Source: a virus. Taken from it: a stretch of DNA of 64,000 bases. The position numbers were made by a program, and so were the translations under genes. Positions 1-64,000 of this stretch are shown here, piece after piece. Under the pieces are notes generated by a model. It searched no databases, was not told the origin of the DNA, and was given only the letters and a program-made list of their open reading frames with translations. The DNA lies in the IMG/VR virus record IMGVR_UViG_3300044548_000056, one strand, 5' to 3'. Every line of letters starts with the position of its first letter. The first letter of the stretch is position 1.

Positions 1-125
1 GGGTCCATCCAATCAATGAAACTTTGTATATCAGAAAAAGACACCCCATCATCACCGGTCAAATACCAGTGGGCCATCTTCTCCCGATCTGAAATAATGT
101 CTTTATTGAAATATAACTTCGCCAT
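1..125 (-). CDS. 5' part of the Clp-type head maturation protease, truncated by the window edge (full copy at 41753-42901)
   Basis: Identical to 42777-42901 (MAKLYFNKDI...). Confidence 0.85.
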   Translation of the reverse strand, partial: MAKLYFNKDIISDREKMAHWYLTGDDGVSFSDIQSFIDWMD

Positions 126-146
126 ATCCTTTGTAAATGTTTGTAA

Positions 147-214
147 CAAAGGTAAAAAACGGGATACGGCTGGAAGAATGAAGGAAGGATAATCGACTGA
201 CATGAAATGTCAGT
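147..214 (-). promoter_or_regulatory. Late (head operon) promoter: -7 box TACCTTTG (147-154) and palindrome ACTGACAT-N3-ATGTCAGT (196-214)
   Basis: Perfect Bacteroidetes TAnnTTTG box; the palindrome recurs with the same spacing at 10808-10826. Confidence 0.7.
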
Positions 215-225
215 GTTTTTTTTGT

Positions 226-256
226 CAAAGAAAAAAGGAGAGGAATTTCTTCCTCC
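226..256 (-). terminator. Probable intrinsic terminator after the 77-aa gene
   Basis: GAGGAA/TTCCTC stem (240-255) followed on the minus strand by a T-rich run (226-236). Confidence 0.45.
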
Positions 257-271
257 CCCCTCTTATAAAAA

Positions 272-505
272 CTAGAGTTTTACTTGATGCGAGAACTTAT
301 TTATAAGCCTATAAACGGTTCGCACATTCACCTGATATTCGTCTGATAAATACTGTGTGATGTATGTTTTCTTATGCCCGGCGGAAACCATCCGTTCATA
401 TTCTTTATACATCTCAATGTACTTGACATCGTTGACCTCGATGGAGGCCTTAGACATGAGTTCAAGCACATTCTTATTTACCATCAACAATTCAAATGCT
501 TTCAT
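272..505 (-). CDS. Small HTH DNA-binding protein (Mor/C-like C-terminus); candidate late regulator
   Basis: 77 aa; LSDEYQVNVRTVYRLINK is HTH-like; coupled to the tape measure stop. Confidence 0.65.
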   Translation of the reverse strand: MKAFELLMVNKNVLELMSKASIEVNDVKYIEMYKEYERMVSAGHKKTYITQYLSDEYQVNVRTVYRLINKFSHQVKL

Positions 506-3111
506 ACGTTGCCTAATTCTTCCAAGTACTTAACTCTGTTCGCTACGGATGTGTATTCTTCTACTGAAACGACTGGCGGCGGGGCCATCATCATGCCTTT
601 TGCAACTGCCCTTGCAAGCATATCCTCCCCAATGGTTTGGTTAGAGGATGAAGTAGTGTTGATGTTGATCGGAACACCGCCACCCATCATATTGAATGAT
701 GATAAGAGCGGACTAAACATGCTTGTTGCGGCAGCAGTTAAAACACTCTCGCCATTTGATAGCATTGCGGGGATTGAATCACTGGTCGATGTGCCAGGCC
801 CGGTAACCTCACCTCCCTGTGCAAATTTAGCACTTTTTACTGTTTTTACAGCATTTGCGATGTTAGAAAGTATAGTTGCCACAGTCGTAGCAATAGCGGC
901 TAGATTTAAAGGGAATGGCTTTCCTGCAGCAGCTTTTACACCCTCGGCAACAGCAACCCCCGAATTTATAGCTATCTGCGCCAATGCTAGTACTTTTGAT
1001 GCCATAGCCAACGACTTATCAGATTCACCGATAGCCTCGGTTAGAGATATAAGTCCCCCGGTTATCTCGGACATGGACTGTAACTTGGCCTGTTCAATAT
1101 CTATCTCTTTTTCTGCAAGAGCCTGCTTCGAATCGTTATACTCATTCTGCACTTTCAACTTCCGAAGGTTAAAGGCGTCAATACTCTCCCCTTCTAGTTG
1201 CTGCATGGTATTTAGTTCTGTGAGTTTCTGTTCCATCTTGACACGGAGCACTTCCTCTTCATTACCATGCGCCTGTTCTATCTCCATCTCAAAACGGGTC
1301 TTTATGGCATCCTGCTGTTTTTTAAGGATGTCATCATCATGTTTAGCGGAAAGGTCATCAATCTGCTTATTATACTTTTGAGTGATGGCTAGTTTCATTT
1401 GCTCTGTAAGTTCTTTCTGTGATAACTCCGCATTACGTTGGGTAATGAGCTGCTGCATCTTTAACTGGTATTCCTGTTCGCTCCCGACTTTTACAGAAGC
1501 TAATTGCGTCTCAATGAGTTTCTGACGGTCTGCAATCTCCTTTGCCAATTGTTCATCTGATAATTTAGCTAGAGCATCCTTCTTCTGCTGTTCAATGGAA
1601 ACGATCTGCTTTCTAATGGCTTCCCTAGCAGATTTGGTAAGATCAGTTTCGTTTTTTAACCTGCGCTTTAAATCCTCCACTTGACGGTTGTACTGGTAAT
1701 TGACTTCTTTTGTCTGCTGTAATCGCTTGTCTTTAACCAGTTTCAGCATTTCATCCTCGGCCTTACGTACCTCGGCTATCTCTTTATCACGAATAGCCTT
1801 TGCCTGTTCTGCCGCTTGCTTCTTGGCATCAAGAGCCGATTTTTCGGCAGACTTATTTTCATTGATAACTTCTATTTCTTGCTCCTTCAGTCTGCGCGTT
1901 TTATCAAAATATTCTTTTTGAGCATTATATACATTTGCTTCCAGTTGTACCAATTCCTCATTTGTTTTCTTCTTATTCTTTGACCACCTACTCTCGGTCT
2001 TTAAATTCTCCAATTTCTGTACAGCTATATCTTTATTACGCTTAGCCTGCTGTTCTTCCAATTTATTGGCTTCCCTTACAAAAGCGAGCCGGTCTTTAGC
2101 TGAATATTTTTCTTTATCTTTGGCTTTAACTCTTAATTTTGAAACAGTAAGAGCATCTTTTGCATTCTTCACCGTGTTATCTCGTTCTTGCTCTTCAATA
2201 GCTATTCGTTCTTTTGATAACGCCACAGCTTCACGATTAGCATCATTCATTTCCTTTATATATTTCCCCACACCGGGTATTTTTTCCGCTAAAGAAGCAA
2301 TCCAATTCGTAAATTTTGCACCAACCTCTACAACTGATAAGATACCAGCAGCTAAATTTTGAACTATACTAAGCAAAAAACTTAAAGCTCTGCTTAATGG
2401 AGCTGTTATAACCTTCCACCTATTTGATTCTTCTTCACTTGAATTAATGGCTTTAGCCACCGCCATAACAGCAACAGCAATTCCAGATAATATGGCTACG
2501 ATCGGATTTGCTAATAATGCGAGTAATTGCTTACCAAACGAAGCGACAGCAGATTTGCCAATTGTAAATGCTTTCTGGACACCTCCCATCTCATTCTGCA
2601 TTTGCATGATTTGACCAATAAAAGGGACATTAGATTGAACTGCTCCCAATATGGCAGCTTCATAGTTTCCTACATTTCGATAAAAACGTTGCGTCTCAGC
2701 TTCTGCACCTTTCAACTCATTAGTAACTGAATTTATCTTCTTCTGTAAACCCTGCCCTTTAGAACCTTCACGCTCCTCTTTATTTAACCTATCATAAGCA
2801 GCAGTCAAGTTCGATAATTGAGCACGAAGAGATACTAAACTGCCTTCCTGTTCCTTCTCTACCTTGCGATTATTAGAAACTTCTTTAGATACAGTTCGAA
2901 GAGTTTCGGTATATTCCTTTTCTGCAACTTTTGCCTCACTAAGTTTCAAATTGTATTTATCCCGGCTTATACGCCCCGCATCCAAATCCTCTTTAAGGGT
3001 TTTCTCTAACTTTCTAACGACATCCAACTGCGAACGATAATCAGATATTTTTCTTATCGCATCATCATAACGCACGCGAATATCCAAAATCTTTTCTTGT
3101 ACATTTTCCAT
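502..3111 (-). CDS. Tape measure protein
   Basis: ~870 aa, Ala/Lys/Glu/Gln-rich coiled coil with hydrophobic segments and C-terminal FAQGGEVTGPGTSTSDSIPAMLSNGE motif; likely start ATG 3111 (track start 3141). Confidence 0.85.
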   Translation of the reverse strand: MENVQEKILDIRVRYDDAIRKISDYRSQLDVVRKLEKTLKEDLDAGRISRDKYNLKLSEAKVAEKEYTETLRTVSKEVSNNRKVEKEQEGSLVSLRAQLSNLTAAYDRLNKEEREGSKGQGLQKKINSVTNELKGAEAETQRFYRNVGNYEAAILGAVQSNVPFIGQIMQMQNEMGGVQKAFTIGKSAVASFGKQLLALLANPIVAILSGIAVAVMAVAKAINSSEEESNRWKVITAPLSRALSFLLSIVQNLAAGILSVVEVGAKFTNWIASLAEKIPGVGKYIKEMNDANREAVALSKERIAIEEQERDNTVKNAKDALTVSKLRVKAKDKEKYSAKDRLAFVREANKLEEQQAKRNKDIAVQKLENLKTESRWSKNKKKTNEELVQLEANVYNAQKEYFDKTRRLKEQEIEVINENKSAEKSALDAKKQAAEQAKAIRDKEIAEVRKAEDEMLKLVKDKRLQQTKEVNYQYNRQVEDLKRRLKNETDLTKSAREAIRKQIVSIEQQKKDALAKLSDEQLAKEIADRQKLIETQLASVKVGSEQEYQLKMQQLITQRNAELSQKELTEQMKLAITQKYNKQIDDLSAKHDDDILKKQQDAIKTRFEMEIEQAHGNEEEVLRVKMEQKLTELNTMQQLEGESIDAFNLRKLKVQNEYNDSKQALAEKEIDIEQAKLQSMSEITGGLISLTEAIGESDKSLAMASKVLALAQIAINSGVAVAEGVKAAAGKPFPLNLAAIATTVATILSNIANAVKTVKSAKFAQGGEVTGPGTSTSDSIPAMLSNGESVLTAAATSMFSPLLSSFNMMGGGVPININTTSSSNQTIGEDMLARAVAKGMMMAPPPVVSVEEYTSVANRVKYLEELGNV

Positions 3112-3113
3112 AT

Positions 3114-5024
3114 TTATACCTCCAATTGTAATAATTTGCATTCACATATACCCGTATCTTCGGCCTTTATTGATATGATGGCATAATAGCGGCCATACTG
3201 TCCGAGATAAACAGGTACGGTCATATCCAACTCTTTCAAATCAATATCACTCACCTCTATCTTTTCAGTAAGAATCACAGGCTTACGTACCAGTTCCTGA
3301 TACTTTGAATAGTTTTTATTGATTAGTGTTTCCCAATCAAGCCCGGTAAACACACCACTTACTCCCGAAAGAAGCAATAAGCGAGATTCAACGGTTGAGT
3401 ATTGTAGCTTTCCGTCTTTATCATAAGAGTACAACGGTATCTTTGCTATCCCTTTATACATTTCCGTTGGTGAGAAAGGAAGGGTAATCACATCATTTTC
3501 ATAATCAAGTGTCTCATCATCCACAACGATATAACCGCTATAATCACCCGACACCGTACTATCTTCCTTCCATAGGTAGTTATTCCTCTGTGCAAAGTCA
3601 TCAAGAGAAAACGATATTTCCTTTGGCTTATTCTCCTGAAAGGTTGCCACCACCTTACGAGTCCAGTTTAATGCCTTACTTTTATTCCCTACTAAAGTTT
3701 CCACAGAGACAAAGCGTATCACGTTCCCTTCCTCTGCAACCGCAAACACACCAAGCATTGAAGCTATTGCTTTTATAAAATCAATCTGTTTTATGTTAGG
3801 AAGATTGGGTACGATCCAAAACAAACCGTCAACATAACCCGAACCCGTATTTGTTTCCCGTATCACCTGTTCCGCTATATTCGCCACCTTCATACTCCCG
3901 GAGACAGCAAGCACTTTCCCGCCGTCACCAATGTTATCAAAAGAGAACTTTATGTATTTCCCTTTGGTATTATCGTAAATATTAGTCAGTACAGACGTCT
4001 TTTCATCCTCAAACTCATACAATACCTTATACTGATTAGTGGTCCCGGAAATAAGAGATATATCCACTGGTGAAATTTCCAGTACGGTTGTTGTATCTAT
4101 GTCTGAACCATTACTACTTTGGTTTGAGTTATAGATTACAAGGGTTGGAGCGGAAGGGGTACTATTAGCCTGTATTGTCACCTCTAAACGGCCGGTGATG
4201 CGGGGCGTACCATTACTGATAAACGAGCAATAGGAATTTGTTTTATGCGTACCTACTCCTAAAGAGAACGCCCGCCCGTAATAATTAGAGGTCGTATTGT
4301 CTTTAAAGGTTATCATATTACGATTTACATCTTCATCCATTTCCACTCCATTAGCAACAAGGGTAACGGCACATATTTCAGAATACTTCTCACTATCATT
4401 ACGTGTCAGTAACGGAACAAACATCTTTTGCATTTGCATCATCTTATCATCGGGAAAGACAAAGCTCACCCCGCTTGCCGATGCGATCATATCAAGTATC
4501 TCATTGACGTACACAACAGGGTGATACCACACCTTCGTTTCCTCGGTTTTAAAGCCATAGTTTATTTTAGGATATAGCTTATCATTTGCTCCCCAGTCCT
4601 TCCATTCCCGGTAATCACGCCCCGCATAAGCTCTTCCCCCTTCCAGATAAGGAAGGTCGGTTAACTTCTTACCATCGCTCACAATGGAAGAAAATGCAGT
4701 GGTGTTTCCCCATGCAAGGGCCATCTCTATACTATCGGATATGGAGAGTAACACGGCACTGGACTTATTGATTATCTCAATGCCGTTACGGATATATCTC
4801 CCGGCATGTCGCTTCCTTGGATAGTCTGTTTCACACGCTGGCAAATCGGCATGTTGGATGATACGCTGATTTCTCACCGTCTTAGGCAGTTTGATTGTAT
4901 AGCTGTTATTACTCACTATCTTACTCAAATCAGTAAAGATGTTACTCTTAAAATTCAGTGTGATTTTGGTGTTATCATCCAAATCCACCAGCTCGCCATC
5001 AATAAATAATAAATCGTTTCTCAT
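3114..5024 (-). CDS. Tail structural protein (hub/baseplate-like)
   Basis: 636 aa, beta-rich, adjacent to tape measure, coupled in the late operon. Confidence 0.6.
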   Translation of the reverse strand: MRNDLLFIDGELVDLDDNTKITLNFKSNIFTDLSKIVSNNSYTIKLPKTVRNQRIIQHADLPACETDYPRKRHAGRYIRNGIEIINKSSAVLLSISDSIEMALAWGNTTAFSSIVSDGKKLTDLPYLEGGRAYAGRDYREWKDWGANDKLYPKINYGFKTEETKVWYHPVVYVNEILDMIASASGVSFVFPDDKMMQMQKMFVPLLTRNDSEKYSEICAVTLVANGVEMDEDVNRNMITFKDNTTSNYYGRAFSLGVGTHKTNSYCSFISNGTPRITGRLEVTIQANSTPSAPTLVIYNSNQSSNGSDIDTTTVLEISPVDISLISGTTNQYKVLYEFEDEKTSVLTNIYDNTKGKYIKFSFDNIGDGGKVLAVSGSMKVANIAEQVIRETNTGSGYVDGLFWIVPNLPNIKQIDFIKAIASMLGVFAVAEEGNVIRFVSVETLVGNKSKALNWTRKVVATFQENKPKEISFSLDDFAQRNNYLWKEDSTVSGDYSGYIVVDDETLDYENDVITLPFSPTEMYKGIAKIPLYSYDKDGKLQYSTVESRLLLLSGVSGVFTGLDWETLINKNYSKYQELVRKPVILTEKIEVSDIDLKELDMTVPVYLGQYGRYYAIISIKAEDTGICECKLLQLEV

Positions 5025-6118
5025 AAGCTTTGTACACGTGTTTCAGGTAATATAATTGTTGCTACAAAGTCCTGCAATACACTCCGGGCTTTTACGAAAG
5101 TTTCCACCGATACATTAACGGCTTTCCAACGATCCACACCGTTTACATCCTTACCGGCATACATATCAACGACAGGGGTCAATGCCAATTGGAAAAGGAA
5201 ATCGTATGTATCACTATTCACCAGTGGAGCACATATAGGAATGGTATTGTTCTCTGTTTTCCGCTGTTTGCGGCCCGTGCCACCGTGATAACCGTTTACA
5301 TAGTTGTAATCCTGCATGTTGTTACGGATAAATTCCCCGTCATTGGCTACCTGCCGGCTTTCATCCCCATTGTGGAATAGCCAATAACAGTAAAAGCCAT
5401 GTCGGTTTATCCAGCGAAGATACACCCCGTCGGTACAGCTATCCACAAGCAACCGTACCGTGGCCGCTACATTGGTAAGTGCCTGAAAGGTGAAATCAAA
5501 CGTGTTATCAAATACACTGGCTACACCTTCGGAGCCTGGCAGTTCAAAGCGTACTTCATCCTTGGCATCAATACCGTTCAGCATCAGGTTATAAACCTTC
5601 CTATCAGGCAGCGCAATGGCATCCAAAGCAACGCCATCGGCCGTAACGTTCACACTCCCGGCGGCGGCCGTGTACATTCCAACAGTAAAAGGATAATTCT
5701 TAAACCATGTCAACACCCGGTCACCGTTGTACCGCTCCCCTATCTTCATAGCTCCCCAGATAACGAACGTGTTAAACTGAAAGCTATTCCCTAAAGTCCC
5801 GTCATCGTTATATAAGTCAAGCTCTACACTAAAGAGCCTGCCTAACTTACTATCCTGTGCGCCAGATGCGGTATAATCAACCTTATTGAAGTCGATTGAA
5901 TCAAAAGCGGCCTGTGTATAGAACGACATATCAAAGAAACAGGAAGTGTCGAACATGGTACGCTTTTCCGTATGGCTGTCATTGGTAACGGTGTCTGTCA
6001 CAATCATAGCCACCGAGGCCCACGCATGGCCGAGTATGTTAATCACCACCGGATTGAAACAAAACGCTATTTCATCCGGGTACTCAATCGTGGTATCATC
6101 AATACTATGCGTTCTCAT
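5021..6118 (-). CDS. Tail protein (distal-tail-like, inferred)
   Basis: 365 aa; YLRWINRHGFYCYWLF motif typical of Bacteroidetes phage tail proteins; overlapping stop/start. Confidence 0.55.
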   Translation of the reverse strand: MRTHSIDDTTIEYPDEIAFCFNPVVINILGHAWASVAMIVTDTVTNDSHTEKRTMFDTSCFFDMSFYTQAAFDSIDFNKVDYTASGAQDSKLGRLFSVELDLYNDDGTLGNSFQFNTFVIWGAMKIGERYNGDRVLTWFKNYPFTVGMYTAAAGSVNVTADGVALDAIALPDRKVYNLMLNGIDAKDEVRFELPGSEGVASVFDNTFDFTFQALTNVAATVRLLVDSCTDGVYLRWINRHGFYCYWLFHNGDESRQVANDGEFIRNNMQDYNYVNGYHGGTGRKQRKTENNTIPICAPLVNSDTYDFLFQLALTPVVDMYAGKDVNGVDRWKAVNVSVETFVKARSVLQDFVATIILPETRVQSL

Positions 6119-6569
6119 TACTATTCAGGTTTATGTGTGTTACACCATCGGCAAGGATGCCAAACACACGGTCCATAATATTCTTTATTGTCTCTTCAAC
6201 ATCCGGGGAGTAAATGTCTGCACGGCCACCATTACGGAACAGTTCCGTTCCCTCATTGGCTATCTTCCGGGCCACTAGATAGGCAAAGCTCTTAGGCTTC
6301 TCCACCTGTATCTTTTTATCCTCCACCCACTGCTGGATGATCTGATAAAAGCCTTTGGGTACTTTGCCCGGACGGCGTCCCGTCTCCAATACATCAAAGG
6401 CCTGCCTGCCGTATAGGATGCCATGATTATCATCAACGACCACTTTCAGGCTCTCAATGGTACGGCCGCTAGCTCTTTGCTTGGCCCGTATATGATTGTC
6501 GATAATACGCTGTCTAAGGGCATTCAGTTCCTCGCTTATAACTTTCTTTGCTTCCTCTTTATTTCCCAT
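6105..6569 (-). CDS. Virion morphogenesis/neck protein (HK97 gp10-like, inferred)
   Basis: 154 aa; ASGRT..SL and ETGRRPGKVP motifs; position in structural operon. Confidence 0.5.
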   Translation of the reverse strand: MGNKEEAKKVISEELNALRQRIIDNHIRAKQRASGRTIESLKVVVDDNHGILYGRQAFDVLETGRRPGKVPKGFYQIIQQWVEDKKIQVEKPKSFAYLVARKIANEGTELFRNGGRADIYSPDVEETIKNIMDRVFGILADGVTHINLNSNENA

Positions 6570-6570
6570 A

Positions 6571-6999
6571 TCAGCACATAGGCACTCCGTGTACCTCCTT
6601 TAGTTGCAACTCAATCACAACTCCGGTTATATTCACATCCAGCTTATCATAAAAGACCGAATAAGTGATGTCACCGTCAACCGGTTCAAACAGCCCGCTA
6701 TTATTTAGTCTCTTGATGAAATCAATAGCATGGGACTTACAACGTTCTATCACTTCATCATTGTCCACACCGTCAAAATCAAGTTCGGTCAAGTCAGCAA
6801 AGGCAAGCATACAGTTAGGACAATCCCGTATCTGTACACGGGACAAACTGAACTTACCCGATACCGGAAGCACGTTAATCATAACCGGCATCTTTTCTTT
6901 GTCTAACCGGACATTAGCCGTGGCCCAGTTATCATACAAATAGGTTATTCCAAGCTGTTCAGCAATGGAAGCAATCTTTCTCTCTACACTTGTTTTCAT
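6571..6999 (-). CDS. Putative tail terminator/completion protein
   Basis: 142 aa acidic, in structural operon; function inferred from context. Confidence 0.4.
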   Translation of the reverse strand: MKTSVERKIASIAEQLGITYLYDNWATANVRLDKEKMPVMINVLPVSGKFSLSRVQIRDCPNCMLAFADLTELDFDGVDNDEVIERCKSHAIDFIKRLNNSGLFEPVDGDITYSVFYDKLDVNITGVVIELQLKEVHGVPMC

Positions 7000-7535
7000 C
7001 GTTCCTTATTTTGATAGACCTCTCTCAATCTACGTTCATAGCGTATCTTCTCCGCATCCATATCCAAACACTTATATACCCGTATCCACGGCACACGCTC
7101 CACTTCCTCATGGTCTGTTATACCCATACGTATAGCGAAATAATCCAATAGGCCGAACATCCCGAATTTGAGTTGCTCAATGCCGGCACGCTTTTCCTCG
7201 GGAGTAGGTTCCACACTGGTGGATTCAAACAACTTATTAATCCGGCCTACTTCCTTTGCCACCCATGAAGAGAAGCCTATCACATCCTCTGCCCGGCATT
7301 CACTTACTTCCTCTTTAGATAACCCAAGTAGGACCATACAAGGCACAAAGAGACAGTCGGTCACAGTGGAGACCGATTGCAATTCAATGAGTTGTCCCAT
7401 AGTTGCATTATTTAATGTTTCGGGTACATACATACCGCATACAAAGTCCGGCTTTGGAAGGGCTTCAATCTGTGCTTTCACCTCTTCCGGGTTGGCCGCT
7501 ACTTCACTCAATATCAAAAACTCTTTTACTGTCAT
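6996..7535 (-). CDS. Hypothetical structural or assembly protein
   Basis: 179 aa, coupled between terminase and tail genes. Confidence 0.5.
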   Translation of the reverse strand: MTVKEFLILSEVAANPEEVKAQIEALPKPDFVCGMYVPETLNNATMGQLIELQSVSTVTDCLFVPCMVLLGLSKEEVSECRAEDVIGFSSWVAKEVGRINKLFESTSVEPTPEEKRAGIEQLKFGMFGLLDYFAIRMGITDHEEVERVPWIRVYKCLDMDAEKIRYERRLREVYQNKER

Positions 7536-7537
7536 AA

Positions 7538-8725
7538 TTATATTGTTGCTAATTTTGCTCTTGCTTTCCTGATAACCGGACGCTCTGATAACTTATTCAA
7601 TGCTACATACCGGACGGCGTCCATAGCATGATTATACTTATCCACAGGCTCATTCGTCAGCTCACCCGTTATCTTATTCTCTTTCCACTTATAGTTCCGC
7701 AGTTCCTTTATCACATTCAAACTGCGCTTTGTTACGCATAGCTCATACCGTTGTAATATCTGAATGCCTGTTCGAATGGAATCACTACCCTTTTCCGCTG
7801 GCTCTATATGCTTAATGCCATAGTTGTATATCTCCTTGATGGATTTCTGTTCTGCTGAATCGGCAATCACATTACGACCGGATAGGTCTGCCTCCCGGAT
7901 GCGTACAGCGATCATATCGTTTGTCATGCCCCTATCGTAGCACTTCTCATCAAGCCATAGTTTACCATCACACAAAGCCACTTCAATGAGTGCCGTCGGG
8001 TCGTTGGTGAATCCAAAGTCAAGACCACCCCATATACGTTTCGCTTCCTTGGGCATGGCATCAACCTGCTTCCAACGTGAATAAATAACCCCGATAGGAC
8101 GGCCCGTTTCACCAAGGCCATACACCTTCCACCAATTCTCATCATCCTTATTTGATTCTATCTCGGCCACCTGTTGAGGGGATAAGTAAGGATTGTCCTT
8201 GTAAGTGGAATGAATCTCTATCGTGTTCTCACGCCCTTGTATGCCTTTTATCTCATACCAGAACTCTGTATCCGGGTTCCAGTCTACGAAGATGCACTCC
8301 GTAGTACGTACAGCCAGTTGACGAAAGACTTCGTAGTTTATACGATTACACTCATTGATGAAAAGAATATCACGCCGGGAGCCTTTTACCTTCCCCCAGT
8401 CATCAGCAGAGAAGAAACGTATCTTTATCCCGGAACGGAAAGTATAGACATGATCCGTTTCGTTCTTCTCATAGTCCACACCCTCAACTAGGTTTTCCGC
8501 CGTTAGTATGTCCTCAATATCATTGATAGCCCCACGTTTGAGGTGCGGCATGCTTTCAGAGACAATGTCTATGACACGTTTCTTTGTGTTCCCGGTTGCA
8601 ATAGTCACAAATAAAGAGACAAGGGAGTACGTCTTTCCGCTACGTGTACCCCCTTTATTGGCTATGATACGATAGTTACCTAACCATGCCTTTAGATTCT
8701 CCCTATATACATGTGTCAACCTCAT
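7538..8725 (-). CDS. terL: Terminase large subunit (PBSX-like)
   Basis: Walker A GGTRSGKT, Walker B-like LFINE, nuclease GLDFGFTNDPT and C-terminal NHAMDAVRY. Confidence 0.95.
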   Translation of the reverse strand: MRLTHVYRENLKAWLGNYRIIANKGGTRSGKTYSLVSLFVTIATGNTKKRVIDIVSESMPHLKRGAINDIEDILTAENLVEGVDYEKNETDHVYTFRSGIKIRFFSADDWGKVKGSRRDILFINECNRINYEVFRQLAVRTTECIFVDWNPDTEFWYEIKGIQGRENTIEIHSTYKDNPYLSPQQVAEIESNKDDENWWKVYGLGETGRPIGVIYSRWKQVDAMPKEAKRIWGGLDFGFTNDPTALIEVALCDGKLWLDEKCYDRGMTNDMIAVRIREADLSGRNVIADSAEQKSIKEIYNYGIKHIEPAEKGSDSIRTGIQILQRYELCVTKRSLNVIKELRNYKWKENKITGELTNEPVDKYNHAMDAVRYVALNKLSERPVIRKARAKLATI

Positions 8726-9280
8726 TTAGTGCTCCTTTAACTTCTCCATGAGGTTTGCATCGGCATCATTGGAAACAATGACTTTTAGCCCGGTACTAAT
8801 ACTCCCGGAGTATTCCTGCTGTTGTTTATCGACCAACCCAAGTTTACGCGCAATGATGTTTGCATTGAAGGCCCCAACACACGCACCCTCAAACTGTTGC
8901 GTCTCGATCGTTTCCTCCACGCGCGTGATGACTAATAAAAAATCTTCATCATTTTTCTTCTTACATGCTTCTTTGAAGTTTCGCCACCACATCGTTGACG
9001 CACCAACGTATATACATAATCCGGTGAGAGAGTAAGGACGTGCAACAGGTGTTACCTCCTTTTGCGTCTGCTCTTCGTTGACTACTCTTGTGCGCTTACC
9101 TTCTTTCCGCTTCATGGGGATAACCTTCTGAATTGCTTTCTTTGTAGTCCAGGGGTTTTCATCACACCATTGGAAATACTCACATGCAGCATCCCATAAT
9201 AATTCAGGCGTGGAAAAGAGCTTGTCTCTTCCATGCTTGTTTCTCAACATCCAAAACTGATTTCCTTTCGGTGCACTCAT
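8726..9280 (-). CDS. terS: Terminase small subunit (P22 gp3-like DNA packaging protein)
   Basis: MSAPKGNQFW start, FNANIIARKLGL motif, directly upstream of terL. Confidence 0.88.
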   Translation of the reverse strand: MSAPKGNQFWMLRNKHGRDKLFSTPELLWDAACEYFQWCDENPWTTKKAIQKVIPMKRKEGKRTRVVNEEQTQKEVTPVARPYSLTGLCIYVGASTMWWRNFKEACKKKNDEDFLLVITRVEETIETQQFEGACVGAFNANIIARKLGLVDKQQQEYSGSISTGLKVIVSNDADANLMEKLKEH

Positions 9281-9284
9281 TTTC

Positions 9285-10742
9285 TTATTCCTCTATTTCC
9301 CGACGTAATACCACATCAATGTCCTCATCCGTAAAATCAATCGGACTAAATCGCTCACGTATGTTCTTTGGATCATCACCCTTATAGAAAACCAAGATGT
9401 TTTGGTGATGCTTACCTGTTTTACGGCTTATGTTGAAAGGCTTAGATACACGAATAGCCAATCCGGCTATCTGATTAACCAAGATCAGTTCATTGTAGAA
9501 ATGTAAACCGGCTTTTTCAAATGCTGTGATAGTATCTGATACGAAGTTATGATAGAAACCGTTCTTGTCCCTTACCTCTCCCACGACAAAGATTGCAAAG
9601 CTATTATCCTTCAGCAGAGAACATGACCTAGCTATGATGGTCTCATACGCTTTAATGAACTCGGGATAGTCCATTGTGGATAAGTCTTTCGGATCATCTG
9701 AATAAACCTCCAAATCAGCATAAGGCGGACAACTGAATATCATGTCTGCTTTATATCCTTTGCAATGCTTATCAATACCCGTACTATCTCCACATTTCCA
9801 AACAGGAAAGTTAGGTATGTCACCAAGTACCTCTTTGGCATTCTCCCTGTTCGCTTCAATCTGTTCTTTACGTAAATCAACTCCGATATAGGACATACCG
9901 AGTTTAGCAGCTACTATACCACGAACAGAACCACCGGAAAACGGATCAAGTATAAGACCTTCCGGGACATTAAACCAACGATACATCAACTCGCATAATA
10001 CCGGGTCAAAGATGGATGTACAACCAAGTAATGGTATTTTGTTCTCTTCGCAGTATTTGAATACCTCTTCCCACGAAGGATCGTTACCGGTCGTTTCACG
10101 AATCTTATTACGTATCTCGTAGACATGTGGAGGTTGTGCAGAACGATTGTAAGTGATATCTTTCTCACGACCTATCTCGCTCTTTATTCCAAGCGATAGC
10201 CACATACGACGCCTGTTTATCCAGTTACCTACTCTGGTATCAAGGACGGAAAAAGGAGGAAAGATAAAACGTTCCTGTAATGTGGCAGTGGGGACACTAT
10301 CAGACTGTTTGCCCCCAGAGATTGGATTACTTGCATCGGAAAAGAGCGCATCCATATCACCGAAGTTAACGTCTCCAAGCCCCCACTCCATGAGCTTGTC
10401 ACAATCCCAATCCAATAGTTTAGATACATCCCACTCACCGTTATTGAGGTTATCCCGGATGATGATCTCTTTCTCTCGCTCCTCGGTTAGACCTTCTAAG
10501 AGTGCCGTTGGTACTTTCTTTATACCAAGCTGTACACAGGCATCATAACGTTGGTTACCGGCAATGATGGTAAGTTCGCCGGTTCTGTTTGATAAGATAA
10601 TGGGACGGGCTTCGAAATAATCGGGATTGTGTTGTATGGATTCCTTTAGCTTCTCTAGCTGTTCCTCGGTTATAGTCCGTGGATTATTCTCTAACTTCTT
10701 TAAATCACTTATTTTACGATAGATTATTTCCATAAAAAACAC
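9285..10742 (-). CDS. ParB-N domain fused to an amino (N6A/N4C) DNA methyltransferase
   Basis: N-terminal NNPRTI...IIAGNQRY (ParB/Srx); motif I LDPFSGGS, motif IV FSCPPY. Confidence 0.85.
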   Translation of the reverse strand: MFFMEIIYRKISDLKKLENNPRTITEEQLEKLKESIQHNPDYFEARPIILSNRTGELTIIAGNQRYDACVQLGIKKVPTALLEGLTEEREKEIIIRDNLNNGEWDVSKLLDWDCDKLMEWGLGDVNFGDMDALFSDASNPISGGKQSDSVPTATLQERFIFPPFSVLDTRVGNWINRRRMWLSLGIKSEIGREKDITYNRSAQPPHVYEIRNKIRETTGNDPSWEEVFKYCEENKIPLLGCTSIFDPVLCELMYRWFNVPEGLILDPFSGGSVRGIVAAKLGMSYIGVDLRKEQIEANRENAKEVLGDIPNFPVWKCGDSTGIDKHCKGYKADMIFSCPPYADLEVYSDDPKDLSTMDYPEFIKAYETIIARSCSLLKDNSFAIFVVGEVRDKNGFYHNFVSDTITAFEKAGLHFYNELILVNQIAGLAIRVSKPFNISRKTGKHHQNILVFYKGDDPKNIRERFSPIDFTDEDIDVVLRREIEE

Positions 10743-10758
10743 TTTTTCTTTACGGAAA

Positions 10759-10827
10759 TAAAGATACCGAATAACCCTCTAACAGGCTACCCGGTAGCTA
10801 ATAAGTTACTGACATTTGATGTCAGTA
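10759..10827 (-). promoter_or_regulatory. Late (packaging/tail operon) promoter: -7-like TATCTTTA (10759-10766) and palindrome TACTGACAT-TTG-ATGTCAGTA (10807-10827)
   Basis: Same palindrome and same box-to-palindrome spacing as at 147-214. Confidence 0.65.
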
Positions 10828-10930
10828 GAAAAAAATTAATCATATATTATTGGCACTTTGAGATTTATTTTACACTTTTACATAAGGAACAAAGAATCAA
10901 GTAAATCATAGCCTATCGAGATGATTATTA

Positions 10931-13273
10931 TTGAATTATAAATATATAAAATCTATGGAAACAAATTTTAGTGAAGAATACAAAAATTGGATAGAAACTT
11001 TATCTGAGCCAAACTTCAAAGAACTTGTTAAGGATTTCGTCAAAGAATATTATAACACTAAAAGTGTCTGTTTATGTGATGGTCCGTATGATGGCGGTAT
11101 TGATCTCATTATCATTAATGATAAGCAAATGGAAATTAAAAGAAACATTCAAATAACAGTACAAAGGACAGGATATAAGACAAAACTCATTAATGATCTA
11201 AAGAAGTCAAAAGAGAATGTAGATAAATATTCTTATCTTAATAAATTAGATTTCTACATCAACTCAACAATAAGTCAATCCAATATCAATAAGCTAAAAA
11301 GAGAAGCAGAAGTAGATTATCTGATTGATCTAAACATATATGATGCTAATAGGCTTGCAGAATTAGCAAATGAGTATAAATCAATCAGAAAGGCTATAGA
11401 AAAATTTCATCAACAAGCTTTTCCTAAAGAGAAAATATCAGTCGATAAAAACACTAAAATTCTCTTTGACACATTATCGCTTAATAAAGATATGACTGCT
11501 ATAAAAACGAATTTCATACAGTCACTAATTCTATCACATTTATACCAAAAGGGGCAAGCTAGTACTAAAGAGTTATACAATTCACTGAAAGATTGCTTTT
11601 TTGAAAAAGTACAAGAAAATATTATTCAATCAGAAATAGGAAAATTAAAAAAAGAAGGCAAAATCATCGACATACCTGAGAGTCAGCCAAAAAAATTCAA
11701 ATTGGTTGATAGCACAACTGAAAGAATGAAACAAATAGATGAAACAGCTCAAATGAACGAATCTATGCTTATCCATGATTTTGAAAAAATACTTAACAAA
11801 TATTCTTCTTCATTGCAGGCTAAAGAAATAGCAGAATATATAATGAAATTATATAATGCGAATTACGAAATCGATGAAAATGAGGTTCTAAAACCATTGA
11901 ATAACCATGAACAAAAAATCCAAGGTATATTCAAAAGTTTTATTTCCTATCTACAGAAGGAACATTATATTAATGAACTCAAAGCAAATGATATAGCAAG
12001 AGAATTATTAGTAGTTTGTGAGAGGAATAGCTTTCTAAACAAAGTAAGTATTTCTAAGATGTTTATGAATTTATTTAAATCTGATAAGTTAGAGGAATAT
12101 TTGAATTCTTCAAAGAGAATAATTTTCATAGATACCCAAGTCCTTTTGCAAATAATATGCTGCAAATTTGAAGAGACCAGTTACAGTGATCAATTATATA
12201 ATGCAACAAAGACATTCCTAAATACAATCCAACAATCATCAATAGACATCGAATTACATACAACAAATGAATATATTGAAGAAGTAGCATGGCACATTTT
12301 AACAGCATCTAAATTAGAAAATTTTTTAAGTCTTCCTTATATACAAGATTTAGGAAAATCTAAAAATGTCTTCTTTAACTTTTATCTTAATATAAAAGAA
12401 GAACATGAATACAATGACTTTAATGAATTTATTAATGAATTGCTTGATGTAGATATTACCCAATTATATTCAGATCAAGAAAAAGTAGATGAGTTGGTAA
12501 GTAGTTTGTTGGAGCGTTTAGATTTACTTAATATTGAAGTTAATTCTATCCCTAAATTTGAAGAGTATGATAAATATAAAAAAGAATATGAAAACACTTT
12601 AAGTTATATAAAGAATGATCAAAAATCTTATGAGGCGAGAAAACATGATTTAAATACAGTCTTATACATATCTATGTATTATGATAGTGAAGAAGGAACT
12701 TTTCCAGAGCCATTTCTTATTACTTGGGATACCTCATTCTTTGAAGTTAGAAAGTCATTCCGTAAATTCGGTTTAAATTATTGGTATTTATACCCTCCAT
12801 TAAAATTTGCAAATACTATTTCTGTCATTAATTTAAAAATAGACTCAAAAGTCATTAACTACAATATAATATCTCTTGTAGAAGAGAATTTCAATTTGTC
12901 TAATGAAAGCATTAGTTTTATTGATTTAATAAGTGAATTATTTAACGATAAGAATATTAGCGAATGGAAATTAATAGATAAACTTACAAAGCTTAGAAAA
13001 AAACTACAAGAAAATATTAAAAAAGAAGATTTCACTGCTGATCATCATAAGAATCTACCAATAGACGAGCTATTACTTTTAATGCAAAATTACTATAGAG
13101 ACCCCAATAACCATAAAAATTACAAAGATTACGTAAAAACATTCCAAAATGACGCAAATGCCGATCGAATATCTTTATTAATAGAAAATCATTTGGAAGA
13201 TTTCCAATCGAAAGAAGGTATAAATATTCTTATTATAGAGGAAATGGATAAAATAATTTCTTATAACAGATAA
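10931..13273 (+). CDS. Accessory multidomain nuclease: Mrr-like REase N-terminus, winged helix, PIN-like C-terminal half; putative defence protein
   Basis: DGPYDGGIDL...QITVQ; wHTH-like segment; IFIDTQVLL...EYIEE...HD...LITWD; visibly AT-rich and opposite in strand to neighbours; likely start ATG 10955. Confidence 0.6.
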   Translation: MNYKYIKSMETNFSEEYKNWIETLSEPNFKELVKDFVKEYYNTKSVCLCDGPYDGGIDLIIINDKQMEIKRNIQITVQRTGYKTKLINDLKKSKENVDKYSYLNKLDFYINSTISQSNINKLKREAEVDYLIDLNIYDANRLAELANEYKSIRKAIEKFHQQAFPKEKISVDKNTKILFDTLSLNKDMTAIKTNFIQSLILSHLYQKGQASTKELYNSLKDCFFEKVQENIIQSEIGKLKKEGKIIDIPESQPKKFKLVDSTTERMKQIDETAQMNESMLIHDFEKILNKYSSSLQAKEIAEYIMKLYNANYEIDENEVLKPLNNHEQKIQGIFKSFISYLQKEHYINELKANDIARELLVVCERNSFLNKVSISKMFMNLFKSDKLEEYLNSSKRIIFIDTQVLLQIICCKFEETSYSDQLYNATKTFLNTIQQSSIDIELHTTNEYIEEVAWHILTASKLENFLSLPYIQDLGKSKNVFFNFYLNIKEEHEYNDFNEFINELLDVDITQLYSDQEKVDELVSSLLERLDLLNIEVNSIPKFEEYDKYKKEYENTLSYIKNDQKSYEARKHDLNTVLYISMYYDSEEGTFPEPFLITWDTSFFEVRKSFRKFGLNYWYLYPPLKFANTISVINLKIDSKVINYNIISLVEENFNLSNESISFIDLISELFNDKNISEWKLIDKLTKLRKKLQENIKKEDFTADHHKNLPIDELLLLMQNYYRDPNNHKNYKDYVKTFQNDANADRISLLIENHLEDFQSKEGINILIIEEMDKIISYNR

Positions 13274-13290
13274 GAATATTGATGAATAGA

Positions 13291-13316
13291 CATAGGAGTA
13301 TATTAATGCTCCTATG
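13291..13316. terminator. Hairpin between convergent genes, probable bidirectional terminator
   Basis: CATAGGAG-N10-CTCCTATG perfect 8-bp stem. Confidence 0.6.
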
Positions 13317-13336
13317 CTTATTCTCATAAGTTAGCA

Positions 13337-13528
13337 TCAGTCAGACTTACTTCTTATCTGAATAAATCCCCTTCGTGCAGTTTCCTTGAGTAACTCCATA
13401 TCAGAATCTTTAATTTCACAGGGTGTTTCGCCATTGATAGACAGGTAATCCGGTATATTGAACTTCTCTCTTATTCTCTTTCGGATGATTGGCTTTGTTT
13501 CTCTTTCCCAGTAAATAGTGACCTTCAT
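13337..13528 (-). CDS. Hypothetical phage protein
   Basis: 63 aa, coupled to the DnaC-like gene, last gene of early operon. Confidence 0.65.
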   Translation of the reverse strand: MKVTIYWERETKPIIRKRIREKFNIPDYLSINGETPCEIKDSDMELLKETARRGFIQIRSKSD

Positions 13529-14106
13529 TTGCGCAGACTTTTACCGATGAAATTAACCCGCTTAGTTATGGCTACAAGCCGATCCATAGTGCGCTCTCCG
13601 TACTTCTCACTAACCTCGTTTAGAGAAAGGTTCGTTGTCACAATAAGCAATTTACCCCTCTTTTCCGCTTCATCCACTATTTCAGAGAAGGCAAGTCTTT
13701 TCTCTCCATACTTCACTGATAAGTTCTCTGTCCCAATGTCATCAATGTAAATGATATGCCTTGATTTGACAGCGTCAAGATTAGCATTCATTTGCTGGGC
13801 ATCATAACAGGAAACGATCTTGTGACAATAATAATTAAGAAGTACCGGAATTACTTTTCCACAAATCAGTGTTTTACCAAGTCCACAGTTTCCGTAACAG
13901 AATAACCCGCGCCCATCATTTGATGTCAGCCATGCCACTATTTCGTCATATTCAGGCAACCACACAGGCTGTTTGGAGAAGTAGCTTATACCCCGCCAAA
14001 GATTATTTTTTGCGTCAGGAACCCCTATATTTACCACATTGGGTACAGGATTAAAGCCTGTATCTTTCAGGTTTTCTAATGCTTGCTGAAAATTCATCGC
14101 TTCCAT
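13525..14106 (-). CDS. DnaC/IstB-like helicase loader ATPase
   Basis: Walker A GNCGLGKT, Walker B YIDDIG, TTNL and YGERTMDRL motifs. Confidence 0.88.
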   Translation of the reverse strand: MEAMNFQQALENLKDTGFNPVPNVVNIGVPDAKNNLWRGISYFSKQPVWLPEYDEIVAWLTSNDGRGLFCYGNCGLGKTLICGKVIPVLLNYYCHKIVSCYDAQQMNANLDAVKSRHIIYIDDIGTENLSVKYGEKRLAFSEIVDEAEKRGKLLIVTTNLSLNEVSEKYGERTMDRLVAITKRVNFIGKSLRK

Positions 14107-14972
14107 TTTTCATCATCATTTGAATATTTGTCAACTGAATTGTCTTTAAGGACAATGCCGACATCAGGCTTGCCAGAATGAACCTTTTTAGCCTGCGAAA
14201 CGATCTCGTTAAACTTTGAATTGATATTAGTTACGCTGAAATTCTCAAATATCCATCCCTCTTTGATTTGGGAAAGGAAGTATTTAAGCGCGTACAAAAC
14301 AGAATCATCATCCACGGGCAAGTTCTTTTGCTCTCGTGAAAATGTAAGTTTCTTAAGTAGTTGAGACATTGCACCGGCATCTTTGGCCGTCCAGTAGTAA
14401 GTATCGGAAAAAGTACTCTTAAAGTGTTCCTCAAAAATTGCACGGGCATTTTGATTGATCGACTTAGGTGCACTATTTTTTTTCTTACCTCCCCCTTTAG
14501 GGGGTGTGGGGGTTATATTATTCTTATCTACTTTACTTTCCTTTTCTTTTCTTGTTATAGTTTCAAGTGGTTTTGTTATAACATTGTTATCGGTTTCAGA
14601 TAGCTTTGTTATTGATTTAGCATTTTTCCATCTCGAACTCATTCCTTTTATTCCGGCTTCTGAACGTTTCTTGCTTTTCTCGTCTTTTAAAACCATTCTC
14701 TTTTTAAAGCTTTCGGAGTAGAAGTACTTACCATCTTCGGTAAAGACAAATAACCCAAAATCTTCTATAACTGATTTTACTTTTTCCGTACTGACACGAA
14801 AATCAAAGGCTATCATATTATAATCTTTGATGCTCATGTATTCAGGTTCTTCTCTTAGACGTTCCAAAAGCATGAAATATATTCCATAGCCTTCAACTCC
14901 GAACTTCATCCTTAAATTGATGATCTTATCGGAGTTTCTTGCATTACTGTCATGAGAAAAATAGTTATTCAT
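14094..14972 (-). CDS. Phage replication initiator (DUF4373/Lin1244-like N-terminus)
   Basis: NYFSHDSNAR...GYGIYFMLLERL N-terminus; internal iterons; upstream of loader. Confidence 0.8.
   Translation of the reverse strand: MNNYFSHDSNARNSDKIINLRMKFGVEGYGIYFMLLERLREEPEYMSIKDYNMIAFDFRVSTEKVKSVIEDFGLFVFTEDGKYFYSESFKKRMVLKDEKSKKRSEAGIKGMSSRWKNAKSITKLSETDNNVITKPLETITRKEKESKVDKNNITPTPPKGGGKKKNSAPKSINQNARAIFEEHFKSTFSDTYYWTAKDAGAMSQLLKKLTFSREQKNLPVDDDSVLYALKYFLSQIKEGWIFENFSVTNINSKFNEIVSQAKKVHSGKPDVGIVLKDNSVDKYSNDDEKWKR
14552..14612. repeat. Iterons of the probable phage replication origin
   Basis: TTGTTAT at 14552, 14573, 14584 and 14606 (spacings 21, 11, 22), next to a pyrimidine/AT tract, inside the initiator gene. 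Confidence 0.65.
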
Positions 14973-15054
14973 GTAATTTCTTCCATTTAATAAACTCTTC
15001 TATTAATTTGTCTTTTTTCTGCCTATTGCATTTTCTACATGAAACATTCTTATT
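14965..15054 (-). pseudogene. 3' remnant of an HNH endonuclease-like gene
   Basis: Start-less frame reads NKNVSCRKCNRQKKDKLIEEFIKWKKLHE*, with the stop overlapping the initiator start. Confidence 0.45.
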
Positions 15055-15400
15055 TTAGATAGGAATTTACTTCATTCATAAACTCTTCCAGAGAACGGCA
15101 AACAACGTATTTATTATTGGCCCTTTCGGCATCATGCTGCCATACCTTTTGTTCATCACTCTGTTTGCCTTTGGGTGTTTTCATCTCTATACAAAGAGAA
15201 GCATATCCTTTCTTGGGAACTAAAAGTATTAAGTCTGCAACACCACGTATGCAGCCTTCATGTTTCATCATAGCCCCGGTCTTTGGATCACGTTTACCAC
15301 CATTAGGCACGGAAAACAAAAGCCGGGAAAGAAAAGGATATTGAAACCGGAACCACTGCAAGCAACTATGCTGCATCCTACTTTCTAATTGATTCATCAT
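15050..15400 (-). CDS. VRR-NUC domain nuclease (Holliday junction resolvase-like)
   Basis: SVPNGGKR...GVADLILL...IEMKTPKGKQSDEQK. Confidence 0.9.
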   Translation of the reverse strand: MMNQLESRMQHSCLQWFRFQYPFLSRLLFSVPNGGKRDPKTGAMMKHEGCIRGVADLILLVPKKGYASLCIEMKTPKGKQSDEQKVWQHDAERANNKYVVCRSLEEFMNEVNSYLK

Positions 15401-17085
15401 AATTTTCCTTTAAATAAATCCATAGCCATATCAACTATATTTTCTTTTACCACATCATCCGTACCGGTTACGCCATTAGCGATATTCTTTTTAGATTGGA
15501 TGATTTTATACATGTATTCATCAATGGTTTCCTTACCAAGAAAGTAGTAGCAATTCACATTATTCTTTTGTCCATTACGGTGCGCTCTGTCCTCTGCCTG
15601 TTCACAATCGGAGAATGTCCAGGGAAATTCAACGAATGCCACACGGCTGGCCGCAGTCAATGTCAAACCCGTACCACCGGACTTATAGTTCAGTATAATA
15701 AGTTTGCAATCCGGGTTATCCTGAAACTGATCGACAGCATACTGCTTTTGCGTTGCATTATCATCGCCAGTTACCGTAACGGCTTTAGGGAATAACTTTT
15801 TCAACTCTTTCACTACATCTTTGAGGTAAGCAAAGACAATTAGTTTCTCTCCACCATCAATAACATCATGTATGAAATCGGCAGCTTGCTTAATCTTTCC
15901 ACGGGCTGAAATATCTTTCAGAATACCCATCTTCACCATTACTTCACCACGCAATGACTTGGCAATCTTTTCATCATCCGCTTTTTTATAATTACGCAGA
16001 TAACTAATAAGATCATTCTCTGCCCTTTGGTATTCCAACCGTGTTGTTATATCCACTTCCAAATACTGGCGTGTTTTATCCGGGAGTTGAGTTAAAACTT
16101 TAGCTTTCTCGCGTCGAAAGAAACACGTTTTCCATAAACGCCAATTCAACTCTTTCAGGTTGGATGCTCTTTTAGGTCCATCACAGTATCTTTTCACAAA
16201 ATGGGAGTAACCCCCGAAATCTTCCAAGCGTCCCATGATTTTTAATTGCTGTATCAAATCGGTATTATCATTGACAACCGGTGTACCCGTCAGTTCAAGA
16301 ATAAACTCTTTCTCTTTACAAATACCTTCTACAAACTTACTTTGCTGCGTTTTGGTAGATTTACACTTGTGACTTTCGTCTATGATAACCGAACGGAAAA
16401 GAGAAATACGCGGGTCAAAAGCAATGGACTTCATCGTAAACCGGGTATCGTTCTTTACGTTAAGCACAAAGAACTTCTTTAGGCTTTCATAATTCGTAAT
16501 GTAAATATCACAGCAACGCGCTTCATAAAAGCGTTGCCATGAGTTTCTGTTTTTATCATCAAGGATAAGAGCCTGTTTCCCGGCAAACTTTTTAAATTCA
16601 CGTTGCCAATTGATTTTTAACGAAGCCGGACAAATGACAAGGCACGGATACGCCTTAGCTATCGTAACCGTGCCTATTGCCTGACATGTCTTGCCCAACC
16701 CCGGTTGGTCCCCTAAAATACATCGTTTATGTATCAATGAATATGCAATCCCTTCTTTCTGGTAATCGTATGGATCAATCTTCAATCCATGCGGAACGGT
16801 CAATTTAGGCATTTCCGATATGGAGTAGTCTACATTCCTTCTCGTCTGTTCAAAACGCTGCACAGAGCCACAATAGCCACGATTCACCGCCCACTCGGCC
16901 ATTCTTTCAACATACCATGCATCAGCAAGTGAAACCATCCATGATTTTTCATCAAAAAGATACGCTTTCTTTACGTCGGCCCTCACGGATGGGATTTTCT
17001 TCACACACTCCACAAGTGTGGGGTGATACATAAACTTCAATTTGAAACCGTCCGGACATTTGGTAATACAAAAAGGAGCTGCCAT
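15397..17085 (-). CDS. SNF2/DEAD-like helicase (HARP-type)
   Basis: DQPGLGKT, IIDESH, LTGTP, GGTGLTLT, QAEDRAHRNGQ. Confidence 0.92.
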   Translation of the reverse strand: MAAPFCITKCPDGFKLKFMYHPTLVECVKKIPSVRADVKKAYLFDEKSWMVSLADAWYVERMAEWAVNRGYCGSVQRFEQTRRNVDYSISEMPKLTVPHGLKIDPYDYQKEGIAYSLIHKRCILGDQPGLGKTCQAIGTVTIAKAYPCLVICPASLKINWQREFKKFAGKQALILDDKNRNSWQRFYEARCCDIYITNYESLKKFFVLNVKNDTRFTMKSIAFDPRISLFRSVIIDESHKCKSTKTQQSKFVEGICKEKEFILELTGTPVVNDNTDLIQQLKIMGRLEDFGGYSHFVKRYCDGPKRASNLKELNWRLWKTCFFRREKAKVLTQLPDKTRQYLEVDITTRLEYQRAENDLISYLRNYKKADDEKIAKSLRGEVMVKMGILKDISARGKIKQAADFIHDVIDGGEKLIVFAYLKDVVKELKKLFPKAVTVTGDDNATQKQYAVDQFQDNPDCKLIILNYKSGGTGLTLTAASRVAFVEFPWTFSDCEQAEDRAHRNGQKNNVNCYYFLGKETIDEYMYKIIQSKKNIANGVTGTDDVVKENIVDMAMDLFKGKL

Positions 17086-17723
17086 TATGCTACTGTCTTC
17101 TCACATTTCTTATGGGTACGACGCGTTTTTATCTGTTTCCCATTAATCTTTATCGTAGTTCCTGTCTGTTCACAAAGATCAGCCAAAGCGTCCACATTCA
17201 AATCATCGACTTTATCCGGGAAAGGATTGTCTTCACTGGATGATTCCTCGTTTTGAAATGGAAGTTCCTGTTGGACAATGGCCCATTTCTTTGCAGTCAA
17301 ATATTGATTTACCTCATAGTTACATGCCTCTATCGCCTGTTGTAATTCAAAAGCAAATGGATATTCTTCATTTTCGTTATTGAACATCGTAAACGGAGCA
17401 TTCAAATTCAAAACCTTCTTACTCTTCAGAAAACGTTTTCCTGTTAATGTAGTTCCTTCGTTATCATCCGATCCGCCTATGCTATATCCGCTAACTTCAA
17501 ACGTCGTTGAAACAGTATCGGGAAGTTCATCCAATGATTCTTTCTTATCCGCTTCCTTTTGTTCGCAAAGAAAAGCAAGATGCGGAATGAGATCATCAAA
17601 TGCAGCTCGCATATCTTTATGGATGATATTCTTTCCCTCAATGGTAACCGTATCCTCATTTTCATTCTTGAATACTGCTTCCAAAGTATTCTCTTTTGTG
17701 ATTTTTGCTTTTATAATTTCCAT
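17085..17723 (-). CDS. Hypothetical phage protein
   Basis: 212 aa, coupled in early operon. Confidence 0.75.
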   Translation of the reverse strand: MEIIKAKITKENTLEAVFKNENEDTVTIEGKNIIHKDMRAAFDDLIPHLAFLCEQKEADKKESLDELPDTVSTTFEVSGYSIGGSDDNEGTTLTGKRFLKSKKVLNLNAPFTMFNNENEEYPFAFELQQAIEACNYEVNQYLTAKKWAIVQQELPFQNEESSSEDNPFPDKVDDLNVDALADLCEQTGTTIKINGKQIKTRRTHKKCEKTVA

Positions 17724-17727
17724 TTTA

Positions 17728-18153
17728 CTATCTCTTGTATTTATACTCGTTAATAAACTCTTGATAAAAACGATCAGCCGGGAGAGGAAGGGTTATTCCC
17801 AATTCGGCAGCAACATCCGCCTGCACTTTATTCAAAAAGTCAGTCATCTGCACTGTATTTAGTTTCGATGTGCTCCCGGTTATAATCGTTTCGTTTCCTT
17901 TTATATATGAAGTTCTCCTAAGAAAGCGGTTGCAATAATAATCATGGGTATCCTGTTTGTCCTGTCCCGTTTCATCTTCAATACAGGTAAACCAAAGCCA
18001 CATAAGCGCATTCTGTGATAGTGTGCGCGGCTCTGTATATCGTTCTATCTTTAACCGATACTTGCCATTATGAAGCTGGGAGCACATGAAATCAAATGAT
18101 TTGCTCATTTGTATTTCACCATCTTTCTTTGTTAGGATTGCTTCTTGGTTCAT
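17728..18153 (-). CDS. NinB/Orf-like recombination accessory protein
   Basis: RTLSQNALMWLW...STSKLNTVQMTDFLNKV resembles the NinB/YbcN family. Confidence 0.6.
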   Translation of the reverse strand: MNQEAILTKKDGEIQMSKSFDFMCSQLHNGKYRLKIERYTEPRTLSQNALMWLWFTCIEDETGQDKQDTHDYYCNRFLRRTSYIKGNETIITGSTSKLNTVQMTDFLNKVQADVAAELGITLPLPADRFYQEFINEYKYKR

Positions 18154-18968
18154 TCCTCTGCAAATATTTTCTTATCAGTTATCAATGCTTTGTTTACCTC
18201 CAGAAACGTGATAAACTTCTCACAGTGTGCTGTAAGTAACCTCACTGACTGCTCGTGATTGTAAGTGTAATATTCCGGGTATTGAGTACCACTGATTAGA
18301 GGTGTTCTGCTTGTACCACCTTTTATTTGATAGGCCGTATATTCAAAAGCCTTTATGCTATCCATCTGACCGGAAGCAATCAAACAATAAGGATATACAT
18401 GCCTCTGCCAACCATGCTCATATTTGCCAAAATCGTATTTCGAGGTGGCTTTAATATCATACACCGTATCCCGGCGCAGTTCATCTATATACCCGTATAG
18501 CTCGACATCTCCGTACTGTGTAGAAAGCATCGCTTTAACAAATACCTGTGAGAGAGAATCAGCGAAATATCGTGCTTGCTCTATACACCAAGACCGATCA
18601 AATAAGAAGTTTCTTTCCGGTGCAATATCTGTTTTAGGGAAATAGGCCTGAACTGTATTTGCCTCTGTGTTATCAACTATTTGATAGGGATTACGCTTAT
18701 CAGGAACATGCTTCTTATTATGTACATAACAGTCAATAATAGCATTGAATGCTGTTCCCTTATCAGCCGCTTCACTTTCAAACGGTACACGATTGATTCC
18801 ATTAATAAGGTCTTGTTTCAGTTCGGCTTCTATTTCTGCCGGAGAGCGTTTATACTCTCCGGTTTCCCTATCTATATTCCAAAACTCTTCAACCTCTTCA
18901 TCTGCCCGCAAATACTTTTCAAATTTATCAAGCAGCGAAGGATAAAACTTATAATTAGGCTGCTTCAT
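18150..18968 (-). CDS. PD-(D/E)XK exonuclease-like recombination protein
   Basis: GTAFN, LYGYIDEL...YDIKAT, WQRHVY motifs; next to Sak4-like ATPase. Confidence 0.7.
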   Translation of the reverse strand: MKQPNYKFYPSLLDKFEKYLRADEEVEEFWNIDRETGEYKRSPAEIEAELKQDLINGINRVPFESEAADKGTAFNAIIDCYVHNKKHVPDKRNPYQIVDNTEANTVQAYFPKTDIAPERNFLFDRSWCIEQARYFADSLSQVFVKAMLSTQYGDVELYGYIDELRRDTVYDIKATSKYDFGKYEHGWQRHVYPYCLIASGQMDSIKAFEYTAYQIKGGTSRTPLISGTQYPEYYTYNHEQSVRLLTAHCEKFITFLEVNKALITDKKIFAEE

Positions 18969-19890
18969 ATAGCTTTGTTTTAGGATTGAACTTTAATCCA
19001 AGTGATTTACACTTATCATTAAGAAGATGCCCGGCACGTACCTTACTATCAAAGATATGCTCCATTGAAGCTATTGCTTCTTTGGCATCATTGGCAGACT
19101 GCAAGTCAGTAACCAATTCGATTGTGTCCTGAATGGATTCCAAAACACTTTCATAATCAGAAGATAACTCGGTTTGTTTCTCCTGATATTCTTTATAGAT
19201 ATGAATAATCTTAGCCATAAAATCATTCTGTCCTGTAACCGTACCATTCTCGTCAATAATCACTGGAATTTTTATGCGCGATGGTAAGTTACAGGTATTC
19301 TTACCATAGAATTTTTCGCATGGGTCAAAAGAAATTGTTCTATCCTTTCCGATGGCCTCCATGTAACCAACAAGGTCAAGCTCTTTAATCAAATCACCCG
19401 CAGAGGAACCGCTAATCTCCGGGCGTATCTGCTTTTCATCTCCGACCTTCTCTTCACGTTCATGGGCTACAAAAACCACAGATTTGCCCATGAGAGTGAC
19501 TTGATTAACGAAGTTAATAAACATGTTCTTTCTCACCCCATAGCCTTGCAAAGACAGTGTACCATCCGACTTACGCATTTTCGGATTGGTCTGCATGATA
19601 TACTTATCCATAAAGGAAAGCATCTTCCCGGCCGTATCAATCACGATCGTGTCGAACTCTTTAATATCATCCGAAGAGAGCACTTGATTTGTTTCCTCCC
19701 ATGAAGTGATTTGTACCGTTGGAACACGATGTGCAGCGTTGACACGATGAATGCCACCATCGTAATCAAATAAAACCGGATTGGGAGCACTCAAAGCGAG
19801 TGTCGTTTTTCCCATACCCGGCTGCCCATAGATCAGTGCTGACAAAGTAGTCTTAACGGTCAGCTCGTTAGGTTTTTTAATTAATCCCAT
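18955..19890 (-). CDS. Sak4-like AAA ATPase (single-strand annealing recombinase)
   Basis: YGQPGMGKTT, IVIDT, FVAHERE motifs. Confidence 0.85.
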   Translation of the reverse strand: MGLIKKPNELTVKTTLSALIYGQPGMGKTTLALSAPNPVLFDYDGGIHRVNAAHRVPTVQITSWEETNQVLSSDDIKEFDTIVIDTAGKMLSFMDKYIMQTNPKMRKSDGTLSLQGYGVRKNMFINFVNQVTLMGKSVVFVAHEREEKVGDEKQIRPEISGSSAGDLIKELDLVGYMEAIGKDRTISFDPCEKFYGKNTCNLPSRIKIPVIIDENGTVTGQNDFMAKIIHIYKEYQEKQTELSSDYESVLESIQDTIELVTDLQSANDAKEAIASMEHIFDSKVRAGHLLNDKCKSLGLKFNPKTKLYEAA

Positions 19891-20085
19891 AATGATAAAA
19901 TTTTAGGTGAATAAAAAAATAGTTCCCGGATACCGAACCAACGGACACCGGGAGATTACACATCGAACAGAATATAAAACTTAAATATAGGGGCCATCCC
20001 TACGGTGTCCTTTCCACCGGCATAATTAAATGATTAATAAAAATTTAGTTTGAATTATGTAAATGCTTCCTCCGCCGAGGTTTTG

Positions 20086-20196
20086 TGGGGTAGCCGGGAC
20101 TCGAACCCGGAGTGCTGTTCCGTCTGCTAATAGGCGGCGAATCTTTGTCATATCATCGCTTTACGGTGACTAAATCCAACCTTTCGCCACTACCCC
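20086..20196 (-). ncRNA. tRNA-like RNA with intact acceptor stem and T arm and a non-canonical core
   Basis: GGGGTAG/CTACCCC-A acceptor, CCGGG-TTCGAGT-CCCGG T arm; 111 nt; no 5-bp/7-nt anticodon arm. Confidence 0.65.
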
Positions 20197-20231
20197 GTTT
20201 TTGCCGTCTTTCCGGCTGCTACTACCCAATC

Positions 20232-20405
20232 CTACTTAAATACCCTTTTTAAAAACCTTTGGTAAAACCATACAGAGTACAAAATTCCAACGGTATTGAC
20301 CCACCAGTTAAATTCGCCTGTTTCAGGATTAACATCATTGAAAGTCAACAGGCAAGGCAAAGCCAACAGGCTAAGCAGTAATACGTTTATTATTACCTTT
20401 TTCAT
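20232..20405 (-). CDS. Small two-TM membrane protein (57 aa, below the ORF-track cutoff)
   Basis: Manual translation MKKVIINVLLLSLLALPCLLTFNDVNPETGEFNWWVNTVGILYSVWFYQRFLKRVFK*; overlaps the end of the 104-aa gene. Confidence 0.7.
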   Translation of the reverse strand: MKKVIINVLLLSLLALPCLLTFNDVNPETGEFNWWVNTVGILYSVWFYQRFLKRVFK

Positions 20406-20685
20406 CGTTTCTTCTTTTATAAGGTTTCCGGTGTTTTATAATAGCATATTTAAGTACGTCCGAAGCGTTACAGAACCACTTCCCGTTTTGTTTATTAGTA
20501 GGCTTATCTGCCTGTATCTTTCCTTCCTCAATCAACCGCAATAAACGACCTAAGCCCCCGACCATCGAAGCTGCTTTTCTTTGGCCGAAATACTCTTTAC
20601 TCATAATAAATAATATATTATCTAACTTTGCCTCCGGTGTTCTATCATCCAAAATAGAACGATGTAAATTACTGTTATATATCAT
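20371..20685 (-). CDS. Small DNA-binding protein (excisionase-like HTH, inferred)
   Basis: AASMVGGLGRLLRLIEEGKI...KWF pattern; coupled in early operon. Confidence 0.55.
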   Translation of the reverse strand: MIYNSNLHRSILDDRTPEAKLDNILFIMSKEYFGQRKAASMVGGLGRLLRLIEEGKIQADKPTNKQNGKWFCNASDVLKYAIIKHRKPYKRRNDEKGNNKRITA

Positions 20686-21068
20686 GCTGCTAATAAATTA
20701 ATATCATTATCACTTCTTCCTCCTACTCTCATGTAACGCATAGCTATTCGTGCTCTTGACGGGGTTTTCGCTCTCCGCATATCTACATTGTTACAGGTTA
20801 CTTGCATCACAAGGAAAAGGACACAAAACAAAAGTTCCAAGCCATGTTTGCGAATCTCCTTTAAATCAAAATTCCGGTGAAGCCTATCACATATCATATA
20901 AAGTACTAGTTCGGTATCCTTTGAAATGCCCAGTTTCCTGTATATTGTCCGCTTCTGCGTTTTCACCGTCCAAAGAGACTTATTAAGATTGTCTGCCACT
21001 TCTTTATCTGCAAGCCCTTTGCAATACTCACTGGCAACAAGTTTCTCTGCTTGAGACAAAGCGAGCAT
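20682..21068 (-). CDS. LuxR/GerE-type HTH regulator
   Basis: LSQAE...GLADKEVADNLNKSLWTVKTQKRTIYRKLG. Confidence 0.85.
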   Translation of the reverse strand: MLALSQAEKLVASEYCKGLADKEVADNLNKSLWTVKTQKRTIYRKLGISKDTELVLYMICDRLHRNFDLKEIRKHGLELLFCVLFLVMQVTCNNVDMRRAKTPSRARIAMRYMRVGGRSDNDINLLAA

Positions 21069-21283
21069 TACGCAACACGTTTAACTCTAAAAATACCTTT
21101 CCTCTTATCAATGTCACCTATCCTTTTCCAGTCAGCCCCCTCTACACACATTTCCAATCTTAGCCGGGAGAGCAAAGAGTTAATAGTAGAAATACTCTTT
21201 ACTGGAAATGTCAAAACATCACCTACTCTCATGCTACGCAATGCAGGAGAATAGTCCTCTGTTACTAATTGCACTTTTTCCAT
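21068..21283 (-). CDS. Hypothetical phage protein
   Basis: 71 aa, coupled to LuxR gene, A-rich leader. Confidence 0.7.
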   Translation of the reverse strand: MEKVQLVTEDYSPALRSMRVGDVLTFPVKSISTINSLLSRLRLEMCVEGADWKRIGDIDKRKGIFRVKRVA

Positions 21284-21399
21284 TTTTATAAAATTTAATG
21301 ATTAATAATAGGCCTCCCGAGTCAATTCGATCGACAGCATCACGCTTATTCGGGAGTTTTTACCTAATTTTGAAGTGTCAAATAAAAAATTAAGTAATT

Positions 21400-21753
21400 A
21401 TGAAAAATTTAAAATCTCAAAGAGAACTAGTAGAAGAACTTATTCTAAGCTATTGTGATTTATCATGCAAATACGATAAGCTTGAAGAACTTGGGATTTC
21501 AATAGGACTAGAATTCTTTAACATTGATAATCTTCTTGACTGGGCTTTGGATATTGTCGGATTCCCTATAGAGACACCCCTTGAAGAAGATAGCGAGAAT
21601 GAACACTATTTCAGTAGAGATTATCTTGCTGATAAAATTTCACCAAGTGCAACAAGTGCAAACAAGGCGCATAGTGCGGTGAAAGAATACGTAGACTTTC
21701 TTTATAAAGAATTAGAGAGTTTGAAGAAAGAATCTCCTCAGCTTTTTCGGTAA
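21400..21753 (+). CDS. Hypothetical acidic accessory protein, antisense to the early operon
   Basis: 117 aa with own TAATTTTG (-7) box at 21365-21372. Confidence 0.65.
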   Translation: MKNLKSQRELVEELILSYCDLSCKYDKLEELGISIGLEFFNIDNLLDWALDIVGFPIETPLEEDSENEHYFSRDYLADKISPSATSANKAHSAVKEYVDFLYKELESLKKESPQLFR

Positions 21754-21886
21754 GCTGAATATCCATTCCGTGATTGGAATCCATTTTTATTATAAACCCG
21801 TTATTAGCGAGTAAATTAATGAGAGATAGAACTCTCAACCTAGGAAGTTCTATCTCTTTTGAAATGATTGATAAACTTAATTTCAT
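21611..21886 (-). CDS. Possible winged-helix protein overlapping the 117-aa gene tail-to-tail
   Basis: LINLLANNGFIIK...IQLTEKAEEIL is wHTH-like; starts 20 nt after the 56-aa gene. Confidence 0.4.
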   Translation of the reverse strand: MKLSLSIISKEIELPRLRVLSLINLLANNGFIIKMDSNHGMDIQLTEKAEEILSSNSLILYKESLRILSPHYAPCLHLLHLVKFYQQDNLY

Positions 21887-21906
21887 AATATTATTTTATA
21901 AATTCT

Positions 21907-22077
21907 TTAATAGGACAACTTTTCATTTAAGCTATCTTTGATTGCCATAACATCATCTAATGCGTCATTTATTGCATTATCCGGATTATTACTATGTTTC
22001 AGGTATAAAAAATAAATGTGAAAAAATAATCTTCTGTAATACCAATGATTAAATTTTCGTTTAAGAAGTTGAATCAT
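21907..22077 (-). CDS. Small hypothetical protein (56 aa, below cutoff)
   Basis: Manual translation MIQLLKRKFNHWYYRRLFFHIYFLYLKHSNNPDNAINDALDDVMAIKDSLNEKLSY*; A-rich leader. Confidence 0.6.
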   Translation of the reverse strand: MIQLLKRKFNHWYYRRLFFHIYFLYLKHSNNPDNAINDALDDVMAIKDSLNEKLSY

Positions 22078-22101
22078 GATAAGTTTAAAATTTAATTATT
22101 T

Positions 22102-22675
22102 GTGCCCCGATAACCTACAACGATTTCACGACGGAATGAATATACCGTTCGGGGCGTGTCAGCCAACTTCATTTTAACCCGCTACGATCGAGGACAAGTC
22201 TACTCTCTGTTTACTCGGGTATGCTTCGGAGTTCCTATGTACCTTTCTCTGTACGAACTGCGGCAGATTCTACCGGGCCTGCACCCGTGTCCCTACTAAA
22301 GTCTACTTCTGTTTCAATCTTAAAGACATTCACAGTTCCAAGTCTTTCGGGGTGTGTTGTTTCGGGGTCTCGCCTCCCCTGTCCGAATAAGGCCGGACAC
22401 CTTTGTAGTTCCCGTTTCCCATTAAAGGATAGGCTCGTAGGCCGAACGGGGTTGGCTTATCGCCGCCAAGCGCGTGATTAACGGTTCACTGCAACCTCTA
22501 ACCTCTTTCAGATTCTTCTCTCGAATGGCACATTCTCAAAGGGTTTGCATCGAAAACTAAGCCTTGCGCAATATCTTTAAAAGCTACCCGGACAGGTTGA
22601 ATAATCAGTTGTGCACTTGACTGACATTCCAGTTGACTTTGGCCCGGATTGAGTTCTACCTTTCAGTAGCCTTCT
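22102..22675 (-). ncRNA. Candidate large structured non-coding RNA
   Basis: No ORF of 60 aa or more on the transcribed strand; 10-bp end-closing helix (22157-22166 with 22617-22626); about nine hairpins, several with GNRA loops. Confidence 0.55.
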
Positions 22676-22680
22676 TTATA

Positions 22681-22983
22681 TCAATCACCGACGTAGTGAG
22701 AACCGAAACGGCCTTTGCTATTGGGGTTATAAAATGCGGATGAAGGAATGTTCTTATCATCATATCTACTCCTCTTTGCCTGAACCATATCTTCATAAGG
22801 AGCATTGATTGCTTTAGCAACTTCACGAGTTCTCTTTGCTATATTTTCATCAGAGAAACTGTTTTGAAGTTTTGCAAATCTCCAAGCTGATTTTAAGCAG
22901 TCTGAAAAAGACTTTGCACCGTTTGCTCTTTTATAATTTCTATGAGCACTTTTCATAATCATTGATAAATTGTACTTTTTCAT
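22681..22983 (-). CDS. First gene of the early lytic operon, hypothetical (cro position)
   Basis: MKKYNLSMIMKSAH...; likely start ATG 22983 downstream of the promoter (track start 23031). Confidence 0.75.
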   Translation of the reverse strand: MKKYNLSMIMKSAHRNYKRANGAKSFSDCLKSAWRFAKLQNSFSDENIAKRTREVAKAINAPYEDMVQAKRSRYDDKNIPSSAFYNPNSKGRFGSHYVGD

Positions 22984-23068
22984 TGTTTTACTCCTTTTTA
23001 GGTATGTCAAAAATTTGCTATTCTCATCCAAACTTTGTTACTTTGTTGTTGTTTGTTGTTTGATGTTG

Positions 23069-23150
23069 CAAATATACAAACTGTTAGTTTAAAAACAAAC
23101 TATTAAATAACCTAAGTTAGTTTATTTGCAATATTTAACTAACTGTTAGT
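23069..23150. promoter_or_regulatory. Genetic switch: leftward promoter (-7 TATATTTG 23069-23076, -33 TTTG 23096-23099) with operators ACTAAC-T-GTTAGT
   Basis: 19-nt spacer; perfect operator 23138-23150, one-mismatch copy 23076-23088, half site ending 23121. Confidence 0.75.
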
Positions 23151-23159
23151 ATTACTAAT

Positions 23160-23891
23160 ATGGAAAGCTGGGAAAGGATAAAACTAATAATAGAGAATGA
23201 AAGACTGAATAAAACGTCTTTCAGTAAGGCTATAGGTATCACTAACAATGTTACTATAACTCGAATTATAAATGAGCAACGCACACCATCACTGACTACT
23301 TGTGAAAAGATAGTTAGTGCTTTTCCGCAATATAACCTTAATTGGATATTAACCGGAGAAGGTGAAATGCTCAATAGCAGCATAGAAATACCAGCCACAA
23401 AAATAATATCCAATGAAGAAGAGCTGAAAGAGGCTATTAGCAAGGGTATAAAGTTACTTCCAGAGGTGGACTTCAAGTTTGCTGCCGGACAAGCAGAGCT
23501 CATAAATGGAAAGGAATATGTTAAGAGGTACTGGTTCCTCCCGGACTGCCAAGATTGCGAAGCTGTCGCCCAAATTAGTGGTAGTTCGATGGCTCCAGCC
23601 TACCCCTCTGGCTGTTGGATAGCTTTAAAGAAATATGGATTCAGTTTAGATACAGCTACGCAAATCCCCTTTGGTAATGTTTTTGGAGTAGTTGTAGAAG
23701 ATCAGTTCACGGGTGAATACCACGGACATATTAAAGTATTACGTAGATACCAAGATCAAACCTTATCACGTAAATTTTGGATCGCACATTCTCTAAATGC
23801 TGCAGAGTTTGATGACTTCGATATTGAAATAACACAAGTTCGTAGTCTTTGGATAGTAAAACAACACATTGTAAGCGACGTATTATTATGA
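23160..23891 (+). CDS. cI-like repressor (HTH + S24 peptidase-like domain)
   Basis: N-terminal XRE-type HTH; VDFKFAAG linker; ISGSSMAP; divergent from the early operon. Confidence 0.88.
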   Translation: MESWERIKLIIENERLNKTSFSKAIGITNNVTITRIINEQRTPSLTTCEKIVSAFPQYNLNWILTGEGEMLNSSIEIPATKIISNEEELKEAISKGIKLLPEVDFKFAAGQAELINGKEYVKRYWFLPDCQDCEAVAQISGSSMAPAYPSGCWIALKKYGFSLDTATQIPFGNVFGVVVEDQFTGEYHGHIKVLRRYQDQTLSRKFWIAHSLNAAEFDDFDIEITQVRSLWIVKQHIVSDVLL

Positions 23892-23919
23892 AAAACATTT
23901 CAGAAAAGAGGCTATAAAA

Positions 23920-24561
23920 ATGGCTATTTCAAATAATAAAAAATTTTCATTCTTTGACCTGATAATTCTTGTACTATCTTGCTATGTATTGGGCGCAATG
24001 ATTTTTGAGTTATGTGTACCCGTATCAGAAGAAATGAAAGAGTTATTATGGATGATAGATACTAGCATTTGCTTTATCTTTATAATTGATTTTTTAAACA
24101 ATTTCATTCGTGCTCCACGTAAACTGCATTTTCTTAGATATGGCATAATAGATTTATTAGCAAGCATACCTAATGTCGGAATATTAAGATTTGGACGAAT
24201 AGCCAAAATTATTCGCGTTCTTAGAGTAGTAAAAGCTGCAAAATCTATAAACAGCATTTTAAGTCAGACATTCAAGAATAAAGGAGAAAGCATTTTCAAA
24301 TCGGTAGTTTTATTCTCTATCTTACTAGTAATTACGTCATCAATGTTAATATTGATTTTTGAAAAAGGTATAGGAGAAATTAATACTGCTCAAGATGCTT
24401 TTTGGTGGACAATATATACGATATTAGGCATGGACTATTGCAGCCCACCTATATCTATTTACGGAAAAATAATTGCCGCATTATTATCAATATCAGGAAT
24501 GAGCTTGCTTGGTTCATTTACCGCATATTTAGCTGAAATCTTTTTTAATAACAAAAAATAA
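23920..24561 (+). CDS. Six-TM ion channel/transporter (voltage-gated K+ channel-like) with atypical filter
   Basis: S4-like RFGRIAKIIRVLRVVK; pore helix AFWWTIYT; filter reads ILGMDY instead of TVGYGD. Confidence 0.8.
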   Translation: MAISNNKKFSFFDLIILVLSCYVLGAMIFELCVPVSEEMKELLWMIDTSICFIFIIDFLNNFIRAPRKLHFLRYGIIDLLASIPNVGILRFGRIAKIIRVLRVVKAAKSINSILSQTFKNKGESIFKSVVLFSILLVITSSMLILIFEKGIGEINTAQDAFWWTIYTILGMDYCSPPISIYGKIIAALLSISGMSLLGSFTAYLAEIFFNNKK

Positions 24562-24567
24562 AGAACT

Positions 24568-25644
24568 ATGGACTTTAAAGACGCTATCAAACAATTGTCT
24601 GATCGAGTTCTTAAACTCAAAGACAATATCAGTACTGAAGAGGCAACCAAGAATGCCTTTATCATGCCATTTATTAATGCATTGGGCTATGATGTATTTA
24701 ATCCTCTCGAAGTCATACCTGAAATGACATGTGACATTGGAACTAAAAAAGGAGAAAAAATCGACTATGCCATAATGAAAGATGGCGAACCCATTCTTCT
24801 TATAGAATGTAAACACTGGGCACAAGACTTAAATCTGCATGACAATCAATTACTGCGATATTTTAATGTTTCAAAGGCTAAGTTCGGTTTACTAACCAAT
24901 GGAATACTATACAGGTTTTATACAGACCTTATAGAGCCCAACAAAATGGATGAAAAGCCTTTTCTCGAAATAGACATAACAGATATAAAAGAGACACAAA
25001 TAGAAGAGCTTAAAAAATTCCACAAGTCATATTTCGACATTGATAATATATTAAGTTCAGCCAGTGAATTAAAATATACCAGCGAACTTAAAAGTATTAT
25101 TGCCAAAGAGTTTGCAAACCCCTCTTCCGAATTTGTCAAATTCTTCGCTAAGCAGGTTTACGATGGGATGATAACAGCAAAGCTTTTAGATCAATTTACG
25201 TCTTTGACTAAGAAATCTATCTCTAGCTACATTAGTGATTTAATATCCGAAAGATTAAAATCTGCACTAAAAACCGAAGAGACTCAAACAACTACTAAAG
25301 AGGAAGAGCAGCTGCCGGAAGAAACAACAGCTAGTAAAATAAATACCACGGAGGAAGAGATAGAATCATACATGATTATTAAATCTATTTGCAGAGAAAA
25401 AGTTGATGTATCTCGCATATTCTACAGAGATGCCCAAAATTATTTTTCAATATTATTAGATGATAATAATCGAAAATATATATGTCGTATGTACTTTAAT
25501 ACCTCAAATAAGTATGTATCTACAATAGACGAAAATAAAAAAGAAGAAAAGCATCTGATAGAAAGCCTCGATGATCTATATAAATATTCTGAATATTATT
25601 TCAAGGCTATTGAGATGTACGAAAAAAAAGAGAATGAAGAATGA
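24568..25644 (+). CDS. Stand-alone HsdR N-terminal (type I REase-like) nuclease-domain protein
   Basis: EEATKNAFIMPFINALGY, EKIDYAI...LIECK, LTNGILYRFY; no helicase motifs. Confidence 0.82.
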   Translation: MDFKDAIKQLSDRVLKLKDNISTEEATKNAFIMPFINALGYDVFNPLEVIPEMTCDIGTKKGEKIDYAIMKDGEPILLIECKHWAQDLNLHDNQLLRYFNVSKAKFGLLTNGILYRFYTDLIEPNKMDEKPFLEIDITDIKETQIEELKKFHKSYFDIDNILSSASELKYTSELKSIIAKEFANPSSEFVKFFAKQVYDGMITAKLLDQFTSLTKKSISSYISDLISERLKSALKTEETQTTTKEEEQLPEETTASKINTTEEEIESYMIIKSICREKVDVSRIFYRDAQNYFSILLDDNNRKYICRMYFNTSNKYVSTIDENKKEEKHLIESLDDLYKYSEYYFKAIEMYEKKENEE

Positions 25645-25646
25645 GA

Positions 25647-25669
25647 AAGAGGGGCATTATTTGCCCCTC
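25647..25669. terminator. GC-rich hairpin between hsdR-N and lipoprotein genes
   Basis: AGAGGGGCA-TTATT-TGCCCCTCT; no clear U tract, so it may be a processing or stability hairpin. Confidence 0.4.
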
Positions 25670-25684
25670 TAATATAACATAATA

Positions 25685-26680
25685 ATGAAAAAGACTTTAT
25701 TTATTCTATTAGCCACATTAGGCTTTATTAGCTGTTCCACAAGTGATGATCCAACAAATGAAACAACTACTACACCTAAAGAGTATGTTATATCTTTAGG
25801 CTTCTCAGGCGAAATAACAAGCATTGAAGATACACCTTTAACAAAAGCTGTATCAAATAATCTATATGGAATACAGGTATATTTAATGCCAACTAATGGA
25901 ACTGAATATCAGCCTTATGCCTATGGATTATTTGATGATATATCAAATATTACAATCAAGCTTCTTGAGGGATATAAATATAAGTTTGCCTGTACGATGG
26001 TAACTGACGGGAAGAGCAAAATAGCGCATTCCTCAAATGATGGATATGATTTCCCTTTTCTGTTATTTGGTGAACATGGATCAGGTCCAACTCTTATCAT
26101 AGAAAATAAATTAATTTCAAGTAAGTACGAAATTTCTAGTATAGATAACGGATCTTCTGGACTAGCAGTTGATCGTGAAGTCTATAACAGGCCGAACATT
26201 GACAGATATTATGGAGCAATAGCTGATTACATTCCGGTAGAGAACTCTTCTGTGTCCATAGACATGAAGAGAGTGTCGTTTGGGGTTAAGATAATAGCCG
26301 ATGGACTAACAGAAGGAAGTTTGAATATCTCATTGGATAAAGCTCCATCAATGACTATTACTTATCCAAATACGTCAGTGCAGGACATTTTCACCTTCTC
26401 AAATACATATCCCTATGGCATGACATGGACGCAGGATGGATATACTGAAAAAGTATCAATGACAATATCCTGGACAAAAGCAGATGGAGCTGTAGTTCCC
26501 TTGGTTACACAAGACATAACGTTTACCCGCAATAAACTAACTACAATTACAGTAAAAGTAAAAGATAATTCCATTAATAATGGAGTAGATATATCACAAG
26601 AAAGTGCGAGTATGGGTGATGGTGGAAGTGTTACCATTGATACAAGTAACAGCGATGATACAACTGTAACCCCCGGTTAA
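25685..26680 (+). CDS. Surface lipoprotein, type V pilin (Fim/Mfa)-like
   Basis: SpII signal LGFISC; TPLTKA propeptide-like site; beta-rich; C-terminal FTRNKLTTITV pattern. Confidence 0.6.
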   Translation: MKKTLFILLATLGFISCSTSDDPTNETTTTPKEYVISLGFSGEITSIEDTPLTKAVSNNLYGIQVYLMPTNGTEYQPYAYGLFDDISNITIKLLEGYKYKFACTMVTDGKSKIAHSSNDGYDFPFLLFGEHGSGPTLIIENKLISSKYEISSIDNGSSGLAVDREVYNRPNIDRYYGAIADYIPVENSSVSIDMKRVSFGVKIIADGLTEGSLNISLDKAPSMTITYPNTSVQDIFTFSNTYPYGMTWTQDGYTEKVSMTISWTKADGAVVPLVTQDITFTRNKLTTITVKVKDNSINNGVDISQESASMGDGGSVTIDTSNSDDTTVTPG

Positions 26681-26784
26681 GCACAATGTAACAATTAGAA
26701 CTGTTACCTGAGACAAACGTTCAAGATACCAAATTGTGATCTTGAACGTTATTTTGGCATCTTGAACAGTATAATGTAAATTGA

Positions 26785-27360
26785 ATGGAACAATTAGAGC
26801 TTATACAAAGCAAAATATATGATATACGCGGCCAAAAGGTTATGCTTGACCGTGATTTGGCAGAAATGTATGGTGTTGAAACCCGTGCTCTAAATCAGGC
26901 CGTAAAACGAAACATTGAACGCTTTCCTGAAGATTTCATGTTTAAATTGAACGACGAAGAACTACAAAATTGGAGATCACAATTTGTGATGTCCAATTCT
27001 ATAAAGATGGGCATAAGACGTAATCCATACGCTTTCACAGAATTGGGTGTAGCAATGCTTAGTAGTGTACTGAAATCTCAAATAGCCATACAAGTAAACA
27101 TAGGCATTATGCGTGCATTTATTGCCGTTCGCCAATTGATAGCCAATCCTCCGGTTGACAGAGTAGCTCAGTTACAAAACGATCTGAAAGAACTTAAAGC
27201 GTACATAGAGGATGTGTTTGCGGATTACAACGACATAAATGAAGATACCCAGATGCAACTTGAACTAATCAACCAAACGTTGGCCGAGCTTCAATCGCAA
27301 AAGAGATTCTCTGAAAAGCCACGTAACCCAATAGGATTTATAAAACCCAATAAGAAATGA
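26785..27360 (+). CDS. ORF6N domain DNA-binding protein (antirepressor-like)
   Basis: [40 protein letters not shown]. Confidence 0.9.
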
Positions 27361-27605
27361 AATCTATCGTTTATAAATGTTCCAACCTACACACAGGGAC
27401 AAATTACTGCTCCCTCACCCCCACTTGTAAAGGTTGGGGCTGTCGGTTATTAGGAACTCCAATAGATGAGATTCCGACTACCAATAAAGAGAAAGCAAAG
27501 CTATTCTCTAAAGTGTACCGGGAAGCAAAAGCAAAGGGTATTTTAGAGTGCCCACATTATCGCTCCGTCTTTATAGATGAAGTACTTGAAAATATTCATG
27601 GATAA
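27357..27605 (+). CDS. Small Cys-rich hypothetical protein
   Basis: 82 aa, coupled to ORF6N. Confidence 0.65.
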
Positions 27606-27909
27606 GAAAAGAGAAAGCATAATCTCAAAATAATCGTTTTGCGATTTTTATTTTATGTACCTAATAAACTATAAGACAGGTTTATATAGAATATTTACCT
27701 TTATAAGTCTAGTTTAGTTTTTGTGTGAGTGCTTCCTCCGTTGGCGAACGATCAGGAAGCACTTTTTTTATTGAATATCAGGTGCTTACAAAATAACCGC
27801 TTTAAAATTCGTTCCAGTTTTGGAAGAAAATAATCGCGGAAAAATCGCAAAAGAGGTCTTTGAATTGCAAAAAAAGCGACAGCAAAAAACCAAAAAAAGC
27901 GAAAATTAT
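27606..27909. other. Probable attP region
   Basis: Non-coding, upstream of int; 13-bp inverted repeat (27637-27649/27840-27852), AAAATAATCG direct repeat 200 bp apart, IHF-like TATCAGGTGCTTA near 27777. Confidence 0.5.
27729..27769 (+). terminator. Intrinsic terminator of the repressor operon
   Basis: GTGCTTCCT...AGGAAGCAC stem followed by a T run. Confidence 0.75.
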
Positions 27910-29085
27910 ATGGCAACTTTAAAACTCACAATCATACCGGAACAGAAACTAAAAGACGGTAGACACAAAATTCGGATTTCAATAGCACATAAATCTAGTA
28001 CAAGGTTCATCCCTACTCCTTATATTATAGATAATCCGTCTCAATTCAAAAACGGGCAAGTCATCAGCCGGCCAGATGCCGCAATAATGAATTCAAGATT
28101 ACGTCGGAAACTTAACTTTTATCAGGATGCTTTAGATAGCATTCCAAACATCGAGGATTACTCGTGCACAGAACTAAAAGCATTACTCACCTCTCATAAA
28201 GATTATACCAACGTAACATATAAGCAGGCCGCCCAAGAATATGTAGATGAGTTATCGGAAGAGAAAAGGGAAAAATCAGAGAAACTATACCGACTCGCTT
28301 CAAAGTCATTCATTAAATATGAAGGGGACATTATACTAATCAATATCACCCCAAAGAACATACGCCATTTTGAAGTTAAACTGGAAGAAAAAGGACTATC
28401 TACCACTACAATCAAAATATACCTTACTTTGGTGAAAGTCATAGTGAACTATGCAAAGAAAAGGAAGATGGTTACCTACGAAACCGATCCGTTTGAGTTT
28501 TGCAGGATGCCGGCCGCAAACATCCGGGAGCTGGACCTAACCATAGAGGAAATAAAAGCAATCCGAGATGCCGAACTAGATCACTATAACCTAAGAGTAG
28601 TCCGGGACATCTTCATGTTATCCTATTATCTTGCTGGCATCAATCTCGTTGACTTACTCGCAATCAATTTCAAGAAACAAACGATACTCGAATACACCCG
28701 GAAGAAAACCAAAAACAAGAAGCAGGGTGAGCGGAAAACATCATTCACTATACAGCCCGAAGCAAAAGAGATCATAGACCGTTATATGGCTAAGAGTGGC
28801 AAACTCGTATTCGGCAAGTATGATACCTTTGGAAAATGTTATTCAGTTGTTTCTCGGAAGATTGCTGCTTTGGCAGAAGCTGCAGGAATTGAAAAGCGTG
28901 TCGTATATTACTCGGCCAGGAAGAGTTTTGTACAGCATGGCTTTGAGCTCGGCATATCCCTTGAAATATTAGAGTATTGTATAGGCCAGTCCATGAAAAG
29001 TAACCGCCCTATCTTTAATTACTTCCGGGTAATGCGAAAGCATGCGGATATAGCCATCAGAAAGATACTTGATAATCTTAAATAA
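27910..29085 (+). CDS. int: Tyrosine integrase (Bacteroidales type)
   Basis: Arm domain MATLKLTI..., SAM-like middle domain, catalytic region FMLSYYLAGIN...YYSARKSF...IFNY; likely start ATG 27910. Confidence 0.88.
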   Translation: MATLKLTIIPEQKLKDGRHKIRISIAHKSSTRFIPTPYIIDNPSQFKNGQVISRPDAAIMNSRLRRKLNFYQDALDSIPNIEDYSCTELKALLTSHKDYTNVTYKQAAQEYVDELSEEKREKSEKLYRLASKSFIKYEGDIILINITPKNIRHFEVKLEEKGLSTTTIKIYLTLVKVIVNYAKKRKMVTYETDPFEFCRMPAANIRELDLTIEEIKAIRDAELDHYNLRVVRDIFMLSYYLAGINLVDLLAINFKKQTILEYTRKKTKNKKQGERKTSFTIQPEAKEIIDRYMAKSGKLVFGKYDTFGKCYSVVSRKIAALAEAAGIEKRVVYYSARKSFVQHGFELGISLEILEYCIGQSMKSNRPIFNYFRVMRKHADIAIRKILDNLK

Positions 29086-29289
29086 TTATTGGGCGGAGAG
29101 AACGAAGTCCACAGCTTCACTTTCCGCCTCTTCCCTCTCCTTCTTTATATCGGAACTAAGGCGTAATACCAAATCACTGTCTCCTGTTACAGCATTTACA
29201 GTATTTCCGTCCGGGTGTTCAACAGTCAAGAGATAGTGCCCATAACTAACAAAGTCCTTACCAACTAATTTTGCTTTACTTGCTTTCAT
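29086..29289 (-). CDS. Small hypothetical protein behind a structured leader
   Basis: MKASKAKLVGKDFVSYGHYLLTVE...; likely start 29289; own promoter at 29470-29500. Confidence 0.7.
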   Translation of the reverse strand: MKASKAKLVGKDFVSYGHYLLTVEHPDGNTVNAVTGDSDLVLRLSSDIKKEREEAESEAVDFVLSAQ

Positions 29290-29500
29290 AATTGTAATGC
29301 ATTGGAGCGGAAAAAAGAACGGTTCCGCTTTCCCGTTGCTTATCACCTCAGAGGCTGTAGACGCATTAACGTTCTACACGGGGGTCGAAACCGTATATAA
29401 AGAAGCCACGGACAATATATGCCCGCAGCAAAATAGGCAGTTAACCGCCTCTGAGTATGATAAGCATTACAAAGATGAGGATATTTTGGGAGATAGCAAA
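29290..29500 (-). promoter_or_regulatory. Promoter (-33 TTTG 29497-29500, -7 CATCTTTG 29470-29477) and ~180-nt structured 5' leader
   Basis: 19-nt spacer; long inverted repeat 29337-29355/29447-29466; internal hairpins. Confidence 0.65.
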
Positions 29501-29834
29501 ACAGGGATCGTTTCTTTTATTTGGCTTAGTTAAGAATTGTCCCTTTTCTGTCTATATTTAAACAGAATGATAAAACCTTTTTTTATACAGTTTATTATAT
29601 GAAGAAAGAAAATATTAACTATGACATAAAGTTTCGATAATTAAATATACCTTTAATCCCTTCATACATAATGATAAAGTTAAAATATTCAATTGATCAG
29701 TTTGTAGAAATGAGAAATAAAACATAAACACCTAAGCAAAAGGCAAACAATATCAATGCAATTCATATACTTTACAGTTCCCAAGCATCTTGGTAAATGA
29801 TAATAAAGAACTTATATTAATATAAAAGAATAGA

Positions 29835-31637
29835 ATGGCTACGAATGAAAAACAGATAGATTCAAAGGCTATCGAAGAAAAGGCTATAAACGAAGTAAAA
29901 CGTTTTTTTGAAGATAGTAGTATTGTTTCTACTTTTATTGCTGAGAATGACAAAGAACCTTTTTGGGATGGTCATTTATATCTTTACCCTAACGGAATCA
30001 AAAAAAACGATAACTTCCAAGGACGCGTGGCAACCCAAATTAAGGGTAAGGTCTTAAAAGAGGCCAAAATGAACAACTACACTTACCCAGTTGATATGCC
30101 TGATTTAAAAGCTTATTTACACGAAGGTCTAGTCTTCATTGTGGTGCAATTAGTTGAAAAGCAACGAATCATATTCCATCGATATTTATCACCTATTGTA
30201 CTCCGAGATATCATTACTAAACATCCTGAAAACAAAAGTGTTTCTATAAGAATGTTTCCTCTCAGTAATTCTCTCAATGAGGTAGAACTAGAACTATTAC
30301 AATTTGAAATAGACTGCAAGAAGCAAATTAGCTCAGCAGATAGTTCACCAATAAACTTTGAAGACCTATTAAAAATGGAGATCGCTAATTTCTCCTTTAC
30401 TTTAGCTTTAAGTGAAGAAGATCGTTCACGCCCTTTTGGGGATCTGATAACTAGTAAACCTATTTATTTATATACCAATATCAATAGTAGCACAGATATT
30501 CAAATCCCAATAGGTAATGATCAAGTCTTTATTGAATTTAATAAGGAAATTAAAAATCCAGTTTCAGTAAAAAGTAAACAGTTCTATTCTTCATATATAT
30601 GCAAATACAAAAAAGATTGTACTATTATCAGCATTAGTAACTGCATGGAATTAACAATTTCCAAAGGTGCCAATAGAAATATCGCAAATACAAATATAAA
30701 CATAAAAAGAGGAGCTTGTTTTCTTAAAGATATTATCAAAGATACTGAATTTATTCTAGCCATAGCTGATGCTAGTGAAATAACGATTGGGAAAACAACA
30801 ATACAGATACCTATAAAGGAGGACGCTTTCATAAGTGAACTTCGCCAAAACATTAATGGTTGGAAGGAATTAGATACCACATTATGTAAAATAGGAACTC
30901 ACGAAGACATTGACCTGACAAATATCTCTCAAAAAGACACACAAAATATAGAACTTATTATAAGAATGATTGGCAGAGGAGAAGAGCTAAAATTAAACGG
31001 AAAGATTCCTAGCATAATCAAGATGAAAATATCCAATTTGAGTTTATTTCTGTTTGCTTATAAAGCTAGTTCAGGCAAATCCATATTAAAAAATTTATTT
31101 GATAGTAGCTTATTAGGTATAGACATATCAGATGGAACATTTAAAGAAAGTATATATGGTTTATTTGACAGAAAGACAATCTTTGAGTGCTCCAACTTTC
31201 CATATAATAATATAATTCCTTCATATGAAGCTTTAATAGACATTAATCCCCGTGTTTGTGAACGAATGACTTTACTCATGTTAGAATTATTATCCGCATA
31301 TGACATGATGTCCCCTACACTTACAAGAAAAAAATTAGCCTTACAGACTGCAAATGAAATATCGGATTGGTTAATAGCCAAAGATACAAATGAAGAAGCT
31401 AGAAAAATAAATTTAATAAACAAATATCAAATATTAAAACGCCAAGGAAAATTGTTGGATGCTGAAAAGAAAGTCTTGAAGCGACTTCAATTGGAAAACA
31501 CTGATAGCCCGAATCTTGAATGTGGTATAGCTCTCCTATTAGACGATTCAGATGCATTTGATATATATTGGCAAAAATTGTTAGATGAAGAACACACTCG
31601 ATTTATAAATTTTCCGATTTGGATTTTCAAAAAGTAA
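29835..31637 (+). CDS. Accessory protein with N-terminal DUF4365-like PD-(D/E)XK domain; putative defence
   Basis: NDKEPFWDGHLYLY...TQIKGK; AT-rich; helical C-terminus. Confidence 0.55.
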   Translation: MATNEKQIDSKAIEEKAINEVKRFFEDSSIVSTFIAENDKEPFWDGHLYLYPNGIKKNDNFQGRVATQIKGKVLKEAKMNNYTYPVDMPDLKAYLHEGLVFIVVQLVEKQRIIFHRYLSPIVLRDIITKHPENKSVSIRMFPLSNSLNEVELELLQFEIDCKKQISSADSSPINFEDLLKMEIANFSFTLALSEEDRSRPFGDLITSKPIYLYTNINSSTDIQIPIGNDQVFIEFNKEIKNPVSVKSKQFYSSYICKYKKDCTIISISNCMELTISKGANRNIANTNINIKRGACFLKDIIKDTEFILAIADASEITIGKTTIQIPIKEDAFISELRQNINGWKELDTTLCKIGTHEDIDLTNISQKDTQNIELIIRMIGRGEELKLNGKIPSIIKMKISNLSLFLFAYKASSGKSILKNLFDSSLLGIDISDGTFKESIYGLFDRKTIFECSNFPYNNIIPSYEALIDINPRVCERMTLLMLELLSAYDMMSPTLTRKKLALQTANEISDWLIAKDTNEEARKINLINKYQILKRQGKLLDAEKKVLKRLQLENTDSPNLECGIALLLDDSDAFDIYWQKLLDEEHTRFINFPIWIFKK

Positions 31638-31688
31638 AGAAAAAAATGCCAAGCATTCATCGTTTATTCTAAATCACAAATAGGATCA

Positions 31689-32546
31689 TTAAGTTTGATG
31701 ATTAGCAAAATCTTTTAAATAACTATAAATATTAACAGAATATAAAAAAGAAATATAATGTTCATTCTCAAAAGTAAACTCCTGAAAGCAAATAAACATT
31801 TTACGTGAATTACCCAATTGCCTAACATTCACTCTCGCACCTACTCTTTCTCTAAAAAAAAGTTTTTTCGTCTTATTATTGCAGGTTAATTCAAGTCCAT
31901 AAGTATCCAATAAAAACAAAAAAAGACGAATTGGACTATTTTTCATATCTTCAAACTTAGAATAATCCAATGAAAAGAAAGAAATTAGATGATATTGGCT
32001 AATATATCCACTTTTAAGCCGATTTATTCCCATATGATAAAATAGCAATCTTTTCACATTTCCAAAATGGATAACGCGTGTACAAAGCAAGTTTTCATTC
32101 CCTCCGACCTTAAAATATCTTATATTATCAGGCGTCAATAACCATGAATCAATGCCAGATGTTGTTACTTTAATATGGGACAAAACATCTTTTAAGTCTT
32201 TATCAATATTTATATTAGCCGGAATTAGCTGTTCTTTTGTCATCTCAGACGATTCTTTTAACAATAATATTTCGTCTTCAATACTAGAAGAAAGATCACT
32301 CTTTAAAAACTTACTTAATAAAGAACTGAGATATTTTTCAATCTTCAAATAATCACTTTCAGTCTCAATATCTGACAATTTTATATCACAATTCCTTTCA
32401 ATATCGAGATTAAGCTTTTCAATTATCTGCGGATAAAATTCAATAACAGCAGGGACAGTATCTTCTATACCTTGTCTTAAATTAGAATAATGATTCATTA
32501 AATAAAGAACCATTAACAGATATTTATTTTTTAATGTATCTTCCAT
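31689..32546 (-). CDS. Hypothetical accessory protein
   Basis: 285 aa, AT-rich, starts 1 nt after the 169-aa stop. Confidence 0.7.
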   Translation of the reverse strand: MEDTLKNKYLLMVLYLMNHYSNLRQGIEDTVPAVIEFYPQIIEKLNLDIERNCDIKLSDIETESDYLKIEKYLSSLLSKFLKSDLSSSIEDEILLLKESSEMTKEQLIPANINIDKDLKDVLSHIKVTTSGIDSWLLTPDNIRYFKVGGNENLLCTRVIHFGNVKRLLFYHMGINRLKSGYISQYHLISFFSLDYSKFEDMKNSPIRLFLFLLDTYGLELTCNNKTKKLFFRERVGARVNVRQLGNSRKMFICFQEFTFENEHYISFLYSVNIYSYLKDFANHQT

Positions 32547-32547
32547 A

Positions 32548-33057
32548 TTAGAACTGATGTATTACTTCAAATTCTCCATCCTTCAAATTAGGTATTCTAT
32601 ATTCCTTACCAAATGGGTTAGCTCTCTCAACAGTTGGGACCTCTTCTAATTTATTTTGCACCAAAGATATAGGAATTATATATAAAATAGGGTTAAATAA
32701 TTCAAAATCAGCTAAATCTATTAACTCTGTTATTGTTGCCAATTCAAAATTATCAATAATACCCTTTTGCAGAGCAAATGTTGCTCCCTTTTTTAATCCG
32801 ACTTTATTTGCGTCAATTTTAGAGCTATGATGATCTTTTTTATACACATCATTTTTCAAAGTTTTATAAATGTCCAAAGGAGATGAACTTGGAGGTATCT
32901 TGTAAAGTGGATCAAGTGGACTTAGCTCAGAAGGATCAAACACAGGAGAACACCAAACGTAATGTATTCCCCTATAATATTCTTTAGATAAAAGATTTGC
33001 CAATTTTGTATTTGTAGAATACAAATACAAAGAGTTACGAGGTATTCGAATTGCCAT
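32548..33057 (-). CDS. Hypothetical accessory protein with ADP-ribosyltransferase-like motif spacing
   Basis: LYLYST...HYVWCSP...KEYRI; own -7 box TATTTTTG at 33087-33094. Confidence 0.6.
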   Translation of the reverse strand: MAIRIPRNSLYLYSTNTKLANLLSKEYYRGIHYVWCSPVFDPSELSPLDPLYKIPPSSSPLDIYKTLKNDVYKKDHHSSKIDANKVGLKKGATFALQKGIIDNFELATITELIDLADFELFNPILYIIPISLVQNKLEEVPTVERANPFGKEYRIPNLKDGEFEVIHQF

Positions 33058-33250
33058 TCCAAATAAATATATACTGTTTTGTTTTGCAAAAATATATATT
33101 TATTTAAGAATGATAGTAAATAAATCAATTTATTTACTATCATTAATTATAATGTACATAATATGTATGCCTAATTATTTACTCACTCTTTATATTATGT
33201 AGAAGCAGCAAAGAAGGAAAAGGATTGCTATTCTATTAATAATACAGTAA

Positions 33251-33832
33251 TCATACCACTCTCTTTATAGCTTTCCACAATAGATTACTCCACCCAGTTC
33301 TCTTATTCATCCAAACGATCAAAGCAACAATAACAGCTATCCAAACAATGCCACCAGTCCAAATGAATAATGTTTGCCACCAAGACAACTTCTTTTCTAC
33401 CATTACAGGTACTTGATCTTGCTTCATAAATAGTTCAACACGTTTGCTTAAAGTATCTATAGCCTGTGTAATTTGTTTATACTGTAACTGCAAATTGTCA
33501 TTGAGTTGTTCCGTGCCTTTTGATTGACCGGAAGCTTTACCGGTAGTTTTGGATGTAGATGTCGGATGCTGTTTACCTGTGGAATCAGGAACAGACCAAT
33601 TTGTTTCAGTCCTGCTAAAATCAAAAGAAAAGTTATTCATCCACTCCTTCATCCATTTCACATCACGAGAAACAGTTAGGTCAATGCTATCATTCTTTAC
33701 CTTAACTTCACTAGAGGTGTCAAGGCTTTTGATTTCTGTATTTGTCTGCATGGCTTGCTTCGGGCTTCGGCAGGCAGTAAACCATATTCCCGACATCAGG
33801 AATATGGCTACAATATAGATTAGGCGTTTCAT
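33251..33832 (-). CDS. Unimolecular spanin-like lipoprotein
   Basis: Lipobox FTAC plus C-terminal TM segment, directly after the endolysin. Confidence 0.7.
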   Translation of the reverse strand: MKRLIYIVAIFLMSGIWFTACRSPKQAMQTNTEIKSLDTSSEVKVKNDSIDLTVSRDVKWMKEWMNNFSFDFSRTETNWSVPDSTGKQHPTSTSKTTGKASGQSKGTEQLNDNLQLQYKQITQAIDTLSKRVELFMKQDQVPVMVEKKLSWWQTLFIWTGGIVWIAVIVALIVWMNKRTGWSNLLWKAIKRVV

Positions 33833-34227
33833 AGGGCAAGCACTTGATGTTTGAGGTTATCTTTATCATAACTTACATGTACCCATGTGAAGTGACTTTC
33901 ATCAATAAGTTGCTTAAACGGAAGTTTCAAACTTTGGATGAGTTCAAATAGCTTCTTATTTTCGACAGGACTTCCCCCGGTAATATCAGCGGCCATTCCC
34001 TTTAGATGATCGCTAGTAGGTGCACCGCCTATCTTTTTATTTAGCTCCGGGCTACGAAAGCCGGAATTTACATGTATAGGCTTTCCGTACGCTTCACGCA
34101 AAGGGTCAAGTATGTTATCCACTAATGCAGTCAGGTTGGCCACATGTTCTTTCTTACAACGGTTATCTATTCCGTATCTGTCTGCTGTATCTGATTTACA
34201 CAGCTCTGCAATTGTAAAATGCTTCAT
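33829..34227 (-). CDS. Endolysin, peptidase M15 family
   Basis: VNSGFRS...SDHLKGMAADI...WVHVS. Confidence 0.9.
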   Translation of the reverse strand: MKHFTIAELCKSDTADRYGIDNRCKKEHVANLTALVDNILDPLREAYGKPIHVNSGFRSPELNKKIGGAPTSDHLKGMAADITGGSPVENKKLFELIQSLKLPFKQLIDESHFTWVHVSYDKDNLKHQVLAL

Positions 34228-34232
34228 TTCGT

Positions 34233-34706
34233 TTACTCCTTATCTGTTTTGTTCATGAAATCACCCACAACCTTTGCAACCCCTGACGGATCGGAATTGT
34301 GTTTCAGTACTTCAATGATTAATGCAGCAACATCATTCATCTGCTTTTTCACTTTGTCCTCTGCTTTCTCCCGGATACTCTTTATCTCAATGGCTGCAAC
34401 CACCAACGCACCGACCAGTGTAATAAACGGGAAAGTCGGAATGTTATAACCATAGTATGAGTTCAGGAACCAAAAGCACCCCATCTGCATACAGTCAACC
34501 ACCACAAGGGCCAGTAGCATGTTATAATACCCAGCCACTTTCTTTACCGAACGTTTCCAACCGTCGGAAGTAATAGCCTCCCCGCGTTGCTTGGCTTTCC
34601 GCACACCACTGATAAAATCAAGCCAGCCAAAGATTACAGGGGTAAGTAGGAAGCCAACCTCTATAAATCCGGCAATAATTAATTCATTTACTCCTTTCAT
34701 TTCCAT
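34233..34706 (-). CDS. Holin
   Basis: 2-3 TM segments, ITSDGWKRS, EIKSIREK; upstream of the endolysin. Confidence 0.8.
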   Translation of the reverse strand: MEMKGVNELIIAGFIEVGFLLTPVIFGWLDFISGVRKAKQRGEAITSDGWKRSVKKVAGYYNMLLALVVVDCMQMGCFWFLNSYYGYNIPTFPFITLVGALVVAAIEIKSIREKAEDKVKKQMNDVAALIIEVLKHNSDPSGVAKVVGDFMNKTDKE

Positions 34707-34798
34707 TTCAAATTTTATTCCTAACTTTAGGTGAATTTTATCATACGATAATTAATGTTATCCCCCCCCAAGCCTGTGAAGGCATAGGACGGGGATTT

Positions 34799-35098
34799 TT
34801 ACTCTTTAGGCTCTTCTTTCTCTTCCTCTTTGATAATATCATCAAGCATTTTATAAACAGGAGTTTTAATATAGATAAAATAGCCTGCGGCTTCCATAAC
34901 ATCCTTAATAAGCAAAGCTTTTCTCTTATCTATCTCGACTTCACCTTTGTAATACACCTCTTTCGCGAAATCACGCAATCCTATATCAGCCACGTTTTGT
35001 ATGATTGAATTGCCCAAATTCTTACTAATGTCTTGTATTACCGCTTTTCCCTCAAATGTAGGGTGTGTTTCAATCTTTCTAAAATCAATTGTTTTCAT
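34799..35098 (-). CDS. Hypothetical protein after tail fibre (possible fibre chaperone)
   Basis: 99 aa; position. Confidence 0.55.
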   Translation of the reverse strand: MKTIDFRKIETHPTFEGKAVIQDISKNLGNSIIQNVADIGLRDFAKEVYYKGEVEIDKRKALLIKDVMEAAGYFIYIKTPVYKMLDDIIKEEEKEEPKE

Positions 35099-35115
35099 TA
35101 TAGTCCTATATTAAA

Positions 35116-37800
35116 TTAATTATTAAATCGTGAATAAACCCAGTATTGGCCGTCATAGACAAACTTACATACCTCGCCATCACCACCAATAGAGACAGAT
35201 GAGGTCGTACTGGAGACTTTGAATATCCATTTATCATTACTGGTTACAGAAACGCTAAAATGCCCCCTCCTTGCAATATACATCACCTTGCCCTCAGTAG
35301 GAGAAACCGGTAAATACACAGTGGAAGTTCCGGTGCAGGAAATAAAACAATCCGTATTATCTGTCCTTATCGTTCCTGATGCCCGCCTGACTTTCACACT
35401 CATACCACCGACTCTTACATTACCAACCAAATCAATCAAGTCGCCACTACGGGCTTCTAAATGATGATTACCATAACTTTCTATAGCAGTATAACCGGAG
35501 TCCATATTGATAAACAGAGAACCTTTACCATTTATGGATATGGCGTCGCCAGTAGAAGTTTTTCGTATCATCATATGCCCTGCACTAAAACTTATTTCAT
35601 TTCCACTATAGGTAAGCCCAATCATCCCATATAGATTTTCATTAGAAAAAAGTCCTCCATATTGATCTATTTCAAACTTACCGATTTTAGCTCCTTCGGT
35701 TAATTCTATACTACTCCCCACCAACTTGTTATCCTGAATGGTCATCCCGCCGATTTTAGCTCCGTTGGTTACCGTCAGTTTGCCGGTAGTAATCTCGGTC
35801 GCTGCTATTATCTGACCAAGTAATGCAGTCGTAACCACAACCTCGGTATCCAACAGTGAGGTACGTATCTTGCCTCCGGTGGTGATTGTTTTCTGCGTAC
35901 TGGCGTAATTCGACAATTCCGCATAGTTTGTATAACCAAGATTCTGTGCAAAACTATCTTTTAGCTGGGCCAATGCAGTAGCGTCCAACAAACCTTGTGG
36001 TCCCTGTGGCCCTTGTGCCCCTAAAACCTTCACCCAATTGTATTTGGTCTTATCCGTGGAATCAGCGGAAGTAAAGTCTACATAAGTACCGATATAAGCA
36101 CCGCCGGTTTCATTCATATTAGAACCGTCTGAACTATTAGAGTACTTGACATGAAAGTAAGTCGTTTTACCACTTGCTCCGGTAGCTCCTGTTGCACCTT
36201 TAGGACCTTGAATGCCCTGATCTCCTTTAGCCCCCTGAATACCCTGCAATCCACGTATGCCTTGCTCACCCCGGTCTCCTTTATCTCCTTTAGGGCCCTG
36301 AATCAGTGCCCATGTATATTTAGTCGGATCGCTGCTATCCGTTGACGTGTAGTCGGTATATGTACCGATATATTTCTTATTAGTGGAACTCTGACTTAAA
36401 CCAGAGCCGCTTGCATCATCCGCATAAGCGATATGGAAATAGGGAGTTCGGCCGTCACTTCCTTTTGTTCCCTGAATACCCTGATCGCCTCTAGGACCTT
36501 GTGCCCCCTGAATAAGGGACCATTTGTATTTGGTCTTATCCGTGGAATCGGTAGAAGTACTGTCCACATAGAGACCGATGTATTTCTTACCGGACGGGGA
36601 CTGACTGAATCCCGTACCCTGACTATCATCGGCATAAGCTATATGGGTATAGGAAGAAACGCCGTCTTTTCCAGCCGATCCCGTGTTTCCTTTAGGACCT
36701 TGTAAGCCGACATCTCCTTTATCTCCCTGAAGGCCTTGCAAACCACGGATACCCTGTTCGCCTTTGTCTCCTTTGTCCCCTTTGTCACCCTTAGACACCT
36801 GCTTTTGCCAAGCATCGCTACTATCCGATGGCTCTTCGGTGGTGGTTGTCCCCTCTACAACGATACATAACCACAGGGAACCGTTATGACTGATACGGTC
36901 GTAATAAGTATAAGGCATATCCTGTACCCACTCTCCTTTATCAGTCGGAATACGTACCGTATCACCGTTATCCATTTCGATGGTGAATGATTTGGCTACG
37001 ATTTTATTTTCTTCCGTGGAAATGACTATCTTTTCTTTGTTCGTCAGCGAATAAGAGTATATGCCTTTGTATTGTTTGATATATGGGGCATCAGGGCCAT
37101 AGGCCGAAAGAATAATAGCACTCTGTCTGTCCTTATCAGTGCGGTTTCCCAATTGACAGATGTTATCACCAGCAGCGGGTACACCGCTACCGGCATCACA
37201 GTCTGTTTTGCTCAAATCAATGTAATCCTCACCTATTGCGGTGACCAAACGCCAATAGTAGTTATTCGCACCCTTATCCAAGTTCGTCTCCCTGATAGTG
37301 GCCTGATCCCCGGCTGCAAAATCATTCGTGATTGTTCGTTCGCCGTCTGTCTTTTTGAAGTAGCAACGGTAAGCATTGGCCGTTTCTTCCACTTTTATAC
37401 AGGTCATATCAGCAGCAGAGATGATCAACCCTGCACTGACATGAGAAAACTTTTGTATTACGAGTTCATACAGGTATGTTCTTATACGTACCAGAAGTTC
37501 GTCTACTTCCAAGTGTGTTTTTCCTGTACTGTCAATGCTTAACGAAGCACCGGAACCTAGCAGACCCTCTACAAAATCTTTGGTATTCCAGCCTTTCAGA
37601 AAAGTGATTAGTCCGGCGGCAATATCATCTTCCCTTTTAGAAAGAAAAAGCTCTTTGAGGACTTCAATATCCGAATCACTAAGATTTTCAATAATTCCAA
37701 TAAGGGTACGTCCTATCCGCTCGGCTGTATTCTCACCCGCTGACGAAGCATTACGAACCTGTAAGGCTAATTTCTTTAATGTATCAAGAGTATCACTCAT
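35116..37800 (-). CDS. Tail fibre/receptor-binding protein with collagen-like repeats
   Basis: Gly-X-Y tracts alternating with HIAYADD..G..FS..KKYIG.Y.D..DS.D.TKY.W modules. Confidence 0.85.
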   Translation of the reverse strand: MSDTLDTLKKLALQVRNASSAGENTAERIGRTLIGIIENLSDSDIEVLKELFLSKREDDIAAGLITFLKGWNTKDFVEGLLGSGASLSIDSTGKTHLEVDELLVRIRTYLYELVIQKFSHVSAGLIISAADMTCIKVEETANAYRCYFKKTDGERTITNDFAAGDQATIRETNLDKGANNYYWRLVTAIGEDYIDLSKTDCDAGSGVPAAGDNICQLGNRTDKDRQSAIILSAYGPDAPYIKQYKGIYSYSLTNKEKIVISTEENKIVAKSFTIEMDNGDTVRIPTDKGEWVQDMPYTYYDRISHNGSLWLCIVVEGTTTTEEPSDSSDAWQKQVSKGDKGDKGDKGEQGIRGLQGLQGDKGDVGLQGPKGNTGSAGKDGVSSYTHIAYADDSQGTGFSQSPSGKKYIGLYVDSTSTDSTDKTKYKWSLIQGAQGPRGDQGIQGTKGSDGRTPYFHIAYADDASGSGLSQSSTNKKYIGTYTDYTSTDSSDPTKYTWALIQGPKGDKGDRGEQGIRGLQGIQGAKGDQGIQGPKGATGATGASGKTTYFHVKYSNSSDGSNMNETGGAYIGTYVDFTSADSTDKTKYNWVKVLGAQGPQGPQGLLDATALAQLKDSFAQNLGYTNYAELSNYASTQKTITTGGKIRTSLLDTEVVVTTALLGQIIAATEITTGKLTVTNGAKIGGMTIQDNKLVGSSIELTEGAKIGKFEIDQYGGLFSNENLYGMIGLTYSGNEISFSAGHMMIRKTSTGDAISINGKGSLFINMDSGYTAIESYGNHHLEARSGDLIDLVGNVRVGGMSVKVRRASGTIRTDNTDCFISCTGTSTVYLPVSPTEGKVMYIARRGHFSVSVTSNDKWIFKVSSTTSSVSIGGDGEVCKFVYDGQYWVYSRFNN
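36038..36549. repeat. Exact 26-bp direct repeat in the tail fibre gene (36038-36063, 36524-36549)
   Basis: TTGTATTTGGTCTTATCCGTGGAATC twice, 486 bp apart (in frame). Confidence 0.85.
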
Positions 37801-38312
37801 TCACCCAAAATTCTAAAAACCGTTCTATTTGCTTTTATCCCTCCCTTTCCTTTATATAGAGGGTATAAATCTTTCTTTTCATTGAGATATACTACACACT
37901 CTTTCAAATAGCGATTGGCTACATCGAAAGCGTCATTATAGGCGGTAACTTTCTCTTTATATTCAGCATTACTGGAATATTCCGACGTTTTATTTACCGT
38001 TCCAAACCTGTTTACATTGAAATCCCCGTTTTTCATTAAGCGGGCAAAGGAGTAATAGCAAAGAGCCTTTTTAAGTCCGGTAAAACTTTTCCTTTCGCCA
38101 CGCCTCGTGTCATACACGGCCCCATTCAGCAAGTCAGAATAGTTCTCTGGATGCTCTTTCACGTCAAGGAAGAGTGCATCGCCAAGCGCACTCTTTATAT
38201 CTATGTTCTCGCTCTCTTCAATATATATCTGTATTTTGTCATCAGACACATATTGAGAGACATCACGAGAGTTTGTTTTTACATCATTTGTTGTTATCAG
38301 AGGCTGCTGCAT
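37797..38312 (-). CDS. Head-tail adaptor/connector-like protein
   Basis: 171 aa directly after portal. Confidence 0.55.
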   Translation of the reverse strand: MQQPLITTNDVKTNSRDVSQYVSDDKIQIYIEESENIDIKSALGDALFLDVKEHPENYSDLLNGAVYDTRRGERKSFTGLKKALCYYSFARLMKNGDFNVNRFGTVNKTSEYSSNAEYKEKVTAYNDAFDVANRYLKECVVYLNEKKDLYPLYKGKGGIKANRTVFRILGE

Positions 38313-39462
38313 TTCTTACATATTTAAGAGGTTCCACACTGTAATCATTGGAAGGGTTTACAACCTCATACCAATGTTCAAAAATCTTTCGGAAAGCACG
38401 CTCAATCATGCGTTGTTGCTTGCTTACAATGGAGTTATAGTACTCAAAAGCATCTTCCAGTATTTCACCTGAAAAACCAACTTTACCAATACGGATACAG
38501 TACCACGGTTCCTGTCCATAAGCTGAGTATATACGCTCCACTATACTTGCATCCGTAACGGTAAACTCTTTATCGTAATTTGCTGTTTTTAATGGGACAA
38601 ATTCCGGTTTTTCTTCGTCTGTGTGAAGTGTCACTTCAAGTATCTTACTAGAATTTGTATCGCTTTGTAGCTGTACCAATGTTTCTGAAAATCCTTCATC
38701 TTTATCATCTTGTATCTCTTTCCCATCTTCATCAACACTTTGCCCTTTTTTAGTTATCATCATACCAGCAGGCATAAAGTTACAGCGTACATTCCTATAC
38801 TTCACATTGGAAAGCCCTTCGTCCGTACTCATTTCCGTTACCACACGGTCCGCACGTGAACGGGGATAAATATTACGGCCGGCTCCTGAAATCCAAAGTA
38901 TCTGTCCTTTATAGTTCTCAATACCTCCCGCCGCTTCTATTTGTGCAAGCACCACATCCCTATTCGGATTAAATACATCTATAAAATCAATATGTGCTTT
39001 ATCCACTCTCAACGGCCTTCCACTTCGCGTTTTCTTACCTGTCCAATCGGGATGAACAGCTATTTGAGCAACATAGCCATTGTTATCCTCTTCGAGTAAC
39101 CGACAATTCTCAAAAGGCAGATAATTGATCTCTGCAATTTCAGCAAGCACATTATAATTAACATGAAGAGCCAAGCCGTCAAAATAAGCCACATCTTGAC
39201 ATATAAGTGCGTGAATATCATCGTTCGTATCTCCTTTCCTGTTAACGACGTATTCAGAAAAGGGAATCTCACGGAATCCATTCCCTTCAATGAAGTTTTC
39301 AAAACGTTCGGAACATTCGCTACCGGTTGAACTGGCCGCAATGATATTGCTCAACGTCTGCGGGTACAGATTATCATTACCAAATGCTTGAATGTTGAAC
39401 TGCCGCAAATAACCGGTATCAACACGAACTCCACTTTTCTTCTTTAGTTCCTTAACATTCAT
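38284..39462 (-). CDS. Portal protein
   Basis: 392 aa; FGNDNLYPQ motif typical of Bacteroidetes phage portals; head-gene context. Confidence 0.75.
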   Translation of the reverse strand: MNVKELKKKSGVRVDTGYLRQFNIQAFGNDNLYPQTLSNIIAASSTGSECSERFENFIEGNGFREIPFSEYVVNRKGDTNDDIHALICQDVAYFDGLALHVNYNVLAEIAEINYLPFENCRLLEEDNNGYVAQIAVHPDWTGKKTRSGRPLRVDKAHIDFIDVFNPNRDVVLAQIEAAGGIENYKGQILWISGAGRNIYPRSRADRVVTEMSTDEGLSNVKYRNVRCNFMPAGMMITKKGQSVDEDGKEIQDDKDEGFSETLVQLQSDTNSSKILEVTLHTDEEKPEFVPLKTANYDKEFTVTDASIVERIYSAYGQEPWYCIRIGKVGFSGEILEDAFEYYNSIVSKQQRMIERAFRKIFEHWYEVVNPSNDYSVEPLKYVRNAAASDNNK

Positions 39463-39481
39463 AATTCCGTGAGATTATTAT

Positions 39482-40048
39482 TTATTCACCTTTAGCTGCA
39501 ATACTATCCTGTGCTGCTTTGATATGCTTATCCAGCACTTTAGCTGTGACTTTCTTACCGTCAATCATATACCCTTTAAGAGCTTCCTTAACGGTGTCCA
39601 CTGTTGCACCTTCCTTGCTCAATTCCTCTACTGCGAGAGTAACAAGCTCATCGTTCAATTCAGTCTTAGGAGCAACACGTTTCTTCACGCGATCTTCCCA
39701 ATCGGAAGGCATTCCTTCAAAAAAGCTAACCCCTTTTGGGTTCTTAGCTAAATACTTCTCTGCAACTTCATCCGTTAAGTTTGCATTGGTGTACATGTCC
39801 CCACCTCCAAATTCGGTTTGTAAGAGAACACCGTTTTTCAGCCGGTAACTACATTTTTCTTTCATCTTTCCATTACGTTTTAAGTATAAATACATTTCAA
39901 TTATTGCATCACGGTAACAGTCATTACAGGATGTTTTCACAAAGTTTTTCCCGAGTACCGCCATATAAAGCGTTTCTATTTCCGCTTTATCAGAAGCCGA
40001 GAGGGTTGCCAGCCCTCTCAACTCTTCCAATCTCTCAACTATTTCCAT
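39482..40048 (-). CDS. Hypothetical structural-operon protein
   Basis: 188 aa, contains CNDC. Confidence 0.65.
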   Translation of the reverse strand: MEIVERLEELRGLATLSASDKAEIETLYMAVLGKNFVKTSCNDCYRDAIIEMYLYLKRNGKMKEKCSYRLKNGVLLQTEFGGGDMYTNANLTDEVAEKYLAKNPKGVSFFEGMPSDWEDRVKKRVAPKTELNDELVTLAVEELSKEGATVDTVKEALKGYMIDGKKVTAKVLDKHIKAAQDSIAAKGE

Positions 40049-40051
40049 AAA

Positions 40052-40666
40052 TTAGCTCCCGGCGGCTACTGCCGTTAAAGTTCCGACCTGCGTTTTGGTC
40101 GTATTATAATCGGTATTAAACAGGAACATTGCAGCCTTCGGAGACTTGGATTCCTTCAAGGTCACCAACCAACCGCCTGCGGTATCTTCCGAATACTTAT
40201 CGTTCTCTATGGCGGACGCTGAAAGGCCCTGATACCATCCATAGACCTGATACGCAGCATCACCCGGATTACTTTCTTTCTGTAAAGCCTTGTACTTATT
40301 TTCCAACACCAGAACATACGTGCCGTTAGCCAGACCATCAATGATGTCTGCACATACATCCGGGTCATTATTCATAATGACAATGCTGACCTCCGAATCA
40401 AAAGTATTTCGATAAGTGCCGGCAGTCATCGAGGTTTTAGTGCCGGTATAAGGTTTTGAGCCTGGCACGGCAACGGAATATCCTTTCTTTCCGCTCTTCA
40501 TCACCAGTGTTTTAATCACATTCTTTCGTGCTGCATCAAAGACACTCGTGGCAAAATCAACCTCGGAGCGATTCATTATCACTCCGTCAGGTTCAAATCC
40601 GACTACAATAGGGTCGGCACAGTTCGGAAGGATGTCCTTAGCAAGAAGTTTATCACATGCACTCAT
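40052..40666 (-). CDS. Probable major tail tube protein
   Basis: 204 aa, beta-rich, follows the capsid gene; function inferred. Confidence 0.55.
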   Translation of the reverse strand: MSACDKLLAKDILPNCADPIVVGFEPDGVIMNRSEVDFATSVFDAARKNVIKTLVMKSGKKGYSVAVPGSKPYTGTKTSMTAGTYRNTFDSEVSIVIMNNDPDVCADIIDGLANGTYVLVLENKYKALQKESNPGDAAYQVYGWYQGLSASAIENDKYSEDTAGGWLVTLKESKSPKAAMFLFNTDYNTTKTQVGTLTAVAAGS

Positions 40667-40682
40667 ATACTACCTCCTCTCT

Positions 40683-41750
40683 TTAGTATGCCAACTGGAA
40701 TAAGTTATCCTCACCTACCAGTGTAGCTAACTTACCGGTTGAATAAATGTAGTTCTTACGATCTTTCTTCTCAAACCATATATCCAAGTCAGAGATAATC
40801 TGATTTGCCGGTGAACCGACAAACAACTGATTAGGAGTACCAAATACGGCACGGTGTGGCATATTCAGTTTTGTACCGTTGTTTTGGTATTTCTCTATGA
40901 AACGGTCCCAGATAGATACACGGTAAATCAAATGGCCATCATACTCTGTGACATCCAATCCTTTAAAGACTTGTTCCCAAGTCAGAATCAGTTTATATTC
41001 ACGTTTCAGGTCACGTACTAAGGCATCGGCCAAAGACTTTGTACAGAACACACCTGCACCCTCCATAGAGGAAATACGGGAATCCGCATTGTCAAACAGG
41101 TTGTCGAAAATACCAATTGCCACACCTGCCTCACGTATCTTACTACGCTGCAAAGCTGCTGTTGTCTCCGCATTGGCAGCGATAGTCACACGCTGTGAAG
41201 CGTTTGCAGCGCAAATGGCAAACAACTGTTTGAAGAAACCGTCACAGGTTTTGAACAACTCAATATCAACGCCATCGGTTATTGAACCGGAATCAGTAAT
41301 ATTCGTGGCGGCTGTATCACCAAACCAAGTAAAACGCCACATCATACGTTTCATAGCCAAATCAAGAGCCGGCATTACAATGTAATCCATGTACTCGGTA
41401 GAGGTTAAATCGCCTATCTCTGTGCCTTTCTTCAAGCAATATTCGGCAATTGTACCTTCCAATTCTTCATAGCACCATTCCAATGGAATAGACCACGCAC
41501 CCATACCCCACTCTTTTTCGGCAGCCGCAATAGTTGCTTTCTTATAAGTAGGATTACAGCCGGAACCTGCCCAACCTATATCGGACATTTCACCAGTCCA
41601 GCCCAGCTTATCACCTTTACTCACATTCTGACGGAAAGTGAAGAATCTTTCCAACTCTTCATCTATGAAATTCGTCATGATTAAGAGCTCTTTTAAGTCC
41701 TTAACCGCCCCGTTTCCGGGGGTTAAATTTGCAATTTGTTCCCAAGTCAT
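40683..41750 (-). CDS. Major capsid protein
   Basis: 355 aa directly after the protease/scaffold gene. Confidence 0.8.
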   Translation of the reverse strand: MTWEQIANLTPGNGAVKDLKELLIMTNFIDEELERFFTFRQNVSKGDKLGWTGEMSDIGWAGSGCNPTYKKATIAAAEKEWGMGAWSIPLEWCYEELEGTIAEYCLKKGTEIGDLTSTEYMDYIVMPALDLAMKRMMWRFTWFGDTAATNITDSGSITDGVDIELFKTCDGFFKQLFAICAANASQRVTIAANAETTAALQRSKIREAGVAIGIFDNLFDNADSRISSMEGAGVFCTKSLADALVRDLKREYKLILTWEQVFKGLDVTEYDGHLIYRVSIWDRFIEKYQNNGTKLNMPHRAVFGTPNQLFVGSPANQIISDLDIWFEKKDRKNYIYSTGKLATLVGEDNLFQLAY

Positions 41751-41752
41751 AA

Positions 41753-42901
41753 TTAGACAGTTTTAAATCTTTCTTTTTGTTTCGCTCTCTTCTCTTCCAG
41801 TTTTTTATGAATAAGACTATTGGCATCATCCTTTCCATCGTGTCTATCCATACTGGGAGAGGTAGAACGGCCGGCCGGAACATAAGTACTTACCACTGTT
41901 CGCAGCCACTTCTCACCACCGGCTTTGTTTACGGAAGCAAGAATCTTTAAATCCTTCTCACTCTTAGCGTTAGCTTTCAATGTTTCAACCTCTGCTTTCA
42001 AACGTTCGTTCTCTTCTTGCAGGGCTTGTGTGTCATCATCATCGGAAGCAGCATCTTTAATTTCGGTGATAACACCGTCCTTAACAACTACAGTACGCCC
42101 GTCTTCAAGCACAAAATCACCATCGGGAGAGGCTTTATCACCAACCTGAATTTCCCCTTCGTCACGCTCAACGGTCAACTCATCACCGGTTGACGTTGTG
42201 ATAACCATACTTACCGGCTCCTGCTCATCTTTAGTGACGCCAAGAGCAACACCCAACATGTGGAATGCCATTGCCACGGTGGGCTTTTCGTTCTTTTCTT
42301 TCTTCTCTTTTGCCATAGAAATAATATTTGGTTTATTAACTTTTGCCGATACCGGCGGAATTACCTGAGAAACGAAACCAAGTTCAAGGGCTTTATCGCC
42401 TTCAAACCAATCATCTGTTGCCATTTGTGCTTCAATAGCTGCACGCTCCGCCCCGGTACGTTCCACATACAGGTCAATCATCTTATTCTTTTCCTGTTCA
42501 AGATCATCAGCTGCCTGACGGAGTTTGCCCGAGGTCATATCACCGGAGATGCCATTCGGGTAATAAGGTGAGTGAATAAGTATCTGTGCATGTTCATACA
42601 TGCTTCTACGTTCCAATGGAGCGGCCAGAAGGATGATCGTAGCAGCAGAAGCACACTTGCCTACTACTTTACAAGAGATTTCCTTTCCTGTGGCACGGAT
42701 AGCATCATACATTGCATAAGTTTCATCGCAACGCCCACCACATGAGTGTAACTCTATGTCAAGATGGGTGTCCGTTGGGTCCATCCAATCAATGAAACTT
42801 TGTATATCAGAAAAAGACACCCCATCATCACCGGTCAAATACCAGTGGGCCATCTTCTCCCGATCTGAAATAATGTCTTTATTGAAATATAACTTCGCCA
42901 T
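41753..42901 (-). CDS. ClpP-like prohead protease with C-terminal scaffold region
   Basis: HSCGG, CASAATII, ILIHSP, DDWF; coiled-coil tail; likely start 42901. Confidence 0.88.
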   Translation of the reverse strand: MAKLYFNKDIISDREKMAHWYLTGDDGVSFSDIQSFIDWMDPTDTHLDIELHSCGGRCDETYAMYDAIRATGKEISCKVVGKCASAATIILLAAPLERRSMYEHAQILIHSPYYPNGISGDMTSGKLRQAADDLEQEKNKMIDLYVERTGAERAAIEAQMATDDWFEGDKALELGFVSQVIPPVSAKVNKPNIISMAKEKKEKNEKPTVAMAFHMLGVALGVTKDEQEPVSMVITTSTGDELTVERDEGEIQVGDKASPDGDFVLEDGRTVVVKDGVITEIKDAASDDDDTQALQEENERLKAEVETLKANAKSEKDLKILASVNKAGGEKWLRTVVSTYVPAGRSTSPSMDRHDGKDDANSLIHKKLEEKRAKQKERFKTV

Positions 42902-42922
42902 ATCCTTTGTAAATGTTTGTAA

Positions 42923-42990
42923 CAAAGGTAAAAAACGGGATACGGCTGGAAGAATGAAGGAAGGATAATCGACTGACATGAAATGTCAGT
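42923..42990 (-). promoter_or_regulatory. Head operon promoter and palindrome (copy of 147-214)
   Basis: Offset +42776. Confidence 0.7.
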
Positions 42991-43047
42991 GTTTTTTTTG
43001 TCAAAGAAAAAAGGAGAGGAATTTCTTCCTCCCCCCTCTTATAAAAA

Positions 43048-43281
43048 CTAGAGTTTTACTTGATGCGAGAACTTATTTATAAGCCTATAAACGGTTCGCA
43101 CATTCACCTGATATTCGTCTGATAAATACTGTGTGATGTATGTTTTCTTATGCCCGGCGGAAACCATCCGTTCATATTCTTTATACATCTCAATGTACTT
43201 GACATCGTTGACCTCGATGGAGGCCTTAGACATGAGTTCAAGCACATTCTTATTTACCATCAACAATTCAAATGCTTTCAT
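43048..43281 (-). CDS. Small HTH regulator (copy 2)
   Basis: Identical to 272-505. Confidence 0.65.
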   Translation of the reverse strand: MKAFELLMVNKNVLELMSKASIEVNDVKYIEMYKEYERMVSAGHKKTYITQYLSDEYQVNVRTVYRLINKFSHQVKL

Positions 43282-45887
43282 ACGTTGCCTAATTCTTCCA
43301 AGTACTTAACTCTGTTCGCTACGGATGTGTATTCTTCTACTGAAACGACTGGCGGCGGGGCCATCATCATGCCTTTTGCAACTGCCCTTGCAAGCATATC
43401 CTCCCCAATGGTTTGGTTAGAGGATGAAGTAGTGTTGATGTTGATCGGAACACCGCCACCCATCATATTGAATGATGATAAGAGCGGACTAAACATGCTT
43501 GTTGCGGCAGCAGTTAAAACACTCTCGCCATTTGATAGCATTGCGGGGATTGAATCACTGGTCGATGTGCCAGGCCCGGTAACCTCACCTCCCTGTGCAA
43601 ATTTAGCACTTTTTACTGTTTTTACAGCATTTGCGATGTTAGAAAGTATAGTTGCCACAGTCGTAGCAATAGCGGCTAGATTTAAAGGGAATGGCTTTCC
43701 TGCAGCAGCTTTTACACCCTCGGCAACAGCAACCCCCGAATTTATAGCTATCTGCGCCAATGCTAGTACTTTTGATGCCATAGCCAACGACTTATCAGAT
43801 TCACCGATAGCCTCGGTTAGAGATATAAGTCCCCCGGTTATCTCGGACATGGACTGTAACTTGGCCTGTTCAATATCTATCTCTTTTTCTGCAAGAGCCT
43901 GCTTCGAATCGTTATACTCATTCTGCACTTTCAACTTCCGAAGGTTAAAGGCGTCAATACTCTCCCCTTCTAGTTGCTGCATGGTATTTAGTTCTGTGAG
44001 TTTCTGTTCCATCTTGACACGGAGCACTTCCTCTTCATTACCATGCGCCTGTTCTATCTCCATCTCAAAACGGGTCTTTATGGCATCCTGCTGTTTTTTA
44101 AGGATGTCATCATCATGTTTAGCGGAAAGGTCATCAATCTGCTTATTATACTTTTGAGTGATGGCTAGTTTCATTTGCTCTGTAAGTTCTTTCTGTGATA
44201 ACTCCGCATTACGTTGGGTAATGAGCTGCTGCATCTTTAACTGGTATTCCTGTTCGCTCCCGACTTTTACAGAAGCTAATTGCGTCTCAATGAGTTTCTG
44301 ACGGTCTGCAATCTCCTTTGCCAATTGTTCATCTGATAATTTAGCTAGAGCATCCTTCTTCTGCTGTTCAATGGAAACGATCTGCTTTCTAATGGCTTCC
44401 CTAGCAGATTTGGTAAGATCAGTTTCGTTTTTTAACCTGCGCTTTAAATCCTCCACTTGACGGTTGTACTGGTAATTGACTTCTTTTGTCTGCTGTAATC
44501 GCTTGTCTTTAACCAGTTTCAGCATTTCATCCTCGGCCTTACGTACCTCGGCTATCTCTTTATCACGAATAGCCTTTGCCTGTTCTGCCGCTTGCTTCTT
44601 GGCATCAAGAGCCGATTTTTCGGCAGACTTATTTTCATTGATAACTTCTATTTCTTGCTCCTTCAGTCTGCGCGTTTTATCAAAATATTCTTTTTGAGCA
44701 TTATATACATTTGCTTCCAGTTGTACCAATTCCTCATTTGTTTTCTTCTTATTCTTTGACCACCTACTCTCGGTCTTTAAATTCTCCAATTTCTGTACAG
44801 CTATATCTTTATTACGCTTAGCCTGCTGTTCTTCCAATTTATTGGCTTCCCTTACAAAAGCGAGCCGGTCTTTAGCTGAATATTTTTCTTTATCTTTGGC
44901 TTTAACTCTTAATTTTGAAACAGTAAGAGCATCTTTTGCATTCTTCACCGTGTTATCTCGTTCTTGCTCTTCAATAGCTATTCGTTCTTTTGATAACGCC
45001 ACAGCTTCACGATTAGCATCATTCATTTCCTTTATATATTTCCCCACACCGGGTATTTTTTCCGCTAAAGAAGCAATCCAATTCGTAAATTTTGCACCAA
45101 CCTCTACAACTGATAAGATACCAGCAGCTAAATTTTGAACTATACTAAGCAAAAAACTTAAAGCTCTGCTTAATGGAGCTGTTATAACCTTCCACCTATT
45201 TGATTCTTCTTCACTTGAATTAATGGCTTTAGCCACCGCCATAACAGCAACAGCAATTCCAGATAATATGGCTACGATCGGATTTGCTAATAATGCGAGT
45301 AATTGCTTACCAAACGAAGCGACAGCAGATTTGCCAATTGTAAATGCTTTCTGGACACCTCCCATCTCATTCTGCATTTGCATGATTTGACCAATAAAAG
45401 GGACATTAGATTGAACTGCTCCCAATATGGCAGCTTCATAGTTTCCTACATTTCGATAAAAACGTTGCGTCTCAGCTTCTGCACCTTTCAACTCATTAGT
45501 AACTGAATTTATCTTCTTCTGTAAACCCTGCCCTTTAGAACCTTCACGCTCCTCTTTATTTAACCTATCATAAGCAGCAGTCAAGTTCGATAATTGAGCA
45601 CGAAGAGATACTAAACTGCCTTCCTGTTCCTTCTCTACCTTGCGATTATTAGAAACTTCTTTAGATACAGTTCGAAGAGTTTCGGTATATTCCTTTTCTG
45701 CAACTTTTGCCTCACTAAGTTTCAAATTGTATTTATCCCGGCTTATACGCCCCGCATCCAAATCCTCTTTAAGGGTTTTCTCTAACTTTCTAACGACATC
45801 CAACTGCGAACGATAATCAGATATTTTTCTTATCGCATCATCATAACGCACGCGAATATCCAAAATCTTTTCTTGTACATTTTCCAT
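43278..45887 (-). CDS. Tape measure protein (copy 2)
   Basis: Identical to 502-3111. Confidence 0.85.
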   Translation of the reverse strand: MENVQEKILDIRVRYDDAIRKISDYRSQLDVVRKLEKTLKEDLDAGRISRDKYNLKLSEAKVAEKEYTETLRTVSKEVSNNRKVEKEQEGSLVSLRAQLSNLTAAYDRLNKEEREGSKGQGLQKKINSVTNELKGAEAETQRFYRNVGNYEAAILGAVQSNVPFIGQIMQMQNEMGGVQKAFTIGKSAVASFGKQLLALLANPIVAILSGIAVAVMAVAKAINSSEEESNRWKVITAPLSRALSFLLSIVQNLAAGILSVVEVGAKFTNWIASLAEKIPGVGKYIKEMNDANREAVALSKERIAIEEQERDNTVKNAKDALTVSKLRVKAKDKEKYSAKDRLAFVREANKLEEQQAKRNKDIAVQKLENLKTESRWSKNKKKTNEELVQLEANVYNAQKEYFDKTRRLKEQEIEVINENKSAEKSALDAKKQAAEQAKAIRDKEIAEVRKAEDEMLKLVKDKRLQQTKEVNYQYNRQVEDLKRRLKNETDLTKSAREAIRKQIVSIEQQKKDALAKLSDEQLAKEIADRQKLIETQLASVKVGSEQEYQLKMQQLITQRNAELSQKELTEQMKLAITQKYNKQIDDLSAKHDDDILKKQQDAIKTRFEMEIEQAHGNEEEVLRVKMEQKLTELNTMQQLEGESIDAFNLRKLKVQNEYNDSKQALAEKEIDIEQAKLQSMSEITGGLISLTEAIGESDKSLAMASKVLALAQIAINSGVAVAEGVKAAAGKPFPLNLAAIATTVATILSNIANAVKTVKSAKFAQGGEVTGPGTSTSDSIPAMLSNGESVLTAAATSMFSPLLSSFNMMGGGVPININTTSSSNQTIGEDMLARAVAKGMMMAPPPVVSVEEYTSVANRVKYLEELGNV

Positions 45888-45889
45888 AT

Positions 45890-47800
45890 TTATACCTCCA
45901 ATTGTAATAATTTGCATTCACATATACCCGTATCTTCGGCCTTTATTGATATGATGGCATAATAGCGGCCATACTGTCCGAGATAAACAGGTACGGTCAT
46001 ATCCAACTCTTTCAAATCAATATCACTCACCTCTATCTTTTCAGTAAGAATCACAGGCTTACGTACCAGTTCCTGATACTTTGAATAGTTTTTATTGATT
46101 AGTGTTTCCCAATCAAGCCCGGTAAACACACCACTTACTCCCGAAAGAAGCAATAAGCGAGATTCAACGGTTGAGTATTGTAGCTTTCCGTCTTTATCAT
46201 AAGAGTACAACGGTATCTTTGCTATCCCTTTATACATTTCCGTTGGTGAGAAAGGAAGGGTAATCACATCATTTTCATAATCAAGTGTCTCATCATCCAC
46301 AACGATATAACCGCTATAATCACCCGACACCGTACTATCTTCCTTCCATAGGTAGTTATTCCTCTGTGCAAAGTCATCAAGAGAAAACGATATTTCCTTT
46401 GGCTTATTCTCCTGAAAGGTTGCCACCACCTTACGAGTCCAGTTTAATGCCTTACTTTTATTCCCTACTAAAGTTTCCACAGAGACAAAGCGTATCACGT
46501 TCCCTTCCTCTGCAACCGCAAACACACCAAGCATTGAAGCTATTGCTTTTATAAAATCAATCTGTTTTATGTTAGGAAGATTGGGTACGATCCAAAACAA
46601 ACCGTCAACATAACCCGAACCCGTATTTGTTTCCCGTATCACCTGTTCCGCTATATTCGCCACCTTCATACTCCCGGAGACAGCAAGCACTTTCCCGCCG
46701 TCACCAATGTTATCAAAAGAGAACTTTATGTATTTCCCTTTGGTATTATCGTAAATATTAGTCAGTACAGACGTCTTTTCATCCTCAAACTCATACAATA
46801 CCTTATACTGATTAGTGGTCCCGGAAATAAGAGATATATCCACTGGTGAAATTTCCAGTACGGTTGTTGTATCTATGTCTGAACCATTACTACTTTGGTT
46901 TGAGTTATAGATTACAAGGGTTGGAGCGGAAGGGGTACTATTAGCCTGTATTGTCACCTCTAAACGGCCGGTGATGCGGGGCGTACCATTACTGATAAAC
47001 GAGCAATAGGAATTTGTTTTATGCGTACCTACTCCTAAAGAGAACGCCCGCCCGTAATAATTAGAGGTCGTATTGTCTTTAAAGGTTATCATATTACGAT
47101 TTACATCTTCATCCATTTCCACTCCATTAGCAACAAGGGTAACGGCACATATTTCAGAATACTTCTCACTATCATTACGTGTCAGTAACGGAACAAACAT
47201 CTTTTGCATTTGCATCATCTTATCATCGGGAAAGACAAAGCTCACCCCGCTTGCCGATGCGATCATATCAAGTATCTCATTGACGTACACAACAGGGTGA
47301 TACCACACCTTCGTTTCCTCGGTTTTAAAGCCATAGTTTATTTTAGGATATAGCTTATCATTTGCTCCCCAGTCCTTCCATTCCCGGTAATCACGCCCCG
47401 CATAAGCTCTTCCCCCTTCCAGATAAGGAAGGTCGGTTAACTTCTTACCATCGCTCACAATGGAAGAAAATGCAGTGGTGTTTCCCCATGCAAGGGCCAT
47501 CTCTATACTATCGGATATGGAGAGTAACACGGCACTGGACTTATTGATTATCTCAATGCCGTTACGGATATATCTCCCGGCATGTCGCTTCCTTGGATAG
47601 TCTGTTTCACACGCTGGCAAATCGGCATGTTGGATGATACGCTGATTTCTCACCGTCTTAGGCAGTTTGATTGTATAGCTGTTATTACTCACTATCTTAC
47701 TCAAATCAGTAAAGATGTTACTCTTAAAATTCAGTGTGATTTTGGTGTTATCATCCAAATCCACCAGCTCGCCATCAATAAATAATAAATCGTTTCTCAT
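45890..47800 (-). CDS. Tail structural protein (copy 2)
   Basis: Identical to 3114-5024. Confidence 0.6.
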   Translation of the reverse strand: MRNDLLFIDGELVDLDDNTKITLNFKSNIFTDLSKIVSNNSYTIKLPKTVRNQRIIQHADLPACETDYPRKRHAGRYIRNGIEIINKSSAVLLSISDSIEMALAWGNTTAFSSIVSDGKKLTDLPYLEGGRAYAGRDYREWKDWGANDKLYPKINYGFKTEETKVWYHPVVYVNEILDMIASASGVSFVFPDDKMMQMQKMFVPLLTRNDSEKYSEICAVTLVANGVEMDEDVNRNMITFKDNTTSNYYGRAFSLGVGTHKTNSYCSFISNGTPRITGRLEVTIQANSTPSAPTLVIYNSNQSSNGSDIDTTTVLEISPVDISLISGTTNQYKVLYEFEDEKTSVLTNIYDNTKGKYIKFSFDNIGDGGKVLAVSGSMKVANIAEQVIRETNTGSGYVDGLFWIVPNLPNIKQIDFIKAIASMLGVFAVAEEGNVIRFVSVETLVGNKSKALNWTRKVVATFQENKPKEISFSLDDFAQRNNYLWKEDSTVSGDYSGYIVVDDETLDYENDVITLPFSPTEMYKGIAKIPLYSYDKDGKLQYSTVESRLLLLSGVSGVFTGLDWETLINKNYSKYQELVRKPVILTEKIEVSDIDLKELDMTVPVYLGQYGRYYAIISIKAEDTGICECKLLQLEV

Positions 47801-48894
47801 AAGCTTTGTACACGTGTTTCAGGTAATATAATTGTTGCTACAAAGTCCTGCAATACACTCCGGGCTTTTACGAAAGTTTCCACCGATACATTAACGGCTT
47901 TCCAACGATCCACACCGTTTACATCCTTACCGGCATACATATCAACGACAGGGGTCAATGCCAATTGGAAAAGGAAATCGTATGTATCACTATTCACCAG
48001 TGGAGCACATATAGGAATGGTATTGTTCTCTGTTTTCCGCTGTTTGCGGCCCGTGCCACCGTGATAACCGTTTACATAGTTGTAATCCTGCATGTTGTTA
48101 CGGATAAATTCCCCGTCATTGGCTACCTGCCGGCTTTCATCCCCATTGTGGAATAGCCAATAACAGTAAAAGCCATGTCGGTTTATCCAGCGAAGATACA
48201 CCCCGTCGGTACAGCTATCCACAAGCAACCGTACCGTGGCCGCTACATTGGTAAGTGCCTGAAAGGTGAAATCAAACGTGTTATCAAATACACTGGCTAC
48301 ACCTTCGGAGCCTGGCAGTTCAAAGCGTACTTCATCCTTGGCATCAATACCGTTCAGCATCAGGTTATAAACCTTCCTATCAGGCAGCGCAATGGCATCC
48401 AAAGCAACGCCATCGGCCGTAACGTTCACACTCCCGGCGGCGGCCGTGTACATTCCAACAGTAAAAGGATAATTCTTAAACCATGTCAACACCCGGTCAC
48501 CGTTGTACCGCTCCCCTATCTTCATAGCTCCCCAGATAACGAACGTGTTAAACTGAAAGCTATTCCCTAAAGTCCCGTCATCGTTATATAAGTCAAGCTC
48601 TACACTAAAGAGCCTGCCTAACTTACTATCCTGTGCGCCAGATGCGGTATAATCAACCTTATTGAAGTCGATTGAATCAAAAGCGGCCTGTGTATAGAAC
48701 GACATATCAAAGAAACAGGAAGTGTCGAACATGGTACGCTTTTCCGTATGGCTGTCATTGGTAACGGTGTCTGTCACAATCATAGCCACCGAGGCCCACG
48801 CATGGCCGAGTATGTTAATCACCACCGGATTGAAACAAAACGCTATTTCATCCGGGTACTCAATCGTGGTATCATCAATACTATGCGTTCTCAT
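47797..48894 (-). CDS. Tail protein (copy 2)
   Basis: Identical to 5021-6118. Confidence 0.55.
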   Translation of the reverse strand: MRTHSIDDTTIEYPDEIAFCFNPVVINILGHAWASVAMIVTDTVTNDSHTEKRTMFDTSCFFDMSFYTQAAFDSIDFNKVDYTASGAQDSKLGRLFSVELDLYNDDGTLGNSFQFNTFVIWGAMKIGERYNGDRVLTWFKNYPFTVGMYTAAAGSVNVTADGVALDAIALPDRKVYNLMLNGIDAKDEVRFELPGSEGVASVFDNTFDFTFQALTNVAATVRLLVDSCTDGVYLRWINRHGFYCYWLFHNGDESRQVANDGEFIRNNMQDYNYVNGYHGGTGRKQRKTENNTIPICAPLVNSDTYDFLFQLALTPVVDMYAGKDVNGVDRWKAVNVSVETFVKARSVLQDFVATIILPETRVQSL

Positions 48895-49345
48895 TACTAT
48901 TCAGGTTTATGTGTGTTACACCATCGGCAAGGATGCCAAACACACGGTCCATAATATTCTTTATTGTCTCTTCAACATCCGGGGAGTAAATGTCTGCACG
49001 GCCACCATTACGGAACAGTTCCGTTCCCTCATTGGCTATCTTCCGGGCCACTAGATAGGCAAAGCTCTTAGGCTTCTCCACCTGTATCTTTTTATCCTCC
49101 ACCCACTGCTGGATGATCTGATAAAAGCCTTTGGGTACTTTGCCCGGACGGCGTCCCGTCTCCAATACATCAAAGGCCTGCCTGCCGTATAGGATGCCAT
49201 GATTATCATCAACGACCACTTTCAGGCTCTCAATGGTACGGCCGCTAGCTCTTTGCTTGGCCCGTATATGATTGTCGATAATACGCTGTCTAAGGGCATT
49301 CAGTTCCTCGCTTATAACTTTCTTTGCTTCCTCTTTATTTCCCAT
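48881..49345 (-). CDS. Neck/morphogenesis protein (copy 2)
   Basis: Identical to 6105-6569. Confidence 0.5.
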   Translation of the reverse strand: MGNKEEAKKVISEELNALRQRIIDNHIRAKQRASGRTIESLKVVVDDNHGILYGRQAFDVLETGRRPGKVPKGFYQIIQQWVEDKKIQVEKPKSFAYLVARKIANEGTELFRNGGRADIYSPDVEETIKNIMDRVFGILADGVTHINLNSNENA

Positions 49346-49346
49346 A

Positions 49347-49775
49347 TCAGCACATAGGCACTCCGTGTACCTCCTTTAGTTGCAACTCAATCACAACTCC
49401 GGTTATATTCACATCCAGCTTATCATAAAAGACCGAATAAGTGATGTCACCGTCAACCGGTTCAAACAGCCCGCTATTATTTAGTCTCTTGATGAAATCA
49501 ATAGCATGGGACTTACAACGTTCTATCACTTCATCATTGTCCACACCGTCAAAATCAAGTTCGGTCAAGTCAGCAAAGGCAAGCATACAGTTAGGACAAT
49601 CCCGTATCTGTACACGGGACAAACTGAACTTACCCGATACCGGAAGCACGTTAATCATAACCGGCATCTTTTCTTTGTCTAACCGGACATTAGCCGTGGC
49701 CCAGTTATCATACAAATAGGTTATTCCAAGCTGTTCAGCAATGGAAGCAATCTTTCTCTCTACACTTGTTTTCAT
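49347..49775 (-). CDS. Putative tail completion protein (copy 2)
   Basis: Identical to 6571-6999. Confidence 0.4.
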   Translation of the reverse strand: MKTSVERKIASIAEQLGITYLYDNWATANVRLDKEKMPVMINVLPVSGKFSLSRVQIRDCPNCMLAFADLTELDFDGVDNDEVIERCKSHAIDFIKRLNNSGLFEPVDGDITYSVFYDKLDVNITGVVIELQLKEVHGVPMC

Positions 49776-50311
49776 CGTTCCTTATTTTGATAGACCTCTC
49801 TCAATCTACGTTCATAGCGTATCTTCTCCGCATCCATATCCAAACACTTATATACCCGTATCCACGGCACACGCTCCACTTCCTCATGGTCTGTTATACC
49901 CATACGTATAGCGAAATAATCCAATAGGCCGAACATCCCGAATTTGAGTTGCTCAATGCCGGCACGCTTTTCCTCGGGAGTAGGTTCCACACTGGTGGAT
50001 TCAAACAACTTATTAATCCGGCCTACTTCCTTTGCCACCCATGAAGAGAAGCCTATCACATCCTCTGCCCGGCATTCACTTACTTCCTCTTTAGATAACC
50101 CAAGTAGGACCATACAAGGCACAAAGAGACAGTCGGTCACAGTGGAGACCGATTGCAATTCAATGAGTTGTCCCATAGTTGCATTATTTAATGTTTCGGG
50201 TACATACATACCGCATACAAAGTCCGGCTTTGGAAGGGCTTCAATCTGTGCTTTCACCTCTTCCGGGTTGGCCGCTACTTCACTCAATATCAAAAACTCT
50301 TTTACTGTCAT
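49772..50311 (-). CDS. Hypothetical structural protein (copy 2)
   Basis: Identical to 6996-7535. Confidence 0.5.
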   Translation of the reverse strand: MTVKEFLILSEVAANPEEVKAQIEALPKPDFVCGMYVPETLNNATMGQLIELQSVSTVTDCLFVPCMVLLGLSKEEVSECRAEDVIGFSSWVAKEVGRINKLFESTSVEPTPEEKRAGIEQLKFGMFGLLDYFAIRMGITDHEEVERVPWIRVYKCLDMDAEKIRYERRLREVYQNKER

Positions 50312-50313
50312 AA

Positions 50314-51501
50314 TTATATTGTTGCTAATTTTGCTCTTGCTTTCCTGATAACCGGACGCTCTGATAACTTATTCAATGCTACATACCGGACGGCGTCCAT
50401 AGCATGATTATACTTATCCACAGGCTCATTCGTCAGCTCACCCGTTATCTTATTCTCTTTCCACTTATAGTTCCGCAGTTCCTTTATCACATTCAAACTG
50501 CGCTTTGTTACGCATAGCTCATACCGTTGTAATATCTGAATGCCTGTTCGAATGGAATCACTACCCTTTTCCGCTGGCTCTATATGCTTAATGCCATAGT
50601 TGTATATCTCCTTGATGGATTTCTGTTCTGCTGAATCGGCAATCACATTACGACCGGATAGGTCTGCCTCCCGGATGCGTACAGCGATCATATCGTTTGT
50701 CATGCCCCTATCGTAGCACTTCTCATCAAGCCATAGTTTACCATCACACAAAGCCACTTCAATGAGTGCCGTCGGGTCGTTGGTGAATCCAAAGTCAAGA
50801 CCACCCCATATACGTTTCGCTTCCTTGGGCATGGCATCAACCTGCTTCCAACGTGAATAAATAACCCCGATAGGACGGCCCGTTTCACCAAGGCCATACA
50901 CCTTCCACCAATTCTCATCATCCTTATTTGATTCTATCTCGGCCACCTGTTGAGGGGATAAGTAAGGATTGTCCTTGTAAGTGGAATGAATCTCTATCGT
51001 GTTCTCACGCCCTTGTATGCCTTTTATCTCATACCAGAACTCTGTATCCGGGTTCCAGTCTACGAAGATGCACTCCGTAGTACGTACAGCCAGTTGACGA
51101 AAGACTTCGTAGTTTATACGATTACACTCATTGATGAAAAGAATATCACGCCGGGAGCCTTTTACCTTCCCCCAGTCATCAGCAGAGAAGAAACGTATCT
51201 TTATCCCGGAACGGAAAGTATAGACATGATCCGTTTCGTTCTTCTCATAGTCCACACCCTCAACTAGGTTTTCCGCCGTTAGTATGTCCTCAATATCATT
51301 GATAGCCCCACGTTTGAGGTGCGGCATGCTTTCAGAGACAATGTCTATGACACGTTTCTTTGTGTTCCCGGTTGCAATAGTCACAAATAAAGAGACAAGG
51401 GAGTACGTCTTTCCGCTACGTGTACCCCCTTTATTGGCTATGATACGATAGTTACCTAACCATGCCTTTAGATTCTCCCTATATACATGTGTCAACCTCA
51501 T
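50314..51501 (-). CDS. terL: Terminase large subunit (copy 2)
   Basis: Identical to 7538-8725. Confidence 0.95.
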   Translation of the reverse strand: MRLTHVYRENLKAWLGNYRIIANKGGTRSGKTYSLVSLFVTIATGNTKKRVIDIVSESMPHLKRGAINDIEDILTAENLVEGVDYEKNETDHVYTFRSGIKIRFFSADDWGKVKGSRRDILFINECNRINYEVFRQLAVRTTECIFVDWNPDTEFWYEIKGIQGRENTIEIHSTYKDNPYLSPQQVAEIESNKDDENWWKVYGLGETGRPIGVIYSRWKQVDAMPKEAKRIWGGLDFGFTNDPTALIEVALCDGKLWLDEKCYDRGMTNDMIAVRIREADLSGRNVIADSAEQKSIKEIYNYGIKHIEPAEKGSDSIRTGIQILQRYELCVTKRSLNVIKELRNYKWKENKITGELTNEPVDKYNHAMDAVRYVALNKLSERPVIRKARAKLATI

Positions 51502-52056
51502 TTAGTGCTCCTTTAACTTCTCCATGAGGTTTGCATCGGCATCATTGGAAACAATGACTTTTAGCCCGGTACTAATACTCCCGGAGTATTCCTGCTGTTG
51601 TTTATCGACCAACCCAAGTTTACGCGCAATGATGTTTGCATTGAAGGCCCCAACACACGCACCCTCAAACTGTTGCGTCTCGATCGTTTCCTCCACGCGC
51701 GTGATGACTAATAAAAAATCTTCATCATTTTTCTTCTTACATGCTTCTTTGAAGTTTCGCCACCACATCGTTGACGCACCAACGTATATACATAATCCGG
51801 TGAGAGAGTAAGGACGTGCAACAGGTGTTACCTCCTTTTGCGTCTGCTCTTCGTTGACTACTCTTGTGCGCTTACCTTCTTTCCGCTTCATGGGGATAAC
51901 CTTCTGAATTGCTTTCTTTGTAGTCCAGGGGTTTTCATCACACCATTGGAAATACTCACATGCAGCATCCCATAATAATTCAGGCGTGGAAAAGAGCTTG
52001 TCTCTTCCATGCTTGTTTCTCAACATCCAAAACTGATTTCCTTTCGGTGCACTCAT
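51502..52056 (-). CDS. terS: Terminase small subunit (copy 2)
   Basis: Identical to 8726-9280. Confidence 0.88.
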   Translation of the reverse strand: MSAPKGNQFWMLRNKHGRDKLFSTPELLWDAACEYFQWCDENPWTTKKAIQKVIPMKRKEGKRTRVVNEEQTQKEVTPVARPYSLTGLCIYVGASTMWWRNFKEACKKKNDEDFLLVITRVEETIETQQFEGACVGAFNANIIARKLGLVDKQQQEYSGSISTGLKVIVSNDADANLMEKLKEH

Positions 52057-52060
52057 TTTC

Positions 52061-53518
52061 TTATTCCTCTATTTCCCGACGTAATACCACATCAATGTCC
52101 TCATCCGTAAAATCAATCGGACTAAATCGCTCACGTATGTTCTTTGGATCATCACCCTTATAGAAAACCAAGATGTTTTGGTGATGCTTACCTGTTTTAC
52201 GGCTTATGTTGAAAGGCTTAGATACACGAATAGCCAATCCGGCTATCTGATTAACCAAGATCAGTTCATTGTAGAAATGTAAACCGGCTTTTTCAAATGC
52301 TGTGATAGTATCTGATACGAAGTTATGATAGAAACCGTTCTTGTCCCTTACCTCTCCCACGACAAAGATTGCAAAGCTATTATCCTTCAGCAGAGAACAT
52401 GACCTAGCTATGATGGTCTCATACGCTTTAATGAACTCGGGATAGTCCATTGTGGATAAGTCTTTCGGATCATCTGAATAAACCTCCAAATCAGCATAAG
52501 GCGGACAACTGAATATCATGTCTGCTTTATATCCTTTGCAATGCTTATCAATACCCGTACTATCTCCACATTTCCAAACAGGAAAGTTAGGTATGTCACC
52601 AAGTACCTCTTTGGCATTCTCCCTGTTCGCTTCAATCTGTTCTTTACGTAAATCAACTCCGATATAGGACATACCGAGTTTAGCAGCTACTATACCACGA
52701 ACAGAACCACCGGAAAACGGATCAAGTATAAGACCTTCCGGGACATTAAACCAACGATACATCAACTCGCATAATACCGGGTCAAAGATGGATGTACAAC
52801 CAAGTAATGGTATTTTGTTCTCTTCGCAGTATTTGAATACCTCTTCCCACGAAGGATCGTTACCGGTCGTTTCACGAATCTTATTACGTATCTCGTAGAC
52901 ATGTGGAGGTTGTGCAGAACGATTGTAAGTGATATCTTTCTCACGACCTATCTCGCTCTTTATTCCAAGCGATAGCCACATACGACGCCTGTTTATCCAG
53001 TTACCTACTCTGGTATCAAGGACGGAAAAAGGAGGAAAGATAAAACGTTCCTGTAATGTGGCAGTGGGGACACTATCAGACTGTTTGCCCCCAGAGATTG
53101 GATTACTTGCATCGGAAAAGAGCGCATCCATATCACCGAAGTTAACGTCTCCAAGCCCCCACTCCATGAGCTTGTCACAATCCCAATCCAATAGTTTAGA
53201 TACATCCCACTCACCGTTATTGAGGTTATCCCGGATGATGATCTCTTTCTCTCGCTCCTCGGTTAGACCTTCTAAGAGTGCCGTTGGTACTTTCTTTATA
53301 CCAAGCTGTACACAGGCATCATAACGTTGGTTACCGGCAATGATGGTAAGTTCGCCGGTTCTGTTTGATAAGATAATGGGACGGGCTTCGAAATAATCGG
53401 GATTGTGTTGTATGGATTCCTTTAGCTTCTCTAGCTGTTCCTCGGTTATAGTCCGTGGATTATTCTCTAACTTCTTTAAATCACTTATTTTACGATAGAT
53501 TATTTCCATAAAAAACAC
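52061..53518 (-). CDS. ParB-N/DNA methyltransferase fusion (copy 2)
   Basis: Identical to 9285-10742. Confidence 0.85.
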   Translation of the reverse strand: MFFMEIIYRKISDLKKLENNPRTITEEQLEKLKESIQHNPDYFEARPIILSNRTGELTIIAGNQRYDACVQLGIKKVPTALLEGLTEEREKEIIIRDNLNNGEWDVSKLLDWDCDKLMEWGLGDVNFGDMDALFSDASNPISGGKQSDSVPTATLQERFIFPPFSVLDTRVGNWINRRRMWLSLGIKSEIGREKDITYNRSAQPPHVYEIRNKIRETTGNDPSWEEVFKYCEENKIPLLGCTSIFDPVLCELMYRWFNVPEGLILDPFSGGSVRGIVAAKLGMSYIGVDLRKEQIEANRENAKEVLGDIPNFPVWKCGDSTGIDKHCKGYKADMIFSCPPYADLEVYSDDPKDLSTMDYPEFIKAYETIIARSCSLLKDNSFAIFVVGEVRDKNGFYHNFVSDTITAFEKAGLHFYNELILVNQIAGLAIRVSKPFNISRKTGKHHQNILVFYKGDDPKNIRERFSPIDFTDEDIDVVLRREIEE

Positions 53519-53706
53519 TTTTTCTTTACGGAAATAAAGATACCGAATAACCCTCTAACAGGCTACCCGGTAGCTAATAAGTTACTGACATTTGATGTCA
53601 GTAGAAAAAAATTAATCATATATTATTGGCACTTTGAGATTTATTTTACACTTTTACATAAGGAACAAAGAATCAAGTAAATCATAGCCTATCGAGATGA
53701 TTATTA

Positions 53707-56049
53707 TTGAATTATAAATATATAAAATCTATGGAAACAAATTTTAGTGAAGAATACAAAAATTGGATAGAAACTTTATCTGAGCCAAACTTCAAAGAAC
53801 TTGTTAAGGATTTCGTCAAAGAATATTATAACACTAAAAGTGTCTGTTTATGTGATGGTCCGTATGATGGCGGTATTGATCTCATTATCATTAATGATAA
53901 GCAAATGGAAATTAAAAGAAACATTCAAATAACAGTACAAAGGACAGGATATAAGACAAAACTCATTAATGATCTAAAGAAGTCAAAAGAGAATGTAGAT
54001 AAATATTCTTATCTTAATAAATTAGATTTCTACATCAACTCAACAATAAGTCAATCCAATATCAATAAGCTAAAAAGAGAAGCAGAAGTAGATTATCTGA
54101 TTGATCTAAACATATATGATGCTAATAGGCTTGCAGAATTAGCAAATGAGTATAAATCAATCAGAAAGGCTATAGAAAAATTTCATCAACAAGCTTTTCC
54201 TAAAGAGAAAATATCAGTCGATAAAAACACTAAAATTCTCTTTGACACATTATCGCTTAATAAAGATATGACTGCTATAAAAACGAATTTCATACAGTCA
54301 CTAATTCTATCACATTTATACCAAAAGGGGCAAGCTAGTACTAAAGAGTTATACAATTCACTGAAAGATTGCTTTTTTGAAAAAGTACAAGAAAATATTA
54401 TTCAATCAGAAATAGGAAAATTAAAAAAAGAAGGCAAAATCATCGACATACCTGAGAGTCAGCCAAAAAAATTCAAATTGGTTGATAGCACAACTGAAAG
54501 AATGAAACAAATAGATGAAACAGCTCAAATGAACGAATCTATGCTTATCCATGATTTTGAAAAAATACTTAACAAATATTCTTCTTCATTGCAGGCTAAA
54601 GAAATAGCAGAATATATAATGAAATTATATAATGCGAATTACGAAATCGATGAAAATGAGGTTCTAAAACCATTGAATAACCATGAACAAAAAATCCAAG
54701 GTATATTCAAAAGTTTTATTTCCTATCTACAGAAGGAACATTATATTAATGAACTCAAAGCAAATGATATAGCAAGAGAATTATTAGTAGTTTGTGAGAG
54801 GAATAGCTTTCTAAACAAAGTAAGTATTTCTAAGATGTTTATGAATTTATTTAAATCTGATAAGTTAGAGGAATATTTGAATTCTTCAAAGAGAATAATT
54901 TTCATAGATACCCAAGTCCTTTTGCAAATAATATGCTGCAAATTTGAAGAGACCAGTTACAGTGATCAATTATATAATGCAACAAAGACATTCCTAAATA
55001 CAATCCAACAATCATCAATAGACATCGAATTACATACAACAAATGAATATATTGAAGAAGTAGCATGGCACATTTTAACAGCATCTAAATTAGAAAATTT
55101 TTTAAGTCTTCCTTATATACAAGATTTAGGAAAATCTAAAAATGTCTTCTTTAACTTTTATCTTAATATAAAAGAAGAACATGAATACAATGACTTTAAT
55201 GAATTTATTAATGAATTGCTTGATGTAGATATTACCCAATTATATTCAGATCAAGAAAAAGTAGATGAGTTGGTAAGTAGTTTGTTGGAGCGTTTAGATT
55301 TACTTAATATTGAAGTTAATTCTATCCCTAAATTTGAAGAGTATGATAAATATAAAAAAGAATATGAAAACACTTTAAGTTATATAAAGAATGATCAAAA
55401 ATCTTATGAGGCGAGAAAACATGATTTAAATACAGTCTTATACATATCTATGTATTATGATAGTGAAGAAGGAACTTTTCCAGAGCCATTTCTTATTACT
55501 TGGGATACCTCATTCTTTGAAGTTAGAAAGTCATTCCGTAAATTCGGTTTAAATTATTGGTATTTATACCCTCCATTAAAATTTGCAAATACTATTTCTG
55601 TCATTAATTTAAAAATAGACTCAAAAGTCATTAACTACAATATAATATCTCTTGTAGAAGAGAATTTCAATTTGTCTAATGAAAGCATTAGTTTTATTGA
55701 TTTAATAAGTGAATTATTTAACGATAAGAATATTAGCGAATGGAAATTAATAGATAAACTTACAAAGCTTAGAAAAAAACTACAAGAAAATATTAAAAAA
55801 GAAGATTTCACTGCTGATCATCATAAGAATCTACCAATAGACGAGCTATTACTTTTAATGCAAAATTACTATAGAGACCCCAATAACCATAAAAATTACA
55901 AAGATTACGTAAAAACATTCCAAAATGACGCAAATGCCGATCGAATATCTTTATTAATAGAAAATCATTTGGAAGATTTCCAATCGAAAGAAGGTATAAA
56001 TATTCTTATTATAGAGGAAATGGATAAAATAATTTCTTATAACAGATAA
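53707..56049 (+). CDS. REase-wHTH-PIN accessory protein (copy 2)
   Basis: Identical to 10931-13273. Confidence 0.6.
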   Translation: MNYKYIKSMETNFSEEYKNWIETLSEPNFKELVKDFVKEYYNTKSVCLCDGPYDGGIDLIIINDKQMEIKRNIQITVQRTGYKTKLINDLKKSKENVDKYSYLNKLDFYINSTISQSNINKLKREAEVDYLIDLNIYDANRLAELANEYKSIRKAIEKFHQQAFPKEKISVDKNTKILFDTLSLNKDMTAIKTNFIQSLILSHLYQKGQASTKELYNSLKDCFFEKVQENIIQSEIGKLKKEGKIIDIPESQPKKFKLVDSTTERMKQIDETAQMNESMLIHDFEKILNKYSSSLQAKEIAEYIMKLYNANYEIDENEVLKPLNNHEQKIQGIFKSFISYLQKEHYINELKANDIARELLVVCERNSFLNKVSISKMFMNLFKSDKLEEYLNSSKRIIFIDTQVLLQIICCKFEETSYSDQLYNATKTFLNTIQQSSIDIELHTTNEYIEEVAWHILTASKLENFLSLPYIQDLGKSKNVFFNFYLNIKEEHEYNDFNEFINELLDVDITQLYSDQEKVDELVSSLLERLDLLNIEVNSIPKFEEYDKYKKEYENTLSYIKNDQKSYEARKHDLNTVLYISMYYDSEEGTFPEPFLITWDTSFFEVRKSFRKFGLNYWYLYPPLKFANTISVINLKIDSKVINYNIISLVEENFNLSNESISFIDLISELFNDKNISEWKLIDKLTKLRKKLQENIKKEDFTADHHKNLPIDELLLLMQNYYRDPNNHKNYKDYVKTFQNDANADRISLLIENHLEDFQSKEGINILIIEEMDKIISYNR

Positions 56050-56112
56050 GAATATTGATGAATAGACATAGGAGTATATTAATGCTCCTATGCTTATTCT
56101 CATAAGTTAGCA

Positions 56113-56304
56113 TCAGTCAGACTTACTTCTTATCTGAATAAATCCCCTTCGTGCAGTTTCCTTGAGTAACTCCATATCAGAATCTTTAATTTCACAGGGT
56201 GTTTCGCCATTGATAGACAGGTAATCCGGTATATTGAACTTCTCTCTTATTCTCTTTCGGATGATTGGCTTTGTTTCTCTTTCCCAGTAAATAGTGACCT
56301 TCAT
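56113..56304 (-). CDS. Hypothetical protein (copy 2)
   Basis: Identical to 13337-13528. Confidence 0.65.
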   Translation of the reverse strand: MKVTIYWERETKPIIRKRIREKFNIPDYLSINGETPCEIKDSDMELLKETARRGFIQIRSKSD

Positions 56305-56882
56305 TTGCGCAGACTTTTACCGATGAAATTAACCCGCTTAGTTATGGCTACAAGCCGATCCATAGTGCGCTCTCCGTACTTCTCACTAACCTCGTTTAGA
56401 GAAAGGTTCGTTGTCACAATAAGCAATTTACCCCTCTTTTCCGCTTCATCCACTATTTCAGAGAAGGCAAGTCTTTTCTCTCCATACTTCACTGATAAGT
56501 TCTCTGTCCCAATGTCATCAATGTAAATGATATGCCTTGATTTGACAGCGTCAAGATTAGCATTCATTTGCTGGGCATCATAACAGGAAACGATCTTGTG
56601 ACAATAATAATTAAGAAGTACCGGAATTACTTTTCCACAAATCAGTGTTTTACCAAGTCCACAGTTTCCGTAACAGAATAACCCGCGCCCATCATTTGAT
56701 GTCAGCCATGCCACTATTTCGTCATATTCAGGCAACCACACAGGCTGTTTGGAGAAGTAGCTTATACCCCGCCAAAGATTATTTTTTGCGTCAGGAACCC
56801 CTATATTTACCACATTGGGTACAGGATTAAAGCCTGTATCTTTCAGGTTTTCTAATGCTTGCTGAAAATTCATCGCTTCCAT
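56301..56882 (-). CDS. DnaC/IstB-like loader (copy 2)
   Basis: Identical to 13525-14106. Confidence 0.88.
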   Translation of the reverse strand: MEAMNFQQALENLKDTGFNPVPNVVNIGVPDAKNNLWRGISYFSKQPVWLPEYDEIVAWLTSNDGRGLFCYGNCGLGKTLICGKVIPVLLNYYCHKIVSCYDAQQMNANLDAVKSRHIIYIDDIGTENLSVKYGEKRLAFSEIVDEAEKRGKLLIVTTNLSLNEVSEKYGERTMDRLVAITKRVNFIGKSLRK

Positions 56883-57748
56883 TTTTCATCATCATTTGAA
56901 TATTTGTCAACTGAATTGTCTTTAAGGACAATGCCGACATCAGGCTTGCCAGAATGAACCTTTTTAGCCTGCGAAACGATCTCGTTAAACTTTGAATTGA
57001 TATTAGTTACGCTGAAATTCTCAAATATCCATCCCTCTTTGATTTGGGAAAGGAAGTATTTAAGCGCGTACAAAACAGAATCATCATCCACGGGCAAGTT
57101 CTTTTGCTCTCGTGAAAATGTAAGTTTCTTAAGTAGTTGAGACATTGCACCGGCATCTTTGGCCGTCCAGTAGTAAGTATCGGAAAAAGTACTCTTAAAG
57201 TGTTCCTCAAAAATTGCACGGGCATTTTGATTGATCGACTTAGGTGCACTATTTTTTTTCTTACCTCCCCCTTTAGGGGGTGTGGGGGTTATATTATTCT
57301 TATCTACTTTACTTTCCTTTTCTTTTCTTGTTATAGTTTCAAGTGGTTTTGTTATAACATTGTTATCGGTTTCAGATAGCTTTGTTATTGATTTAGCATT
57401 TTTCCATCTCGAACTCATTCCTTTTATTCCGGCTTCTGAACGTTTCTTGCTTTTCTCGTCTTTTAAAACCATTCTCTTTTTAAAGCTTTCGGAGTAGAAG
57501 TACTTACCATCTTCGGTAAAGACAAATAACCCAAAATCTTCTATAACTGATTTTACTTTTTCCGTACTGACACGAAAATCAAAGGCTATCATATTATAAT
57601 CTTTGATGCTCATGTATTCAGGTTCTTCTCTTAGACGTTCCAAAAGCATGAAATATATTCCATAGCCTTCAACTCCGAACTTCATCCTTAAATTGATGAT
57701 CTTATCGGAGTTTCTTGCATTACTGTCATGAGAAAAATAGTTATTCAT
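56870..57748 (-). CDS. Replication initiator (copy 2)
   Basis: Identical to 14094-14972. Confidence 0.8.
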   Translation of the reverse strand: MNNYFSHDSNARNSDKIINLRMKFGVEGYGIYFMLLERLREEPEYMSIKDYNMIAFDFRVSTEKVKSVIEDFGLFVFTEDGKYFYSESFKKRMVLKDEKSKKRSEAGIKGMSSRWKNAKSITKLSETDNNVITKPLETITRKEKESKVDKNNITPTPPKGGGKKKNSAPKSINQNARAIFEEHFKSTFSDTYYWTAKDAGAMSQLLKKLTFSREQKNLPVDDDSVLYALKYFLSQIKEGWIFENFSVTNINSKFNEIVSQAKKVHSGKPDVGIVLKDNSVDKYSNDDEKWKR

Positions 57749-57825
57749 GTAATTTCTTCCATTTAATAAACTCTTCTATTAATTTGTCTTTTTTCTGCCT
57801 ATTGCATTTTCTACATGAAACATTC

Positions 57826-58176
57826 TTATTTTAGATAGGAATTTACTTCATTCATAAACTCTTCCAGAGAACGGCAAACAACGTATTTATTATTGGCCCT
57901 TTCGGCATCATGCTGCCATACCTTTTGTTCATCACTCTGTTTGCCTTTGGGTGTTTTCATCTCTATACAAAGAGAAGCATATCCTTTCTTGGGAACTAAA
58001 AGTATTAAGTCTGCAACACCACGTATGCAGCCTTCATGTTTCATCATAGCCCCGGTCTTTGGATCACGTTTACCACCATTAGGCACGGAAAACAAAAGCC
58101 GGGAAAGAAAAGGATATTGAAACCGGAACCACTGCAAGCAACTATGCTGCATCCTACTTTCTAATTGATTCATCAT
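57826..58176 (-). CDS. VRR-NUC nuclease (copy 2)
   Basis: Identical to 15050-15400. Confidence 0.9.
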   Translation of the reverse strand: MMNQLESRMQHSCLQWFRFQYPFLSRLLFSVPNGGKRDPKTGAMMKHEGCIRGVADLILLVPKKGYASLCIEMKTPKGKQSDEQKVWQHDAERANNKYVVCRSLEEFMNEVNSYLK

Positions 58177-59861
58177 AATTTTCCTTTAAATAAATCCATA
58201 GCCATATCAACTATATTTTCTTTTACCACATCATCCGTACCGGTTACGCCATTAGCGATATTCTTTTTAGATTGGATGATTTTATACATGTATTCATCAA
58301 TGGTTTCCTTACCAAGAAAGTAGTAGCAATTCACATTATTCTTTTGTCCATTACGGTGCGCTCTGTCCTCTGCCTGTTCACAATCGGAGAATGTCCAGGG
58401 AAATTCAACGAATGCCACACGGCTGGCCGCAGTCAATGTCAAACCCGTACCACCGGACTTATAGTTCAGTATAATAAGTTTGCAATCCGGGTTATCCTGA
58501 AACTGATCGACAGCATACTGCTTTTGCGTTGCATTATCATCGCCAGTTACCGTAACGGCTTTAGGGAATAACTTTTTCAACTCTTTCACTACATCTTTGA
58601 GGTAAGCAAAGACAATTAGTTTCTCTCCACCATCAATAACATCATGTATGAAATCGGCAGCTTGCTTAATCTTTCCACGGGCTGAAATATCTTTCAGAAT
58701 ACCCATCTTCACCATTACTTCACCACGCAATGACTTGGCAATCTTTTCATCATCCGCTTTTTTATAATTACGCAGATAACTAATAAGATCATTCTCTGCC
58801 CTTTGGTATTCCAACCGTGTTGTTATATCCACTTCCAAATACTGGCGTGTTTTATCCGGGAGTTGAGTTAAAACTTTAGCTTTCTCGCGTCGAAAGAAAC
58901 ACGTTTTCCATAAACGCCAATTCAACTCTTTCAGGTTGGATGCTCTTTTAGGTCCATCACAGTATCTTTTCACAAAATGGGAGTAACCCCCGAAATCTTC
59001 CAAGCGTCCCATGATTTTTAATTGCTGTATCAAATCGGTATTATCATTGACAACCGGTGTACCCGTCAGTTCAAGAATAAACTCTTTCTCTTTACAAATA
59101 CCTTCTACAAACTTACTTTGCTGCGTTTTGGTAGATTTACACTTGTGACTTTCGTCTATGATAACCGAACGGAAAAGAGAAATACGCGGGTCAAAAGCAA
59201 TGGACTTCATCGTAAACCGGGTATCGTTCTTTACGTTAAGCACAAAGAACTTCTTTAGGCTTTCATAATTCGTAATGTAAATATCACAGCAACGCGCTTC
59301 ATAAAAGCGTTGCCATGAGTTTCTGTTTTTATCATCAAGGATAAGAGCCTGTTTCCCGGCAAACTTTTTAAATTCACGTTGCCAATTGATTTTTAACGAA
59401 GCCGGACAAATGACAAGGCACGGATACGCCTTAGCTATCGTAACCGTGCCTATTGCCTGACATGTCTTGCCCAACCCCGGTTGGTCCCCTAAAATACATC
59501 GTTTATGTATCAATGAATATGCAATCCCTTCTTTCTGGTAATCGTATGGATCAATCTTCAATCCATGCGGAACGGTCAATTTAGGCATTTCCGATATGGA
59601 GTAGTCTACATTCCTTCTCGTCTGTTCAAAACGCTGCACAGAGCCACAATAGCCACGATTCACCGCCCACTCGGCCATTCTTTCAACATACCATGCATCA
59701 GCAAGTGAAACCATCCATGATTTTTCATCAAAAAGATACGCTTTCTTTACGTCGGCCCTCACGGATGGGATTTTCTTCACACACTCCACAAGTGTGGGGT
59801 GATACATAAACTTCAATTTGAAACCGTCCGGACATTTGGTAATACAAAAAGGAGCTGCCAT
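58173..59861 (-). CDS. SNF2-like helicase (copy 2)
   Basis: Identical to 15397-17085. Confidence 0.92.
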   Translation of the reverse strand: MAAPFCITKCPDGFKLKFMYHPTLVECVKKIPSVRADVKKAYLFDEKSWMVSLADAWYVERMAEWAVNRGYCGSVQRFEQTRRNVDYSISEMPKLTVPHGLKIDPYDYQKEGIAYSLIHKRCILGDQPGLGKTCQAIGTVTIAKAYPCLVICPASLKINWQREFKKFAGKQALILDDKNRNSWQRFYEARCCDIYITNYESLKKFFVLNVKNDTRFTMKSIAFDPRISLFRSVIIDESHKCKSTKTQQSKFVEGICKEKEFILELTGTPVVNDNTDLIQQLKIMGRLEDFGGYSHFVKRYCDGPKRASNLKELNWRLWKTCFFRREKAKVLTQLPDKTRQYLEVDITTRLEYQRAENDLISYLRNYKKADDEKIAKSLRGEVMVKMGILKDISARGKIKQAADFIHDVIDGGEKLIVFAYLKDVVKELKKLFPKAVTVTGDDNATQKQYAVDQFQDNPDCKLIILNYKSGGTGLTLTAASRVAFVEFPWTFSDCEQAEDRAHRNGQKNNVNCYYFLGKETIDEYMYKIIQSKKNIANGVTGTDDVVKENIVDMAMDLFKGKL

Positions 59862-60499
59862 TATGCTACTGTCTTCTCACATTTCTTATGGGTACGACGC
59901 GTTTTTATCTGTTTCCCATTAATCTTTATCGTAGTTCCTGTCTGTTCACAAAGATCAGCCAAAGCGTCCACATTCAAATCATCGACTTTATCCGGGAAAG
60001 GATTGTCTTCACTGGATGATTCCTCGTTTTGAAATGGAAGTTCCTGTTGGACAATGGCCCATTTCTTTGCAGTCAAATATTGATTTACCTCATAGTTACA
60101 TGCCTCTATCGCCTGTTGTAATTCAAAAGCAAATGGATATTCTTCATTTTCGTTATTGAACATCGTAAACGGAGCATTCAAATTCAAAACCTTCTTACTC
60201 TTCAGAAAACGTTTTCCTGTTAATGTAGTTCCTTCGTTATCATCCGATCCGCCTATGCTATATCCGCTAACTTCAAACGTCGTTGAAACAGTATCGGGAA
60301 GTTCATCCAATGATTCTTTCTTATCCGCTTCCTTTTGTTCGCAAAGAAAAGCAAGATGCGGAATGAGATCATCAAATGCAGCTCGCATATCTTTATGGAT
60401 GATATTCTTTCCCTCAATGGTAACCGTATCCTCATTTTCATTCTTGAATACTGCTTCCAAAGTATTCTCTTTTGTGATTTTTGCTTTTATAATTTCCAT
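59861..60499 (-). CDS. Hypothetical protein (copy 2)
   Basis: Identical to 17085-17723. Confidence 0.75.
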   Translation of the reverse strand: MEIIKAKITKENTLEAVFKNENEDTVTIEGKNIIHKDMRAAFDDLIPHLAFLCEQKEADKKESLDELPDTVSTTFEVSGYSIGGSDDNEGTTLTGKRFLKSKKVLNLNAPFTMFNNENEEYPFAFELQQAIEACNYEVNQYLTAKKWAIVQQELPFQNEESSSEDNPFPDKVDDLNVDALADLCEQTGTTIKINGKQIKTRRTHKKCEKTVA

Positions 60500-60503
60500 T
60501 TTA

Positions 60504-60929
60504 CTATCTCTTGTATTTATACTCGTTAATAAACTCTTGATAAAAACGATCAGCCGGGAGAGGAAGGGTTATTCCCAATTCGGCAGCAACATCCGCCTGC
60601 ACTTTATTCAAAAAGTCAGTCATCTGCACTGTATTTAGTTTCGATGTGCTCCCGGTTATAATCGTTTCGTTTCCTTTTATATATGAAGTTCTCCTAAGAA
60701 AGCGGTTGCAATAATAATCATGGGTATCCTGTTTGTCCTGTCCCGTTTCATCTTCAATACAGGTAAACCAAAGCCACATAAGCGCATTCTGTGATAGTGT
60801 GCGCGGCTCTGTATATCGTTCTATCTTTAACCGATACTTGCCATTATGAAGCTGGGAGCACATGAAATCAAATGATTTGCTCATTTGTATTTCACCATCT
60901 TTCTTTGTTAGGATTGCTTCTTGGTTCAT
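60504..60929 (-). CDS. NinB-like protein (copy 2)
   Basis: Identical to 17728-18153. Confidence 0.6.
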   Translation of the reverse strand: MNQEAILTKKDGEIQMSKSFDFMCSQLHNGKYRLKIERYTEPRTLSQNALMWLWFTCIEDETGQDKQDTHDYYCNRFLRRTSYIKGNETIITGSTSKLNTVQMTDFLNKVQADVAAELGITLPLPADRFYQEFINEYKYKR

Positions 60930-61744
60930 TCCTCTGCAAATATTTTCTTATCAGTTATCAATGCTTTGTTTACCTCCAGAAACGTGATAAACTTCTCACA
61001 GTGTGCTGTAAGTAACCTCACTGACTGCTCGTGATTGTAAGTGTAATATTCCGGGTATTGAGTACCACTGATTAGAGGTGTTCTGCTTGTACCACCTTTT
61101 ATTTGATAGGCCGTATATTCAAAAGCCTTTATGCTATCCATCTGACCGGAAGCAATCAAACAATAAGGATATACATGCCTCTGCCAACCATGCTCATATT
61201 TGCCAAAATCGTATTTCGAGGTGGCTTTAATATCATACACCGTATCCCGGCGCAGTTCATCTATATACCCGTATAGCTCGACATCTCCGTACTGTGTAGA
61301 AAGCATCGCTTTAACAAATACCTGTGAGAGAGAATCAGCGAAATATCGTGCTTGCTCTATACACCAAGACCGATCAAATAAGAAGTTTCTTTCCGGTGCA
61401 ATATCTGTTTTAGGGAAATAGGCCTGAACTGTATTTGCCTCTGTGTTATCAACTATTTGATAGGGATTACGCTTATCAGGAACATGCTTCTTATTATGTA
61501 CATAACAGTCAATAATAGCATTGAATGCTGTTCCCTTATCAGCCGCTTCACTTTCAAACGGTACACGATTGATTCCATTAATAAGGTCTTGTTTCAGTTC
61601 GGCTTCTATTTCTGCCGGAGAGCGTTTATACTCTCCGGTTTCCCTATCTATATTCCAAAACTCTTCAACCTCTTCATCTGCCCGCAAATACTTTTCAAAT
61701 TTATCAAGCAGCGAAGGATAAAACTTATAATTAGGCTGCTTCAT
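60926..61744 (-). CDS. PD-(D/E)XK exonuclease-like protein (copy 2)
   Basis: Identical to 18150-18968. Confidence 0.7.
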   Translation of the reverse strand: MKQPNYKFYPSLLDKFEKYLRADEEVEEFWNIDRETGEYKRSPAEIEAELKQDLINGINRVPFESEAADKGTAFNAIIDCYVHNKKHVPDKRNPYQIVDNTEANTVQAYFPKTDIAPERNFLFDRSWCIEQARYFADSLSQVFVKAMLSTQYGDVELYGYIDELRRDTVYDIKATSKYDFGKYEHGWQRHVYPYCLIASGQMDSIKAFEYTAYQIKGGTSRTPLISGTQYPEYYTYNHEQSVRLLTAHCEKFITFLEVNKALITDKKIFAEE

Positions 61745-62666
61745 ATAGCTTTGTTTTAGGATTGAACTTTAATCCAAGTGATTTACACTTATCATTAAGA
61801 AGATGCCCGGCACGTACCTTACTATCAAAGATATGCTCCATTGAAGCTATTGCTTCTTTGGCATCATTGGCAGACTGCAAGTCAGTAACCAATTCGATTG
61901 TGTCCTGAATGGATTCCAAAACACTTTCATAATCAGAAGATAACTCGGTTTGTTTCTCCTGATATTCTTTATAGATATGAATAATCTTAGCCATAAAATC
62001 ATTCTGTCCTGTAACCGTACCATTCTCGTCAATAATCACTGGAATTTTTATGCGCGATGGTAAGTTACAGGTATTCTTACCATAGAATTTTTCGCATGGG
62101 TCAAAAGAAATTGTTCTATCCTTTCCGATGGCCTCCATGTAACCAACAAGGTCAAGCTCTTTAATCAAATCACCCGCAGAGGAACCGCTAATCTCCGGGC
62201 GTATCTGCTTTTCATCTCCGACCTTCTCTTCACGTTCATGGGCTACAAAAACCACAGATTTGCCCATGAGAGTGACTTGATTAACGAAGTTAATAAACAT
62301 GTTCTTTCTCACCCCATAGCCTTGCAAAGACAGTGTACCATCCGACTTACGCATTTTCGGATTGGTCTGCATGATATACTTATCCATAAAGGAAAGCATC
62401 TTCCCGGCCGTATCAATCACGATCGTGTCGAACTCTTTAATATCATCCGAAGAGAGCACTTGATTTGTTTCCTCCCATGAAGTGATTTGTACCGTTGGAA
62501 CACGATGTGCAGCGTTGACACGATGAATGCCACCATCGTAATCAAATAAAACCGGATTGGGAGCACTCAAAGCGAGTGTCGTTTTTCCCATACCCGGCTG
62601 CCCATAGATCAGTGCTGACAAAGTAGTCTTAACGGTCAGCTCGTTAGGTTTTTTAATTAATCCCAT
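61731..62666 (-). CDS. Sak4-like ATPase (copy 2)
   Basis: Identical to 18955-19890. Confidence 0.85.
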   Translation of the reverse strand: MGLIKKPNELTVKTTLSALIYGQPGMGKTTLALSAPNPVLFDYDGGIHRVNAAHRVPTVQITSWEETNQVLSSDDIKEFDTIVIDTAGKMLSFMDKYIMQTNPKMRKSDGTLSLQGYGVRKNMFINFVNQVTLMGKSVVFVAHEREEKVGDEKQIRPEISGSSAGDLIKELDLVGYMEAIGKDRTISFDPCEKFYGKNTCNLPSRIKIPVIIDENGTVTGQNDFMAKIIHIYKEYQEKQTELSSDYESVLESIQDTIELVTDLQSANDAKEAIASMEHIFDSKVRAGHLLNDKCKSLGLKFNPKTKLYEAA

Positions 62667-62861
62667 AATGATAAAATTTTAGGTGAATAAAAAAATAGTT
62701 CCCGGATACCGAACCAACGGACACCGGGAGATTACACATCGAACAGAATATAAAACTTAAATATAGGGGCCATCCCTACGGTGTCCTTTCCACCGGCATA
62801 ATTAAATGATTAATAAAAATTTAGTTTGAATTATGTAAATGCTTCCTCCGCCGAGGTTTTG

Positions 62862-62972
62862 TGGGGTAGCCGGGACTCGAACCCGGAGTGCTGTTCCGTC
62901 TGCTAATAGGCGGCGAATCTTTGTCATATCATCGCTTTACGGTGACTAAATCCAACCTTTCGCCACTACCCC
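62862..62972 (-). ncRNA. tRNA-like RNA (copy 2)
   Basis: Identical to 20086-20196. Confidence 0.65.
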
Positions 62973-63007
62973 GTTTTTGCCGTCTTTCCGGCTGCTACTA
63001 CCCAATC

Positions 63008-63181
63008 CTACTTAAATACCCTTTTTAAAAACCTTTGGTAAAACCATACAGAGTACAAAATTCCAACGGTATTGACCCACCAGTTAAATTCGCCTGTTTC
63101 AGGATTAACATCATTGAAAGTCAACAGGCAAGGCAAAGCCAACAGGCTAAGCAGTAATACGTTTATTATTACCTTTTTCAT
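63008..63181 (-). CDS. 57-aa membrane protein (copy 2)
   Basis: Identical to 20232-20405. Confidence 0.7.
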   Translation of the reverse strand: MKKVIINVLLLSLLALPCLLTFNDVNPETGEFNWWVNTVGILYSVWFYQRFLKRVFK

Positions 63182-63461
63182 CGTTTCTTCTTTTATAAGG
63201 TTTCCGGTGTTTTATAATAGCATATTTAAGTACGTCCGAAGCGTTACAGAACCACTTCCCGTTTTGTTTATTAGTAGGCTTATCTGCCTGTATCTTTCCT
63301 TCCTCAATCAACCGCAATAAACGACCTAAGCCCCCGACCATCGAAGCTGCTTTTCTTTGGCCGAAATACTCTTTACTCATAATAAATAATATATTATCTA
63401 ACTTTGCCTCCGGTGTTCTATCATCCAAAATAGAACGATGTAAATTACTGTTATATATCAT
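63147..63461 (-). CDS. Excisionase-like HTH protein (copy 2)
   Basis: Identical to 20371-20685. Confidence 0.55.
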   Translation of the reverse strand: MIYNSNLHRSILDDRTPEAKLDNILFIMSKEYFGQRKAASMVGGLGRLLRLIEEGKIQADKPTNKQNGKWFCNASDVLKYAIIKHRKPYKRRNDEKGNNKRITA

Positions 63462-63844
63462 GCTGCTAATAAATTAATATCATTATCACTTCTTCCTCCT
63501 ACTCTCATGTAACGCATAGCTATTCGTGCTCTTGACGGGGTTTTCGCTCTCCGCATATCTACATTGTTACAGGTTACTTGCATCACAAGGAAAAGGACAC
63601 AAAACAAAAGTTCCAAGCCATGTTTGCGAATCTCCTTTAAATCAAAATTCCGGTGAAGCCTATCACATATCATATAAAGTACTAGTTCGGTATCCTTTGA
63701 AATGCCCAGTTTCCTGTATATTGTCCGCTTCTGCGTTTTCACCGTCCAAAGAGACTTATTAAGATTGTCTGCCACTTCTTTATCTGCAAGCCCTTTGCAA
63801 TACTCACTGGCAACAAGTTTCTCTGCTTGAGACAAAGCGAGCAT
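63458..63844 (-). CDS. LuxR-type regulator (copy 2)
   Basis: Identical to 20682-21068. Confidence 0.85.
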   Translation of the reverse strand: MLALSQAEKLVASEYCKGLADKEVADNLNKSLWTVKTQKRTIYRKLGISKDTELVLYMICDRLHRNFDLKEIRKHGLELLFCVLFLVMQVTCNNVDMRRAKTPSRARIAMRYMRVGGRSDNDINLLAA

Positions 63845-64000
63845 TACGCAACACGTTTAACTCTAAAAATACCTTTCCTCTTATCAATGTCACCTATCCT
63901 TTTCCAGTCAGCCCCCTCTACACACATTTCCAATCTTAGCCGGGAGAGCAAAGAGTTAATAGTAGAAATACTCTTTACTGGAAATGTCAAAACATCACCT
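63844..64000 (-). CDS. 3' part of the 71-aa hypothetical protein (copy 2, truncated by window end)
   Basis: Identical to 21068-21224. Confidence 0.65.
   Translation of the reverse strand, partial: GDVLTFPVKSISTINSLLSRLRLEMCVEGADWKRIGDIDKRKGIFRVKRVA

Follow-up and report, generated by a model that had tools for sequence, protein, structure and literature searches.

A conserved, non-coding and modular structured RNA region in the early operon of temperate Bacteroides phages

To our knowledge, large structured RNAs of unknown function are rare and have been described mainly from Bacillota. ROOL (RF03087) and GOLLD (RF01998), both from that phylum, are several hundred nucleotides long, with many helices and junctions, GNRA loops, variable peripheral hairpins and long conserved unpaired blocks, and they are prophage-borne with tRNA genes nearby. 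Both form homo-oligomers, as shown by cryo-EM (PMC12286853). HK022 put (two adjacent stem-loops, about 70 nt) and lambda nut (about 30 nt) lie just past the early promoter or the first early gene, on the sense strand, and are read into the early genes. The c4 RNA of P1/P7 and the CI RNA of P4 (Rfam family C4) are phage RNAs of about 77–79 nt that are embedded in an immunity or early operon, upstream of antirepressor genes or replacing them; they are probably excised from a longer transcript with tRNA-type processing nearby, and they base-pair to repeated targets. A survey of IMG/VR phages has provided 8,495 unnamed structured-RNA candidates of 29–151 nt, which stand outside any larger architecture (Fremin et al. 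2023, PMC10690425).

The window, by which we mean the whole 64,000-nucleotide stretch of DNA that was analyzed (IMG/VR record IMGVR_UViG_3300044548_000056), carries a conserved, non-coding, multi-domain structured RNA region that belongs to an uncatalogued family in temperate Bacteroides phages. The first-pass annotation had proposed a possibly undescribed large structured RNA on the minus strand, and this is borne out by covariation and by the lack of a match in Rfam 15. It had also drawn a single closed fold of 520–570 nt held together by an end-to-end helix, whereas what is conserved is a series of modules that recombine independently (A, B, a three-way junction or 3WJ, core C, a linker and hairpin D; Table 1). 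The observation thus largely holds, and the interpretation is partly supported, being right in kind and wrong in architecture.

The region resembles ROOL and GOLLD in its length of several hundred nucleotides, its many helices and junctions, its variable peripheral hairpins, its long conserved unpaired blocks, its prophage location and the tRNA genes nearby; the GNRA-type loops that had been remarked on are also present. It differs from them in its host phylum, Bacteroidota, in its location within an early operon, where no separate promoter box was found for it, and in the shuffling of its modules between phages. Neither the window nor the relatives matched the ROOL or GOLLD covariance models at the gathering score, and cmscan with E up to 10 returned neither family. 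With put and nut the region shares its place just behind the first early gene, its sense orientation and, presumably, its being read into the early genes. It is five to eight times larger than these elements, however, and multi-domain, with no shared motif; in place of the two adjacent stem-loops of put there are at least 15 helices and junctions in 571 nt. Like c4 and CI it is a phage RNA in an immunity or early operon, in a position given elsewhere to antirepressor genes, and perhaps excised near tRNA-type processing points; unlike them, it has no complementary target that could be found in the phage. The candidates of Fremin et al. come from the same data source and likewise show covariation in intergenic regions of gut phages, and their collection of 8,495 may include single modules such as the 3WJ, A or D (PMC10690425). 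The ncRNA arrays of UG27 reverse transcriptases in Bacteroides prophages (bioRxiv 10.64898/2026.09.22.753630) were considered and rejected, as no reverse transcriptase was found in the 20 ORFs scanned and the region contains no array of repeated units.

Table 1. Features of the RNA region and its surroundings, with positions in the window
Feature	Position	Strand	Remarks
CI-like repressor gene	23160-23891	+	PHROG phrog_4; divergent from early operon
Bacteroides-type -7 promoter box TATATTTG	23069-23076	-	consensus match only; upstream of 100-aa gene, faces CI-like repressor gene
100-aa gene	22681-22983	-	first of early operon; precedes RNA region
Whole RNA region	22102-22672	-	571 bases; GC-rich, gene-free gap behind first early gene
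Module A	22581-22672	-	starts 8 nt past stop codon of 100-aa gene
A, helix P1 (outer)	22666-22672 with 22581-22587	-	AGGCUAC with GUAGCUU; covarying
A, helix P2	22642-22647 with 22588-22593	-	CCGGGC with GUCCGG; covarying
Module B	22452-22571	-	three covarying hairpins; 8 distinct homologues (nhmmer)
B, hairpin UUC-GAGA-GAA	22516-22525	-	
B, single strand GAAUCUGAAAGAGG	22502-22515	-	conserved
B, hairpin GGUU..AACC	22483-22496	-	
B, hairpin UUGGC-GGCGAUAA-GCCAA	22452-22469	-	
Three-way junction (3WJ)	22411-22450	-	closing helix CCCGUU/AACGGG
3WJ, mini-hairpin GGC-CUACGA-GCC	22432-22443	-	
3WJ, mini-hairpin CC-UUUAAU-GG	22418-22429	-	
Core C	22171-22410	-	helices H3-H8
C, H3	22380-22399	-	UGUCCG/CGGACA
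C, H4	22364-22379	-	GGGG/CCCC
C, H5	22338-22350	-	CCGA/UUGG
C, window-specific insertion	22314-22333	-	
C, repeat copy 1	22299-22313	-	
C, H6	22274-22287	-	CGGG-UGCAGG-CCCG
C, H7	22227-22262	-	
C, H8	about 22216-22220 with 22175-22179	-	ACCCG/CGGGU; encloses repeat copy 2 (22196-22211)
A-rich linker UAAAAUGAAGUUGGCUGACAC	22156-22176	-	between H8 and D; GUAAAAU part nearly invariant
Hairpin D	22102-22155	-	7-bp outer stem GCCCCGA/UCGGGGC; inner stem ACGG/CCGU
Next ORF	ATG at 22077		25 nt past hairpin D
Later early genes		-	small ORFs, HTH or sigma-like regulator, Sak4-like annealing protein
tRNA-like element	20086-20196		about 1.9 kb downstream, same operon

ORF coordinates in the window recur with a period of 42,776 bases (for example 374 and 43150), which implies that the phage genome is circular, measures about 42.8 kb and has been read past its end. 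As the earlier annotation had it, the RNA lies one gene downstream of the lytic promoter, the order being promoter box, 100-aa gene and RNA. Between this box and the RNA region no second Bacteroides-type -7 box was found, nor was a promoter or terminator belonging to the RNA itself. Since the only promoter box lies upstream of the small gene and no U-tract follows hairpin D, the region would be co-transcribed with the early operon. The genes downstream of the RNA vary from phage to phage, and no conserved terminators were identified there. A tRNA mimic had been reported nearby, and such an element is present in the same operon; it scores 27.6 bits with the Rfam tRNA model, for which the cut-off is 29, and ARAGORN detected neither tRNA nor tmRNA in the phage. 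Relatives possess true tRNAs at the corresponding downstream place and further tRNAs or tRNA-like elements later in the operon. Scans with Pfam or PHROGs covered 20 ORFs, about half of those of the phage, and revealed no reverse transcriptase or nuclease-guide protein.

The region stands out from its surroundings in base composition, as had been noticed, with a GC fraction of 0.49–0.52 over 22100–22599 compared with 0.24–0.34 and 0.26–0.32 in the flanks. On the transcribed strand it contains no ORF of 60 aa or more, again in agreement with the earlier reading, the longest inside the region being of 32 and 30 aa. Sense ORFs of up to 71 aa occur in relatives. Antisense ORFs of 50–92 aa are present in most lineages, but their frames differ between lineages, and the indels that distinguish relatives are not multiples of three and break them. 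No reading frame of the kind expected in a protein-coding region is conserved across the relatives. The helices described below contain many G-U pairs, which would read as A-C mismatches on the opposite strand, and the RNA strand is therefore the minus strand.

A search of the entire window against Rfam 15 with cmscan, the check that had been suggested, gave no match at gathering thresholds. When E values up to 10 were admitted for 21900–22900, the sole match was a chance miRNA, and nothing relevant was obtained with the relatives or with the chromosomal D-like loci. The region thus falls in none of the Rfam 15 families, including tRNA, tmRNA, RNase P, 6S, group I and II introns, OLE, HEARO, raiA and C4, and literature searches turned up no published description of this RNA. 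Single-sequence folding is uninformative. The minimum free energy of the whole region is -167.7 kcal/mol, an unremarkable value when compared with shuffled controls (z = -0.51) and a point against the model presented below.

The evidence for structure comes instead from comparison with relatives, in which compensatory changes exceed both the shuffled controls and controls with slid partners. For the part from the 3WJ to H5, 48 distinct sequences were aligned with a covariance model. Standard pairs make up 95.9% of cells there, compared with 79.6% in shuffles, and both sides vary in 17 of the 27 pairs. The covariation score for this part is 0.317 compared with 0.116 in shuffles, none of the 500 shuffles reaches it, and the slid-partner controls give about 0.05. 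For H6 to H8 the alignment comprised 11 sequences; 97.2% are paired versus 92.0% in shuffles, seven pairs show changes on both sides, and here too the covariation score was reached by 0 of 500 shuffles. RNAalifold on 12 sequences yielded 57 pairs, 14 of them with changes on both sides.

The 3WJ had been described as closed by CCCGUU/AACGGG, and in relatives about ten distinct closing helices take its place, all fully complementary. In the covariance-model alignment, 7/7 closing pairs and 3/3 pairs of hairpin a change on both sides. Within core C, the UGUCCG/CGGACA, GGGG/CCCC and GUUC-GUAC..GUAC-GAAC hairpins of the earlier annotation are confirmed by compensatory changes, and H7 and H8 covary. 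The CGGG/CCCG hairpin (H6) is consistent as a pairing throughout, but its sequence is invariant, so that it receives no support from covariation; the same holds for GCAGA/UCUGC, which never varies in the alignments either. One further hairpin, AAAGAC/GUCUUU, is not confirmed, since it depends on an insertion of 14–17 nt found only in this window. The internal repeat that had been pointed out is real, and most lineages keep both copies; in BS-TP3 and L122 (loci are given L numbers) the second copy is replaced. Within the phage, antisense matches to the repeated AGUAGACUU motif occur only at chance level. Core C exists in only about six sequence lineages, and this small number, like the helices that never vary, is another point against the model presented below. 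It also contains long unpaired blocks that are invariant, which argues for tertiary contacts or a bound partner. The loop of H6, UGCAG, is also invariant and is partly palindromic; it is the only lead toward self-assembly.

Modules A and B are likewise defined by covariation. In A, helix P1 occurs in relatives in five versions (AGCUGC/GCAGCU, AUUCGC/GCGAAU, ACCCUC/GAGGGU, AGCUAC/GUAGCU and UUUCGC/GCGAAA) and P2 in five variants, including UCGGU/ACCGA, and the two helices accompany a conserved 5' internal loop, RAAAGGU, and a variable apical hairpin, GUCAGU/ACUGAU. The local hairpin CUACU-GAAA-GGUAG that had been assigned to this segment is not conserved; its 5' arm pairs instead with GUAGCU of the 3' strand to form P1. 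In B, two hairpins had been recognized correctly. The stem of UUC-GAGA-GAA is replaced by UCCG/CGGA or UCC/GGA, and UUGGC/GCCAA by CGAC/GUCG and CGGC/GCCG, all of these changes being compensatory. The tetraloop of the former swaps among GAGA, AAAA, GAAA, GUAA, GCAA and UUCG across homologues.

The 10-bp helix that was to join the ends of the RNA, which would have engaged the linker, is not above chance. All 60 of 60 dinucleotide shuffles contain a stem of at least 10 bp when G-U pairs are allowed, as they were because the helix has one itself, and only 7 bp of it recur, unchanged, in a single relative (L003). A pairing of the linker with the segment just upstream of the 3WJ was also considered and rejected, the p-values over 34 distinct sequences having looked uniform.

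Hairpin D is 99.3% paired, compared with 93.3% in shuffles, and five of its pairs show changes on both sides, all contributed by one divergent prophage. Its outer stem is known in three compensated versions, GCCCCGA/UCGGGGC, GCGCGGA/UCCGCGC and, on the chromosome, UCCCUGC/GCAGGGA, and beyond the inner stem come a conserved 3' single strand, GAAAUCGUUGUAGGUUA, and the bases AC. In phages D always lies about 20–45 nt before the next ATG. Close sequence relatives of D are also found in Bacteroides chromosomes, outside any phage context, where they precede three unrelated genes at a distance of 10–15 nt from the start codon. These chromosomal look-alikes, the position before an ATG in phages and the absence of a U-tract suggest that D is probably the leader of the downstream gene rather than the 3' end of the large RNA.

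Homologues were sought in several collections. A blastn search of 50,697 phage records identified one isolate, Bacteroides phage BS-TP3 (PQ571276.1), in which the match lies in an unannotated gap directly after the first gene downstream of a divergent repressor; what BS-TP3 has in common with the window's element is limited to its 3' portion of about 380 nt. Pattern scans with the core motif found 39 IMG/VR contigs, and pattern scans also found copies in one genome of the genus, that of B. ihuae, and in two Bacteroides MAGs. With the 3' hairpin, more than 100 gut-metagenome contigs were among the 120 matches listed, about 18 of the 120 having been set aside as seeming chance matches from other environments. 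The 3WJ is the most widespread module. It matched in 17 of the 151 genomes searched from the genus Bacteroides, the D model in 8/151 from the genus and 2/151 from the order, and the full core, with blastn, in 1/401 genomes of the family; the genome sets are samples, and a missing match signifies only that the element was not found in the genomes searched. The cultured carrier, BS-TP3, grows on B. salyersiae BG8 and has the 3WJ-C-D form, which makes genetics, end mapping and structural work feasible. In public RNA runs the BS-TP3 version is represented by assembled contigs of flat depth, with no transcript ends, and carry-over of DNA may account for them.

Across these phages the modules form a mosaic that recombines from one phage to another. 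BS-TP3 has the order 3WJ-C-D, L002 has 3WJ'-B-3WJ-C-D, and L071 and L083 have A-ORF-3WJ-C-D, an ORF following module A in L073 as well. Other cores occur in similar flanks: A-E-D in L003, B-3WJ-E-D in L132, A-B-3WJ-F-tRNA in L270 and A-3WJ-F-tRNA in L016 and others, so that module B precedes C-, E- and F-type cores. Throughout, the 3WJ is followed by a core and the core by D or a tRNA, the tRNA taking the place of D in the F-type relatives. This is an unusual build, with a fixed 3WJ and D around interchangeable cores and a tRNA as an alternative 3' end, and it adds to the known RNA families one from Bacteroides, the dominant genus of the human gut. As a counterpoint to the trans-acting model presented below, such free shuffling of modules fits independent cis elements equally well.

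The 100-aa protein encoded directly upstream is the most regular companion of the RNA. A homologue is found there in 130 of the 151 D-bearing loci for which enough upstream DNA is available (in BS-TP3 the protein is gp29), and at least one of the other loci, L084, possesses a diverged version. The converse fails: 328 IMG/VR stretches encode relatives of the protein, and many phages have it without the RNA. Profile searches of Pfam, PHROGs and the PDB gave nothing significant for this protein. Its AlphaFold2 model (pLDDT 76) predicts three N-terminal helices and a disordered C-terminus, the latter conserved as YNPNS.G..G.HYVGD; Foldseek found no match to the model in the PDB, and the ESM Atlas provided only a distant lead to Phage_Gp111. 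A further counterpoint to a trans-acting RNA is that the protein shows no recognizable RNA-binding fold.

Rha and KilA-N/ANT genes are classic genes of the antirepressor type. In sibling phages that do not carry the RNA, one or the other directly follows the small gene, as determined from Pfam scans of four representatives with the groups assigned by ORF coordinates. This sharing of a slot may be plain phage mosaicism, which serves as another counterpoint to the model that follows.

Based on these observations we tentatively propose the following as the best explanation, with the caution that the chain of steps, taken as a whole, is possible rather than probable. The region would be transcribed within the early polycistronic RNA. 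This transcript would be cut in the A-rich linker or, in the F-type relatives, at the tRNA found in the place of D; cleavage at tRNA or tRNA-like points is plausible for the early transcript. The cut would free a body consisting of B, the 3WJ and C as a stable, compactly folded RNA, which would be a trans-acting scaffold or decoy for some factor of phage or host origin, either at the lysis-lysogeny switch or in early lytic growth. The RNA lies in the slot given to the Rha or KilA-N/ANT antirepressor genes in sibling phages. Hairpin D would remain on the downstream mRNA as a 5' leader that stabilizes it or aids its translation, and module A would stand apart as an element that belongs with the small gene before it. 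The modular build and the antirepressor slot beside the immunity region lead to concrete hypotheses of RNA-based control of lysis and lysogeny.

Four other readings were weighed against this trans-acting body, together with a more specific form of it. In one, which we consider unlikely, the RNA would control transcription in cis, perhaps together with the small basic protein, by modifying RNA polymerase as it emerges so that terminators are read through. The RNA does follow the first early gene immediately, in sense orientation and without its own promoter or terminator, the small gene is nearly always its direct neighbour, and module A begins only 8 nt past the stop codon of that gene. The downstream genes differ between phages, so any such control would have to be gene-independent. 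Against it, 380–570 nt with interchangeable cores is far removed from the dimensions of put and nut, the protein occurs in many phages without the RNA, its N-terminus is predicted to be well folded, unlike that of N, and the downstream DNA showed no conserved terminators that could be read through.

A second reading, to which we would assign the same rather low probability, dispenses with a joint function and regards the region as a string of independent cis-acting mRNA elements: processing sites, 5' or 3' stabilizers and translation leaders. That modules stand alone and in many orders, that D-like hairpins directly precede unrelated chromosomal genes, that an ORF can directly follow module A and that D can give way to tRNAs, classic signals for processing, are all in keeping with this view. 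Yet stabilizer hairpins would need far less than the core offers with its roughly 240 nt, its multi-helix junctions and its long invariant unpaired blocks, and the order from the 3WJ through the core to D is fixed.

It is quite improbable, in our estimation, that the RNA serves against host defence, as a decoy or sponge for an immune factor whose core has diversified in an arms race. Such a role could explain an accessory RNA that many relatives with the small gene lack and that is rare in genomes, a position in the immediate-early operon near tRNA-like genes, and the exchange of cores (C, E variants and F) while the flanks stay much alike. No similarity to a known defence RNA or repeat was found, however, and the idea derives purely from context. 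More improbable still is the specific form of the trans-acting model in which the B-3WJ-C body would itself be an antirepressor, freed from the first lytic transcript as a compact particle, possibly self-assembling like ROOL or GOLLD, that captures the CI-like repressor or some other regulator of host or phage; if true, it would explain both the slot shared with Rha and KilA-N/ANT and the swapping of cores between phages of different specificity. That there is no RNA at all, and that the GC-rich island followed by AT-rich DNA marks an origin, packaging or recombination site or small genes read from the antisense ORFs, is extremely unlikely given compensatory changes in more than 25 pairs, helix G-U pairs that work only on the minus strand, and antisense frames that differ by lineage and are broken by indels.

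A last observation concerns the chromosomal relatives of hairpin D. Judged from N-terminal sequences only, the three genes that follow them appear to encode an RHS-repeat protein, a glycosidase of the GH92 type and, after a putative SusD-like gene, a protein with a signal peptide. Such D-like leaders suggest that Bacteroides genes possess a 5'-UTR element not yet described.

The hairpin module D, which is read as the probable leader of the gene that follows it, resembles four hairpins in Bacteroides chromosomes, and these share the layout UCCCUGC..ACGGUU..UUCCGU..AAUCGUUGGAGAUUG..GCAGGGA. A small hairpin with a GUAA loop precedes three of the four chromosomal copies. Start codons of unrelated genes lie 10-15 nt downstream of three of the copies, and these genes, judged from N-terminal sequences only, look like those of a GH92-type glycosidase, an RHS-repeat protein and a signal-peptide protein. 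Around the fourth copy, at L282 2601-2675, no ORF was found at a distance of 90 nt or less. Rfam returned no family match for these hairpins, and they may represent an undescribed Bacteroides 5'-UTR element. Between the two D-like leaders of L282, at about 700-1100 on a minus-strand reading, there are about 10 tandem repeat units resembling GGTGGGACTTCTTTCCCAA.

Coordinates of the D-like hairpins and of two features of the early operon
Feature	Location	Strand	Remarks
D-like hairpin, chromosomal copies (n=4)	L280 1501-1575; L281 1501-1579; L282 1501-1572; L282 2601-2675		Bacteroides genomes G513, G410
tRNA-like element	window 20086-20196	-	Rfam tRNA model, 27.6 bits, E = 0.0014, below the cut-off of 29
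100-aa early protein gene	window 22681-22983	-	

The window (1-64000) runs one and a half times around a circular genome of about 42,776 bp, with positions 1-21224 repeated at 42777-64000. A tRNA-like element shares the early operon with the RNA, the structured non-coding region under study. Its acceptor stem and T arm are perfect, its D-arm region carries a 39-nt insertion, and ARAGORN makes no tRNA call for it. In relatives, tRNAs and comparable long tRNA-like matches occupy the same relative position.

The 100-aa early protein, encoded directly upstream of the RNA, has 328 relatives in IMG/VR; the family has no match in Pfam. Its N-terminal motif, ..IM..AH..Y...L...W..AK, is invariant, and its conserved C-terminal motif, YNPNS.G..G.HYVGD, is probably disordered. 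In relatives that lack the RNA, its slot, read as the gene directly after the small-protein homologue in the IMG/VR loci L005, L038, L054 and L075, is filled by antirepressor-type genes, either Rha (PF09669) or KilA-N + ANT (PF04383, PF03374).

In L016, an F-type relative (one with a tRNA in place of D), tandem copies of CUGCCAUUGA (GUGCUUGCCAUUGUGUCUGCCAUUGAACCUGCCAUUGAAUGG) at about 2990-3030 replace hairpin b of the three-way junction module, which looks like a local repeat expansion within a conserved junction.
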